In this document: one piece after another, positions 1 through 64,000 of the stretch
How positions within the stretch are numbered: position 1 is the first letter of the stretch
How the letters are laid out: every line of letters starts with the position of its first letter
Source: Podarcis liolepis
Lineage: Eukaryota
Reading direction: 5' to 3' (one strand)
NCBI GenBank assembly: GCA_965112155.1
Contig: OZ218103.1
Length of the DNA stretch: 64,000 nucleotides
Translations under genes and position numbers: made by a program
The notes under the pieces: model-generated
What the model was told of the DNA's origin: nothing
The model's database searches: none
What the model saw: only the letters and a program-made list of their open reading frames with translations

Positions 1-257
1 TTTTTTAATTTTTATTCTTATCATCTACAATACTGTTTTATTTATTTTATAGTACAGTACATTGATTACTGCTTTCATTTTATGGATCAATGGTCTCATT
101 AGATAGTAAAATTCATGTTAAATTGCTGTTTTAGAGGTTGTTTTTAAAAGTCTGGAGCGGATTAATCCACTTTGCATTACTTTCTATGGGAAAGCGCACC
201 TTGGTTTTAAAAAAAGACTTCTGGAACGGATTAAGTCTGAGAACCAAGGTACCACTG
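1..257. mobile_element. TcMar/Tigger-like MITE, truncated by the window start
   Basis: Ends ...AACCAAGGTACCACTG followed by TA; same terminal repeat family as 8004 and 27831. Confidence 0.75.
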
Positions 258-982
258 TACTTGTTCAGCTGGAAAAATTTTGTGCCAGTGGAACATTGTT
301 GCAAGTGGGTTGCTGGTAACTTTGTTGCACAACAAATTTACACTAGTGCAGCTGTTAAATTGGATTCTTCGGTTGCATGACATTAAAACTTGATCATCCG
401 CTAGCACAAGAGCCCTTGCATTATTAGACAGAGAATATTGGATACGTCCCATTTTCATTTGACTGTGTAACTCAGTCTGTATTTGGCTGTAGCAACTATA
501 CAGTGATTAATAACTATGCAGTTCACTGTGAGGTAGAAGTATTATCAACCTGAAGTGGAGGTGAGCCACTAGGGCTAACTACAGAATGCATGAAATCCCA
601 GGGCGGTGCCTCCCCCCCCCCCCAAGCTGTTTTGCGAATATGAGTGGGGAAATTAAGCATGGGAGTAATGGGAGGAGCTTCTTCATTCCCCCCCCCCTCA
701 CCTGCTGCTTCTCTGTTCTAATGTGCTCCCTAAAACTGCTTTTAATCCAAAGCACTCACTCTACAGCTGTACTCTGTAGGGAAAAATACATGTATTTGCG
801 TGTAATGTCTAATTATGCCCACAGTTACTTAAGTGCCTGAGTTGAAGTGAGTTGGCTTGGAAGTGAATTAACTAAAGGTACAGTTGTCAGCAATAGATCA
901 AAATTTTGAATGTCAGTGGCACAGTAACCATTGCAGAGAGAAGTAGAACAAATCCAAGAGGAACTGGTCTAATCTAGCAAGT

Positions 983-1044
983 GACTGTTGGTGGAACCAG
1001 AACAGTTGGTGGAACCAGAAGACTGTTGGTGGAACCAGAACAGT
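983..1044. repeat. Short tandem repeat, 3 x GTTGGTGGAACCAGAA
   Basis: Copies at 987-1002, 1005-1020 and 1025-1040. Confidence 0.9.
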
Positions 1045-2036
1045 CTTGCATAAGGAGGGACAATGATCAGGAACCTGAAGAGATAAAATTTGTCAAAACT
1101 CACTCTTCGAAATGCACTCTTCCACAATGACCAGAGGCTTTCATTGACCCATTGTGGAAAAGAGAGCAAGCTCAATGCACAACACCAGGCAATTAACTGA
1201 ATTCAACCAGGGGGAAACATGCAGTGTAACAACATGGATCTATGGTTAAAACCTATTGTTATCAGAAATTCAGCTTCTTCTGGAACTTTTAATTGATAGT
1301 GCGACCAAAAGCTTTCTGCATGGCAAAGCATAATATAGAACCTCATAGTAAGCTTCCTGCTATGGAATTTGCTTCTTAAAAAGCAGACACTATTGAACAA
1401 ACAAACCACTTTACTTGGCTCTGTAAGAAGCAGGCTGTTTTGGAATGTAAAATTAAAATGTCTATTCTAGGAGGAGCCACTTCACTCACTTTAAAACCTT
1501 CCTGTTCCATTGTTTTAAAAAAGACTATGTGAAATTGTAATATATAGAAACACCCTATATTTCCAATAATAGAACCAGACAAGGACATTTAAATATAGAA
1601 ATATTTCAATTGGCATTCTGGGATAATGGAGGCCCTCCATTGTCTACACAAACAGAGGAAAAACCTGTTGTGAAATCAGTAAGTCTTTAACCTCTCACAA
1701 GTCAAATCACTACTTTAATCTTAGTTTCATCACGATTAAACTGAGATTTGTTCACAATGTTTGCATCTGCTTTGGTGATATCTTCTCATTAACTCAGTTT
1801 ACTTAGAAGCTGCCAAAAACATGTATCTTTCGACACAATTCTGACTCCACTATTTGGACTCATGCTTAATAGGAAAGCAATACTAAGCCCTCTCCTTACA
1901 ATGTCTATTAATATGACAGAATGCAATTATTTGCTTCTCCTCCTGTAAAATTATTTGTTCACTCATAATTATGGAATTCAAGGTATTCCAGTACTAAAAA
2001 TGATGTTTTCATGTGAAAACACAAATTCATTCTAAC

Positions 2037-2135
2037 CTTAGGAAGAGACCGTGCTGCCTGAAGAAGTTTTCTGCGATGCTGTGGGTCACTAATACCAATC
2101 TCTCGAAGGTCCTGATCTTCCATGACATTACTGCC
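2037..2135 (-). CDS. ANKS1A: ANKS1A exon, 99 nt, second half of SAM1 ([33 protein letters not shown])
   Basis: CTTCCTACAG| acceptor, AAG|GTTAGA donor; phase 0 to 0; lies inside ORF 1959..2183. Confidence 0.96.
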
Positions 2136-2353
2136 CTGTAGGAAGACAAGAGGCAGACGTGAAATAAGGCTCAGCAACAGCACAAAAATGAAGCTCAGCA
2201 GCTTTGCATTTCAATAAAAACTGTGTTTCATATTTTTTGTTTTTACCAGGTCTTTGATTGTATAATAAAAATTGTCTTTGTTGTTTCACAACTCTGCATC
2301 ATGCAAAAACTCCATGTAAATACAGAATTTGGGCACAGACTTCAACACTCTGG

Positions 2354-2432
2354 GAATCATAGAATCATAGAGTTGGAATAGACCACAAGGGCCATCGAGT
2401 CCAACCCCCTGCCAAGCAGGAAACACCATCAG
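2354..2432 (-). mobile_element. CR1 LINE 3' end fragment
   Basis: GAATCATAGAATCATAGAGTTGGAA...GCCATCGAGTCCAACCCC is the reverse complement of the CR1 (ATTCTATG)n tail and 3' UTR. Confidence 0.8.
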
Positions 2433-3009
2433 AGCTTTGATTTTAAAAACAATGTTTCTAGTTCTTAAAGCAGTGAGGATAGCTTTGCAGATGTAGCGGA
2501 GAAACCCCAATGGAACCTCAATGGAACCTCAGCAGCCAAGGTGGAAGGAGCCTACTTTCTAGCATGAGGAACAGGATTTAAGGTATGCATGCTTTCCTTA
2601 TGTAACAGCAGAATTAAGGAAGTGAATAAATTCGCACAACAGATCATAATCCAGCTTTTCTTGGCATTACCTGTGTACAGAATCAATATTTGATCACAGC
2701 TTCAGTCTTGGCCCAGGTATGAAAATTGAGAGCATCACAAGAGCCCTTAGAATAAAAAATCATGGGTCCTCACTAGCTGCTGCTTGGTTATCATAACACA
2801 GTGTAACAAAAGATAGCATCACCAGGGCAAACATTACAGAGTTAGAAATCTAAACAACCATGAAAATAACAGGAGTAATCTGGTTATCATCACAGCAGGA
2901 CCTGAGTGCAATCAGTACTCTCATCTGTGATTTCCTAAAACTAGTATTCTAAGGGAGACTGCCTACAGCAGTTGAGGCGGAACACAGCTGTCTTGACTAT
3001 TCTCCATGA

Positions 3010-3335
3010 AATTCTCTAATCCTTCAAAACCATCCAAGTTGGTGACCTTCACTACATCTTGTGGGAGCGACTATCGAGTTTATCCATGTGGTGTGTAAAG
3101 TAGTATTTTCTTCCAACATTCAGCTTCACTAAATGGACCATAAGTTCTAGTAATATGAGAGAGGAAGGAAAAACTTTTTCCTATCCACTTTTCTCCACAT
3201 CATGCATAATTTTATATAACTCCATAATTTCCCCTGCTTGCCTTTTCTCCAAGTTAAAAAGCAACCTTGCCTCAGGAGAGCTGCTCCAAACCCTTGATCA
3301 TTTTGACTGCCCTTTTCTGAAACTTTTCAAGCTTT
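3010..3335 (-). mobile_element. Old CR1-type LINE fragment
   Basis: Degenerate CR1 ORF2/3' motifs (TTCACTACATCTTGTGGGAG..., ATAATTTTATATAACTCCATAAT, CCCTTGATCATTTTGACTGCCCTTTTCTG); boundaries approximate. Confidence 0.55.
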
Positions 3336-5770
3336 ATAGGAGAAGGGGGAAATCTGAAGTCATGGACACTTATAAGCATCAAGTTCTTATTTGTTCCCAC
3401 TCTCAATGACCCTGGCCCCCAAGGTCTAAGGCAAAGACCAATGGATCCTCCAGCAATGGCTCCCTTGCTACCTTCTGCTGCTCTGCAATCTCACTGCATC
3501 CCTGCTTCTTTTCTCTCTGTAGGCTTCCCCCCTTTCACCTCCTTGCCTCTGCATCAAAGGAGCCTTTTTGTTAAGTGCACTGCATACTTCCCAGCTGCTT
3601 GGTTCAGGCTATCCAAAGCCTGCTTTCACTGCTGGCCCCACTGCATCTCATTCCGTCCAATAAATTTCAGTAGATTGATTTACATGACCTTCCCATTGCA
3701 TACATGCTCGCTTTCATCAGTCATCCCTTTGATCATAGTTTAACAATCCAGTATACCTGGACGCAGCTTCAGCTGCCTGCCCTTTCCTCGTAGTCAGCTT
3801 TGCTAGTGCACTGCACTGGCATGCATGGAAAGCTCGTCTTTGCCTGAATTCCCTTGAGGGCCAGAGAGAGAAAATTGAATTTATTTTAGAGCATGCCAAC
3901 AATCCAGGGAAGGTCAGTTTCACTGTAATCTATCATGCGTCTCCATGGAGATGGAAGCAACCCAGCCCTCTCTAGAGGAGTGACTTTCATCATTACACTC
4001 TTTACAAAGCTCATTATCTCCACATGTGAAGTGTGGAAGAATGAATGAATGAGTACATAGTGCTTAGCAAAGGCAATATTCAACAGCCATTTTACTATAC
4101 ATCTTGTTTTTCTTACTGCTCAGATCCAGCCCAGAACACCCCTTTCATTACTGAAGCGATTATAAAACCAAAGCTACCTTGTAGCTCATTTTTTGCAAAT
4201 AAGATTAGCTAACCCAGACTACTGTCCAATTGTGCTAGATAGTGCTTATATATACATTCAAAACTAGACACAGTTTCCCACACTATTATATGTGATTCTT
4301 TTCTCTATTGTGCTTGTCGTAACTAAAACGTGAGAATGAACAGAGAGCTGAAAAGGTGAGCTAAAGTACATATAAATAGCTAAAAGCATAGAGAAAGGAA
4401 CAAGTTTCTTTTTATCTTCACAAAAAGGTGAGCATCCAGTATAATTCTTCCACATACATTTTTTTTAAAAGGTAACATTCAACATGAACTCCCTTTTTGT
4501 AAAAGACAATTCCTAGGGTACTACAGTAATTTTTACACATACAGTGAAAGAAGATCTAGATAAAAGCACTAGGATGCCTTATTGCTATATTAAGCACAGG
4601 CATACAACGATTCCTTTTACACGAAGACCCCCACTATCATATGATGGCATAGCAATTTGAAATTCCCATCTTGTGTCAGCTATCAACACATGTAAACAAC
4701 AACCACTGAGGGGCAAAAATAGTTATTAACTGGTGATCATTAATTACTAATTATATCCCTCTTCAGTTCTATCAATAAAGGGGAGACTATTAGAAAAACC
4801 AACCCTTGTAAAGGCTGCTTACTATAAACAGAAAAAGAGAGAGAGAGAGATCCATTTGAGAGTGAATTTGCCATCTGCTGAATCTGCAAGGCCAGACCAT
4901 TTTCTTCACACATGAAATGACAGCAGTAATTGCACATTGATGTAGGCCATCATGCACTTTGTATGACAGCATAGAGTAAACACAGCACAAGATTCTTCTT
5001 TTGCTTGCCTTGTTTGCTGTGGCTATTGTTTAATGGAGAATTTTTACATGGCTGTATCCAGAATATTTCTGCAATGCCTTTTCTGTATTTTCATTGAGCT
5101 GCATTAGCCATTGAATCTGCAATGATGTCACATATTCTGGTAAAAGGGCAACTGGTATTTTGTCTAAATTGTACTGTACTAATTTCCATGGTTAGCTCTT
5201 TTGCCGTAAAACAATCCTATGAAATAAAGGGCATTTTGTAATCTTAATACAATAACTTAATTTGCAATGAAAAGCTCAATGTTTGCTCCATTTTGAGTTG
5301 GTAAACATTAACATGATGAACAGCAGCTACAGCCATTTTCTAAAACACAAAAGCTGCCTGCATGTTTTGATCTGAAGTACCACCAATTATACCCATACAA
5401 CACTCACTTAGTACATCTCACAGGCAAATAAATCCTTCTGAACTTAATGAAATGTCCATTTCAATGGGCGCACATAGTGCCCTTTTCAGTGACTTGTTCA
5501 TGTTTACACAGGCTGTATACATACTTCAGCCATCCAAGTGCTGCAGTTTGTGGTTTTCTAAAAGCACTTTTGTAGACATTGCTTTGCAGTTGTTCATGGA
5601 GGAAGTCTGGTAGCATAGGCTGCACAGGTTCATCATATTGCTTAGTGTATCACACAGACAACACCATGACTAATTTCTCTCTCTCATTTTTTGCAAGGTG
5701 TTGTATATTTATGCTCCCTCCCCTTTCAATGGCCACCACACTCCTTAACAAAAACCTTGCCAGTTATTAA

Positions 5771-5905
5771 TGTTTGATGCTTTATTTATTATTATTAATG
5801 CTAAACATTATTGTTTGACATTTTATTATGTTTTTATGTGTGTTGGAAGCTGCCCAGAGTGGCTGGGGCAACCCAGCCAGATGGGCGGGCATAAAGACTA
5901 AAATT
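5771..5905 (+). mobile_element. 3' tail of an L2-type LINE/SINE
   Basis: T-rich tract followed by GGAAGCTGCCCAGAGTGGCTGGGGCAACCCAGCCAGATGGGCGGGCATAAA, typical of squamate L2-related 3' ends. Confidence 0.65.
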
Positions 5906-6294
5906 TGTTGTATCAGAAGTCTGGTAGCACAGGTTGCGCAAGCAGAGTAAGTTTTATTGCACTCAGTGCATGCCCATGGGCTTCCTTCCCTTGTACAATG
6001 CAGGTGACTTCTTGACTACTTCTCTCGGGGAGAGGATGTGAGGCAGTCTGGGTTGTATCCAGCTCTGAGTGTGACTAGCATTGGATACAACCCTCTGTTT
6101 ATGTCCAGGGATGTTTACCCCCTTGTACCATGCAGGCAACCTCTACATATCTCTTTTTCTTTTGGCAAAGCACTCTTGACCATGCTCAGAGGCTGCCTGT
6201 TCTGGTGCCATGCACACAGCTTATAATTACTAATTATAATTAGTATAATTAGTTTTATTGCAAGGCACTCAAGACATGGTCTGCTCAGTTTAAT

Positions 6295-6296
6295 GA

Positions 6297-6332
<36 letters not shown>

Positions 6333-6333
6333 A
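6295..6333. repeat. (GAAA)n microsatellite
   Basis: About 9.75 perfect units. Confidence 0.97.
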
Positions 6334-7132
6334 CCCAGGCCTCCAATATATATGCTCCCCGTTACAACAATTAATTTCATTTGAGTCATTGTGGTTTTTT
6401 AAAGGGCAAAGTATAGTGATATTTTGTTAAAGGGCAACACAAAAAATGGACACATCTTGAATTTGTTGAACTGCCAACATAAGCAGTCAGAAAATATATA
6501 TCTTGGTGAAAAAAGTTTATAGGGATTGCAACATTATGTTGATCCAACCTTTGAGATTTTGATAAACTGGAAGGATTACTTTAAAAATAATAAATGCTAT
6601 GGTGGAAGCCAGTACCTTTCCAACTGTGCTTGAGTACAGAAGAGTTTGCAGCTGTTTGCACCCATCCTTTTAAAGAGTAAAGCAGCAGTGAAACTTCTGT
6701 GACTCTCTAAAGACTGAAATATCAACATACTGATACACATGAGAAAAAATATTTTCAAAGCCCAATTTGATTGTCTTTGAGGTGGTATGAAACACCAGAT
6801 GACTCAGATACCTCTCAGGTCAATCTCCACATAGGTGTCATAAGACCCCAAATGGAGGACCACAAAGAAAGTGCTTCCAGTTTCCACACAAGACAAGGGG
6901 TGCATCAGAATGTGTTCTACTGAAAGGTGCTTTCAAAATACCGAAAAAACCTATACCAACTATATAGGGATGACAATGTTGTACGCTAAGCAAAAACTGC
7001 TTATGTGGAAGACAGTGCAGTGCAGTCAATCCATATAATCTCATGCTTATTCCACACGTATGTGCCACTACCAGGCTTGGTGAATGCACATATATAGGTA
7101 GGTTACAGTGCAGAAGGCTAAGACATTTAGGT

Positions 7133-7318
7133 CAGGGGTAGTCAACCTTTTTATACCTACTGCCCACTAATCCATCTTTCTTGATGGTAAAATTTTCTTA
7201 CTGCCCACCAGTGCTCAATGGAAGGAGGATTCAGCTTGTGCCATAGAACCCCCTACCGCCCACCTAGAATCCTGAAACGCCCACTAGTGAGCGATAGGGA
7301 CCAGGTTGACAACCCCTG
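7133..7318. mobile_element. hAT MITE, 186 bp
   Basis: TIRs CAGGGGTAGTCAACCT...AGGTTGACAACCCCTG; perfect 8-bp TSD ATTTAGGT at 7125-7132 and 7319-7326. Confidence 0.92.
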
Positions 7319-7658
7319 ATTTAGGTTATCATTTTTCATAATACTGCTTTAAATGAGACTTTGTAATGCAGGTCTTGTTGCATTAAAACTACTGTTTTGG
7401 CTTACGGTTTCCCTTATACTGTACAATGTTAGCTTTTGCTCCTGTAATCAGTACTGCATACATTGCTGCTTCTCATCATGAATCTCTGTGCAAGACTTCT
7501 CCACATTAAAGCAAAATGAAGCACATCTCTGCACCACCAGCTTGCAGCAGCAATGGGAATTACCCTTTGGCACCAGGGGAAAACAGGTGGATATTTTGAA
7601 AGAAGTGCATTGCTGCCTGCATGGATAAGGCAGATACTTCAGAGGCTTTACTCTACAG

Positions 7659-7785
7659 CAGGGGTGGGGAACATGTGACCCTCCTGGTGTACTATGACTC
7701 CAGTACCCATCATCTCTTACCATTAGCCAAGCCGGTTGGGACTAAGGACAACAACATCTGGAGGGCACCAGGTTCCCCAATCCTG
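7659..7785. mobile_element. Degraded hAT-Charlie-type palindromic MITE
   Basis: CAGGGGTGGGGAAC...GTTCCCCAATCCTG; flanks CTCTACAG and GTGTACAG match at 6 of 8; related to 34569-34704. Confidence 0.75.
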
Positions 7786-8003
7786 GTGTACAGCAAACCT
7801 CTCAAACCTTAACATAAAATGTGTGACACCCATTGAGATTATCACTGCCAAGAATCAAGGTCTAAGCATTATGATCTGCCCAGACTAGTTTTACTTAGAC
7901 CTCAGAAAGTGACCTCTCTTTTAGCAGTAGCAGCTTTGAGAGCTCCACTTGAATAGGCACTTGCTCTGGGATCAGCATTGTCTCAGTTAGCACTTCACTA
8001 GTA

Positions 8004-8212
8004 CAGTGGTACCTTGGGTTACAGACGCTTCAGGTTACAGACTCCGCTAACCCAGAAATAGTACCTCGGGTTAAGAACTTTGCTTCAGGATGAGAACAGA
8101 AATTGCGCAGCGGTGGCACAGCTGCAGCGGGAGGCCCCATTAGCTAAAGTGGTGCTTCAGGTTAAGAACAGACCTCCAGAACGAATTAAGTTCTTAACCC
8201 GAGGTACCACTA
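8004..8212. mobile_element. TcMar/Tigger-like MITE
   Basis: TA|CAGTGGTACCTTGGGTTA...TTAACCCGAGGTACCACT|A; TIRs and a TA target site. Confidence 0.88.
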
Positions 8213-9534
8213 TTTTAGGAGCAGAGGCTGGAGGGCAGAAAGGACTCTGGTTCAGGGCACAGTAGGAGAGAATAATAATTTTCACAATCAAAAATTTGAT
8301 GGGAGGATTTTTCAGGGCTACTTCTCTCATCATAGATCGAAGAACCATCGAGCAGTATTTAAATATGCACATCATATGGAGATTCCTCGTTCCCTGAACC
8401 ATCCCCATATTCATGTATCCTGTGAATCCCCATTCTAAAAGTACTTAACATGCACAGCATAATATTCAGGAAATCATTACAGGCTTATACCTTTGGCCCT
8501 GCTGAATTGTGTCCCGTCCCCCCCTCCCCCTGAGAAATGTCCATCTTCCTTTGCTGAAAAAGGCCCCCCGCTTCCAACCTAAGCACAGAGCTGGCACTTC
8601 CCTAAGGCTGCCTATGAGAATTCCACTCTGCTTTTTAGAGCCCAACATGGCTCTGCGGGACTAAATGGCAAAGACTATTTTAGCTTCTCTGATAAGCAGG
8701 CAGAACTGAACACACAGGTAGAAAATCCATAGGGGAGGCAAGAGGCATTTTTACTTAATTGGTTCTGAGAGGAGATGCACATTTAAAAGCAGAGGGAAGT
8801 GTTCACTAGGTGGTCCTTCCTTACAAGCTTTTGATAACAAGATGGATTGGAGACAGACAAAACCTAGCAGGAAATCTCTTAATGCAATCATGTGAACCAA
8901 AGTAGTACAAAGTGTTATGGGCTGTTCTATCTGGGTGTCTGTTGTTTTAAAAAAAACCTTTGAAGAGACATTACTATTACTCAATCTAAGGGAGTTTTGA
9001 CACTTCTACTTGACAATGTTATAATGCAATCATGACCTATCATTCACCTATTATTCATTCATGAATAATTTAAGAGATCTATTCCTTGCTATCAGTACCC
9101 CAAAGCTCAGCTCCCCAAAAGCAGCTAGACTTGGTGAAAACATCTCAAGTCTGTCTCTGTGATGGTTTGGTTTTCATCTAGATGAACTGCTCTTTGATTT
9201 GGTATGCTTTGGTTCCTTTTCTTTGGTACATCTACTCATTCCTGCTGCTACTTCTGTTATTTTGCATACCAGGCGTCATTCTGTACAATTTTGGTTATTG
9301 TTTTTATTATCATTTCCCTATGATATGTTTGCTCTTTTTCTTTTGACTACCTTCTGCTTTTATTTGTATTGCTATGTACAGATAAAAATGTTTGCCTGTC
9401 TTTGGAATGCTGAGAAGGGATAATGGTCACTAACTAGAACCTCAGTCACAAATTACACTGTCCATTTTGATCTCCAAACTGTTTTCCCCTCCAAGTCTCA
9501 TTCTCCACAATCTTCAGAAGGATTCACCTACAGT

Positions 9535-9690
9535 CAGTGGCAGAGCTTCATGCTCTGGCACCGGGGGCATGGCTGGTGCACATCCCGGGGGTGTGGTGCA
9601 CTGCCCGTGGGGCATGGCGTGCTGCCTGCTGGGGTGTGGCGCCCAGCGCGCGGGGGGGGGGGGAGCCACGATGGCACCCCACCGGGATCG
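9535..9690. mobile_element. GC-rich non-autonomous DNA element fragment (hAT-like)
   Basis: Abrupt GC-rich island starting CAGTGGCAGAGCTTCATGCTCTGGCACC; family assignment is tentative. Confidence 0.5.
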
Positions 9691-10572
9691 TGGTCTGGGC
9701 CATTATTATGCCTACATACTATGCAAGGTCATTTGCTTACAACAGTTATCACACAGTGCATAAAATTAGAGATTTAGCCAAAATGTTAGTGCTCTTAAGG
9801 AACTTTTTAAAAAAACCTTTATACTAAATATGCAGTTTTCTTGCTTCAAAGCAGCCTTATATTTATGCATTCATCTGGTAGCAATAGGTGAGAAGGAATG
9901 AATGCAGGTGAGTGAGTGGGGATGCTGTATGACAGGCAGAGTGCTTCATTCCTCTTCTGCATCCAGTAGAAACCAAAATTCACTCTTCCACAGGCTAAAG
10001 CAGGGGTGCAACTCTCTGTGTCCTATAGCAAACTAGTAAAGTTTATGATAGGATAATGTTTGTGAACTTATTTGCAAGGCTGCTTTAAAGTTCTGCCCTA
10101 GTTTCATTTCAGCAATACAAGAATATTTCAAACCACATTCATGGACATAGAATTTACAGACTTTGTCCTCTTTTGGATGCAATGCCAAACTGTGATTTAG
10201 CATTATGTGAACAACTCTGGGTGGGCCATGAGTTAACACACTCCCCTTTCCCAGCATTCCCCCTCCCCCACACTCCCCCTTCCCCTTCTCAAACTGAAGA
10301 TCAGAAACTTTCACTTCCATTTTCACTAATCCAAACTCTAAACTGTGGTTAATATTACCTATGTGTTGTTAAAACAAGCCATCTTAAAAAAACACAGGTT
10401 TGAAGTTGGATTGTTGCAGAACACAATCGTTGATGGAACATAACCACCAGTTATGCACTTAGTTAGATTTGGAAGCAAAAGCTTCTAATCAGCTCCTAGC
10501 ACCTAGATGGTAGCAGGAAATAGATGGGCATGATCCTGAGGCTGGCTCAAGATTGTTCATGTTTATCATTAT

Positions 10573-10816
10573 TAGGGTTGCCATATGTCTGGAATTTTCC
10601 CTACATATTCGGAATACTGCGGTTGGAAGCAGTGACTGGGTGGAAATTGCAAAAATGTCCAGGAAAATCCCGACATATGGCAACCCATGTCAGCAGTGTC
10701 GTTTTGGGCCATTTTCCTTAAAAATGGCTCCAAAACTTTTGGTTTTTGTGAATTTGTCAGAAAACCTCAACAACTTTTCTGTCTGGATTTTCACTGTTTG
10801 AAATATGGCAACCCTA
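10573..10816. mobile_element. hAT (Blackjack-like) MITE
   Basis: TIRs TAGGGTTGCCATAT...ATATGGCAACCCTA; a second copy lies at about 40280-40493. Confidence 0.8.
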
Positions 10817-13800
10817 GTATTATCTCTGAATGAGGTCATTGTGTCAAATTGATCTTGAACATGCTATCCCTGAAGCTAAATTTGTATCAGAATAAAGCAA
10901 AATGGAACAGAGAACAATCGAGAAGCTTATGCTTGGGGGGAAGTTACCAAATTCAATGAAATAGAACCAAATGACATCAATATGCTGCTAATGTGTTGTA
11001 TAAGCAATAAAGTGGTACTCCAACACAATGAGCAATACTGTGCAGTAACTTAATCGCATCACAACAGCAGCAAGGACTACTAACACATTGGGGAATCCGG
11101 AAGTAGCCTGTGTACCTGTCACCAAGTACACAAAAACAGTAACAAGTGAGGTAGACATATATGCGTACAATTGTGTCCATGATATACTTGGTTTCCATAA
11201 TGCTTTCACCTCTTTCCTTTTTTAGGTGAAGTTGGGACTGGTATTCTCAGTACACGTGTATAGCCATATCACACACTACTGCGTGCATGGTGATCAGTGA
11301 GTGGGTCTAAAACCCACATTAACATGAACTGTCCCAAACATCTCTCGCCATACGCTTTACTAATGGAACCTTCATTATGGAATTAGAAAAAAGAATGATC
11401 ACAAACTTCTGAAGATGAGAAAAATGCTTTGTGCCACATTCAACAAACCTGTGGCCCCCTCTGCTCTTCCCATGTCCCCCTATGTCCTCACCAAATTTAC
11501 TTTGAATTCGAACGTAGGGTGAGGAGAGGAATCATTCAATCAAACACGTGAAAATACTTGTGCTGATGGAATGATCTCCTTAGCACTATGATGAATATCA
11601 CCCTTTATCAATGTGGTGTTTTTAAACTTTTGTTTTCCCATTCATTAGTGAATTAAATAGATGTGAACAGGAATACAGAGTGTTCTATAAAATGAAACCA
11701 AGCCCATGCTTGCCTCTTGGGAGTACGTAGTCCAAACCACTGACTAACTGTGCTTACAAGGTCACTGAATATTTCCACAATGCTGTATCAGGTATGGGGT
11801 GAGAACTACTGGAGTCACCCGACTTTAAAAATAAAACCTTCGAAAGGAAGATGTTTCATTGTTATTCAGTAGTTCTCCTGCCTAACATACCCTCAAGCCA
11901 AGGGCACTGCTGAACCAATAACTCCATGCTGCTAAGCAATACTAAACTGAAACAGCAAGATTACAACTGTGGAAATCTGTCAAAACATCTGCTGCTCAAG
12001 AAATCTAGCTATGTACCTTAAAACAAAATCAAACATCTTATGCTGTAATGGCAATGTAGCTTCAACCAGAACATTTTTGTTTCTTAGCTGGCTCAATTAA
12101 ATTTAAATTCAGACTTTTGCATATTAGCAAATTGCAGCCTACCTTAAGAGATGATGGCTATAAAATAGCACCACATAGAGACCAGCATAAATTACTAAAA
12201 ACTTGTGTGTGCATTTGAAAGGAAGTTACATACTAATTAAAAATAACAGCCACTCATCTTTCTTATTGTGATGCAGTACATGGAATGTTTGGGGATTTGC
12301 GTAAATTTGATGCTGAAAATATTTCTGCAGTGTGCGTTACAGTGTGAATTATGGGATTAGTGTTCAATCAACCAACATAGATGTCAGCTGCTCAGTATAC
12401 ATTTGACTCCTCAAATTATGATACTTAACTTATTTTGCCTCAGTGCTTTATAATCTGTGGTTTTCTAGCATCCCACTCTTGAGGAATCTCTCCTATATTG
12501 GTTATTCTGTATTCCTGTAAGTCTACCATGGAACCTCGGTATCTTAGAGCATTAGTGGCCACATCTACTGAAAATGATTAATGGTCCTCAAAACATTCCC
12601 TAGAATATACTCAACAGTCCCCTGCATTGCACAATACAAATAGGGAGATCAGTAGAGGTGGCCATAATTGCCTTTTGTGAAAAGTACTGCTTTATGACTG
12701 CCTTAATACCCCTTGAACTGATCCAGTGCCTAATGTTGCTGGATGTACAGCTCAGACCATAACATCTCTATTTTTCTACAACCAAATCAAAGCAGAAACT
12801 TGGAAATGTGACCTGCCCTGAGATCTTGTGGTAAAGGGCGGTATATAAATTTTAATAACAACAATGCCAAGCTTTTCCCATGCAATCCAGGCTGTACACC
12901 TGTGTCCCACAGAGAGACTCCTCCTCCAATAAAATAGTATTTATCTTTCAAGAAGCATGACTTCTTAGTATTAAATAATTCAGTTCTTGTAAATTTCAAA
13001 AGTGTCTTAAGAAACGATAGCAATAGGAGACTACTGGAACTACAATTTGCAGTGTATATCCCTATCTGTATGTTCAAAGTATTAGGCACGTCATCTGTCA
13101 CTCCTTTTCTCCTAAGTGGCTATTGAAACCTTTCTAATTCCATTCATACAAAACTGATTTTATCATCTCCCTATGCCACTACAATGGTGGAAATCTCCCA
13201 TCATTCCTTCTGGTTTGTACTGAGACTTCCATTTCCTCTCCTCCCCCATGTGCCCAAAAAATCTGCTCTGGAGGGTTCCTCAAACCTACAGAGCTGATTT
13301 TGAGGGTGCATAGGGGGTTGGAGAGGACAGAAGAGGAAGTGGATAGGGTAGGGTCAAGTATATTCCCTATAGTCACAAGGCATCAGCGGACAGCATCGTA
13401 GTGAGTCAAGTAAAACAAAACTAAGAACAGAATTGGAGTACAAGTCATTTCCCATAACCATGAGAAGTAAAACTTTCATACCCAGTATGTCCTTCTTGCA
13501 TCCCCTCCTAACTGCAGTTTAACTAATATGAACCCTAGTTGCTAGCATCCTGAGATATTGTATGCTTGAAAAGTGTGAAGTGAACCAAAGCTGACAGTTG
13601 AAAGTTTATATTTGATTCATCAGAAGCTTTGGGGCAAACAAATGCTTGTAAAGTGACAGCTAATTTTTTTACCCTTCATTTACACCAGTGACATATGACA
13701 ATCCTTAGTTGATCACCATTGTAGCACTGCCAATGTTACAAAATATATTGAGCAAAAATGAAACAACCATACTGATTCAGATTTATTGTGGGTTTGTGAA

Positions 13801-14366
13801 TTTTAGTCATGCCTCCAAGTGCTGTTGTTTTTTTAAAGTAACGAGTGGTCAATTGATAACCCTTCAACACAAATTATTCCTTCCAAGTGTGAGTCTCCAG
13901 AACTTTCAAGCTACATTTTAGTAGGAAGGACATGAGAAAGAAAGCATTTGTTATTGGCCTTGGGGTATCTTGGAACAGGGAACTATGAACATACATATGC
14001 TTCTCACATGGGAAATAATCTACTATGAGGGCAAAACTATTTCCCCAGAGACTACATATGGTTGTGCCTTAAATATAGCGTGTTATGTTTCAGAAGAGGA
14101 GTATTTCTTATTTCTATAGCAGATGGAAAGGAAGTGTAAGGAATGTATAAAACCAGCATGCAGAGACATGTCCACAATAGCATTCCACTTTTTCAGAATG
14201 CAGCTAAAACATAACATTCTCTTGCATGCAAGTTACCTCTGCAATTATTATTGTTATTGTTATTATTCATTTCATTTCTATACTGCTTTGCATTTTAAAG
14301 AAAAAACCCTCAAAGCAGTTTACAACCTACATTAAAATGTCAAATAAAACAACACAGAGCAACAGG

Positions 14367-14526
14367 AAACAAAAATATTATCTTAAACATTTCAAAAGAA
14401 AACATTTCAAAGGAGGTAAACTACAGAATGCACATCTAATGCAGCAAACAAAAAATATTATCTTAAACATTTCAAAAGAAAACATTACTAAAGGAAGTCA
14501 AACAAAATGCACATTTAAAGCAGCAT
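14367..14526. repeat. Tandem duplication with a period of about 80 bp
   Basis: AAAAATATTATCTTAAACATTTCAAAAGAAAACATT at 14371 and 14451, with similar continuations. Confidence 0.85.
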
Positions 14527-16787
14527 AAGTAGCAAGAGAGTAAGATATCACAAGCCTAGAACAAGCTGCTTTTGCTGCCAATCCTGCCAATGGCAGTGCA
14601 TGACAGGCGGTGGCTGTGCAAGCTCAGGCTCAATGACTTGGGTCTGCACTAAGAGACAGCCAATTATTGATTAATTCAAAGAATTCAAGTATTTAAAAAA
14701 TGCATTGGCCATGATCTGTATGCATGCCTTAGGACTTGGGCATGACCAATAGTTAGTTAGTTAGAATTATTGTACCCTCGTTTCAAACTGTTTTTTGAAA
14801 CATACTTGAGTTTAAAAAGCAGCTAATTGTGTAGTATGGGATTGGACCAGTGGCAGCTGTTCAGTGAGAAAAATCCCACAAATAGTCTATTCCAACACAT
14901 CGTTTCTCAGCAGATTTTGATTCGCATATTTATATTATGAGAAGGCAGACACAGCCATGAGGCCTAAGAAATGCAGGAAGGTTAAGAGTCAGTAGTGTAA
15001 ATTTAATTCAAAACAGGATCAGTGCGGGTTGAAAAGCAGATTACTTCTGTGAAACGTATCATTGCTAATATAGGAAAAATCTAGGGCTTCAGGCTAACTT
15101 GGTAACATACATTATATGATTTTGCTTCTATCTGACAGGTTTTTTGTTAATATGCTGGGGTCTTACAAAAGAAGACAGGGAAATTTCTAATCTTGAGGTC
15201 AAAACATATGGGACAATGAAAATGCACAAGCCACTTAGTAAACTTTTTATTAAATTTCTGTAAGCAGCAGTATTTCTCCACCACCAAAGCTGCTGGTTTC
15301 CCCTTTGTGAAACACACCCATGCTTATCTTATCAGGGCAAATGGCTTAAGGGAGAAAACAATTTTATTCAGTGAAAATTGTGTAGTTTTTCCCTGATTTT
15401 GGATATAAAGGAATGGATTGTACACAAATTAATCGAGATCTCCCTATAGAAACCATGCGCTCTATCTCTGGTAGAAGGCAAATAGTCTTAGGTTATTACT
15501 CTCTACACAGACTCTGCACATTTAATTTAGACAAGATGGGGCAGGCATTTATGCTATTGTATCCAGTGTTTCTATGGCTCTAAATTCGACTGCTGAATGT
15601 AAGAAAGGGGGGAAGACCATGAACAAGTGAGCCTGGTAACGATCACTGCAGGCTAATCAGACTTGACAGTAAATTGCATTTAGTCAAATTAATGTCAGAA
15701 CTTCAAATTATTTGCAAACATCCCGTACTTTAATGCCCTCAATTTTTACCTCATTCCTCCAATTAAAAAATGAAGCCAGAGGAGCCTAGGGCACTACATG
15801 AGGAGAACAGATTTGCTTCTGACAAAGTCTCATTGAATCATTGTTGCACGCCACACTTTTATGGGAAGTTCAGTAGCAGAAAGGGGAAGAGGCAAAAAGT
15901 AAAGAAACAAAAATGTAATGGCTTAATGTACCTAAAGAAAGATGTAAAGGGATGGACCTGTGTTGGGATGTGGTACATATTACCCCTCCCATCACGAACT
16001 CAGAACTGTTTCTAGTATGCCGATTTTGGTAAACTCAAATAGCAGCTGTTACCTGTTCCTAATAACCAAAAACAGTGGCAGACATTCATTCTCTACCCAT
16101 TTTTTCACTTGGCTTTAAGGAGTGCATTGCTGTACAAAAAGCCTCCACCATGCACACTGAACTAGATCCTAATTTAAGTTTATAATTTCAGCTATTACCA
16201 CTATTAACTACCTTTACACCCTGTCTTTCCCCCAAGAAGCTAAAGGTAGCACACATTGTTACCCTCTAATTTTCTTCTCAAAACACCCAGTTTAAAGTCC
16301 AATTCTCTAATCACCATACTACAGCTAGATTGCATAATAAGGACAATGCTATAGTTTTTTGGGGGGTGGGGCAGGAGGGATAACCTCTGGGTGAAAAGCA
16401 AGGAAAATACAATCTTCATGTTTACTACAGTTTTGACCAATGGGCGCCTAGCCACCGAGGCACAAATAAGTCACAGTATGGCTTATTATGTCGTGTGAAC
16501 CCAGACCATAAATTGTTTGTTTCAAACAAGCCATGAGCAGTAAGCCAGAAACAAACCAAGAACAAACCTACTATATATAGAACATATGCAGATGACTGAA
16601 TATAAACAAAGCAAGGGGATTTATATTTTAACTACACCGTGGCTGTTTCATCCAGAGCTTTTATACATGGGCCACCCATAAACTTGCCTTGTCAAGTTCC
16701 AATAGCAGTACCAATCCCAGCAGGTGTTACTGTGGGATTAGAATTTTGACTGCATAAAGGCTGGTGTGACATTGTCCAATGTGGTGC

Positions 16788-16789
<2 letters not shown>

Positions 16790-16830
<41 letters not shown>
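16790..16830. repeat. (TG)20 microsatellite
   Basis: Perfect dinucleotide run. Confidence 0.97.
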
Positions 16831-16832
<2 letters not shown>

Positions 16833-17444
16833 AAAAACCTGAGTTGTCTTCTTTGCACATTTCATAATATTTTATTTTTATTTTTAAAAAACTATTATCA
16901 GTATAATCACTAAACTGTATACCAGTATACAATTTGTAAAGAGGCTGCCTCAGGTTGTCCATTAAATCAGTGATCAGAGATAGTGACATGTTACTGAATA
17001 AATGCAGCCCCATCTTGTAACCTCCTGTTATCCAACAACTGCATGTAGCATTGCTTAGCAGCTAACAGCACTAAGCTAGAGAATGAAAGAATCTGAATTC
17101 CATTACTGTCTCTACCCAAACAAAATATGCCATTTCAGGAGTAGTGACTTTTCACAGAAAAATGTAGGCAGACTCCAGTTCTAATGCTCTGCAGCTATTC
17201 TCTTCCAAGCTGCATGCCACTTGTTCAAAAATGAATTATCTAGGGTGAAATGCATAGAAAAGTATACAAAATGTATATATTATGAAGGTAAAGCTTACAT
17301 AGGGAAAATGCATACAGAAATTCATTGAATTTAAATGCAAAATTCTGATGAAGTCTTTTTTTTATTTAAAAAAAAACCAGCAGAAAAGGGATGAAACAAA
17401 CTTAAGATTGAAAACTGACACATAACAGAAATAGGCACACCTTG

Positions 17445-17635
17445 AATCAAGCCTGGAAGGGAACATACAACCAGGGCAGATCAAGCAGTATTGGAGTAAT
17501 ATGCTCTGACCCACCTGTTCCAATAAATAACCTGGAGGTGGTGTTTTGTACCAGCTGAAGGTTCTGGACACATTTCAAGGGCAGCCCCATGAGCATGTTA
17601 CAGTAGTCAAGGCTGAAGGTGACCAGAACACACCT
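17445..17635 (-). mobile_element. L2 LINE ORF2 fragment
   Basis: Translation LVTFSLDYCNMLMGLPLKCVQNLQLVQNTTSRL..GSEHITPILLDLPWL matches the L2 ORF2 C-terminal SRLDYCN..GLP..LQLVQNAAAR..HITPVL..LHWLP motif. Confidence 0.85.
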
Positions 17636-20600
17636 GATTGTGGTGAATTTTAAGTGAATTGCTCTTTTGAAGTGGATCACAGAGAGAGAAATGCAAGCTG
17701 TTAATTATTTTGGGGTGTCATAGCAATTCCCATATATAGTGATTATTTTGTTGCATGCAGTCATGATACTTATTTGGTAATCTTTCTATTTACCACCAAC
17801 TTCTATTTACCACCAACTTGGTCCTTGTCTGGACATGAAAAGTGGCAGATTGGAAGGGCAGCAGACAGTACTTATCCATATCTTTATCTAAAACAGAAGT
17901 GTTCAAAGTAAGTTTCTACAGAAACCAGAAGGTTGCACTGTCATGTTTCATTCAGTCTAGTGTAGATCCCAGGTGTCAGCAGCCAGGGCTAGTGCCTACA
18001 TGCTATTTGGTTTCTAAGGAAGGATATTGTGATGGCTGAGACAGAAATGGCAACTTCCAGGTCCTCTTTTTGAAAAAGAGTTTGCAAAGGTACAAAAGTA
18101 ACAGGAGGACAGAGGAAGCCTACTGTTTCACCTTTCCATCTCATCCCCAGAGTCTACACACACCAGGCATGATTGTGAGTCCCCACTTGTCTATCATACG
18201 CCCAACATCCTAACTAAAAATGAAATATTATTTACATGTGGTAGCTATAGCTTTCACAACATGACATCTTTTCTCAACCACCATATCAGCACTTATTTTG
18301 GAAACTGTTTCCCCCACAGCAGATGCATAACTCTTAATTTGAGTATATTCACGAGGAAGCCAATAAAGTAGGAACTTTAAACAGAACAAAAACAGCATTT
18401 GTCCAGCTCTGGCAAAATGCATTTCACACTAATATTACTTTCAATGCCTGAGATATTTGATCCTGTCTGAGGAAAGATATTTCTGATGCTGCTTTTTTTT
18501 TTAAAGAAAAACACAACTGGACAGCATCAGGAAGGTGTGCGCGCGTGTGCTTCACCTAATTTACCTCCTTCCATAAAGCAGGACATATATTTCAAGCACT
18601 TGTCCAGCTTTTCTTTGAAAACAGAAGATTATACATCCTCTTCAGACATCTTGCCCCATTGTTGAGCTATTGATATAGTTCTAAGCAGCAAGAAAAATTG
18701 TGCAGTATCTTGGATAGTTCAACCCAGAATCTCACATAATTTAGCCTACGTTCTATTTTTAAAAATCCCAACTTAATTTTTATTATTGCTAAAGCAATTA
18801 GCCTAATAGTCTATCTGGCAAAGTGCAACCCATTACCTAACATGCGTTGCTAGCCTCTGTGACAGTGAGATTTAATGCAACCCTTTTGATCTGTGCCAAT
18901 CCTTAAGAACCATATAAGCTCGCAAACGCATTATTCAGTTTAACAAAAATCTGAAAAATCTGTGTTGGCAAAATATGAAATGAAGCAACAGATTTTTCTA
19001 GAGAATTCTGTCCCAACTGGCTTATGCTGTCTGAACCCTTTGTGAAATCTAATAAGTAGTTTTGGACTATGAACTATGTAGTTAACATGCATATGCTTAG
19101 ATTCTGGACTAGGAAGAAGAAACTGACTTTCAAAAGTGAACTCCTTTTGTTGCAGCTTTATTCAGTTATGAAAACCAAAAGCCAGATGTGAAAACTACTA
19201 ACACTGATGAGGAAAATAAGGGGAGTAGCATTTATGATCCTTTACTTTCTTATTTGGCTAAAACTTAAATCTGTTAAGCATGTATATATTGTAACAGATA
19301 ATGGAAGAATTATGAACTAAGCTGTTACTGAAAAAGGTACCCTTAAAGGCATCACTATGAAAGAAAAAATGGATTCCACCAACCACTTTAAAATAGGTGC
19401 AGAAGCAATGTTAGGCTTTCTTGTGAACATCAAACTGCTCTGGGGTGTAGAGAACAGAGTTGCAGTGATTCAATCCCTAAAATGTGTTCTTTAAAGTAAA
19501 AAAATATTATAAATGAAAATCAGAATTGGAATGATGCCCTTTATATACATATATAGGTTGAACTAGCCATCCATGGAACTCAACTAAAACTCTATAGAGA
19601 AACATCTTCTATTGCTTCCAAGAAACGTAGAAACTTGCACAGGGATCATACCATAAAATTTTAATCTTACAGTCCTTGAGGAAGAGATCACTTTAAATGA
19701 AGTGCAGCATGCAAACATGCTACTCTTGCTACACAAAGAAGCAGTTGTAATCCTTACACTTCTTCTACCAAAACCAAAAGGAGAATATTTGTAACTCAAA
19801 ATATCCCAACGAAAGAATGTAACCAACATCCATTTTTCTGTCACACAGCCCTTTATTTGGGGGTTATATACCATGTACTATATGGGAGCTGTCCAGGGTA
19901 TTGAAAGTAATTATGGGTATGGAAAGGGCTTAGGGAAGATTCTCATGTCACTGTTCTATTTTCTGAAATTGATTATTCTGTAATAAAGAGCACTGCAGCA
20001 AGACAAATGGTCACACAAGTACATGGTTCCTAATGTGCGCAAAAGTTACACCTGACACCCCATTCTTATTCAGCTATGTAACCTCATGAACAACTATGCA
20101 AGAATCTGCCTTTAAGTCAGATAAGCTGCATCAAGTATTTGGGTTCAAAACTTCCCACTTCAGAAAGATCCTTAAAAAGGAAATGCAGAATAGCCCAAAG
20201 CTTGGAGCACTTCTTACAGAACTAATATGGTAATACAATATGTTACTTTCTTCTGTAGCCAGGAGTTTAAAAGTAGCATGTTAACTGCCAAAAATTAATA
20301 AACCATACACTTAGCAGTGCTTTGTTTATTAAAATATTTAACATGTATTTATGTCTGCCAACATTCATTAAGACACGAATATATCGCTACATTATTATTT
20401 CAGAAGAGGTATCTAAAATATGCTGGTGAAAGTTATCTAATCATTTGCACTGGATGGGACTAAGATAGTAAATTGGTTCTCTTTCTTTTGAAACTACTGG
20501 ATATGGGCATTGTGACAGTCACTGTTTATAAGAAAAATGCCTGGCAAATGTATCCATGTTCCTTTTATTTAATTTTCCTGCTTTGTAAAATATAAAGTAT

Positions 20601-22307
20601 ACTTTCCTAAAAATTCAAGGTGGCAGCAATAATGGAGTCCCAATAAAGACAGGTGTGGTCTTAAGTCTGAAATAGAGGAACTTTAAATTTTAAATGCATG
20701 TAGGGGCTTAGAAGGAGCAATTATAAATAAGTTGTCCCCTACATACTTTCCCCCTGACAGTATGAATGATACTAACAGTTTGTATAGGTGTTATTAAATC
20801 CAGTCATCCACCACTTACAGAATAGTCATTAACTGTAAACAGTTAATATTTTGTTAATCTTCCTAAATCTAACTCTTAGTGAAGGCTACACCTTTAAGTG
20901 AACAAATAAACACTACTCTGATTATTTAAGAAAAGCACTACCTGAAGTGGTTAACCCTAACAAGATTTTGTGAAAGCCTAGTCCACTTTGATAGCTAAAA
21001 GATTTGAGTTGTCTCCATTTCAAAAGAAAATTTACTTGTTTTGCATGGCTAGTGTTTTAACATGTTCAGGAAGGGATATCTGACCAGTTTTCAAACTCTG
21101 GACCTGCAGGTAATTCTGAAATTAGATACTGACCTTTCCTGAAAAATCAGCAAAGTGAACAGAGAGACATTCCTATGCTCAAGCTTTTTTAAGCAATTCA
21201 AAATCCTTTGCATCTGCCTTTAGGAAGGTGGAGACTGACAAAAATGTCTACTGTGATTAAGGATTTGCAAATGTGTGGTTTACATTTTCTGTGAAAATGG
21301 ACCAAAGGGTGATAACCCATCATTTTAGGATACTAAACCTTTGCTTCTTTCATAAAACGACTTCTTAAAGGAAGTTGGCATGTTAATAATTCAAACTCAG
21401 CAAGGATCCCCTCGGTAAGGATCTATTCCTTCCTAGTGCTGATGAATGATTGAGCCTAATTTAGCTAAGTGCTGACAGGGCCAACTAATGTTCAGCAACA
21501 ATGATTGCATAAACAATGTTGTGCTTTAAGCAGCTAAGTGATATGAATACCAAGGCAAGGATACTACACCTATTATGTAATTTAACCAGAATAGCCAAAG
21601 CTTATTCTGTTTTGAACTGTCCTGTCCATAGATATCAGGAAGTATTGGGAACGGATTCTTAAACAAAATCAAAATAGTTGAGATCCATCCTGCATATGTG
21701 AAATGGGTTAGAGAGGAAAGCACAGGAGTTTGCTTCTGCAATACTTAGTAGAGAATGCATCTTTACCAGCTGAAGCAGCAGCATTTAAACAAGCCCCCAA
21801 ATATACATGCATATGCAATCATTCCAGCAACATAATCTCTAGCCTGCAGGTTGCTGAAAATGTTCAAGGAGTTAACAACTGCAGAAAGAATTCAAACATT
21901 TTTCTGTCGTTCATTTCTATCTGAAGCTGGTAGCTAAACTCTCAAAGTAAGACTAATCTACTACCCAGGTATCAACACAGCTTGAGTTTAACCGTTCATC
22001 TAGAAAAGCTTTCTTGATGTTCTTTCTATGAGTTTGGGATTTTTATGAATACATAGGAGAACCCCCCCCCAAAAAATGAATTTTTTGTGTGTTATGTCCG
22101 TACTCATCCAGACAATCAAAAGAATTCAGCCTTGCCTTTGATGTGTTTAATTTGATCTGACAGTGCTGCATAAACTGTTTTATCTGAGAACCAAATAATG
22201 CAAATATATATCTGTATTGTACAAAACAAGTTTCAATTTGCTTTCCGAAAGGTAAGCTCTGCAAGTCCCAATAAAACCTTGTAACTTTTTCCAACAAAGC
22301 TACTTAC

Positions 22308-22414
22308 CAGGAAGCGAACATCATCAAAGCCATTGAGAAGCAGTTTGCTCTCATACTGCTGTAAGCCGATGGACTCCAGCCACTCCCCAACACTCTGCTC
22401 CAGCATCCGTGAAC
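22308..22414 (-). CDS. ANKS1A: ANKS1A exon, 107 nt, first half of SAM1 ([36 protein letters not shown])
   Basis: CTCTCTCGTCAG| acceptor, CTG|GTAAGT donor; phase 1 to 0; SAM consensus [11 protein letters not shown]. Confidence 0.96.
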
Positions 22415-22511
22415 CTGACGAGAGAGGAATCGGCAGACGCTTGAAAAAGGAAAACCCATTAAGGCGGTAGCAGCGGCACTCTGAGGAAGACAGGTGGCAT
22501 TGCCACATCAT
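22415..22511 (-). CDS. ANKS1A: Alternative N-terminus of a short SAM-SAM-PTB isoform ([32 protein letters not shown]), contiguous with the SAM1 exon
   Basis: ATG ATG at 22511-22506 is in frame with the SAM1 exon with no stop (ORF 22233..22619). It resembles the recalled ANKS1B short-isoform start [33 protein letters not shown]. Confidence 0.78.
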
Positions 22512-25500
22512 AGTCATTACCATAAAGAAGCCAAACCAAGGCCAGAGTACAACAATTAGCTGACAGACAGTTCCTCTTCTGTACACAAACCATGAACAAT
22601 AAGCTTCTGTCCTGTTCAAACTAGAGTGTTAATCGGTCTCCTGGTTATACTCAAACAAACTCTGAATCCAAGCTGTTTAGAACCATTCCTGGGGCCAAGG
22701 CATCACATGCACTGATTTTCTGGCTCAAGTGTGCTCCTTGCCAGGCAAAAGCATCCCAAACCTCACAAGCCTCCTGGGTCAGCTCCTTGTTTCATCTGAG
22801 GGGGCTGAAAACTTTCCAAGGCATCATTCCAAGCCAAGGCTACAGGCACGAGAGACAAGAGAGGGCCAGCTCACAAATAAACACAGCCCAGCAGATGCTT
22901 GCATCCATGCAACTTCAGATGCATTACCTTGTACAACAGGCCAGTAAGGAAGACTGTTAGCACTGGAGGTGCAAAGCAGTTAGAGAGAAAATACATCTTC
23001 ATGCAGCTGAGAGAGACAAACAGACACGATGGGTGTTCAGAAAAGCAGCAGCAGCCAGATTAGTGAACAGCTGTCCAAAGGAAGACATGCAAGACAAATA
23101 AAAACAAAAACAAAAAACACAAACTGCAGTAGAAGAATAAAGATTTATACTTTTTTTCCCCCAACAGTCCCGGAACAGGCAAACCATGGTACGGGCTTTT
23201 CTTTGTTATTTTATTATAAGGAGTGGAAGCATGAGGGACAACAAGCCTGAGCTTGGAAGTCCTGCCACTGTCATTTTATCACCTATCCAGATGCATGACA
23301 TCCTGACAGCCGGTATTGACTGATCTGGGCTGGGAACCAGCGTCAACATCTAGACTGGAACAAATAAGTATACCGGAGCATCCAGTCTGAGCAAAAAGAT
23401 AAATGGTCAGCTCATTTTCCACCCAACATGCCTGCTCCTGCCAGTTCTTTGTTGACTTGTATTTGCCCCTCCTTCATTTTCTTCCACTAAAGGCAAGTAC
23501 TACCTTCAAATTCCTTACTGAGATAACGAACAGCTTTCAGAACAAAGCATCTTAGCTCGTTGGTTTAAGGGGGTGAGGAAAGCCAAGCAAAATGAACACG
23601 CCCCCTCCCCTTTTCTCCGCAGCAGATAGGGTTAGATATGTCCTGGCACCTCCTTTCAGCCGGTTAGTCAGAAATAAATTCTTCCAAGAGCCCTGTAGAA
23701 GCTATATGGAACGCCTCTTCTTCCCTCCACACATCAGAGGAGAGTCTAGGAACTTGTTACTTTCCCTGTGCAGAACTGGTGATATTTGATGAAGCAAGGA
23801 AAGTTCAGAGCCCACGTCTTTGCAGTCCTCAGAGGAATTGCTATGCAAGTCACGCAGAATTTTCTCAGTCTTCCTAGCATGTCCGTCACTGAAGGGCATT
23901 TGCAAAATATTGATGAAGACACCGGGGTTGCAGTCTTTGAACCCTGTGGTTATCAGAAGTTCTGAACATCCTAAACTAGCCTCCACCCCTTTCTTTCCAG
24001 ACTGCCTACACAATGCAGTGCTGGCTATTATCTGAACAATCGAGGGGTTAGAGATCCTGTTACGCTGGCCTTCAGAAAAGATCCTCTGTTAAGCAAGTCA
24101 GTGTTAATGAGTGCTCGGGAGCTGGCCAGCCTTCTTAATGCATACTGCAGCACAAGGGATGCAGCACTCACAAAAGATTTCCTCCTCCCTTCTCTGACAA
24201 AGCCTGGGCAAAGGGACAGCATCTATATCCCCAAATTCCAAGCAGCAGGCTCTTGCTGGCCAGAGATTCTTTCCTTATCCAGGGCTGATTCCTTTCTACT
24301 CCATAAGCAGGCAAAAGGACTCTGGTATTTTCCCAGGCAAGCATGTGTCCCTTTCAGAGAGCTGCAGCAGACTGCTTTGTCTAAAGGCAGCAAGCTCCAC
24401 ACTTGCAACGTCTCTCGCTCTCTCACTGGCTGTTCCCTCCCCTCCTCTCATGCTCACACCCCTCCCAGCAGAAGCAGTGATCAGGTTTCAGAACAGAAGC
24501 TGGCAAGGGAGGGAGAAATAAGACGGCAGCTTTGCAATATTCAAATTGCAATTTCAAAAATTTGTTTGATTACCCTGAGCCATGTGGTGTGGTTTTTCAG
24601 CATAAAACGGATAGAGTATGTGGGGATTAATTTATCAGACGTGAGCTGAGATTTTCAGATACTGAAAGGTAAGCATGACTGAAGGGAGTCAGACCAATTG
24701 GAAACAAACATATTACACCAGCTTTCTATATGCCTGCATGTAGCACTTGCTTCGTCTTGGATTATTAAAGATGCTTTGCCTCCACAGATCTGATCTGATA
24801 CTGTAGTTATTACACCAAAGGCAACTTTTGTGAAGCTACTGGGGAACAGAATTGCCATTGTGGGGGGATGAAGAAGTCAAGTTACTAAACTCTCATAATT
24901 ATTTGGCAGCAGCAGTGTACAAGGGCCCTGAAAGTTTTTAGCTTGGATGTTCGAAAACCAGAGCCAGAATATATGCAAAGGCCCTAAACAGCGTTTTCGT
25001 AGTAAGTATAATTTCCAACACCTAACTATTGGAATATAAAATCAAAATCAAAACACAACTCCATTTCAAGTTTGAGAGTCTGAAGAAATTGTTTATGTTG
25101 TGATACTGATGAAGACAGCCAACGTAGTTTCATAGTTTTCCACTTAAGTCTAAAGTGTTTTGTATTTGCATAGCATGGCAAAAGAGAATTAAGCTAGAAT
25201 TTGCCAGTTGGAACTAGTTTGCCAAATGAAATTATCCTCTCTCCTCATGCACTGTTCTGGGAGTTCTCCCACCCACCCCAAGCCAATTTTGGAGATGCTG
25301 TGTGGAAAGCCCTGTTGCCCAAGAAAAAGCCCTTGCATAGGGCTTCTGCTAAAAGAATCCTACCCTCTGTGTTTAACTAGGGACAGCTCACTCAGGCAGC
25401 ACCAAAACATTTTGGCCACCAGGAAGGCTACTACATTAGTTTAACCCTGAGCACCTTGGATTTGGTAGCAGTTTATTATAATGGGATTGCAACCCTCTGG

Positions 25501-27830
25501 CTGCAAAGCAAAATGACCTTGATAATCAAGACTCTGTACCTTCATGTTTGTACACCACTATAAGACTATGGAGAAACCACTCATTCATTTTGGGCATGTG
25601 CCTAGACATAAACAGACAGTATCTTGATACATGGTCTGCATTAGAGAATGCATTTAATGCAAACTTGAGTGCTAAATTGAAAACATATCAACTACAGCCA
25701 CCAAGAAAAAGCTACACCAGGAGCTCTCAAACTTTCCACCCCCAGGGCCTGCTTCAGATAGCTGAAAATTACTGAGGTCCACCAGTTACAAAATGGTGGG
25801 GCAGGGGCAGAGCCCATCTCAAAATGGTGGCAGATAGAGGCAGTTTGGCATAATCAGGTGGCAATTACTGACATCATTTTCTACAAATATATAATCCATC
25901 TTTGGAAATTGCTAAATTATTTGTCACAGCATTTTCATTGCGCTGAGGAGTTTCATAGCTCAGGTTTCCTCAAGCTAAGCATAGACATTTGCTCTGGAAG
26001 TATTGTGACAGTCTCCTCGTTTTAGGTAGAATTTGCTGATCCAGAGGCTCTACATGAAGAAGACTTACTCTTTTATATTTTTCCCCATCTCACCTCCACA
26101 TGCCTCTATTTTTAGTCATGTCCTGTAATTTCTTCTCCCATTCTGCTTTCACACTCAACTGGACCTTAACCCCACCCCTAACCTCAGCATGCCAGCTTCT
26201 TCCTGGTCCTCTTTCATTCATCCCTCCTATAACAGCTCTCCTCTCTTATCCCTTTCCTTTCTATTCCCATTTTATTTATTATTAATATTCATTAACAGCA
26301 GCATTTTATCTTAGTTTCTCATTTCCTTCAACACCTCCCTCTGGCTCTTTCTCCTCAGAGGGGGGAGACATTCATTCCCTCCTCCCTCACTGTATTTCTG
26401 CTTCTCAATCACATGTACTCAGCATGGGTGCTGGCACTGGTCCAACCAAAATGCATTGGCATGGCTAGGGGGTAGGGCAGGCATGTGAGGAGGCATTGGA
26501 CAGGCTGTGGCACTGAGGCCACTAGTGGATCCTAGTCAGTGGTTTGGGAAACCATTAGTCTGTACCAATCTGTACCAAAAGGAGAACATTGGTGCAAATT
26601 GCCAATCCTTAAAAAGAACAATAGGTATTAACTCACTGCACTGAATAATACTGTCAGCTTTACTACAGTGTTTAAAATAATGAACTGGATGCAAATTGCA
26701 ATGAGCTTTTGTGCAGCAGAATACAGCACATTTTAGCTATACTGTTTAACTAGCTACCAAATTCTCTCTAATGCAACAAGACTTATGTAAGCAAACTGAC
26801 GTTGCAGTGGCCACTCATTCTTCTCTGGCTTTGGGTAATAAAATGACGGATGAAATCACTGTAAAACCAGCACACTATATACAACCTCTCCATGCCAAGG
26901 GAATCCTCTCCTGCAAGAAAACTGCAGCAAAGAGAGGGTTATTTTATGGCATGAAGCCATTTTGCTCCAACACAGTAATTTTTTTCAAGTAAGAATATTA
27001 AGTGGATTAACACCAGATGGAAAGTATACAAACCTTACATTGCAAATAGAGGCCTGAGGCCAAGTTGCTGCAGAAAAAGAAATGCTTTTGTTTTCATGTG
27101 GCAGACCCCTTTTAAAGATATGTTTCTGAGGATGTGTTGCCCTTTTAATAGATTTCTTAATCAGTGGTGCTAGTGAAAATGTTCATGGACAAGGATCAGT
27201 GAGCACATTTCTATTGGGACAGAATGCTCACTCTCTGTAAAGCTTTAGAATCCCATCTTGGCAGTAGCAGTTTATATTGAACAGGGCATCCGCACATCCC
27301 AAAGGAAAGAAAGGTCTAGAGCCTCTGCCAAAGTCTCTGCAAGAAGACCCCAAGCCTTTTAAATTTAAAGGTTGGTTACTTCAGTCACTGGTACATGAAC
27401 AGAGACAAGGGACATCCATAAGAGACCCTTTCGCACATAACCCCAATGTATGGAAGGAAAAGGAAGACTGTGCCTGCTGCCCCCATTATTTGAGTGGATC
27501 CTGGCACCAACTCACATGCTGCTCAGAACATAGGCAAGGGGGCTGTGTGCATGCAGACTTTCTATATCAGCAGGAACTCACTGCACATGTATAGGCATCC
27601 CTTCCCATAATTTCATTTAGCATGACCCCCCCGCCCTCCATGCTTTGAGTATACCTGTGGACTTGTGAATAGCCCTTTGCTCACTTCTAATTTTAGAATT
27701 AAAGGAAAAGCAAACCCTAGGAATTCACGTCTTTGAAGTGAGATCGGAAATGATGAAACAAAAACTTGACGAGCGACACCGGGAAGCTCTAACTGCCAGC
27801 AGTCTAAGTGACACTGAACAATAGAATATA

Positions 27831-28185
27831 CAGTGGTACCTCACAAGACGAATGCCTCGCAAGACAAAAAACTCGCTAGACGAAAGGGTTTTTTGTTTTT
27901 TGAGCTGCTTCGCAAGACGATTTTCCCTATGGGCTTGCTTCGCAAGACGGAAACGTCTTGCAAGTTTGTTTCCTTTTTCTTAACACCGTTAATACAGTTG
28001 CGACTTGACTTCGAGGAGCAACTCATAGAACGCGGTGTGGTAGCCTTTTTTGAGGTTTTTAAAGACTTTGGTGATTTTTGAAGCTTTTCCAAAACTTTCC
28101 CGACACCGTGCTTCGCAAGACGAAAAAAATCGCAAGACGACAAAACTCGCGGAACGAATTAATTTCGTCTTGCGAGGCACCACTG
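27831..28185. mobile_element. Young TcMar/Tigger-like MITE, 355 bp
   Basis: TA|CAGTGGTACCTCACAAGACGAA...TTCGTCTTGCGAGGCACCACTG|TA; internal repeats of TCGCAAGACG; CpG-rich. Confidence 0.93.
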
Positions 28186-31100
28186 TAGAGTGTTATGGTC
28201 CACACAAGCAGGAGAGGGGACAACCCATTTCTAATGGTAGTACTCAGTAGAAGAAGCATGTCTCGTTTGATGGGCCACACATAAACATGTAGCCTAAAGG
28301 CTATGCTTCTGGGAGTGGCACAGTTCCAAAGGCCTCGGATCAGTTCCTTCCACTAGGCAATTGTTATTTCTACTATGTAAAAAGAACCACGTTCAGCAAG
28401 GCTGAATGCTATGCAGTATTTCCTGGAATGTTCATTGCTCCTGTATCAGAGGATTATGACTATGAACACAATGGACCCTTCCTCCACTTACAATGTCCAT
28501 TAATAAAAATATGTATCACAAAATGCCTTTAAAAGCAGATGACAAATTTAAGCGCACAGCTACACATTTGCAATATTTATCCAATTTAAGCGAGTAAATT
28601 TAGGTAAGTTGAAAAGATCGCTGCAGGCAGGCAAGCAAGCAGGGAGGGAGGGTTTCTTTGTGCAAATAGGACCAATTACTGAGCCTCTTCAGAAAGGGGC
28701 ATAATATGCTGAGGTGGGAAATCCAATCCAAAGAACAGCCTGATACGTTTCTTTTGAAACTTAAACTAATTTGAAGATGATTCCTTATGTTGAACTTGTT
28801 ACAGAATAAGGAGAGAAAGGATCTGCTTGGACTGCAGCTCCAGCAAATTTCCTTCATATAACTTTTGTTCTACAGTCACATAGTCAGATTTTATAGGAAA
28901 ATTGAATGACTTCCAGTAATGTGCTCCAATAATGGCATACACTTTCTGTGGACACACACGAGACTCCTATTTCACTCCTCCTTTAGCCAGTGCAAGCAAC
29001 AAACCTTAATCCGTGACTTAGCATTACATCCAAACCAGGAATCATTGTTCGTTTCACTCCAAATGAACCAAGATGTTACGCCAATATTTGTTCTTGGCTT
29101 ACCAATCATGGTTCATTGGAACCAAAACAAATCTTGATCCCCAGGTAGGACATAATGCGAAGACAATGATTGTAGTTAGTTGCTTCCACTTGCTGGAAGG
29201 GAGAATTGAAGCAGGAGCAATGTCCGCATTCACAGTGAACCATTGGCTGTAGTTTGCTGTAACATATGAACTGGGCCAGCAAGAACGAAAGGTTGCTGAT
29301 AAATTTATATTTTTAAATAAACAAATAATCAGAACAGCATTATGGAGTGCCGGGGGGGGGGGGGGGGACCGACGACGACTGACAGAAGCAAATTATATAT
29401 GGCAGTCAAATGCACCTCTGATCTGTTTTAGTTTAACTGATTTGCCAGAAAGTACATTTTTCTGCATCAACCAAATTACAGAAAAGGCAATTCTGCCAAA
29501 CAAGGAAGATCAATGAACATAAACACACTGGTCTTCTTTAATACCCACATTGAAATAAGTGACTCCCACCTTGCAGTCTTTTCTGCATAGATTACTAGGT
29601 TCTTGGCCTGTATTATATTACTTGTGTAGAAGATCCTATAAAAATTTTTTATATAAGCTGTTCCATTAACATATAGGTCGATGCAACACTTTTGAAAAGT
29701 CTGTGGTATCAGATGAGGCTTCTAGGTTCATGTATAGCACTACATATTTGTTTCTATGTTGTCTGCTACAAATATGAAAGATATACCCAGCAAAATACTT
29801 ATATTGTTTGGCCTGGCATGGATTTTGTTTTTTTAAGTTCTCAACCAAGGGGGAGAAAGTTTTAAAAGTGAATGGTGTATTTATTGCTTCATCTGAGAAA
29901 AATAACCTATTTCCAAAATGCATTCTTTAAGAGTTGTTTCTTTATATTGTTATCTTTACTTGTTGTAAAAATAATTTGCTTTATAACGTAAAAAAAAAGT
30001 GGAAACTGCAACAATATGTTGCGGTGTACCCTCCCTCCAAATACAAGTTCTCTGTTCAGAGGTCCAGCCAGCCATTTCATCCAAACAGGGCATGCCACTT
30101 TCTCTCTCCTCCTGCTTTTTTTCTTTGAAAAATTCCTTGGCTACTGAATATGATCAGTCCTCACTGGACTGTTTCTGTGGTTTCTTCACCACTTTAGGCT
30201 CATTTAAGATTTTTAAAAATGCTTCTGCAAAACTGGGTGGGGCAAGGGGGTATAACAGTCTTCTCTCTGAGGACCTGTGGGGTTATCAGAACTAAGCAGT
30301 AGCTTACAGCTTGTAGCTGTATTTCAATCCACATTCTTACTTCATGCTTCCATTCCAGGTGTGGAAGTAAATGCGTGGTTTTTTTGGTTTTATTTTAGCA
30401 CCCTTTAATGAGCTGTAAAAACTTGGGAACATTTCTGGTAGTTTTCTGAAAAGCAAGTCAGTCTGCTGCAGCACCTCTGAATGTTTTCATGTTTTTGCCA
30501 TGGGCTGTCACTGCTGCTTTGTTCTGCATCACATTTTTGAACACCGTACTAAAATATTCCACAAGCTGCCACAAGGTTTAACCAAAGATGAACTCCTGAT
30601 AATTTAAAAATCACTTATTCTCTACTCCTTATATGAGGAAGTATTGCTGAAAAAACCTTGCTATTCCCCTTCCTCTTGCCCCAGACTACAAGACTCCTTA
30701 AAGCAATCTGATGAAAATTGTGCTTTAATTATTACAGCAAGGCTTTTTCAATGACTTGAAGATGCCACCTTCAGGACTTCGTGTTGCTACAAATTAGTGT
30801 TGAAGGCTGGAGAAGATGGGGGTGGGAGCAGAACTAGGATGCAGTCTTCCACCTTTGTCAGAAAGTCTCAGTCAAGGTTGCCACGAAAGACGGCAAGGGA
30901 TTGAGGAAAGAGGTATAAAAGGCATCTTTTCCCAGGGCAAGTGGGGCTCTAGCTCATGTACATGCAAGAATCAAGATCCAGAAAGTGATTTTTCATGAAT
31001 GAAATCAAGCCAGGAAATTATCAGACATATGGGCCCTTTATACTGATGGTTTAAGGTTGCTTGAAAAGTGCTTTGTGTCCCACCCTCTCCTCTCCCCTTT

Positions 31101-32019
31101 CTCCTCTTTTTTTTACAGACGGTATTTTTTTTCTGAGTATTTAAAATGTCTAAAAATGCTATATAAAAACTATACAAAAGGAAAGGGAAAAAAGAGCCAA
31201 ATAGACCTAAGTAGAAAAAAGGCAGCAGATCAAACTACAAGGAATCCATTGTACTGTGTCTTTTTAAAGCCCTGCTCTTGCTGCATCTCGCCCTGTAGTC
31301 TCTTTTTGCCTAACCCCACCAAAGATTGTAAACTCTCTGAACACAGAGCCCATTTCTGTTGTGTGCAGCACATAACAAAATATAGAGGCGCTTCCTTCCT
31401 CAACAAGCCTTTTAAGTGGAGATCTTTATCCTAGTCTGAATCTGTACTGGATTTAAAGCTATTTTCATATATGATTTTTTTTTTTTTTAGTGTGTGAAAT
31501 CATTTTGAGATACTTTATGGTTAGTAATTCATGAATAGACTCAAACAAACAAATATATAAATAAGTGAAGTAAGGCAAAACTGGGGTCAGATAAAATGTA
31601 TGGTATCAGCACCAGTGAAAGTGGAGTTGTAGTAAAAGGGTAGGGGTAGCCAGTCCATTAAATTAAGCATGAGGGGTGATAATCCAATATCGTGAAAGCT
31701 GGCTTTCTCTTCTTCCTTGTACAGCTCTAAACCTTGCACCCTCAAATTTACTCGAGGGGGATCCCCAACCTTGGCCATTCCACTGGCAGATAAACACTGA
31801 TGGATATCCCCATCTAATTAGGGACTGCAGAATAGCAAATTGCTGCCTCTTATCTGGATTTCTGGTCTTAAAGGGAAGCCTTAAGATAGCTGAATATCTC
31901 AACTATGGGTTGAGAAATACAAGGTTCCTCAATGGTAAGTCCCAAATGGGCCCAACTTTTTGTACTGCTCTCTCACTTGTTTGAATTGACTCACACCCTT
32001 TAGCAGTTCAGTATGGTAC

Positions 32020-32086
32020 CTGAAATCCTCTGCTGTTCCTGAGAAAAGTCAATGCCTTCACCAATGGAGCTCATTATTTTTTCAAT
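32020..32086 (-). CDS. ANKS1A: ANKS1A exon, 67 nt ([23 protein letters not shown])
   Basis: TTTTTCAG| acceptor, CAG|GTACCA donor; phase 0 to 1; near-identical to the recalled human peptide. Confidence 0.95.
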
Positions 32087-33706
32087 CTGAAAAACATAAG
32101 AAATTATTAGTGATAATTGAGCAACACCTGACTAGAGAGCTTCTTAATCCTATAATTGTATAAAGGTACACGTCCAAGAGATATGTATTGCTGTCTGGAA
32201 ATAATAAATTCATGGTAAATATAAGAGAGAGAAATCTATACAAACATCTTACCAAGCTGATGACTAGCAAGAAAGTGATAACATTTGTTCATACTATAGA
32301 ATAATCTATTCCTCTGATCTCACCTTAAAATACAGAAACTCCCCACTACCAATAAAGAATATGCCACTTCAGCTAAGAAGGGAACCTTCAAGGCAAATAA
32401 CCCAATACCAAGTTGCTTCTACTGAAAGGCTGCAAAGACATTAGGATGAGCTGGAAAACATGAACAGAAAGCAGCAGTATTCTAAAGTACGTTTCAACCA
32501 GGAAGAGAGAAGCCAGTCAATCTAACTGAACTACAGGTTCATGTAGATGCTCCCAAGCATTTACATCTCAAAAAAAGGAATCCATTGTTGCAGTCAATGC
32601 CACATTCTGGATTTGATTTTTTTTTTTAAAAAACCCACCTCTACATCTTTTAAAAAGTACTTTGACAAGTGGTCTTAAGTACCAACATCTAAGCAGATCT
32701 TCAGCCTACAGAGCTTGATGCCCAGGCGCTTCTTGTGCAATCCTGGAGAAAGGAGGAGGAGGAGGAGCTTCTTTGGGTTTGTTTGTATGCTCAAAGACCT
32801 AGGAGTACTGTCTAGGAATAGACATGCATGGCAAATGGTGTTGATGGGTTTATGCCCAATTCCTGCAAGACAATGATATCTAATACTCCATTTAGTTCTG
32901 CACTGTTCAACCCACAAACCTTGACATATCAAGTTACTGCACATCTCATTTAAGTTATCAAGTTTAAGATGCACTTTAACAGCAGTGGAAATAGACTTCT
33001 GTGGTATTTCTTCATAAGATCTGCTATCTTATGCTACCATAATAAAATCAACTTATTATGAAAGAGAAGACTGAATCTCAAGATGACATCCCTGACAAAT
33101 TACCAAATTAATGTAGAACTGCTTCTTATGAGCAAATGCCTAAGGACATTTAACAGACACAATCATTTATTTTCCCTGTTCATCTCACTTCTCCTGCATC
33201 AACTTTTAGATTGTAAACTTTGGGGGGAGGAAAGTACCATGCACATTAATTGCACTACAAGTAAACAACATCAAAAGTAGCAATAGGTTAGATTTACTCC
33301 TGTTGAGACACCACTGCTTTGTTTTAGCAATTTTTTCAAAAGCAATGAAAGGCCACTCCTCTCATTTTTTTAGGGTCCTCTATGGGCTACCTCTAAAAAA
33401 TTGACATTAAATTCACATCCCCTCAGTATGATTTTATAGAAGTAAGCTTGTAGCATAATGTCTAAATGTCAAAGACCTCCAGCAGGAAAAAGCATTTTTA
33501 TCCAATAATCATGAGTTACAACATGTTTGATATAGCACGTTGACTTTTATAGGACTCTACAAATAGCACCAGAACAGACTCAAATGTTTTCAAAACCCAG
33601 CAAAGGAAAAACACAAACACCAAGAAAGCAGAAAATAACTGCACACTAAGCAACCCCAGCAGTCAGCCTGCTTCCCAGATTAGGCAAAGTTTTGCAGGTT
33701 TCTTAC

Positions 33707-33757
33707 ATTGGAGAAAGATTGAACTTCGACGACATCAGGCACCTGCTGCTGAAACTG
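33707..33757 (-). CDS. ANKS1A: Candidate cassette microexon, 51 or 48 nt (QFQQQVPDVVEVQSFSN)
   Basis: TTTTGCTCTTTCCCAG|CAG tandem acceptor, AAT|GTAAGA donor; phase 0 to 0, the same as the host intron; no stop. Confidence 0.55.
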
Positions 33758-34568
33758 CTGGGAAAGAGCAAAACATGCGTTTCAATCCATTAAGTTAAAA
33801 ACAATTTTGTCTAGGAGAATGGATTATACAAGGTCTCTTCTTAAGACTGTTTGATTCAGAACAGCACAAGTTCAGGCCAGAATTTAATAAAGGGCCATGT
33901 TTCCTTTTTTTTTTTTTAACCATGAGTTGCCTCCTGGTCTTAAGCACTGCAGGTAAAGTTTTAAACTATTCTACAACTTCTATGGTTGGCTGTGCAATTT
34001 AGCATTAAAATGAGGTAGATACTCAAAGGCAGATGTGGAAATAGGGTTCCCAATGTTTCTAGTGAACTAAACTATTTTCAGATTTTCTGTTTCTCATACT
34101 TCTAAGAAGCAGGTACTTTACAGATAGTTACTTTATGTTACTTTATGTATTTCTTTGGGGGCAACATCCTGAAAGGAGCTTTCTTAGATTGCAGTCATGG
34201 GGACCATGGGGATGCAAGAATAAAAAAACCACAAAGACAAGCATTTTGAAGTCCAATATACACAAAACAGTCCAATCCAATAAATTTTTTTCCTGAGTAA
34301 ATAAGATGACCCAATAGAAACATGGATTTTGATCAGTTATTTCAGCTGAATTACGTCTTTTTATTCCTGACAAATGCCAATATGTGTAAGAGTGCAGATA
34401 ACTTTTTTGAAGTCTAAAAGTATGCTTCTCCCAAAAGCATATACTGCAGCTTAGATAGCAAGACACATGAGCAGTGCCCTACTCATGAAATGGGACTATC
34501 TTGCTCTCTCTTCCTGATTGCATCTCAGTGCTTTGTGAAAAGATTACCTTGTGGGATATTGTGTAGAG

Positions 34569-34704
34569 CAGGCATAGCCAAACTTGGCCCTCTAGATGTT
34601 TTGGGACTACAACTCCCATCATCCCTAGCTAACAGGACCAGTGGTCAGGGATGATGGGAATTGTAGTCCCAAAACATCTGGAGGGCCAAGTTTGGCCATG
34701 CCTG
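34569..34704. mobile_element. Palindromic hAT-Charlie-type MITE, 136 bp
   Basis: Near-perfect inverted arms CAGGCATAGCCAAACTTGGCCCTC...GAGGGCCAAGTTTGGCCATGCCTG; perfect 8-bp TSD GTGTAGAG at 34561-34568 and 34705-34712. Confidence 0.95.
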
Positions 34705-37070
34705 GTGTAGAGGCTCAGAGGACAATCTTTCTGCCCCCTTACATGAGTTGAAGTGACATTTCAGTCATGCTAGAGACCCTTGGATCCAAATCACATGTTC
34801 AACTGCATTCAGATGATACACCATTCTTTTTCTCCTTCCCCACATACACACACTTGCTTACATCACAAAAAAAACCCCTCACATGTGAACTTTGGGGTTG
34901 CTCTTTTTAAAATGGAAAACACCCTCAGATTTCTTATGCACCAAAGTTATATGAGAGTAGCATGGGATGGCTTAATATCTGAAGGGCCTTGTGAAACCCA
35001 CAAGCTTATAATCAAGTTAAATAGTAACCACTAGGCAAATTCAAGTACCTATTCTCTGTGGCCTACCTGGCAACAATTCCCTATACTTATTACTGTATTT
35101 ATTACATTCATAATTTTCAAAGGGCACCTCAAGTTTACCCTTGAAGAACAGTTGCGATCTAGAAGGTCAGAGATTTACAGATGCTTTGAAGCCTTCACTA
35201 GCTCAATGCTTTGTTATCCAGAAATGTTGGCGGTAGATTTTTTGGGTGGGGTGGGGAGAAATAGAGGAGTCCAAGTAAACAGTCCATTTTGGTAACAGTA
35301 ACTAGCTCTGCTCTTTTATCGCTCCACCGACAAATCCTATTATGCACACCCAACATGCAAGTGCCTCAGCATTTAAGCCTAACAAAGTCCCTCCATTTAG
35401 CACAGCTGTGCCCCTCCCTTAGTGGAAATGTGGACATTTGCCAAAAGGCTTCATTTAGCATGCACTAACAAAAGCAGCTTGACATACTCTGTGCTGGAAA
35501 ACAAACAGAACTTCCATGTCTGTTAATATCTTTTGCCTCTTCAATCCCAGCTGATGCATAAAACACTTAAACATAAAATTCTTCTGTAAAAAGGTAAGTG
35601 CCCTGAGGGATGCTTCAAGGCTGCCCACCTTGCTTTTCCCAGTCTCTGCTAATTTGTTTCAAGAGTGTTTTTAAGGATAAAAAATAGCTCAATGAACTTC
35701 AATGAAGGGAACGCATAGAACTCCCTTCTGTGCCAAGTTACTTAAGTTTTGATGAAATAATTAAAAATGCATCACAAACGGCACTAGTTCTGCCTTAGTG
35801 CTGCAGGGCCGTCAGTATCAAACTGACAAACAGGGAACGAAAGGCGTGTGCACCCCTCCCATTTAGATACTTCTCACGAAATCCCATTGAAACAGTTTCC
35901 CCATGTAGAACCCCCCATAACCCCTGAATTTAAAAAGTCAAAGGGCATTTTGGCATGAGAGCTGCTTTAGGCAAAGCTGCTTCCTGGTATGCCCATGCTA
36001 TTTTTGTCTGCATTTTGCTTTAAGCAGTTCTCAAGTCAACTTCAAAAATTGCTGTTTAATTTTTGGGTGATGTCTCTGAAGCCCTGGCTTCTGATCACTA
36101 ACAATCCTATGAATTGCTTCTGAGGTTAATCTAGCTATCCCTTTGAACCTACTGCCATCCCCATAAGGCCAAGAACATTGATATTTCTTTTTTTCTTTTT
36201 TTTAAGTGCTTGGGTTACAGATTTCTGTGCCAAGCATAAAATTCCATGCTTGTGCACAGCCATTCATATAAAAACAGTACAGCAGGGAGACACAGCTCAG
36301 TGCATGTTGTGGTTTACATATGGTACGTGTAGTAACTATCTCTAGATAGGCTGAAAATAAATTCAAAATAAAAGGTCTCTCTGTGATCAATGTTTTTAAG
36401 TGCTACAGAAAAGGAGCAACATACAGTTTGCTGCCTCGACAATTTCTTGCAAAAAGGACAAATCATTCCCATTGCAACATAACAAGCATCTAACTGTGCC
36501 AACATTATAAATCCAAGATAGTATAAAAAGGAAATGGTGATGCTGTTGCAAGTCAACCTGGTTTAACAGCTTCCAAAACCATGGGAGGTGAACTGCTACC
36601 AGGGAATTTAATGTGTGGGCAATCCATGGTGCAAAAATTTGAACAGAATCTAGTAAGCACTCTATCTTTGAAAAAAGCAAGATTTCTCATTCTAATGATT
36701 GCAGGAATATATTTGGAAGCATTTGTCAAGTTGCCAGTCTTTATGCAATAGAGTCAACTCGGCACAGATCAAAGCTTTCACATGCTTCTCCCATCTTTTC
36801 CAGGGGAGTGCTATTTCTCAGAGTGCAAGCACAAAAATGTTGTTGAAGGTTAATTCTAACCAACTTCTATTACTGCTTTTGTCAGTGCACTCGATCATGC
36901 ATCAAGGTGAATGCCACCACCAAACCAACCCCTCAGCATGTTTATCCTGGCAAGTGCCACTTAGTTCTATGACACTTTTGTACAAAACATGCATGCATGC
37001 ACAGGATTGCTGCCATAGTGGAGCATTCATATGCTTTGCTCACTTTTCGAGCAATTTGGTATTAGGATTT

Positions 37071-37225
37071 CATACAATCGTAGGGTGTAGAGTTAGAAGG
37101 GACTGTGAGGGTCATCTAGTTCAACGCCCTGCAATATAGGAATCTCAACTAGAACCTCGGCTTAAAAATCTCCAAGGAAGGATAGTCCACCACTTCTTAT
37201 GGAAGTTGGTTTCATTGTAAACAAG
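37071..37225 (-). mobile_element. CR1 LINE 3' fragment
   Basis: TAGAGTTAGAAGGGAC...GGTCATCTAGTTCAACGCCCTGC...AAAATCTCCAAGGAAGGATAGTCCACCAC is a CR1 3' end in reverse. Confidence 0.75.
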
Positions 37226-40013
37226 TGATAGTCTGGAGTGGAGAATTTCTCCAAAGGCCTAGTCAGATTATTATCAGCCATGATTGGACATATTTTTTAA
37301 AGACACTCTGAAATAATTTTTGGTCAGCAGCACCAAAGAGCAGCTCAGGTTTGTGGGTTTCATCCTATCACCAGGCAAGTTTGAAGGGGAGTTAAAGCTT
37401 CTTGTTTAAAGCTAGAAGCTAATATGCATCCAAAAAAGGCCTATTACTATGTTAACCACTAATACTTTGGGAAACACAAGCTACAGGCTTTTTTCTTCTC
37501 AACTTTATCCAGTATTTAACTTTTCTTCAGCCAACCAGTGAAGGATCAGTTGCTGGACAAAGTGGGGCATACCCTCCTAACATTCTGAGTCTCTCCCCCA
37601 CCCCCCACCCCCCGTCCCAAATCTGCAAAGCCATAGTTCAGCCTTTCTACTGTCACCCGCAGTCATCATTAATGCATTTACCACTGAATGAGATGCTTAC
37701 TAGATTTTTCTGCTTATCTCTGCTTAGCCAATCAAAATAATCACTACCAGAATGTCTCGAGTATCTTTCTCCCACAGAAATTGCTTTGGTGCGGCAATGG
37801 ATTCTTTTGCTCATTTTCCTCCCCATTTTCCTCAGGAGTGATGGGGGGAGCTAAGATTTAGAATGAGTAGTGGGGGGGGTGTCCACTGGTAGCGCTCTCT
37901 GTTAATCAGCCCATCCTAAGCCAATTAGCACCATGCATTCTTCCTGTAGGTGTTCACAAGCCAATCAGAACCATGCTTTTTTCCTGTGCTGCCATCTGCA
38001 GCATGTGCCAGAAAGATAGATACTCAGAGTGGGACCCTTGTTTACTTATCTTTTGTGTAAGCATGGAAGGGGAGAAATATTAACCTGAAGTATATTTTTA
38101 ATAATATTTAAATTGCATAATGTGTTCTGATTTTCATTTAGGGTTTTAACTAAATTAAAGGGAGGTGATATAACTACAGTTAATAAATTAACACCAGTTA
38201 CCCAGGAATAAGCACTATTGAATTCATTAGGACTTATTTCAGAGTAGACAGGTAGCTAACAGAATTAGATTGTTCACGTTACTGCTCTTCTATAACCAGC
38301 TTATCTTATTGAATCAATTAAAGCAAGTGAGCCTGTTTTCTTTTCATGCCATTCATGATTCTTCTCTTCCACATTTTATCCTCACAACCCAATGAATAGC
38401 CCAAGGTCACCAGGGCATTTCATAATTGAGCAGTGGTTTTAACCCTGGTTTCCTACACCCTAGTCCAGTTAATATTCCTCTGCATTCTGGAAAGAAGGCA
38501 AAGTAGTAGGTAAGTTGGAGAGGGGAGGACAATCTTTTTCCATAAGCCTGGAAGGTTAGGGGGACATTTGGCACCTTTAAGAGTAACAAATTCACGTTCC
38601 AATCCTAGCTGGGAGCCATCTCAACTGAATTTAGTAAGACTTGCTCCCGAGTAATGTATGGTTGTTGTGACATTAACTTACACTATGAATTTTGACAGCA
38701 GGACCCTTCTTAAATATGGTTAGACACTTTTCAGTTTACTTAGGCACCAAGTACTCCTATAACTGCAATGCATTTGTTTCAACACCTCTGCAAGTGAGGA
38801 GGGTGAATAGAAAATCAGAACTTTGTCCTGTCAATGCCACCTCCTTGGTCCCACCCATGTGACTTTATTGGCCCCACCTACATGACCCCCTTGGCCACAG
38901 GTAATCCTATCAGGTCCAGGAACTACCAAGTGTCACTGCAGCAAATCGAGTGCTTTAAAAAATATTGTATACAACTTCAGACCTCCTTCATCCCTTTCAG
39001 AACATTACAGAAAGAGGCTGACAAGCTTTCCTGGACTTGCTGCTGCCACATAAAGCTTGGTGTATGTACCTTTGCATGAGGTTCCAGGGAGTAGCAACAA
39101 CATATCTATAGGGTGCATCCCCAAGTGTTTCTCTTTTCTATGGTTTTTTCCCCCAGTCAAACTGGGGCCATTACATAAAATGTCAAGCAGCTCTGAAAGT
39201 AACAAGTTGCTTCTCTTGCCTGCATTGTGTGTTCCCACTACAGTTCAGTGCATCTGTCAACTATCATGGAACTCTAAGGAACAATGTTTTATTACTGGAA
39301 CTTCAATTATTCTTTCCTATAAAATCAATGCATATGAGGTAATATTACCCAGTAGTGACCGGTTTAATGATTATGGGAAAGAGGTTGTGTTTATTTGTAG
39401 CAGGGATTTGTGATAACAAAATAGTAAAAAAGTAATCAGCAAAACAGTGGGTGGAAGACACTGCGGAAGAACTATATGCAGTGCTTTTGGGGGGTAAAAA
39501 AAGTGAGGTGTCAGTACTTATATATTGATATAAGTGTCATAGGTGCCAGCACAAATTGGGTGCCACAGGCAGCAAAAAGTGAGTGGTGTCATGAAAAAAG
39601 CCCTGACTACATGTATATTTTGGGCTACAACTGAAAAGTTGTATAAAATATAATCTCTTTTTGTTCTGTGTTATGTTCTATACTTCTAAAAGCCACAAAC
39701 TTGAAGTGCACAGTATTTTGATTTGACAGTCCAAACTATATCTTACAAAATAACAGCAAAACAGAACTCTGGATAAGGTTATGTTGGTGTTAATTTTCAA
39801 TTCTTTGTTTCTAAATGTACACAACAGCACAATGGAGAAGAAATCTGATTAAATTTGTAGTGAAACTGACTAGCTAGCAAGCATCAAAAAGAACACTATG
39901 GGTTTAGGGTATGAATGGATTTCCCTCACACCGCACAAAACATGAGAATTTAGATAATAGTTAATTGTACAGTAAAACCTAAAACACAGGCCATATGGAT
40001 GTGGAATGCTATA

Positions 40014-40258
40014 CAGTCATACCTCGGGTTACGAATGCTGCGGGTTGTACGTTTTCGGGTTGTGGACCGCACTGAACCCAGAAGTACCAGAACGGGTCAC
40101 TTCCAGGTTTCGGCGCTCACGCATGCACAGAAACGCAAAATAATGTCACATGCATGCACAGAAGCGCCAGATCTCATCACGTGTGTGCGCAGACGCAGCG
40201 CTGTGGGTTGCGAACGTGCCTCCCACACAGATCATGTTTGCAACCCGAGGTATGACTG
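40014..40258. mobile_element. TcMar/Tigger-like MITE, 245 bp
   Basis: TA|CAGTCATACCTCGGGTT...AACCCGAGGTATGACTG|TA; perfect 17-bp TIRs. Confidence 0.93.
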
Positions 40259-40279
40259 TACTATGCTGTATGTCTGGTA

Positions 40280-40493
40280 GCTGTATGTCTGGAATTTCCC
40301 AGACATAACCGGGATTCGGTCGTCAGATACAGTGTCTGGGTGGGAGTTGGATAAATGTCCAGGAAAATCTGGATGTGTGGCAACCCATGTCGGAAGTGTA
40401 GATTTTGGTGAATTTCACTAAAAATAGCTCAAAAACTAAGAGCTCAACAACTTTTGTGTCTGGATTTTCACTTTTTGAAATATGGTGACCCTA
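40280..40493. mobile_element. hAT (Blackjack-like) MITE with a damaged 5' end
   Basis: Colinear with 10573-10816 (AAATGTCCAGGAAAATC, GGCAACCCATGTC, TCTGGATTTTCAC..GAAATATGGTGACCCTA). Confidence 0.8.
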
Positions 40494-43111
40494 CATTACT
40501 GTTGGGACAAAACAACAGCCAAGCTTCTTAGGATTTGTTTACTTAGCTACTAATGACCAAAATCAACTGTAGCTTACAGGTGTACTTGTGCTGTTGTACG
40601 AAGTGCACACAAAAAGACTCATAGAAATTAGTAAATGTAAACTGCATTTTCATTCTTGCTTTAGCTTAATTATGAGCCATACAAAAAATCTCTGTTTGAG
40701 AAGAGCCTTGCTTTTTTCCCTGAGGTTGAGTGCTAAGTAAATTAGTTTTTTAAAAAAGGCAAGAACACAGCCAACATTTTTTTCTTAATCTAATTAAGAA
40801 AATTTAAATAGAGGCGGTGACCATTTTGTGCATGTCCAATTGACATGCAACTGCTGACACGTGCATTGGTCTCAGGCCCGGGACAGGGGTGGAACGGGCT
40901 TACGCAGAAATGCTGACATGCACAATGACCCTGAACTCAACCCCTGCACAAACGGGGAGTTGCCTGTATTTTAATGTAATTAGTCTCTTCTATTTTCTGA
41001 GGAAGCTGAAACTTCATATGCTCAATTTAAAAAACCTCTTGACACAAATATAGTTTAGAAAAGGCAAAGCTAATAAATAGGCTTTATGGAGCCTAAGCTC
41101 TTGGCATATGGGCACATTGTAAAATATAATTTACAATGCAGTGCAGGCTAAGAAGCTGCTGAGCAGTAACAGCCTCAACTAAACCTGAAGTGCTGTTTTC
41201 ATTGTGAAAATAGAGCCCATTTCAAGACAGCCTAAAACAGGAGTGGGCAGAAGGTAGATCAGAACCTACTGAAAGATCTCTATGTGATTTGAAGCAGATC
41301 AGCAAGAATTTCTGACTCCCAGTTTAACAATGACAACAAAATTACTCTGCCATCCTGCTGAATCTGCAGAAGCCCCCCCCCAAAAAAGTTTGTGTGTTTC
41401 TGTTTGTGAAAGGGTTGTAATTTCAGTTCAGTTTTGGCATAAAATAAAACTTCTAGTCTCAGAATTCTTTAATTCTAAGCATCTGCTTCTTGCATCTGTC
41501 TCGGTGAGTGACAAGTTCTAGCAAAAAACAACAACAAAGTTCCTGCAAGCATGAAGCCTGCCTACCCCAGTCTATAGAGAAGTAGCACTTCCTGAAGATA
41601 AAAAAATGGTAATCAGCTTATTTCCTAGCAATCCGTAGGTCTGGCAGACCTCTGCAAATATGGCTTCCAATACATTGTTATTTCTTCTCATTGCTTCCTG
41701 ACATGCAATGAAACTAGAAACACCACAAAGGTTGCTTTTTGTGTGATCATAGATACAATCCATGTTGGTCCATAGAAAAGTAAGCAAAACAACATAAGAC
41801 TAAAGCCAAAACAATTCTCATACCTTCAGGTTTATAGAGCTGTAGATACATACATAGAAACTTTATTTGCATTAGCCACTAGCCATAGCAATAACGGTGT
41901 AGATACCATCAAGAGCATGTATAGAATCTATGGTCTTCTGCACAAATAAAATTTTTTCATTTATACGCATACAGACATTATACACATTTCAGGTAAATCA
42001 GCTGCAAATAAGTTAATGCTGATATTGCCTTAGAAAGGCAAAGCCAAGTAATATGTCCCAGAACAAGTGAAAAGCTACCAATGAAGGACAGCTTTAGCAT
42101 TTGAGAAGGGTAAAAGGAAAATATGAAGTCATATTCTTCTCAGTAGCCAAGAGCAGTAAAACCGTAAGATTCAGTTTATGAATTACATGACCACATTGGA
42201 CCACAAGTCTTAAGGGAATCTAAAACCAATGCATAATTAAGGTAATATATTACTTGTCACTATCCTTCCTATAAACCAAAACCAGGGCTCCACAAGATAG
42301 CAATTACTACACAGAGAGCAAAGCCAGGGCAGTTTATGATGCTTGGCTAATTTGGTCAGCAGCTTCATGCCACAGAATTATAGGTTTGTAAGTTCACTGT
42401 TATTTTATTCCACATATACATAATATAGTAGGCTTGCCTGTTAAGAGCTTGGCAGCACCAATATCGAAGACTTGAAAATTTAATTCTATTCTTATTAATC
42501 TGAATTCAAAGTAATAAAATAAAGTCGCATGCCTTACAAATTACCTAACCAAATGCATGGCCTTTCCTTAACAAGGAATATTATCTGGACATGGACTAAA
42601 GACATAGCAATCTTAGCAGAAATATGTACCCTGGCTGCCTTTCCTTTCAAAAAAATCAGACAGCTCACTTTCATCTTGAATGGATTACGATGGAAAGGTT
42701 AGCAACACAGACTGAAAACTAGATCCTAAGCAGTCAGGTAAAGATCAGCTGGGAATCTGGAACAAGCTTGGGATCTGAAGCTCTGAAACAAAACATGGAT
42801 GACTAAAGAATCATCCATGTATTTTCAAGAAAGCAAAACATGTTTTGAAGACGAGAAACTGAAAACCAAAGCAGGTGCTCTAACAGGATGTCTGCATTTT
42901 AAAGTATTTACAGTGGTGATATCCTATAGATTTGTGTACAGTACTTGCAATACAAACCATATATAGTATATTACAAGGTTCAGTTGCAAAAAGCATTGCT
43001 TCACATGACTTGTTGCAAGGCAAATGAGCACGTATTCTAAAGACAGACTAGGAACAAATTAGGAATTATAGAAAGGTTTATGCAGAAGACAAAAGGGAAA
43101 GTTGCAAAGTA

Positions 43112-43328
43112 CAGTTGTATCTTGGATCCTGGAACACCCTGGAACTCAGACGTTTTGGCTCCCGAACGCCGCAAACCTGTAAATGATTGTTCCGGTTTGC
43201 AAATGTTCTTATGGAACCTAAACGTCCAACGTGGCTTCTGAATCAGAACCCAAGATTTGGTTTTCAAACGTTTTGGAAGTCAAACAGACTTCCAGAACGG
43301 ATTCCTTTTGACTTCCAAGGTATGACTG
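43112..43328. mobile_element. TcMar/Tigger-like MITE
   Basis: TA|CAGTTGTATCTTGGA...TTCCAAGGTATGACTG|TA. Confidence 0.82.
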
Positions 43329-44099
43329 TACATGGGGGGGAAGTAGCGTGGGATAATTTGGTAAAGGTGTCTCAACATTAGACTACAGCACTGTAGTTGT
43401 GCTTCCAGGCATTGCTACATAGTAGTGATATATATCTGATCTAAAATCAGAAGTGACAAATATCTGAGAATCCTTGGCACAAGTATTCTACACGCCCAGT
43501 CAAGCTGGCAGTGTTTCCAGTCCTGGATGCAGCTGATCTACATAATAGGGAGAGTCCATGGGCTGGCTTTACATAAGCTGCACAAAGATGCACAAATGAG
43601 TTGCAGTTCTGGCTGCTCTATAGCCTGCGTTACGCATCACATTTTTCTTAGATGACCTCTGTGTGGGGAACTGCATATGCAACATGTGTCTCTCAATATG
43701 TCATGATTACACATGTTTGGAAACCATACAGGTCCCCAATGTGCAAACTGTAACAGCACAAAACATTTTCTGTTAAAATTACTAGTACATTTACAGGATG
43801 CCTCATAAAACTGATGCAAGCAGTTTAAACTTGTTTCACAAATTATGATTGGAAATTGATTACAGTACATTGTTAACAAGGTCCTATCAACTAATAGTAA
43901 ATAGAAATACTAACTAGGCAGGATTATTAAGGTGGGGGTCTTGAAGAAAGGTTAAAGCTTACTGGGAAATGGTATGTAATGAACTGAAAAAAGATGTTTA
44001 AAATAACATTTGTAAAAAACCCCCACAAAAAACAGAAGCTTTCCTTTTGGGAATTATAGGGATAGAACTACCCAAACTGTATAGAAAATTATTAAAGTA

Positions 44100-44290
44100 C
44101 TGTATTTTTCGCCCTATAGGACGCACATTTTCCCCTCCAAAAATGAAGGGAAAATGTGTGTGCATCCTATGGGGCGAATGCAAGCTTTCGCTGAAGCCTG
44201 GAGAGCGAGAGGGGTCGGTGCACACCGACCCCTCTCACTCTCCAGGCTTCAGGAGAGCCGCAGCGCCAGCCCCACAAGGTTGGGGGACAG
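44100..44290. mobile_element. TcMar-Tc2-like element fragment with an internal hairpin
   Basis: Starts TA|CTGTATTTTTCGCCCTATAGGACGCAC; 30-bp inverted arms at 44191-44220 and 44223-44252; right end not identified. Confidence 0.7.
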
Positions 44291-44769
44291 CGACTGACCC
44301 AAGGTTAACCACTGAGCTTCATGGCTGAATGGGGATTTGAACCCAACTAAGTCATAAACAGAGCTGATCACTAAAATCAATTACTTAAGTGATTTCAGTG
44401 AGTCTACCCTGAGCGCAACTTAGATACCACCCTTTGTATTTTCTAATTTCTTAGATATTATGTTGTTTGTAAAAGATATTGTTTCAGGCCACTCTGTTTG
44501 TATATAAGCACAACTGGATTTCAGAATTAGCTGAAATCCCTTGCATATAATTTCTGTTATAATGTTTCTGAATTAAATTTAGTTGCTGTGTTAGTCACTT
44601 TCTTCACAAATGTGACCAACAACAACATACAAAAACAGTATAAACACTAAAACCGATTATAATAAACACAACCAATAAAAAGCTAAAAGCACACCTATAT
44701 AGCCTGGAAGAAAGAAAAACACATCAACGTAGACAAGATAGGTCTTACAGATTCTGCCCGCTAAACAAA

Positions 44770-46020
44770 GCCACAAATTCAAATCGAGGGCCCTGGAAAA
44801 ACAGGAGTTTTTGCCTGGCACCTAAAAATAGATAAAGATGGCATAAAGATGCCTCTTCATGGGGAGTATCCCACAAGCAAGGAGCCACCAGTGAAAAGGC
44901 CCATTCTCGGGCTGCCACTCTCCGAACTTGCTATGGAGGGGTCAGATGGAGAAGGATTCAGATTATGAATGCTGGGTCCAAGTTGGTTCATGAGGGGAGA
45001 GGTGGTAATTGAGGCATTGGGATCCTGAGCTGCAGAATACTTCATAGGTTAAAAGGAGAACTTGAATTGGAGACTTGAAACTAACTGGCAGCCAGTTTTG
45101 TTGTTCCAGAATTGGTGTTACATGTACAGACCACTCTACCCAGGTCAACAATCTGGCAGCTGAATTTGTAATAGCTGCCGTTTCTGAACCAGCTTCAAAG
45201 GCAGCCCCCTGCAGAGCTTGTATGAGGTCTGGGGTGGGAGTCTTGTTAGAATAAAGTTATAAACTCAAACAAAGAAGCAACCTGTTCTTGGTGCAGGGCA
45301 CCCAACCAGCTTAGCCCTCCAAGGCCGGAGAGAAGTGTACTCAGCTGCCCCCACACTCTGCACAGGCTTGTTCAAAGGAAGGCCCCCCCCCAACGCACTG
45401 CAGTAATTTAACCTAGTGGTAACCACAGCATAAAGGTAAAGGTATAGGGACCCCTGACCATTAGGTCCAGTTGTGGCCGACTCTGGGATTGCGGTGCTCA
45501 TCTCGCTTTATTGGCCGGGGGAGCTGGCATACAGCTTCCGGGTCATGTGGCCAGCATGACTATGCCGCTTCTGGCGAACTAGAGCAGCACATGGAAATGC
45601 CGTTTACTTTCCCGCCAGAGCGGTACCTATTTATCTACTTGCACTTTGATGTGCTTTCGAACTGCTAGGTTGGCAGGAGCTGGGACTGAGCAACGGGAGC
45701 TCACCCTGTCGTGGGGATTCAAACCGCCAACCTTCTCATCGGCAAGTCCTAGGCTCTGTAGTTTAACCCACAGCGCCACCCGTGTCCCAAGCAAACCACA
45801 GAATAGTTAACAATTAAAGTTGGTGGAAGACACTCGGTGCCACCAAAGCCACTTGAGCCTCCAACAACCGGAACTGATTCAGAAGTACCTCCAAGCTGCA
45901 TATCTACTCTGATCCCATCCATCTGGTCAAGGGAACCACCCACTAAGTGCCTTTGTCTTGTTTGGATTGATCTTCAGATTATTGGCTCTCATCCTGCCCA
46001 TTACCAGGTGAGACATGGTG
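44770..46020 (-). mobile_element. Degraded L2 LINE fragments, interrupted by a Sauria SINE
   Basis: Minus-strand peptides YAVVTTRLNYCSAL..GLPL and HVTPILEQQNWLPVSFK..VLLLTYE match L2 ORF2; boundaries approximate. Confidence 0.65.
45432..45788 (-). mobile_element. Full-length Sauria SINE
   Basis: Minus strand starts GGGACACGGGTGGCGCTGTGGGTTAAAC, has a tRNA-derived B-box-like GGTTTGAATCCCC and ends with a TACCTTTACCTTT tail. Near-TSD AACCACAG(C/A)ATA at 45421-45432 and 45794-45805. Confidence 0.92.
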
Positions 46021-47476
46021 AGAACACCCATTCATAAATAAGTAAAAATAAGTATTAAGTACTGTTCTGCTCATTTGCTTGAATGGGACAGACGGTCCTT
46101 TAAAATAATCAAAGCCATACAAAGTGGAGTCTAAAGTTGTTCTACACCTGAAAAAATGCATATATACAAGTTAAACATGATTCTGAAACTGGCATGCCAG
46201 CATTTCACATCCTGGCAGAGGCGTCACACATCCTACTCCAACCTTCAAGTACAAAAGCAATCTATTCACATTATGTAAAATTTAGTGTGCTTTGACTGCT
46301 GCACACTGAATTCACGTCAGCTGAATATTTATGAGCAGATTACAGAAACAAATTTACCACTTTAGCCTTCAGCTAAGTTTAAAGGCATTCAAATATTTAT
46401 ACTAACTACAGCCCACTTCAGACATAAGTTCAATCCTTAATTTATTCCACAGTGAAGTGAAGAAATAAGCAAGGTTCTGCTATATTATGTTTTGCTTCTT
46501 CCTTTGATATTTCTACACCCTGCTTTTAAGCCATTGTCAGGGTGCCGACTTCAGCCTTTGCCATTCAACAAGCCTACAAATTGGGGCAGGATCTGAGGTA
46601 TATAGTGTGCCCCATTGGCTCGGAAAAGGCTCTTACTGACAAGCCAGTAGTATCTGTCTTACTTAAGGGCTCAAGGTAGGGCAGAACTCTGCCTTGTGCA
46701 GCTTCAGGTTGGGAACGAAAGTGAGCACCTATAAACAAGTCATTCCTTCCCATTTTAACCTAACTTATACACAGTGCTGGTTTTCTAGAAAAAGATGCCA
46801 GAACTCACCATGAACACCATCCTTGTTCTCTTATAATGATAGGATCAATATATTAACACAGGATTTTCATGAAAGTATCAAGGTATTTTAAGAGAACATA
46901 AATTTCTAATGATGCCTAGTGTAGACATAACTTCAACTTAGCTAACTATTTAAGAAATTATGAGTAAATTTCAATCTCCCCACACTTGAGTTATTTCTCT
47001 CTCCTTGTCAGTGTAAATCATGAGATAGCTTTGCATCTGTTAAGAGTTACATTAAACATGGTTGCAAACCAGTGCTAAACTCCTGGTTAAAACGCTAACT
47101 TAACAACTTTAATGTGCCCTGGGTTAGATTCAGATTAAGTTAACCATACTTATTTCCATATAAAATCAATGAAAGCAAAAAGGAAGTGCCTTGGTCCACA
47201 AGAAAAATATGCAAAAATCCACAACCTGGCAACAGCTTTATTAGGAGGAAGCAACATGTCACAAAATAATGAGCAAGCTTTCCTTTAGCTGTTTGGATGC
47301 TGTGCAGAGGCAGGGGATTAGTGAAGAGAGGAAGAGCAAAAGTTTGGCTGGTCTGGATATAACTCAGCCTACAGATGGAGACTGCAGACCATACTGGATT
47401 AGTCTCTAGTCAGCGCAGGTTTCAGGTTATACCTAATTCTGTTCTGGGGGTTCCTTGAACTATCTGGAGCAGATAG

Positions 47477-47649
47477 ATTCAGGTAGGTAGCCATGTTGGT
47501 CTGACACAGTCGAAATAAATAAAAAATTGTCCAGTAGCACCTTAGAGACCAACTAAGTTTGTTCTGGGTATAAGCATGCATACGAAAGCTTATACCCAGA
47601 ACAAACTTAGCTGGTCTCTAAGGTGCTACTGGACAATTTTTTATTTATT
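47477..47649. mobile_element. Penelope-like inverted terminal fragment forming a long hairpin
   Basis: GTAGCCATGTTGGTCTG...GTCCAGTAGCACCTTAGAGACCAACTAAG..., with 63-bp inverted arms; flanked by the direct repeat TGGAGCAGATAG at 47465-47476 and 47650-47661. Confidence 0.75.
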
Positions 47650-50315
47650 TGGAGCAGATAGGGGAGAGGAAATTCTGTGTTGAAGGCAAAAATCCTTGCG
47701 CTAACAGGATGACTTTGTTGGATACCAGTCTTCATCTAGACTCAGCTAGATAATGGTTAATGCTGACAAGGAAAGAGGAATTTCACATGGGAGAAGAGGA
47801 AGGAGTATGATCTCCTATGAAAGGAAAAGTCTATTTTCTAACCAGCTCAGTAAACTGCATGTCAGTTAAAGCAGTTCTTTTAACAGCAATTAGCGTTCTG
47901 CTAAATAGCTACCAAATACATGAGTCAAGAGCTGGACTTGCTTAATTTTTTCAAAATGCAGCCTAGACTACCATCAGAACACAGATGGAACAGCAAATAA
48001 CCATTAGTACAGAACAGCAGGATGAGTAACTGTTCCAGCAGTTCTCTATAGTCCTAGTATCACTGACCCCAATCAGAGTCTTTAAAGATGATGTAACCAA
48101 TAATTCTGAAAGAAACAGACTGAACATTAAAACATCATTGGAAAGGTATTGTGAAAGCTCTTCAATGCCCTGTTTGGGAAACAGAACATCTTGAACTATT
48201 TAAGGCCACTATATACAAGTTTAGACAGCAGTTGCACTCATTTATAATTTTCCAACACAAAATATTTAGATAGGAGTTAGTAACCAAGATCAAAACTGCA
48301 AGTGTTAATGGCAGTATTCATTTTTGCAATGCATGAGACAGTTTCCAGACCAAGAACTGTTATTATATGCAATGTAATATATTTACCCCTAACATAAATT
48401 GAATCATATGTAGCACTTCCAGCAAACAGTACAAAATTATCAGTCATGGCATTAATCCACAGCAATGCAAACAGAACACACCACTGTGCATAACCACCCA
48501 CCTTGATAAAACAAATATTTGTTTCTGATGCTTAGTACAGGTATTTTTATTGTTTTAATATTAAAGGAATCCAATTCCTTATGGAAAAACAATTCTGCTG
48601 TTTTGTAAAACAGATTTTTCTGCAGTCAGCTGATTATATTAATTTTGCCTGATACTTCCTTCAGCTGCCACACATAGAGGTGATTGTTTGACAGGTGAAA
48701 ATTTAGGCATGTGTATTGCAGATACCTGAAAACATTAGAGCACAAAAGGGCAGTGTACTGAATCCACAAAACCAATGAACTCAGAGCTAGCACAAAATCT
48801 GCAAGCATAATCTTCTAGACCTCGACTATAGATTAAATGTGTTCCACTCCCAATTTTTCTTCCTACAACTTCCTATACTTTTGTCATGTGATGGACTAGC
48901 CTTTTGCAGGCAAAGCAAGAAGAAAAATGCTGTGGCATATGACTCCATACGTATATGGACTTGTTTGCATAACACTGCTTGGGCTAATGAAAGTCCTAAG
49001 TAAAGACAGATACACACAGGGAGTCATGAACTCTTAATCCCACCTCTCCTCCCCTGCACCCCCACTCCTTTCTATCAGTAGCCCACCCCCTCCTCAGGTT
49101 CATTATTTGCTACCTATGTAGTTTTGGTAAAAGAAAATGGTGTACTTTTTAAAAAATAGACAGTATTGCCGGTACTTCAAAAATAAGACACAGAATGCAT
49201 ATAGTGTTAGATTCAGAGAACAATGCTTCCAAAATAATCCCATGTTCACAGTATTTTTGGAAACTATATCCCATTGTCACCCTGGCTAGGTGGGCACAGG
49301 ACAGGTCCTCCTGTTATTTTAAATAAATTTATTTATCATCTTCCCAAATGTGCAGAATCATTTAATATAAAGGTTAATCTATTTCTTATGATTACAAAGA
49401 CATGCCACTGAACTATATAAATAGTGATTCTTTTACATAAATAGTGACTCCATTATTTCACAACGGATGTAATTTGCCAGACAAGCGAATTCCCTTTACA
49501 TTCGTTTTAGACTGGACATGTAGTTCCTCAAAACTGACCCTCAGCTGGAGTTTGAGCCCCTTTTAATTATTTAGAAGCAGTTTATACTTGCATCTTTCAT
49601 GTGACTCTACTTTTAGAGTCCGTAGAATCAGCATTACTGAAGAATGCTTCAGTAATGCTGTGGTGAAGCTTCAAGAGGGACACTTAATCTTAGCTGAGTT
49701 ATTCACTAAGGCAACTTTCTATCAGCAAGTTTAACCAGTTAGTGGTCTTGCACATGTAACAGTAAGCTGGCTTTCTATTAATCTTCTGAACTAGTTCCTT
49801 TATGCTACCTGTGCAAAAGTATTTAGGAACTCCTCATCTTTACTGATGACTTCTCATTTATACAAAGCAGACAGTGGTGACCTAGATATGTGACCCACTC
49901 TTTTCTACAAGCTATTCTAGAGAGACTAAGCTGTGGAAGCTTTTCCAATGTGACAACTGATTCTCCAGCACTTTCAGCTTCCTCCCCCCCACCCCCCACC
50001 CCAGCAGTACAGAATTCATTCTACAAAGTCGCAGACAAGCCAAGGGAATTCACACCCTGAACCTGAATTTCTAACAATATGTTTAAAAATCTTTTAAGCA
50101 CCCCCCCCCCTCAATTCTGCACCAACTATGTTCAGAGCTCCAGGTTCAATTTATGAGGATAAATTGTAATTATCTACAAAAAGGGGAAGTAAAACAGAGA
50201 TATGACAGAAAAGCATCATCTCCAATCTTTTTACCCTCCAAAATGCTGTATTAAAATCAACTCTTGCAACAATATTCCACCGAAAACAGATTTATAAGGT
50301 CAAGGTCAGCCTTAC

Positions 50316-50857
50316 CTCATCCCACTCTGAAGCAAATGAAGGTGATTTCTCCAGCCTTTTCTTTCCAGCACTACAATTGGAAAGTGATTCACTTCTGCTC
50401 CCCATAGTATCGTCCTCTGTTGGGGAGGTGGTCAAGAGGTCAGAGTCCGATTTTGACAAGCTACGGCTAAGTTTGAGTTCTGCTCTGGGCTTGCCTCCTG
50501 GGTAAATTCTGCCCACAACACTGCTCTTGTCTCCTTCCTCAGCACCACCAGGGTGCTGTGGCAAGTGAGGATGTGCTAAAGTTTCAGGGTCCAACTTGTT
50601 GTCACTGGTATGGCGGACAGTTGAATAGACCACTTTATTTTGGTCTGCACTGCTAGTCTGTACCGATATGGATTCCTCAACATCTTCAAGCTGCATAGCA
50701 GTCCCCTCGGTACTTCCTTTGCCCACAGCAGAAATAAGCCTGAAAGGGTCCTCATTTATTTCACACACCGGAGAAGAACCATGCAGCAGACCTGAGAACT
50801 GATCCAGCACTTGGACATCTTGGGCATCTGCTTGGCTGTTGCTGCTCCTCCTTTGGT
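50316..50857 (-). CDS. ANKS1A: ANKS1A large linker exon, 542 nt (DQRRSS...[11 protein letters not shown]...[15 protein letters not shown]...[28 protein letters not shown])
   Basis: CCGAAG| acceptor after a T-rich tract, GAG|GTAAGG donor; phase 1 to 0; corresponds to ORF 50292..50891. Confidence 0.96.
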
Positions 50858-51951
50858 CTTCGGTAAGATGGAAGCAAAACAAAAAAAACAAAGGCCAAAC
50901 ACAGAAATTAAGAAACAGAGCTTCGGCTTTCCCTCACTGAGAGGGAGAAATTAAAAAGAACAGTTCAGTATTGTTCTGAGTGCTCAGATCGTACCCGAAG
51001 TCAGAGCATTTATGAAATTCCAAACACTGGCCTGATTTATGCAATCTGGCAGCCCGCCCCGTTTCATTTTATTCCTGTTAACACTAACAATCAGCCCTTG
51101 CTATATAAGGTTTGGAGAAGTGCTAACTATACTCTGCAGAGAGAGGGGCAGGCTGAGACTCCTGGAACACAAGATATTTCCATAAAGGCCAAAGTGTTAT
51201 TTAGAGCAGCACTCCCTACCCTTGGCACAGAGCACTGGGTGGGGAAAAATAAAAGCTGCAAACAACCTGCAAGTTCAAAAACATTTCCCCCTCCTCCCTA
51301 CAGCTGCTTCCTTCCCTAGTGGCTTGAGCTCACCTCCTTATGCAAGAGAAATAAGAGCTCTGTAGTGAGGTTAACTCCACCAAAAGCTTGCTTCTCATTA
51401 ACAAATTCCTCTACACAGAGTGGATTGCCCTATTGCTTGCAATATGAACTGCTGCTGAAACGTGACACTTAACAACAAATTAAAACATAAGTCTAGTATC
51501 AAATAAGAGGACCTGATTTAAAGCATTGGCAGATATGAATTATTCAAAAGTTTGTAGCGAAGAGACAGTTTTATTAATACAATTTCCAATACTCACTATA
51601 GGTAAAAGTGAAATTTAAAGACCTTCCCCCACCTAGCATCCTAACTACAATACAAAGGTCCTTAATAGCTAAATACGGGATGGTGTTTAAAGGGCAGAAA
51701 GAGGCAGGACCAAAAACATGGCCTTTTATAGTACATATCACCCTTGGTTAAAGGAATCAAAATGTTATGCCTAGGTTTCAAGCCCTAAGTCCCCCTTTGT
51801 AGCCATTTTAGAGCTTCTTTTATATTTCCACAACAGCCATGTGAGGTAGGCGAGGCTGAGAGTTGGTGACTGGCCCAAGGCAGAAAGTGAACAAGAAACA
51901 ATTATGACTTATAGGAGTTTATAATGTGAAACTTCATGTGCTCAGAGTATT

Positions 51952-51974
51952 TTTGTTTGTTTGTTTGTTTGTTT
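51952..51974. repeat. (TTTG)n microsatellite
   Basis: About 5.75 units. Confidence 0.85.
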
Positions 51975-52631
51975 ATCAAGGTTTTGTTTGGGGTTTGCCG
52001 AGAGCTGTCAAACTCCTCAGGCTCAGAGCATATTTTGTAGTCCACAAAATATGATACCATGATTAATTACTCAGGCTTTAAGATACTACAATACTTATTT
52101 TTTGGTACCTTATTTCATGTGTTCTTTTTTTAGAGGAAGGGGGCCCCAATTTTGGGAACTGCACCGGGATCCACAACCATTTTAATCCAGCCTTGGCTAA
52201 AGGTCAGAGGAAAGAAAGAGATAAAAGTGCAGAATGTCTTCCCACCTTTTGTGCAAGGACTGAGACTATTTAATGTGGTATCTATACGTAATGTTAATAT
52301 TTAGCAGCACTGCATTCAGAGGGTGGAGAAGCAGCTGACAGTGTGTGTTGCACACTGGAACATTTGACTGTCCCAAAGCCAGCAATGAAGCCCAACAATA
52401 GGGTCACTGTTCAAGTGAAACAGTGGATGTGCTTTCCATCTCCTAAAAGCAAAACAGCAAACAGAAAAATATTGTCTGTCATGAGCAAAGTCTTGTGAGA
52501 AACCTTTGCAAGCGTTTTAGTAATGCTCCATATTTAACACTCCAAACTATGCTTTGCTATCAGAAAAACTGGTGTTGCTTTTTTCTAAGCAGACTTCAGT
52601 GAAATTGGAAAGACTTTGAATGAGCACTTAC

Positions 52632-52746
52632 CTTTTGATTCAGGACTTGGATATTGCTCAGAATGACTAGAAGCAAAGTCAGAAGAAGCTTGGCAATTCA
52701 GTGGCCACTGGCAATCTTGGGAAGACTGACCTTTTCGTGGCCAGGC
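52632..52746 (-). CDS. ANKS1A: Candidate additional ANKS1A exon, 115 nt (AWPRKGQSSQDCQWPLNCQASSDFASSHSEQYPSPESK)
   Basis: CCTTTTGCAG| acceptor, consensus AAAG|GTAAGT donor; phase 0 to 1; open frame; joins the phase-1 acceptor at 50857. Confidence 0.66.
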
Positions 52747-53213
52747 CTGCAAAAGGATCTTATATTATTTAAGTTCCAATGCCATTATCAAAGCAGCATG
52801 TGCCAAAGCGCAAACTCTACACGCAGAATAATACTCCTGCAACTAAGTACAAAATGTTTTCTATGTATCCCGCTTCCAAGGTTTCAAATATGACTTTGTA
52901 TAAGTGGGAACTTTGACAAGTGGCAGAAAGGAATAGAAGGGTGAAAAGGACAAAACGTTGGTTTAGATCATGAATTAGATGATCTTTCCCCACTAGGCAA
53001 ATACGTCACATGAAGAAGTCACAGGCATTTTCCTTCTTTCACTTACTTCATGTACAGTCCTTTGCCATTTAAGCCCATACTGACTAACTTGCATATAAGC
53101 TGCAAATTGTTTTTGCTCCTACAGTAAACATAAAATGTTAAGATTTCCCTCCCAAGCTGTTTATATCCATTATATTTAGGTTCAATGCATATTAAGGATC
53201 AATCCTGTCCTAC

Positions 53214-53254
53214 CTGTGGCTGGACACTGCTGGCAGGACCTGAAGATGATTCAC
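53214..53254 (-). CDS. ANKS1A: Candidate additional ANKS1A exon, 41 nt (GESSSGPASSVQPQ)
   Basis: TTTTATTTTTAAATTCTTAG| acceptor, CAG|GTAGGA donor; phase 1 to 0; open frame. Confidence 0.62.
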
Positions 53255-53721
53255 CTAAGAATTTAAAAATAAAAATATTTAACTATGAATTCCTGTCCTT
53301 GGCCAGTAACAGTTAAGAGAAAGGCAGCAGGTAACTGTGGAAGGTGGGATCACTGAAATACAGTTTCCAAACAGACAGGTGGTTTTCCAGCCCTACAAAG
53401 CAGTGTGTCAACTTTTCCTCCATCATGTGGATAACCGCTTATAGCCTAAAGGAGTAGATCATGCTCAGAAAGAAAATGGGGGTAGGGGAAAGGCAGCATA
53501 AATCCTACCTGGAAGACAGTTGTTTGGAGGCAACTGTCAAAATTGGGGAACTATGTCACAACACTAGATTACTATCAGCAGTACAACAGTAAAAGTTGGG
53601 CTGCATAAAACTACGAAGGACCATAGTTCAGTAGGATAGCATTGCCCCACATTCAATCCTCATCATCTACTTTCTGATAGAAGAGGCACACAGACATGGG
53701 CCTCAGATGTCTTTCATAGGG

Positions 53722-53915
53722 CAGAGCTTTCCAAACTGTGTGTTGTGACATTTAAGTGTGTCGGCTGCAGTGTGTAGGTGTGTCATGCAAACACTCCCCG
53801 TGTTCCTCCCAGGGCTATAAAGGGGTTCGTTTAACCTCCGGTTTGCTGGTTAGTGTCGTGAAATTATGCATGTCTTAAAAGTGTGTCACCGACATGAAAA
53901 GTCTGGAAAGCTCTG
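53722..53915. mobile_element. hAT MITE, 194 bp
   Basis: TIRs CAGAGCTTTCCAAACT...AGTCTGGAAAGCTCTG; perfect 8-bp TSD TCATAGGG at 53714-53721 and 53916-53923. Confidence 0.93.
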
Positions 53916-54059
53916 TCATAGGGTCTGGGTCACTTCATATGGGGAGAGGCACTCCTTGTCAGCTTATTAGTCAAGTCAGTGAGTATTGTGAAGGGAGTTG
54001 GCGTCTGTATTACGTTTTGAATTACTGTGGTAACAGAGGTTCCTTGTACTTTTATATAC

Positions 54060-54154
54060 CTGTATCTGTATCTGCAAAACCTAGGTATATATCAACGTCT
54101 GGAACTGTGTTACTGAAGCTTTTATCTTCTGCACCAATGAACTGTTTGGGACAC
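54060..54154 (-). CDS. ANKS1A: Candidate additional ANKS1A exon, 95 nt (CPKQFIGAEDKSFSNTVPDVDIYLGFADTDT)
   Basis: CACACACAG| acceptor (weak pyrimidine tract), ACAG|GTATAT donor; phase 2 to 1; open frame. Confidence 0.5.
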
Positions 54155-54970
54155 CTGTGTGTGGTGACTGGAACTATGTAGGTCTCTCACACCAGATTCC
54201 CAACATAGCAGTAATCTAACATAGAGGTTACTGGAGCACAGACAACAAAAGTTAGGCTATTCCTATCCAGATAGGGGTGCAGCTGGGCCACCATCCAAAG
54301 CTGATGGAAGGCACTCTGCTCCACTGAAGCCACCTGTGCCTCAAGCAAAAGCGATGGATCTAGAAGTACCCCTAAGCTGGGAGTGTAACCCCATCAAGAG
54401 CAGGCCACCTCCCATCTATCCGGTCTAGATGTATAATGGGGAACATAATCCAAAAAGCCTGTAAACACCCTCTAAACCTCTGGAAACCCTTTTAAAAACA
54501 AGCAGCACTTACTAGCCATTTTCAACACGTTCCCTGCAGTCTTTGTGCTGTTTTGGGGCTATTTTTGCACCTTTTGAAGTTTAAATTGAATTATTTATTT
54601 ATTTCCCGGAGCTGCACATATACGCAGTCATGCAAGAGTTGAACACACGTACATATGGGGTTGCCTGTATGTCCCACTGAACATAAGACTTTCTTTCAAA
54701 TCAATATGCATAGGAGCAGGGTACATGATTTACATGCTGTCCTTTGAACAGCAGTGCTTAGTTTTCATGCAAACCAAGGCTTTTAGCATAGTGCCACCAG
54801 TAATTTAGACTATTGTTCCTACTGAAAGCAGGTATAGACCCACAATTCTGATATGCTGTCAACTGCTGAAAATATTTTTGTTTTAGTAATATTTTTAGAG
54901 AATTTATTTGATTCAGGGTTGGTCATTTATTCTGAATTTTATGTTTTATGAGTTGACCATTTAATAATAT

Positions 54971-55006
54971 TCTCTCTCTCTCTCTCTCTCTACATATATA
55001 TATATA
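54971..55006. repeat. Compound (TC)n-(TA)n microsatellite
   Basis: (TC)10 followed by TACA(TA)n. Confidence 0.9.
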
Positions 55007-55046
55007 TTTAAAGGAAAATGTAATGCATGAAGTGCTCTCAAGTTAC

Positions 55047-55074
55047 CTCTCACTTGAAGTAGTAAGGGTGCAAG
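55047..55074 (-). CDS. ANKS1A: Candidate additional ANKS1A exon, 28 nt (ACTLTTSSER)
   Basis: TTTTGTTGTTACAAAG| acceptor, GAG|GTAACT donor; phase 1 to 2; no stop; frame is restored by exon 54060-54154. Confidence 0.45.
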
Positions 55075-55655
55075 CTTTGTAACAACAAAATTCAAAGAAC
55101 ATTGCAGTTATCAAATCACATGCAAGACACATTAGCTGGGCTCCTGTAGGACAGAATAATTAAGTATCGAATATGAGGGAATAGTTAATTTCCATTAGGT
55201 GGGTCAATAGGAGATTTGTTTGTATGTGTTTGCCTCTCTCCTTTGTTAATTACTTTCCCAGCTGGCTTCAACAAAAAGAGCAGATTATGTCAAAGGAAGC
55301 CATATCAGTTGGTGCATTGGTAGATACTTTGATCAGAGCTGTTCCACTAATCCTTGCATACCAATGACTTGTTGCCCAGATGAGAGACTTCCACCTAGCT
55401 TTATTTTTCCAAATTAAAACTTTTGTAAAACAAAAAAGTTAAGACACTAATAGTCTTCACAGGTACCAGAAAAATGAACACTCCATCACGAATAAGATGC
55501 CAAGGAAGAAATAGTTTAACCAAAATCTTACAAAAGTATCTTATCAGACAGTCACTGCAAAATAAGCCTGCCCACCCAACTAAAACAATAATGGTTTGAA
55601 CGTCTCATCTTCTGCCCAATACATGCTAATTACATATATTTGCAATAACTTTTAC

Positions 55656-55776
55656 CTTTTGTTTTTTTATCTGTTGCAGCGTGTTTCTTAGTTTCTGCTG
55701 TTAGCAGCAGCTCATAAGGATGCTCCTCTTCTTCATCAGCTGTGCTTCCCCTACTCTTCCTCTTGCTGACAAAACC
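55656..55776 (-). CDS. ANKS1A: ANKS1A exon, 121 nt (GFVSKRKSRGSTADEEEEHPYELLLTAETKKHAATDKKTK)
   Basis: TTTGGTCAG| acceptor, AAAG|GTAAAA donor; phase 0 to 1; conserved EHPYELLLTAETKK. Confidence 0.92.
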
Positions 55777-57502
55777 CTGACCAAACACAAAGACACACAC
55801 ATGGCATGTGCAGTTAGGTAAAAGCTAGCAGTGTCACTGACGAGGCTCTTTTTGCTCATGGAATATGCTTAAGAGATCGAAGTCTCAGGAGTATAACCTT
55901 CAGTGCTACAGTGTCTTCTTTACCGACAGATAACACTTTCCCTCCTCCTACGATCCCATTACCGTTCTGCCTCAACTATACCCACAAGTCCCTTAATGCT
56001 GTTTCTCTTCCACCTCAAATGTCCCATACCAAAATCCCCATTTTCTGCTATAGTACTGCAATTTGAAGCACACTTTGCAGTGCCCTCAGAGTCCTTTAGT
56101 ACCAGTGCAGTACAACTGTACCTTATATGGGGGTTACATTCTGGAAATGGTGCATATACACAAACTGCCCCCTTGGAATTGCTTATACACAAGCACCCCT
56201 TACCCTTGCAGATCCAGTACATCAAGAAGACCTTACCCGGTAAGTGCATATGCTCCAGGATGCTCTCACATGATCTTGTGGGGCTGTCCACGTTTCCATG
56301 AGATCTCACACAACCGTCCCCAGGCTTTGCACTGGGTTTGCTTGGGCAACCCAGCATGAAAAGAGTGTTTAAGCTCTCTGCCTTGCTTACTGGGCAAGAC
56401 CCCCTCGATGTGCTGGCTCTGGAAGTCTGGGGAGGGTCACATGAGATCTTGCAGTAACTCAGACAGCCCTATGAGATCTCGCGAAAGCATCCTAGAGCCT
56501 GCGTGCTGAGTGAGCCTTGCTTGGTAAACAAGGCAGAGAGCTCAAAAGCTCTTTTCACGCCAGGAAAACCCAGGGCAAAAAGAGCTTTTAAGCACTCTGC
56601 CTTGCGTGCATTTAATTTGTGCAATTTCAACCAGCCAGCTTCAACCACGGGAGGGTGAAATGGCACAAGTTAAATGTGCATAAGATGCTACTGTACTGTC
56701 CTTAAAGTGTAAAACAGGCAGTAGTGAAATGCAGGAAGTGGTAAGTATCTTGTAGCAGCACGCTTGCCTTAGAATGATAAGTTGCAACATTATCTGTTGT
56801 GAACTATCCTGAGATCCAAGTATGACGGGTGGTATACAAATTTAATTACTAAATAAAATAAATAAATCTAGACCTTCCCAGGACTGAAGAAAATACAACT
56901 ACTATATAGGGGTTGGTGTCAAAAGTGATGCCGGAGGGAAGGGCTGAATTCATGTGGCCATATATAGGCACAGAGAATGAGAATATCAAAAATGTCTAGG
57001 TGTTTTTCCAACTCCAGCACCTTGCATTGTGGTTGCATTTACAGGAAACCATGTCTGAACTGAACCAGAGTTTTCAGTGCCTAATGTGAACTTTTCTTCA
57101 AAGGAGAAATATTCTGTCAAACTAGGGTCGAGGAATACACCAGGCAGAATTGTATTCCAAAGGTGCATGTCTAACAGATTGCCAGTTGTGAAATGAAAGA
57201 TCTAGATGCTCTAAACAAGAGTGAGGATGGAGTTGGAAGTAGGTGGTGTACTGGAAAGATACTAAGGCTTGTATTCAGCTAATGTTTACTCAGAATAGAC
57301 CTACTGTAATTAATAGATGTAAGTTAGACATGGCCATTAATTCCAATGGGCCTACTACAAGTAAAAGTTAGTTGATTGCAACCCTAACTTTCATAATAAC
57401 CACAGAAGTGTAGAAAAAATATTTGTGTCTTCTAAGATATTAAAATGTTTGAAGAAACTTCCTCCATCATAACAGACCCTCAGAGGGAAACAATACACTT
57501 AC

Positions 57503-57583
57503 CTTAGAAGACGAACTTTGCTTCTCTACAAGTTCCTCCTCTTCATCAGGGGGAGGCTTGGCAGGAGGCGGCGGACGCTCTCT
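57503..57583 (-). CDS. ANKS1A: ANKS1A exon, 81 nt (RERPPPPAKPPPDEEEELVEKQSSSSK)
   Basis: CTGTAG| acceptor, AAG|GTAAGT donor; phase 0 to 0; conserved proline-rich motif. Confidence 0.93.
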
Positions 57584-57854
57584 CTACAGTACAGAAAGCC
57601 GCTGTCAGTATCCTGTGCCAAATTCATTCCCAACTTTCAGATCTTTTTGGAAGCAGCAGGTATGCCCTGGAAGAACTGACCTTGCCTCCCTTCAATACCT
57701 CTGTTGATGGCAATTTAATGTTTTAAAATAATGATCTCATTACTGTGTTACAGTTCATGACTAGACAGGCTAGAGAGAATTTGCTAATGTTTGATGATAT
57801 GGCAGTGCTTTGAAATCACAGAGCTTCACTGCGGGGGCACTGTGATGTACTATC

Positions 57855-58165
57855 TGCCTGGCACCTATCTTTTCTGTTGTGGCACCACCCTGTGGAACCA
57901 CTTCCCCTCATAAATCAGGCAAGTGGCAACCGTGATGTGTTTCTACTGCTTGCTGAAAGCCTATTTACTTACTCAGGCCTTTGGGGCACATTTATCCGAC
58001 TCACTGCGTTTTAGCTGGTTATGCTTGCTACTGTATCTATCATACTTTATTGTCTTGATTTTAATGTCTTCGTATTTTAGCTGGTTTTAAATGACCATTA
58101 TGCACTCACACAAACGTATAATATTAGGCAGTATATAAGTGGTTTTAAATAAAATAAGTAAAATA
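57855..58165 (+). mobile_element. L2 LINE 3' fragment
   Basis: TTTTCTGTTGTGGCACCACCCTGTGGAAC...CTGAAAGCCTATTTA..CAGGCCTTTG, then a T-rich 3' UTR and a GGCAGTATATAA...AAATAAAATAA tail. Confidence 0.65.
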
Positions 58166-58422
58166 TCTGTCTTTGCATTAGTGCCACCAGAGAGATTTTG
58201 CATGCACTTTGCACTTTGACTTAGATAGCTAGTTTCAGGCAACCGATATTGGATATACTAAATTTCACAAGTACATGGAAAGCTGGCATGGAAATAATGC
58301 TCTGGGCACATTCCTCAAATTCTGCTTCATTAACATCCTAAAACTTCATTGTGTTTCTAAAAACCACACCAGTAGACATTAATGCCAGGGTGGGTCAGAA
58401 ATGAACATAGAATCTGAGTCAG

Positions 58423-58680
58423 CAGGGGTGGAGGAAGGGGGTGCAGTGGGGGGCAGACCACCCCGGGTGTCTTCGCTGAGGGGGGTGACATTTGGCAGTC
58501 AGACAGGCGGCACACCAAATGTCCGCCATCGGCGGCTCACTCTGCCCCTGGCTCCAGGGCGCACGCATTGCTCCATGCACCCGAGCAGCTATCCCGTGCC
58601 TGGGAGGGCACCCTCCACGCCCCGCCCCCCTTGGAAGTGTGCCCGCCCTGGGCAGCGAGGGCATATGCTCTGCTGCTGTG
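58423..58680. mobile_element. GC-rich non-autonomous DNA element (hAT-like)
   Basis: GC-rich island starting CAGGGGTGGAGGAAGGGGGTGCAGTGG...CCCCGGGTGTC; family tentative. Confidence 0.5.
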
Positions 58681-59886
58681 AGTCAGGCAAGGTTATAGAT
58701 CGACATGCACACACCGAATTAAGACACTATAAGGACGGCACCCAACAAGCAAGCTGCCTAAAATGCCAGAAGATGTGGTTCTTCCTTGGTCTGTATAAAA
58801 GGCTTCCTGATCAGGATTGCTCACTAGTATGAGTAACAAGAACACGCTGCTGCAGTGTTCCCTGTTATAGGCCCATCTTCATCTAACTGCCATGCTTTGT
58901 GTCCATCTCATGTTCTTCTTGCCCCAGATATAAGATGAGCCTGTCTGACACAAAGACTGCCCATGCAAAACCAATCCATGTTCAAGTTTAGTTCACTGTG
59001 TGGTTTTGCATTGATTTGTATGCTTATGATATGGAGTAATCAATCTTTGCTTTATTAGTAGATTCCAGACTGCACTAGGCTATAGTGCTATTCTTCTCAG
59101 TTAGCTGTTAGCTTTTGTCTGTTTTTCTCTGCTCCATTATTGCTCAATGTGTATTTCTACAGTTTTCTATGAAGCTATTAAGTAATGAAGGCAAGGTAGC
59201 ATGCTTCCAATACACAACTGTATCTGCTCCACAGTCCGTACAGACCTTGAGATACTAGATCCAGCAAACGCAGATCCTTTTAGGCAAGACTGCTTTCAGG
59301 GAAGCTATATAATTATACTGAAGCTATACAATTATTCTGTAAAGCCCCCAAGCTCCCCCTACTGGATTGCATCTACAAATTCTGTAAATTATTGATTTGC
59401 TCCCAAACTAAAATCACGAACTAACAATGTGACAGAGAAGCCTGGCATTCAACATTCTTTGGATGAAGGAAAGCTGGATGGAAAACAAAAATATTTAAAT
59501 GAAGGTCATGCTCTGCACAAGCTTCTTTCCTTGTAACTCAGTGAACAACCTGAGGTAGCAGGAGCAACATGAAGAGATTCATTACAGTGAACACATTCAA
59601 CAGCCAAATATACTGGTGTAGAATTTCACCAAAATCCAGATAGCCATCACATCATGAAGTTATAATGCTCAAGAGCTCTGGGAGAACATCACGCGTAGCA
59701 CATGCAGCAGGGAGTGGCTTCCAATTGCTCAGTAAGCAAAGCCTGTTGCAATTATTTAATATTATGGTCAAACTGTACAGCTAGGCTATCAACTTACTGC
59801 AAGTGTGGAGAGTGCACAGGCCTGGAGATATATCCCAGACTACTTTCCATAAAAAGGAAACAGACAACACACATCAGGTTACATAC

Positions 59887-60080
59887 AGGCCTCACTCCTG
59901 TCACTTTAACACTGGTCATCTCCGCTTCCCTATTCACTGAATCTCTGTCTGAAGATCTTCCACTGGCAAGGCTGTCTAAAGAATGGCAGGAAGTTGCATT
60001 GTACAAGGCTTCATATGGACACTCGTCTGGCTTTCCATCAAAATCTATGATCAGCTCTGTCACTGCTTTCTCCACATTGC
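59887..60080 (-). CDS. ANKS1A: ANKS1A exon, 194 nt ([15 protein letters not shown]...[24 protein letters not shown]...GVRP)
   Basis: TTTCCTCTAG| acceptor, CCT|GTATGT donor; phase 1 to 0; lies inside ORF 59794..60246. Confidence 0.95.
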
Positions 60081-60099
60081 CTAGAGGAAACAGAAATTG

Positions 60100-60690
60100 A
60101 TAAATAATAATAAATAATAATTTTTTATTTATACCCTGCCCTTCCTGGTTCAGAAAACTGGGCTCAGGGCAGCTAACAACAAATTTAAAACACTTAATTG
60201 TGATACAACAAAAAACATAAAAGTATAAAAGCGTGAATAAATTCAAAGTTCAAAGATCAATTTAGGGGGAAATCCATCCAATGAACATTAGATGATCACC
60301 TGGGCTAGCTGGCTAAATTAGGGCCAGCGAGGAGGCCAGGGAAGAATTAGCTGTGGGATCCCAGAGCGGGTAATCTTCATAAAAAGGGGAGGGGGGGGAA
60401 GGAAGGAAGGGGAATAAAAGATCAAGCTAAATTCAAACTAAAAGCCAGGCGGAATAGCTCTGTCTTACAGGCCCTGTGGAAGGAGGTTAAATCCTACAGG
60501 GCCCTGGTCTCATGGGACAGAGCATTCCACCAGGTCGGAGCCATCACTAAGAAGGCCCTGGCCCTGGTGGAAGATAATCTGACTTCCTTAGGCCCGGGAC
60601 CTCTAAACTATGATTATTCATGGACCTTAAGGTCCTCTGCAGGGCATACCAGGAGAGGAGGTCTGATAAATATGAGGGCCCTAAGCCACA
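60100..60690 (-). mobile_element. L2 LINE 3' end
   Basis: Minus peptide GLGPSYLSDLLSWY..QRTLRS...LEVP, followed by the 3' UTR and a GGGCAGGGTATAAATAAA..(ATT)n tail at about 60100-60145. Confidence 0.8.
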
Positions 60691-61304
60691 GCTGTAGTCA
60701 TCCCATGCTGACGCACAACTGGAAAAGATCCAGGGACACAGGGATTTGAAAAGGCCCAGAAAACATGCAAAATATAGGGACACCAGATTGCAGAAATTAA
60801 ACAGAAAGAACATTAGATCTGATGAAGGTACAAGGGAATAAAAGAGAAGCAAGGATAATATCATTGGGCAGTAAGCAACAGTGTACTAAATGACTGTGCC
60901 AGACAAGCAAACATGGGTGCAATATCACATTCAGTGAAATAGCCACCTGCACAAATTTAACTTAACTGTCTTCTCTTATTCCCTTGCTATGCAGATTAAC
61001 AAAAATTCAGCCTCTTGGGTTCTAATCTTTCTTTATATCAACTATTCAACAAATAAAGCAATACTGGTGGTGGGTGCTAAAAATCATCCTTCTTGGATTT
61101 ATAGGTACCGCCCAAAAAATCTGTACAAACATTAATAGTCAGACTCTAGAAAATAGCATGCTTACAAATAATCACAGCAACCTCAATAAAATTACTTCAG
61201 TACTTGTTGCAGTATGAGACATGCCTCTCATACACCCTGCAAGAGCATGTGTTATAATAGGTACTGACTACAACTAAAGTTTTCCTTTCCACCCAATTTC
61301 TTAC

Positions 61305-61397
61305 CCTGGGGGACACGAACTGAGGTTTCAGTAGAGGTAGCTGATGCTGGCGGTGTCTTGTCTTCTGCTTTTGCAATCTTCTTCCCTGTTGTGCAAT
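61305..61397 (-). CDS. ANKS1A: ANKS1A exon, 93 nt (DCTTGKKIAKAEDKTPPASATSTETSVRVPQ)
   Basis: TTTTTTCAG| acceptor, CAGG|GTAAGA donor; phase 1 to 1; aligns with recalled human DHMTGKRSTKEVDKTPP...SQG. Confidence 0.88.
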
Positions 61398-62078
61398 CTG
61401 AAAAAATAAAAAGGGCAAGTCAGCTGTAGAAACGAAGAATATTTAGAAGCAGCAGTGGTAGATGTCTTACAGAGAACATACCAGCTTACTTTTAATTTAT
61501 TCAGAACTGACAAATTTAATATGTGCTCATTATACTTGGATGCTACAAATTTGACAAAAAGTCAAATAGTACTAAGCCTATTATGTCTAGAAACAAATGC
61601 TTCGATTGGCCTTGCTTTCTCATTGATGGCATAAGTTAATGATGCAAATTCCATCAACAGCACGTCAAGAGCCAATTACAAGGTGTATTATAGTCATACA
61701 CATCTGAAATTGGATAAGGAAATCCGAAGTGCTAAATAATCAAATTTAATACTCATCATACACCACACACACTTTTACTGGAAGTCAGTTTTCAGACCCA
61801 CATTAGAGTTCACTAAACAACCCAAAACTTTATAAATTGCTTCAGTTTGTCTAAGTCACCACACTTTGTGCATGTGTACAATAATATTAGGTGGAATTCA
61901 ACGTCACACTCTTTCAATCGTTTCCTCTGTGCAAGCAATGCAGCTTGCCAGATGGAATGAGAACTCCTCTCCTCTACTCGCACACTGCTCTAAGGGTTCT
62001 CCCAACTCCTGCCAGAGCCAAATTTGGGGTGGGGGGATGAGGAGGGGGAGTGGAAGCCCTGTTGCACAAGTGACTTAC

Positions 62079-62180
62079 CTTCAATGAGAGATGCTATTTG
62101 TTGGCTTTTCTGAGATGGAAGCTCCCTCACAATCTCCAAAGCAGTCAGGCCTCTGTTATCTTTTATATTCACATCAATGC
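62079..62180 (-). CDS. ANKS1A: ANKS1A exon, 102 nt ([34 protein letters not shown])
   Basis: TCTTAAG| acceptor, GAAG|GTAAGT donor; phase 1 to 1; overlaps ORF 61990..62172. Confidence 0.95.
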
Positions 62181-63285
62181 CTTAAGACATATATAGAAAG
62201 GGTTACAATTTATTTTTCATTAAAATGTGGCTTTATACACAGTCTATCATTAAAAAAACTCATGGCCAAATTGTGAACTGCAAAACAGAACACTTAAAAG
62301 ATGTACAAGCATCCGGGTCAGATGTCTGACGCAGATAAAACATTTTCATGCTCAAACCCTGATATAAACATCAAGAAAAGTCCAGGGCTGGTGTAATCTC
62401 TTCCTCCCCTCTTGCATGTGCATTCTGCCTTCCTTCCAAGGCTTGCTTTAACCGTAGTTTAGTATTGCTGCGCTGATGCATACAACAGTTAAAGCAATTC
62501 AGGAATCCTAAAGTCGTGTAAAGGCTTTTCGTTTTATATTTTTTTTAAAATCTGATTCTGACAAACCTTAAATGTAATTAATCCTGTTGTAAATTTGGCA
62601 CTCAATTGTGGTGAAAGCAAACTGTGGGGAGAATTTGTAGTGCACAAATTCTTGACCTCTAAATAATGATTATGGCTGCACTATATTGCTTAATATAAGG
62701 CTTCTTACATAAATAACCAAACCAAACAGAATCCAGGGACACTTTAAAGATTAACAATTTTATTATGGTATAAATTTATACCACGATAATATTATTCATC
62801 TTTGCTATTTTTGCTATAACATGAATACATACTATTCTGGAATAGAAAAAATAATATCTGTCCTATCGCAGAATTTCTGAATCTGCTGAGAACACAGTCC
62901 TAAATTATTGCAGCCTTGTCCAGACAAAGCTATGCAAAGAGTCTTTCTGATGGCCAGACCAAAATTATAAAATTCTCTTCCTTCAAGACACATAACAACC
63001 CCCAAACCAGTTTGGGAAGTATAGCAAGACCTTTTCTCTTTGGACTGATTTGTGGTGTCTATGATTGTTAAATGTGAAGTTTTAGTAAGTTTTTATTAAC
63101 ATTGGTGCTTGGGTATGGAACATAACTTTTAAAAGGCTGATGGAGGGAAAGACCTTCAGAGGCCTAAATACAGCTTATATTGCAGGATGTCTGCCATGAA
63201 AGAAAAAAAAATATTCCTCAAACATTCACTACAGTCTAAAGATCACAGTGCAACTGATACATCATTTTAGCAGAAAGAGTCTCAC

Positions 63286-63361
63286 CCGCAGCTAGCAGTA
63301 TCTGTACTACATCTGTTTTGCCAAATAAAGCAGCTTCGTGCAAAGCACTGCCTTTTTCCGT
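63286..63361 (-). CDS. ANKS1A: ANKS1A exon, 76 nt (ankyrin repeat, [26 protein letters not shown])
   Basis: TTTACAG| acceptor, GCGG|GTGAGA donor; phase 0 to 1; ankyrin SALHEAA motif. Confidence 0.95.
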
Positions 63362-63737
63362 CTGTAAATCAAACACAGCATGAATCCAAGTTGTGAATGC
63401 AATCAGAGAACATTGAAGGCAATACTTTTACATACGCAAGGACTCATTTCACAAACAAAAGCCAGCTGCTACAGCTCATCCACAACTAGAAAAAAAATCC
63501 CCCAAGCTTCTTTACCAGTACTGAGATTCTAGTGTTTAAGGCAGCTTCTTCAAAATTACGAGTAATCACTTTGAACCACATCAATCAGAAACTACTTAAC
63601 CTCTAATCCACACCAGAAGCTACTTCACCTCTAATTCAGTCTTAAGAATCTTGTGTGTTTCCCTTTGTGAAAGGAGCAGTAACACAGAAAGGTTGGGAAA
63701 TTAGTTGAAAATGCAGCCGCTTCTGTAAACTTGCTAT

Positions 63738-63799
63738 GAGAGATCACAGCAGTCTGGAACTGAACTTGCCAGAGAGATCACAGCAGTCTGGAACTGAAC
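63738..63799. repeat. Tandem duplication, 34-bp period
   Basis: GAGAGATCACAGCAGTCTGGAACTGAAC at 63738-63765 and 63772-63799. Confidence 0.9.
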
Positions 63800-63956
63800 C
63801 TGCAGGTCAACCCCTGTAATCCTCATGGCATTTCCAAAGGAGAGCTCTGATTAGGTTTCATTTAACTTAGTACCTCTCCCAAGAGAGTTAATGCCAATAT
63901 CCGATACCCAGAACATTACTTCAATATTAAATTCACAAAACTCCCAAACAAAGTAC

Positions 63957-64000
63957 CTGGTAATTATTATCCATGCCAGCATCCAGGAGAACATGAACTA
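63957..64000 (-). CDS. ANKS1A: ANKS1A exon, 3' part only (ankyrin repeat, VHVLLDAGMDNNYQ)
   Basis: Minus strand reads GTT CAT GTT CTC CTG GAT GCT GGC ATG GAT AAT AAT TAC CAG|GTACTT; phase-0 donor; truncated by the window end. Confidence 0.9.

Follow-up and report, generated by a model that had tools for sequence, protein, structure and literature searches.

To our knowledge, ANKS1A (Odin) has been studied almost solely as a full-length ankyrin-SAM-PTB adaptor. The short isoforms of its paralogue ANKS1B are major postsynaptic proteins and have been linked to a neurodevelopmental syndrome. Does ANKS1A, too, possess a start of its own for an ankyrin-less protein, and is that start present in the lizard locus analysed here, a window of 64,000 nucleotides from Podarcis liolepis (contig OZ218103.1)? 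Very probably so: the minus-strand segment 22523/22511–22308 reads as an alternative first coding exon, from which ANKS1A would make an ankyrin-less SAM-SAM-PTB protein. Judged by comparison with its homologs, the stretch is real, ancient and constrained, and is an ordinary case of an isoform class that is already known and annotated.

The SAM1 exon and the open frame before it

A tblastn search of the window with ANKS1A proteins placed seven to eight collinear exons—compared singly rather than as a joined spliced model—on the minus strand, which is the orientation of the gene throughout. Their starts follow in order at ~63391, 62181, 60081, 55764, 50843 and 32089, and are succeeded by the exons at 22414–22308 and 2135–2037. 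The SAM1 exon and its neighbours are closest to ANKS1A-named proteins, and the exon peptide is nearer to ANKS1A-type (62–100% identity) than to ANKS1B-type proteins (53–60%); by this similarity the gene is assigned as the ANKS1A (Odin) orthologue.

Common to long and short isoforms, the SAM1 exon (22414–22308, 107 nt, minus strand) encodes the first half of the SAM1 domain and has canonical splice sites (acceptor AG at 22416–22415, donor GT at 22307–22306); residues 39–68 of the exon peptide match the Pfam SAM_1 profile with an E-value of 2.7e-07. In the long, ankyrin-containing isoform, the preceding constitutive exon (32020..32086, minus strand, located by tblastn with ANKS1A proteins) ends in a 3′-terminal G, and position 32020 is joined to 22414 across a 9.6-kb intron to give ...QQRIS-G-SR..., in which the junction divides the Gly codon as G|GT; the long-form proteins P0061 and P0062 indeed read ...IS-G-SR... 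at this junction. The next exon (2037..2135, minus strand) lies 20 kb downstream, encodes the second half of SAM1 and is identical at 32 of 33 residues to squamate ANKS1A models. Only SAM1 is visible within the window, as SAM2 and the PTB domain lie beyond coordinate 1.

Directly upstream of the SAM1 acceptor, 97 nt (22415..22511, minus strand) are open and in frame, as the sequence-only reading had stated, and 22511–22415 translates into a 33-residue N-terminus, MMWQCHLS...G, that runs on into SAM1. The 5′ end of this extension reads ATG ATG TGG CAA TGC (MMWQC), and its last codon in the short form, GGT, combines the G of the acceptor AG with the first two bases of the SAM1 exon. Two further in-frame ATGs (at 22523 and 22517, encoding MVMT at 22512..22523 on the minus strand) stand immediately before MMWQ. 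There are hence four in-frame ATGs—at 22523, 22517, 22511 and 22508, with T, G, A and A, respectively, at the Kozak –3 position—and no stop between them and the SAM1 exon; upstream, the frame stays open as far as a TAA at 22631–22629. The MVMT codons are common to birds, squamates and some mammals, are missing in fish, and are possible alternative initiation sites. Another ATG, at 22593, is out of frame and opens a 44-codon ORF (22459..22593, minus strand) that overlaps the MMWQ start; the bird models P0001, P0132 and P0133 have their homologous stretch in frame. This ATG would act as an upstream ORF and hinder translation only if transcripts begin above 22593.

About 16% of 33-codon windows on the minus strand are free of stops, and openness by itself therefore proves little. 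Among the eight mapped exons, the open stretch upstream of SAM1 is the longest (71 codons) and the only one to contain a Met. The last third of the extension is rich in F, S, L and P codons, and because 29 of the 37 bases preceding the acceptor AG are pyrimidines, the same bases double as the pyrimidine tract of the long isoform, a dual use that had been anticipated from the sequence.

Homology, constraint and age of the extension

When the 68-residue exon peptide was compared by phmmer with 1.84 billion representatives, 59 of the 130 matches (60 with one near-full) spanned the whole of it, extension included, running from residue 1 or 2 to residue 67 or 68 with E-values down to 3e-21. These full-length matches, the outcome of a database comparison that the sequence-only reading had called for, are of ANKS1A and ANKS1B type; among them, by source name, are short ANKS1B isoforms from sharks, rays and a bat. 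The ANKS1B short-isoform N-terminus that the sequence-only reading had given was found exactly in the database proteins P0057, P0059 and P0060. Between ANKS1A-type and ANKS1B-type sequences, 17–21 of 32–33 residues of the start are identical without gaps, a similarity reached by none of 20,000 shuffles, either with or without the first eight residues, so that the proposed homology with the AIDA-1 short-isoform N-terminus stands. The claimed identity of the first eight residues holds for the tetrapod form of ANKS1B, and the G.S..KR.P motif is common to both. Cys5 is invariant across all aligned ANKS1A-type and ANKS1B-type sequences. The same holds for Cys12 and Cys14 in ANKS1A-type sequences and in teleost ANKS1B, while tetrapod ANKS1B lacks both and shark ANKS1B retains Cys12 only. 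In ANKS1B the homologous stretch is translated, since an antibody to a peptide within it detects short forms of ~50 and ~60 kDa that are enriched in the postsynaptic density (PSD; PMC4565644).

To gauge constraint at the protein level, we compared 38 ANKS1A-type sequences, a set chosen partly through the extension itself and including many ORF calls on genomic contigs that run past the donor and so provide a built-in neutral control. Mean pairwise identity was 83% over the first 27 residues of the extension and 78% over the SAM1 exon, versus 29% for the 12 residues preceding the MMWQ start and 24% for the 12 residues translated past the donor. Conservation therefore starts at the start codons and stops at the donor, in line with the earlier suggestion that the extension is under selection in ANKS1A. 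Because the extension had contributed to the choice of this first set, a second was made with residues 70–519 of the bird short isoform P0131, leaving the extension unused for selection. Here, the start was present in 28 of 116 ANKS1A models (318–907 aa)—27 recognized by motif and one, a Pseudoliparis model beginning MMWRC..., by eye—and the 28 come from all three mammalian groups (monotremes, marsupials and placentals) as well as from birds, lizards, snakes and teleosts. The orthologous models with an MMWQ start contain SAM and PTB Pfam domains only (PF00536, PF07647 and PF00640).

As for its age, the start occurs in ANKS1B of sharks and rays, and P0018 is probably a chondrichthyan ANKS1A ORF that carries it. 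In invertebrate-type homologues we found no trace of the extension; P0079 and P0084 align weakly and were considered as signs of an ancestral constitutive exon sequence, but show no real similarity over the extension. Since it is present in both paralogues across jawed vertebrates and leaves no trace in the invertebrate-type homologues, the start most likely predates the duplication that separated ANKS1A from ANKS1B and was kept in both genes, as the sequence-only reading had surmised.

Two ankyrin-less starts and their existing annotation

Another alternative first coding exon lies further upstream (23187–23151, 37 nt, minus strand); it codes for MVCLFRDCWGKK with one base left over and is followed by a GT donor at 23150–23149. 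Its ATG sits in a perfect Kozak context (ACCATGG), and splicing to the acceptor at 22414 across a 736-nt intron would create a junction codon A|GT (Ser). The encoded peptide matches the opening 13 residues of isoform X9 of Pogona vitticeps ANKS1A (P0180) with 100% identity, and the MVCLFRDCWGKK start recurs in models from turtle, marsupial, horse and macaque, among them Chelonia mydas X12, Dromiciops X5 and Equus X19. By comparison with these models, the region 22.5–23.2 kb holds two alternative ankyrin-less starts, each of which is predicted to use the same SAM1 exon. The window thus holds the first exon of the MVCLFRDCWGKK-starting isoforms, which are likewise ankyrin-less but exclude the MMWQ extension, as this falls at the 3′ end of their intron. 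The MMWQ form would need a start site downstream of ~23150, with intron retention as a less plausible alternative.

No CpG island was found directly upstream within 2.5 kb (CpG observed/expected 0.08–0.38 over 22500–25000), and a CpG-rich patch at ~27850–28200, considered as a promoter island, was rejected as a repeat-like element. In a search of sequence runs for the words of 22250–22900, no holder was recorded as RNA; 14 small runs, RNA by guess only, hold 47–91% of these words. The highest share, 0.91, is what remains once every word that touches the 58 nt of downstream intron is set aside. A spliced RNA extending 390 nt or more to the 5′ side of the ATG would be consistent with this share, which we take as a hint only.

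The novelty that the sequence-only reading had implied did not survive comparison with public annotation: the isoform is already known, being predicted among the ANKS1A "isoform X" and related models of RefSeq, Ensembl and UniProt in many vertebrates. RefSeq "isoform X" variants are produced by the NCBI Gnomon pipeline, largely from transcript alignments, and most of the database models are computational predictions. In Anolis carolinensis isoform X12, the extension is identical to that of the window, down to the squamate-specific FSFF. Together with the 32/33 identity of the next exon to squamate models, this places the window in a lizard-like squamate. The start is also present in models from birds (Sylvia atricapilla X7, Geospiza fortis X5, Apaloderma vittatum—which begins MMWQCHLS—and Strigops, as well as Pelecanus X2 and Athene X7), snakes (Pituophis catenifer X4 and Naja), mammals (Sorex araneus X5, Pipistrellus X8, Tachyglossus X5 and Puma X2) and teleosts (Alosa alosa X15, Maylandia X8 and Salvelinus X7). 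These public short models share with the window the exon extension and its N-terminus, and have a SAM-SAM-PTB architecture. Several of them differ from the conserved MVMT/MMWQ start of the window in carrying longer N-termini, taken from the longest upstream ORF (MLCAHKRNC... in birds, MSCLGPRNG... in Anolis). These are collinear with 22708–22524, where the corresponding stretches of the window are out of frame or broken by two stops; for this reason, these N-terminal additions probably represent 5′ UTR that a longest-ORF rule has rendered as protein.

A literature search returned no description of an MMWQ-type ANKS1A isoform, and the peptide string was likewise without a match in papers. A search for an ANKS1A short isoform or alternative promoter had as its sole match an ape-specific, LTR2B-driven short transcript that starts in intron 7 (PMC12082684).

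Coding exon, splice signal or relic

How, then, would the extension be used? On the reading we favour, a transcript would begin inside the 9.6-kb intron and read through the long-isoform acceptor into the SAM1 exon, and initiation at either the MMWQ ATGs or the MVMT pair would yield, in this species, an ankyrin-less SAM-SAM-PTB protein. An N-terminus homologous to that of AIDA-1D/E would have been present before the duplication and retained in both genes by purifying selection, with the last ~40 nt of the extension serving in two roles, as F/S/L/P-rich codons and, for the long isoform, as pyrimidine tract and AG.

A rival account is a non-coding one, in which the extension is conserved as a branch point, pyrimidine tract, splicing enhancer or intronic regulatory element and its frame is never translated. 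The last ~40 nt are indeed pyrimidine tract and acceptor, and constraint was measured at the protein level only. However, conservation extends 97 nt upstream, past normal acceptor signals, and begins exactly at the ATGs, with identity at 29% in the 12 residues before them as against 83% within. The substitutions inside the extension are conservative (L/V/I/M, F/L and S/A), and the recovered sequences contain no stop or frameshift, even if the search was able to recover open frames only. Moreover, the paralogous stretch of ANKS1B is a proven protein N-terminus (PMC4565644). Conservation for non-coding reasons thus appears highly improbable. A related possibility accepts that the extension is coding elsewhere in vertebrates and views it as an unused relic in this lizard, where the ankyrin-less form would come solely from the MVCLFRDCWGKK exon. 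That exon is intact and in perfect Kozak context, the extension falls within the intron of its transcript, and the out-of-frame ATG at 22593 might be counted in the same direction. Against disuse, the extension is unbroken and has the same residues as its counterpart in Anolis carolinensis X12, whereas the flanks differ and carry stops, which argues for continuing selection in the lineage; we consider a relic improbable. The reading as an alternative first coding exon is therefore the one we retain.

A further proposal concerns function. The 33-residue N-terminus with its Cys5 (and, in ANKS1A, Cys12/Cys14) might be a functional targeting module that directs ankyrin-less forms to membranes or the PSD, via S-acylation or via metal or partner binding; on this view, ANKS1A would possess an AIDA-1D-like isoform as yet unstudied, whose output would be set by which is chosen among the two neighbouring internal starts (MVCLF exon or MMWQ extension) and the overlapping long-isoform acceptor. 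Taken as a whole, we think this unlikely. Lipidation, for which the invariance of Cys5 is the one argument, is speculative, and a literature search for palmitoylation of AIDA-1/ANKS1B yielded nothing relevant. What the locus does offer is an ancient short-isoform start held under strong constraint in ANKS1A, from fish to mammals and squamates. Given that ANKS1A keeps this start, results obtained with ANKS1A antibodies, knock-outs or gene traps may mix two or three protein classes. Its value accordingly lies in annotation and experimental design rather than in discovery, as the isoform already figures in pipeline predictions for many species.

Comparison with known ankyrin-less isoforms

Two described systems resemble the predicted short form of ANKS1A. 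The ape LTR2B isoform is also a truncated ANKS1A without ankyrin repeats that retains two SAM domains and the PTB domain, yet it is driven by a young LTR, is spliced into the next exon, occurs in apes only and has 593 aa, and it is unrelated to the MMWQ start (PMC12082684). The closer parallel is with AIDA-1D and AIDA-1E of ANKS1B, which belong to the AIDA-1 short isoforms without ankyrin repeats (PMC6684583). In both genes, the start lies directly 5′ of the SAM1 exon and is contiguous with it, and the tetrapod ANKS1B short form shares the first eight residues, the G.S..KR.P motif and Cys5 with the extension described here. AIDA-1D/AIDA-1E are ankyrin-less SAM-SAM-PTB proteins of the postsynaptic density, and the ANKS1A short form is predicted to be ankyrin-less likewise. 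It differs from them in belonging to the other paralogue (ANKS1A/Odin), with a SAM1 part that is ~55% identical to ANKS1B, and in keeping the Cys pair of SECRCYR where tetrapod ANKS1B has DYRYY instead. Detection of postsynaptic and nuclear protein is known for ANKS1B alone (PMC4565644, PMC6684583), whereas the ANKS1A form is predicted from sequence.

Translation starts annotated around the SAM1 exon

Upstream of the MMWQ extension (22511–22415, minus strand), the 33-residue short-isoform N-terminus contiguous with the SAM1 exon, bird and Anolis gene models carry extra N-terminal residues, which model comparison places at 22524–22708 (minus strand). The counterpart of these residues in the window either contains two stops or is out of frame with the MMWQ start, forming a 44-codon upstream ORF (22459–22593, minus strand) that opens at an ATG at 22593. 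The long N-termini in the bird and Anolis annotation probably arose when a longest-ORF rule turned 5′ UTR into protein. In other assemblies, several called ORFs (database proteins P0065–P0071 and P0077) begin not with MMWQ but with MLEQSVG…, at a methionine internal to the SAM1 exon; these starts probably reflect contig ends or the gene caller's choice of start codon.

Long-form queries and the CpG-rich patch

P0061 (KFP05205.1, Calypte anna), a long-form protein, is named ANKS1B, partial, in its source. Its SAM1 region is of ANKS1A type and it aligns to the ANKS1A exons of the window at 62–92% identity; on this sequence comparison, the ANKS1B label is probably a naming error. Latimeria ANKS1A (P0062), also a long-form protein, matched 55657–55764 (minus strand) through residues 182–217 at 61% identity, a segment for which the hummingbird protein gave no corresponding tblastn match.

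Near the SAM1 exon, the sole CpG-rich patch lies at about 27838–28200 (o/e 1.15, 28 CpG in 500 nt). It is built of repeated TCGTCTTGCGAAG-like units, with TRF arrays at 27838–27885 and 28113–28150, and so resembles a young repeat element more than a promoter island.

A second alternative first coding exon

Positions 23151–23187 (minus strand; donor GT at 23150–23149) hold another alternative first exon, which codes for MVCLFRDCWGKK plus one base and has its ATG in a perfect ACCATGG context. This exon joins the SAM1 acceptor, and the MMWQ extension thus falls inside its 736-nt intron. The protein start that it encodes is identical to that of Pogona vitticeps ANKS1A isoform X9 and also occurs in turtle, marsupial, horse, and macaque models.

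Follow-up and report, generated by a model that had tools for sequence, protein, structure and literature searches.

The ANKS1A gene of the lizard Podarcis liolepis raises the question of which exons join the exon with the HPYELL motif (exon U) to the large exon of 542 nt, in the part of the gene that encodes the linker of the protein. In the window, by which we mean the whole analysed stretch of 64,000 nucleotides, four short open segments, A to D, lie in this interval, and the first-pass annotation read all of them as a chain of exons that inserts 93 amino acids into the lizard protein. We are confident that C and D are ordinary ANKS1A exons between U and the 542-nt exon, adding 52 serine-rich residues to a linker that is predicted to be disordered, and that A and B are probably pseudo-exons, removed together with the intron in which they lie.

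Gene and exon map

The gene is on the minus strand, where 14 exons of the window map to residues 220–796 of the Podarcis muralis RefSeq protein P0180 (XP_077785024.1). Its earlier assignment to ANKS1A (Odin) is borne out by the ankyrin repeats, the SAM domains and the PTB domain of the product, as well as by the best matches, which are named ANKS1A. The positions of the exons, of the segments and of the neighbouring repeats are given in Table 1.

Table 1. Features of the ANKS1A linker region; positions are counted from the first base of the window.
Feature	Position	Strand	Remarks
Whole window	G000:C6:44888001-44952000		
Exon U (HPYELL motif), 121 nt, phase 1 out, upstream anchor	55776-55656	minus	Residues 416-456 of P0180; 3' end joined straight to C in X1 contig 1
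Segment A, 28 nt, probable pseudo-exon in single-copy intron sequence	55074-55047	minus	AG/GT present; bypassed in X1 contig
High-copy interspersed repeat adjoining B	54429-54203		40 scored of 2,306 candidates; other copies 77-85% identical
Dispersed repeat holding all of B and both its splice sites	54205-53957		86 candidates, of which 40 scored; 39 of these are other copies, at 71-87% identity
Segment B, 95 nt, probable pseudo-exon within repeat	54154-54060	minus	AG/GT present; RNA depth 0 in four thin runs; GT donor missing from two aligned repeat copies
Exon C, genuine and already annotated, 41 nt, phase 1 to 0	53254-53214	minus	X23 and X24 reads, X1 contig; residues 456-469 of P0180
Exon D, genuine and already annotated, 115 nt, phase 0 to 1	52746-52632	minus	C>D joint, loose ends into the 542-nt exon; residues 469-507 of P0180
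542-nt exon, phase 1 in, downstream anchor	50857-50316	minus	Protein 99% identical to Podarcis muralis ANKS1A proteins

On the minus strand, each of the four segments is preceded by AG and followed by GT and is free of stops; the lengths claimed for them (28, 95, 41 and 115 nt) were confirmed, as were their phases, which add up as proposed between U and the 542-nt exon. A, C and D are single copy.

Two further exons were noted. A small one of about 16 codons at 33757-33707, between the 542-nt exon and the next, is present in Podarcis RefSeq isoforms, and the primate ANKS1A proteins compared read through without it. A lone paralogous exon (L002, G000:C11:34655774-34656319), 28% identical to the 542-nt exon, likely belongs to ANKS1B.

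Transcript evidence

Four sequencing runs were mapped on positions 52560-54230, an interval that covers B, C and D and leaves out A and the junction by which U would skip directly to the 542-nt exon. The depth was thin, with 8 records mapped from X23, 8 from X24, 1 from X21 and 12 from X1; X1 is only presumed to be RNA, and its contigs lose rare forms. The one read of the single-cell run X21 was located on a repeat and was uninformative.

The joint between C and D, across a GT-AG intron of 467 nt on the minus strand, was found in three X23 reads, in one X24 read and in an X1 contig at a depth of 48.5. Beyond D, the loose ends of three X24 reads and of X1 match the start of the 542-nt exon, and on the other side one X1 contig passes unbroken from the 3' end of the HPYELL exon into C, skipping A and B. 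The first mates of the reads on C and D lie on the plus strand, which is consistent with minus-strand RNA in the usual stranded library. Segment B had a depth of 0 in all four of these thinly covered runs over the mapped interval. Thus, among the junctions proposed earlier for inspection in RNA, 53214>52746 and 52632>50857 were recovered, and 55656 was instead joined directly to 53254. With these spliced junctions, and with frame and sequence kept in relatives, C and D have the properties of coding exons.

It should be noted that the RNA departs from the window at a small number of bases, with Ser for Ala at residue 39 of D and residues of the P. muralis type in the exon upstream of C, so its source may be a sister species. 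Separately, the consensus of the three X24 reads with loose ends agrees with the window for about 25 bases into the 542-nt exon (50857-50830) and then diverges from it, which represents either an allele or noise.

Segments A and B

Pseudo-exons and repeat-derived cryptic exons form a general class in vertebrate introns. Segments A and B resemble this class in their AG/GT ends, their open frame and, for B, the repeat origin; true exonisation requires inclusion in mRNA, and in the thinly covered RNA examined no inclusion was found of A or of B, which lies within an interspersed repeat. As a pair, the two segments keep the frame. Their donors each match seven of the nine consensus bases. The acceptor of A has 13 pyrimidines among 20 bases and an upstream stretch of 61 nt free of AG; only 4 T are present among the 20 bases that precede the AG of B. 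One copy of the repeat that holds B (L008) aligns across 54205-53957 at 72%, and two copies that were aligned base by base are without the GT donor and differ by indels. The adjoining repeat at 54429-54203 we take to be LINE-like. A (TA)n(GA)n microsatellite was also observed at 55012-54972, about 35 nt downstream of the donor of A.

At the protein level, the peptides of A and B shared no four-residue word with any of the 417 ANKS1A linkers that have both anchors, and both segments were missing from all listed RefSeq isoforms of P. muralis (5) and P. raffonei (3).

The number of chance pairs was counted as frame-keeping pairs of stop-free AG/GT segments at the level that A and B barely pass, that is, at least 11 pyrimidines of 20 and at least 7 donor matches of 9. 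This strict filter gave 9 pairs in the U–C intron of 2.4 kb; among 21 control windows of the same size, also taken from introns, 4 held at least one pair. With the donor filter one step looser, 93 pairs were obtained in the U–C intron and from 7 to 191 in each of seven control windows. The counts are those of a crude filter, under which even D, a real exon, reaches no more than 10 pyrimidines of 20, and some control windows contain small annotated exons. The consensus splice score, which fails to separate the real D from the false B, was used only for this count. Because frame-keeping pairs arise by chance in control windows, a pair such as A and B needs no special cause, though such pairs are not found everywhere at the strict filter.

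If all four segments were exons nevertheless, A and B would be a young lineage-specific cassette pair, with B exonised from the repeat, used in an unsampled tissue and giving the insert of 93 residues. The phases and the two donors fit this reading; the lack of the GT donor in the two other aligned copies implies that it arose in the copy of B, the thin RNA depth leaves room for minor or tissue-specific use, and the strict filter, with a chance pair in so few control windows, indicates that A and B are not trivially common. All the same, B is unread in four of four runs, U is spliced directly to C in X1, neither segment occurs in the 417 linkers or in the listed isoforms of the two Podarcis species, the acceptor of B is T-poor and chance pairs are common, so we regard the four-exon reading as very improbable. 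We give equally little credit to the idea that one of the two segments, A with its 28 nt or B with its 95 nt, acts singly as a poison exon, shifting the frame at a low level of use and directing ANKS1A mRNA to nonsense-mediated decay. Poison exons are not visible in protein models and are depleted in steady-state RNA, and A, with its single-copy sequence, its pyrimidines and its AG-free stretch before the acceptor, would be the better candidate; yet there is no positive evidence for such an exon, and B is a decayed repeat.

The earlier proposal of a four-exon insert of 93 residues is therefore not supported: the insert has 52 residues, no protein model contains A or B, and the X1 contig runs from U straight into C. 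Of the two frame-preserving pairs proposed, C+D stands, with its RNA junctions and its conservation as far as amphibians, and A+B lacks support, with no reads on B in the four thin runs and 0 of 417 linkers. The remark that the second pair was the stronger of the two agrees with this outcome, C+D being better supported than A+B.

Conservation of exons C and D

The C+D peptide of the window is identical at 51 of 52 residues to those of the RefSeq proteins of P. muralis (XP_077785024.1, P0180) and P. raffonei (XP_053249031.1, P0188); the difference is at insert residue 39, which is Ala in the window and Ser in the two models, and these models also hold neither A nor B. All listed RefSeq isoforms of P. 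muralis (5) and P. raffonei (3) carry C+D. The insert of 52 residues is thus already annotated in RefSeq.

Among the first 220 proteins retrieved, 147 have C+D. The remainder consists of 52 short proteins, 4 bird models that carry different inserts and 17 entries in which an anchor motif is missing. A homologous insert was found at the same place in squamates, tuatara, turtles, alligator, gharial, crocodile, two caecilians and three salamanders. In turtles, 36–39 of 52 residues of C+D and 132–137 of 181 residues of the next exon are identical to P. muralis; the corresponding values in amphibians are 21–25 of 52 and 102–122 of 181. The counts for C+D come from gapped pairwise alignments of a serine-rich sequence and are rough, and by them C+D appears to be conserved about as well as the next exon. 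The best-kept part of the insert is the motif at the junction of C and D, where turtles, crocodilians, tuatara, caecilians and salamanders share a QPQ/PRKG-type core. Tuatara, turtles and crocodilians have an insert of 59 residues, most squamates one of 58, and lacertids and Rhineura one of 52.

The two tyrosines that the first-pass annotation had expected the insert to add fared differently: that of DIYLGF lies in B and falls away with it, and that of EQYP occurs in 21 of the 29 species that have C+D and is missing in 8.

Several features of D may be mentioned in their own right. It is 6 codons shorter in lacertids and in the amphisbaenian Rhineura than in the other aligned squamates, including the tegu Salvator, and a shared in-frame deletion of this size would fit a lacertid–amphisbaenian clade. 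An Arg-x-x-Ser motif is present in D of tuatara, most turtles, crocodilians and salamanders, and Cys replaces the Arg in all 18 aligned squamates, possibly with the loss of a basophilic kinase or 14-3-3 site. In the terrapin Malaclemys, five RefSeq isoforms (P0158, P0159, P0528, P0531 and P0532) begin at a Met within D and are without ankyrin repeats, owing to either an internal start or an assembly gap.

A variant of the preferred explanation, and compatible with it, is that lizards regulate C+D as a cassette pair and skip it in some tissues, so that inclusion would not be near-constitutive. The alligator RefSeq isoform XP_059573243.1 skips both exons (one of the 15 crocodilian members listed, the other 14 of which carry C+D), one caecilian isoform retains C only, and the 52 short proteins, 32 of them bird-type, include 20 squamate entries without the pair, 5 of these from P. 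muralis. However, none of the 20 is a named RefSeq 'isoform X', and these models may have been projected from proteins of mammals or birds; in addition, the X1 contig is continuous from the upstream exon into C. Regulated skipping in lizards is therefore a possibility that we hold only tentatively, and skipping of C+D, where it occurs, appears to be minor.

Absence of the pair from bird and placental protein models

Placental and bird ANKS1A proteins have the same ankyrin repeats, SAM domains, PTB domain and flanking exons as the lizard protein, and their models are without C+D. In 117 of 120 placental proteins, including the human isoform P0492, a linker of 54–56 residues leads directly from the HPYELL exon into the large one, as the earlier annotation had stated for human Odin; the other three are without the downstream anchor. 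C+D are likewise missing from the bird models examined. Both absences refer to protein models, not genomes, in a set of sequences without marsupial, monotreme or frog proteins.

One duck model, P0097, which has no isoform label, contains an in-frame D-like stretch whose score against alligator D, 51, was reached in none of 1000 shuffles. The stretch, which would seem to be what is left of D after decay, stops at the same residue as reptile D; it has diverged, contains gaps and includes nothing C-like. Three other bird models with inserts gave no match to C+D; their initially high scores were rejected, being due to flanking residues and vanishing once the flank was removed.

Outside tetrapods, the linkers of sharks and teleosts, and also that of ANKS1B, showed no convincing gain over shuffles when compared with C+D (at best, 34 of 300 and 14 of 300 shuffles scored as high), and given these scores we do not claim an origin of the pair before the tetrapods. 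ANKS1B (P0224) and the fish ANKS1A proteins (whale shark P0228, wrasse P0221) likewise have a long stretch before GLLHGSS, but it is unalignable with C+D; the coelacanth ANKS1A model in UniRef is short.

On this comparison of proteins, C+D were probably present in the tetrapod ancestor and were dropped twice, in birds and on the line to placentals; the losses are taken as separate by parsimony because crocodilians keep the pair. The direction of change proposed earlier, an insertion in the lizard, is thus reversed: C+D are an old tetrapod feature that has probably been lost in birds and placentals. We consider it reasonably likely, with less assurance than for the exons themselves, that C+D were kept throughout amphibians and non-avian reptiles and were lost independently in birds and mammals, the two warm-blooded lineages, with Odin of mouse and human a shortened derived form and a decayed remnant of D in a duck intron. 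The pair might instead persist in birds and mammals as rare unannotated exons, and the in-frame stretch of duck P0097, with its end at the last residue of D, could be taken in that sense. Its divergence and gaps and the lack of a C-like part speak against this, as do the absence of the pair from all 117 scorable placental proteins, many of them from deeply sequenced apes and macaques, and the failure of the three further bird models to match, and we find such persistence unlikely.

Discussion

Since 41 and 115 nt keep the frame only as a pair, C and D could be skipped or lost only jointly, which would permit a clean loss. In lizards, the form with C+D would be the major one. The insert lies outside every Pfam domain, and in the AlphaFold model residues 456–507 have a pLDDT of 23–28 and no secondary structure, like the whole linker of residues 302–733, a result that lends weak support to disorder, as the same model also gives low values for part of the established PTB domain. 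Serine accounts for 15 of the 52 residues. From these features we suggest that C+D would act as a flexible spacer between the ankyrin repeats and the SAM domains, with possible serine phosphosites, rather than as a tyrosine docking module.

Anks1a phosphorylated at Ser647 and Ser663 is reported to move to the ER and to load EphA2 into COPII vesicles (PMC5027278). Two serines 16 residues apart are present in the 542-nt exon of ape and lizard proteins alike, and those of the lizard are inferred from this spacing to be the equivalents of human Ser647 and Ser663. Xenopus morphants are reported to be partly rescued by mouse ANKS1A (PMC7840914), and such a partial rescue would fit a dispensable spacer. 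The novel exon of human ANKS1A listed for intron 4 (PMC1904267) encodes a different peptide and was rejected as a counterpart of C or D. A literature search, with subscription journals mostly outside its coverage, found no paper on these two exons.

Taken together, our results support a model in which C and D are regular exons of the lizard gene and A and B are removed with the intron, and for annotation this means that the 93-residue insert should not be filed. The weight of the double loss is modest, since no function is known to depend on C+D. If the double loss is true, it would be a clear-cut example of two lineages convergently losing a frame-keeping pair of exons from a disordered linker, and mammalian Odin would be without an ancestral segment upstream of its regulatory Ser647 and Ser663 sites.
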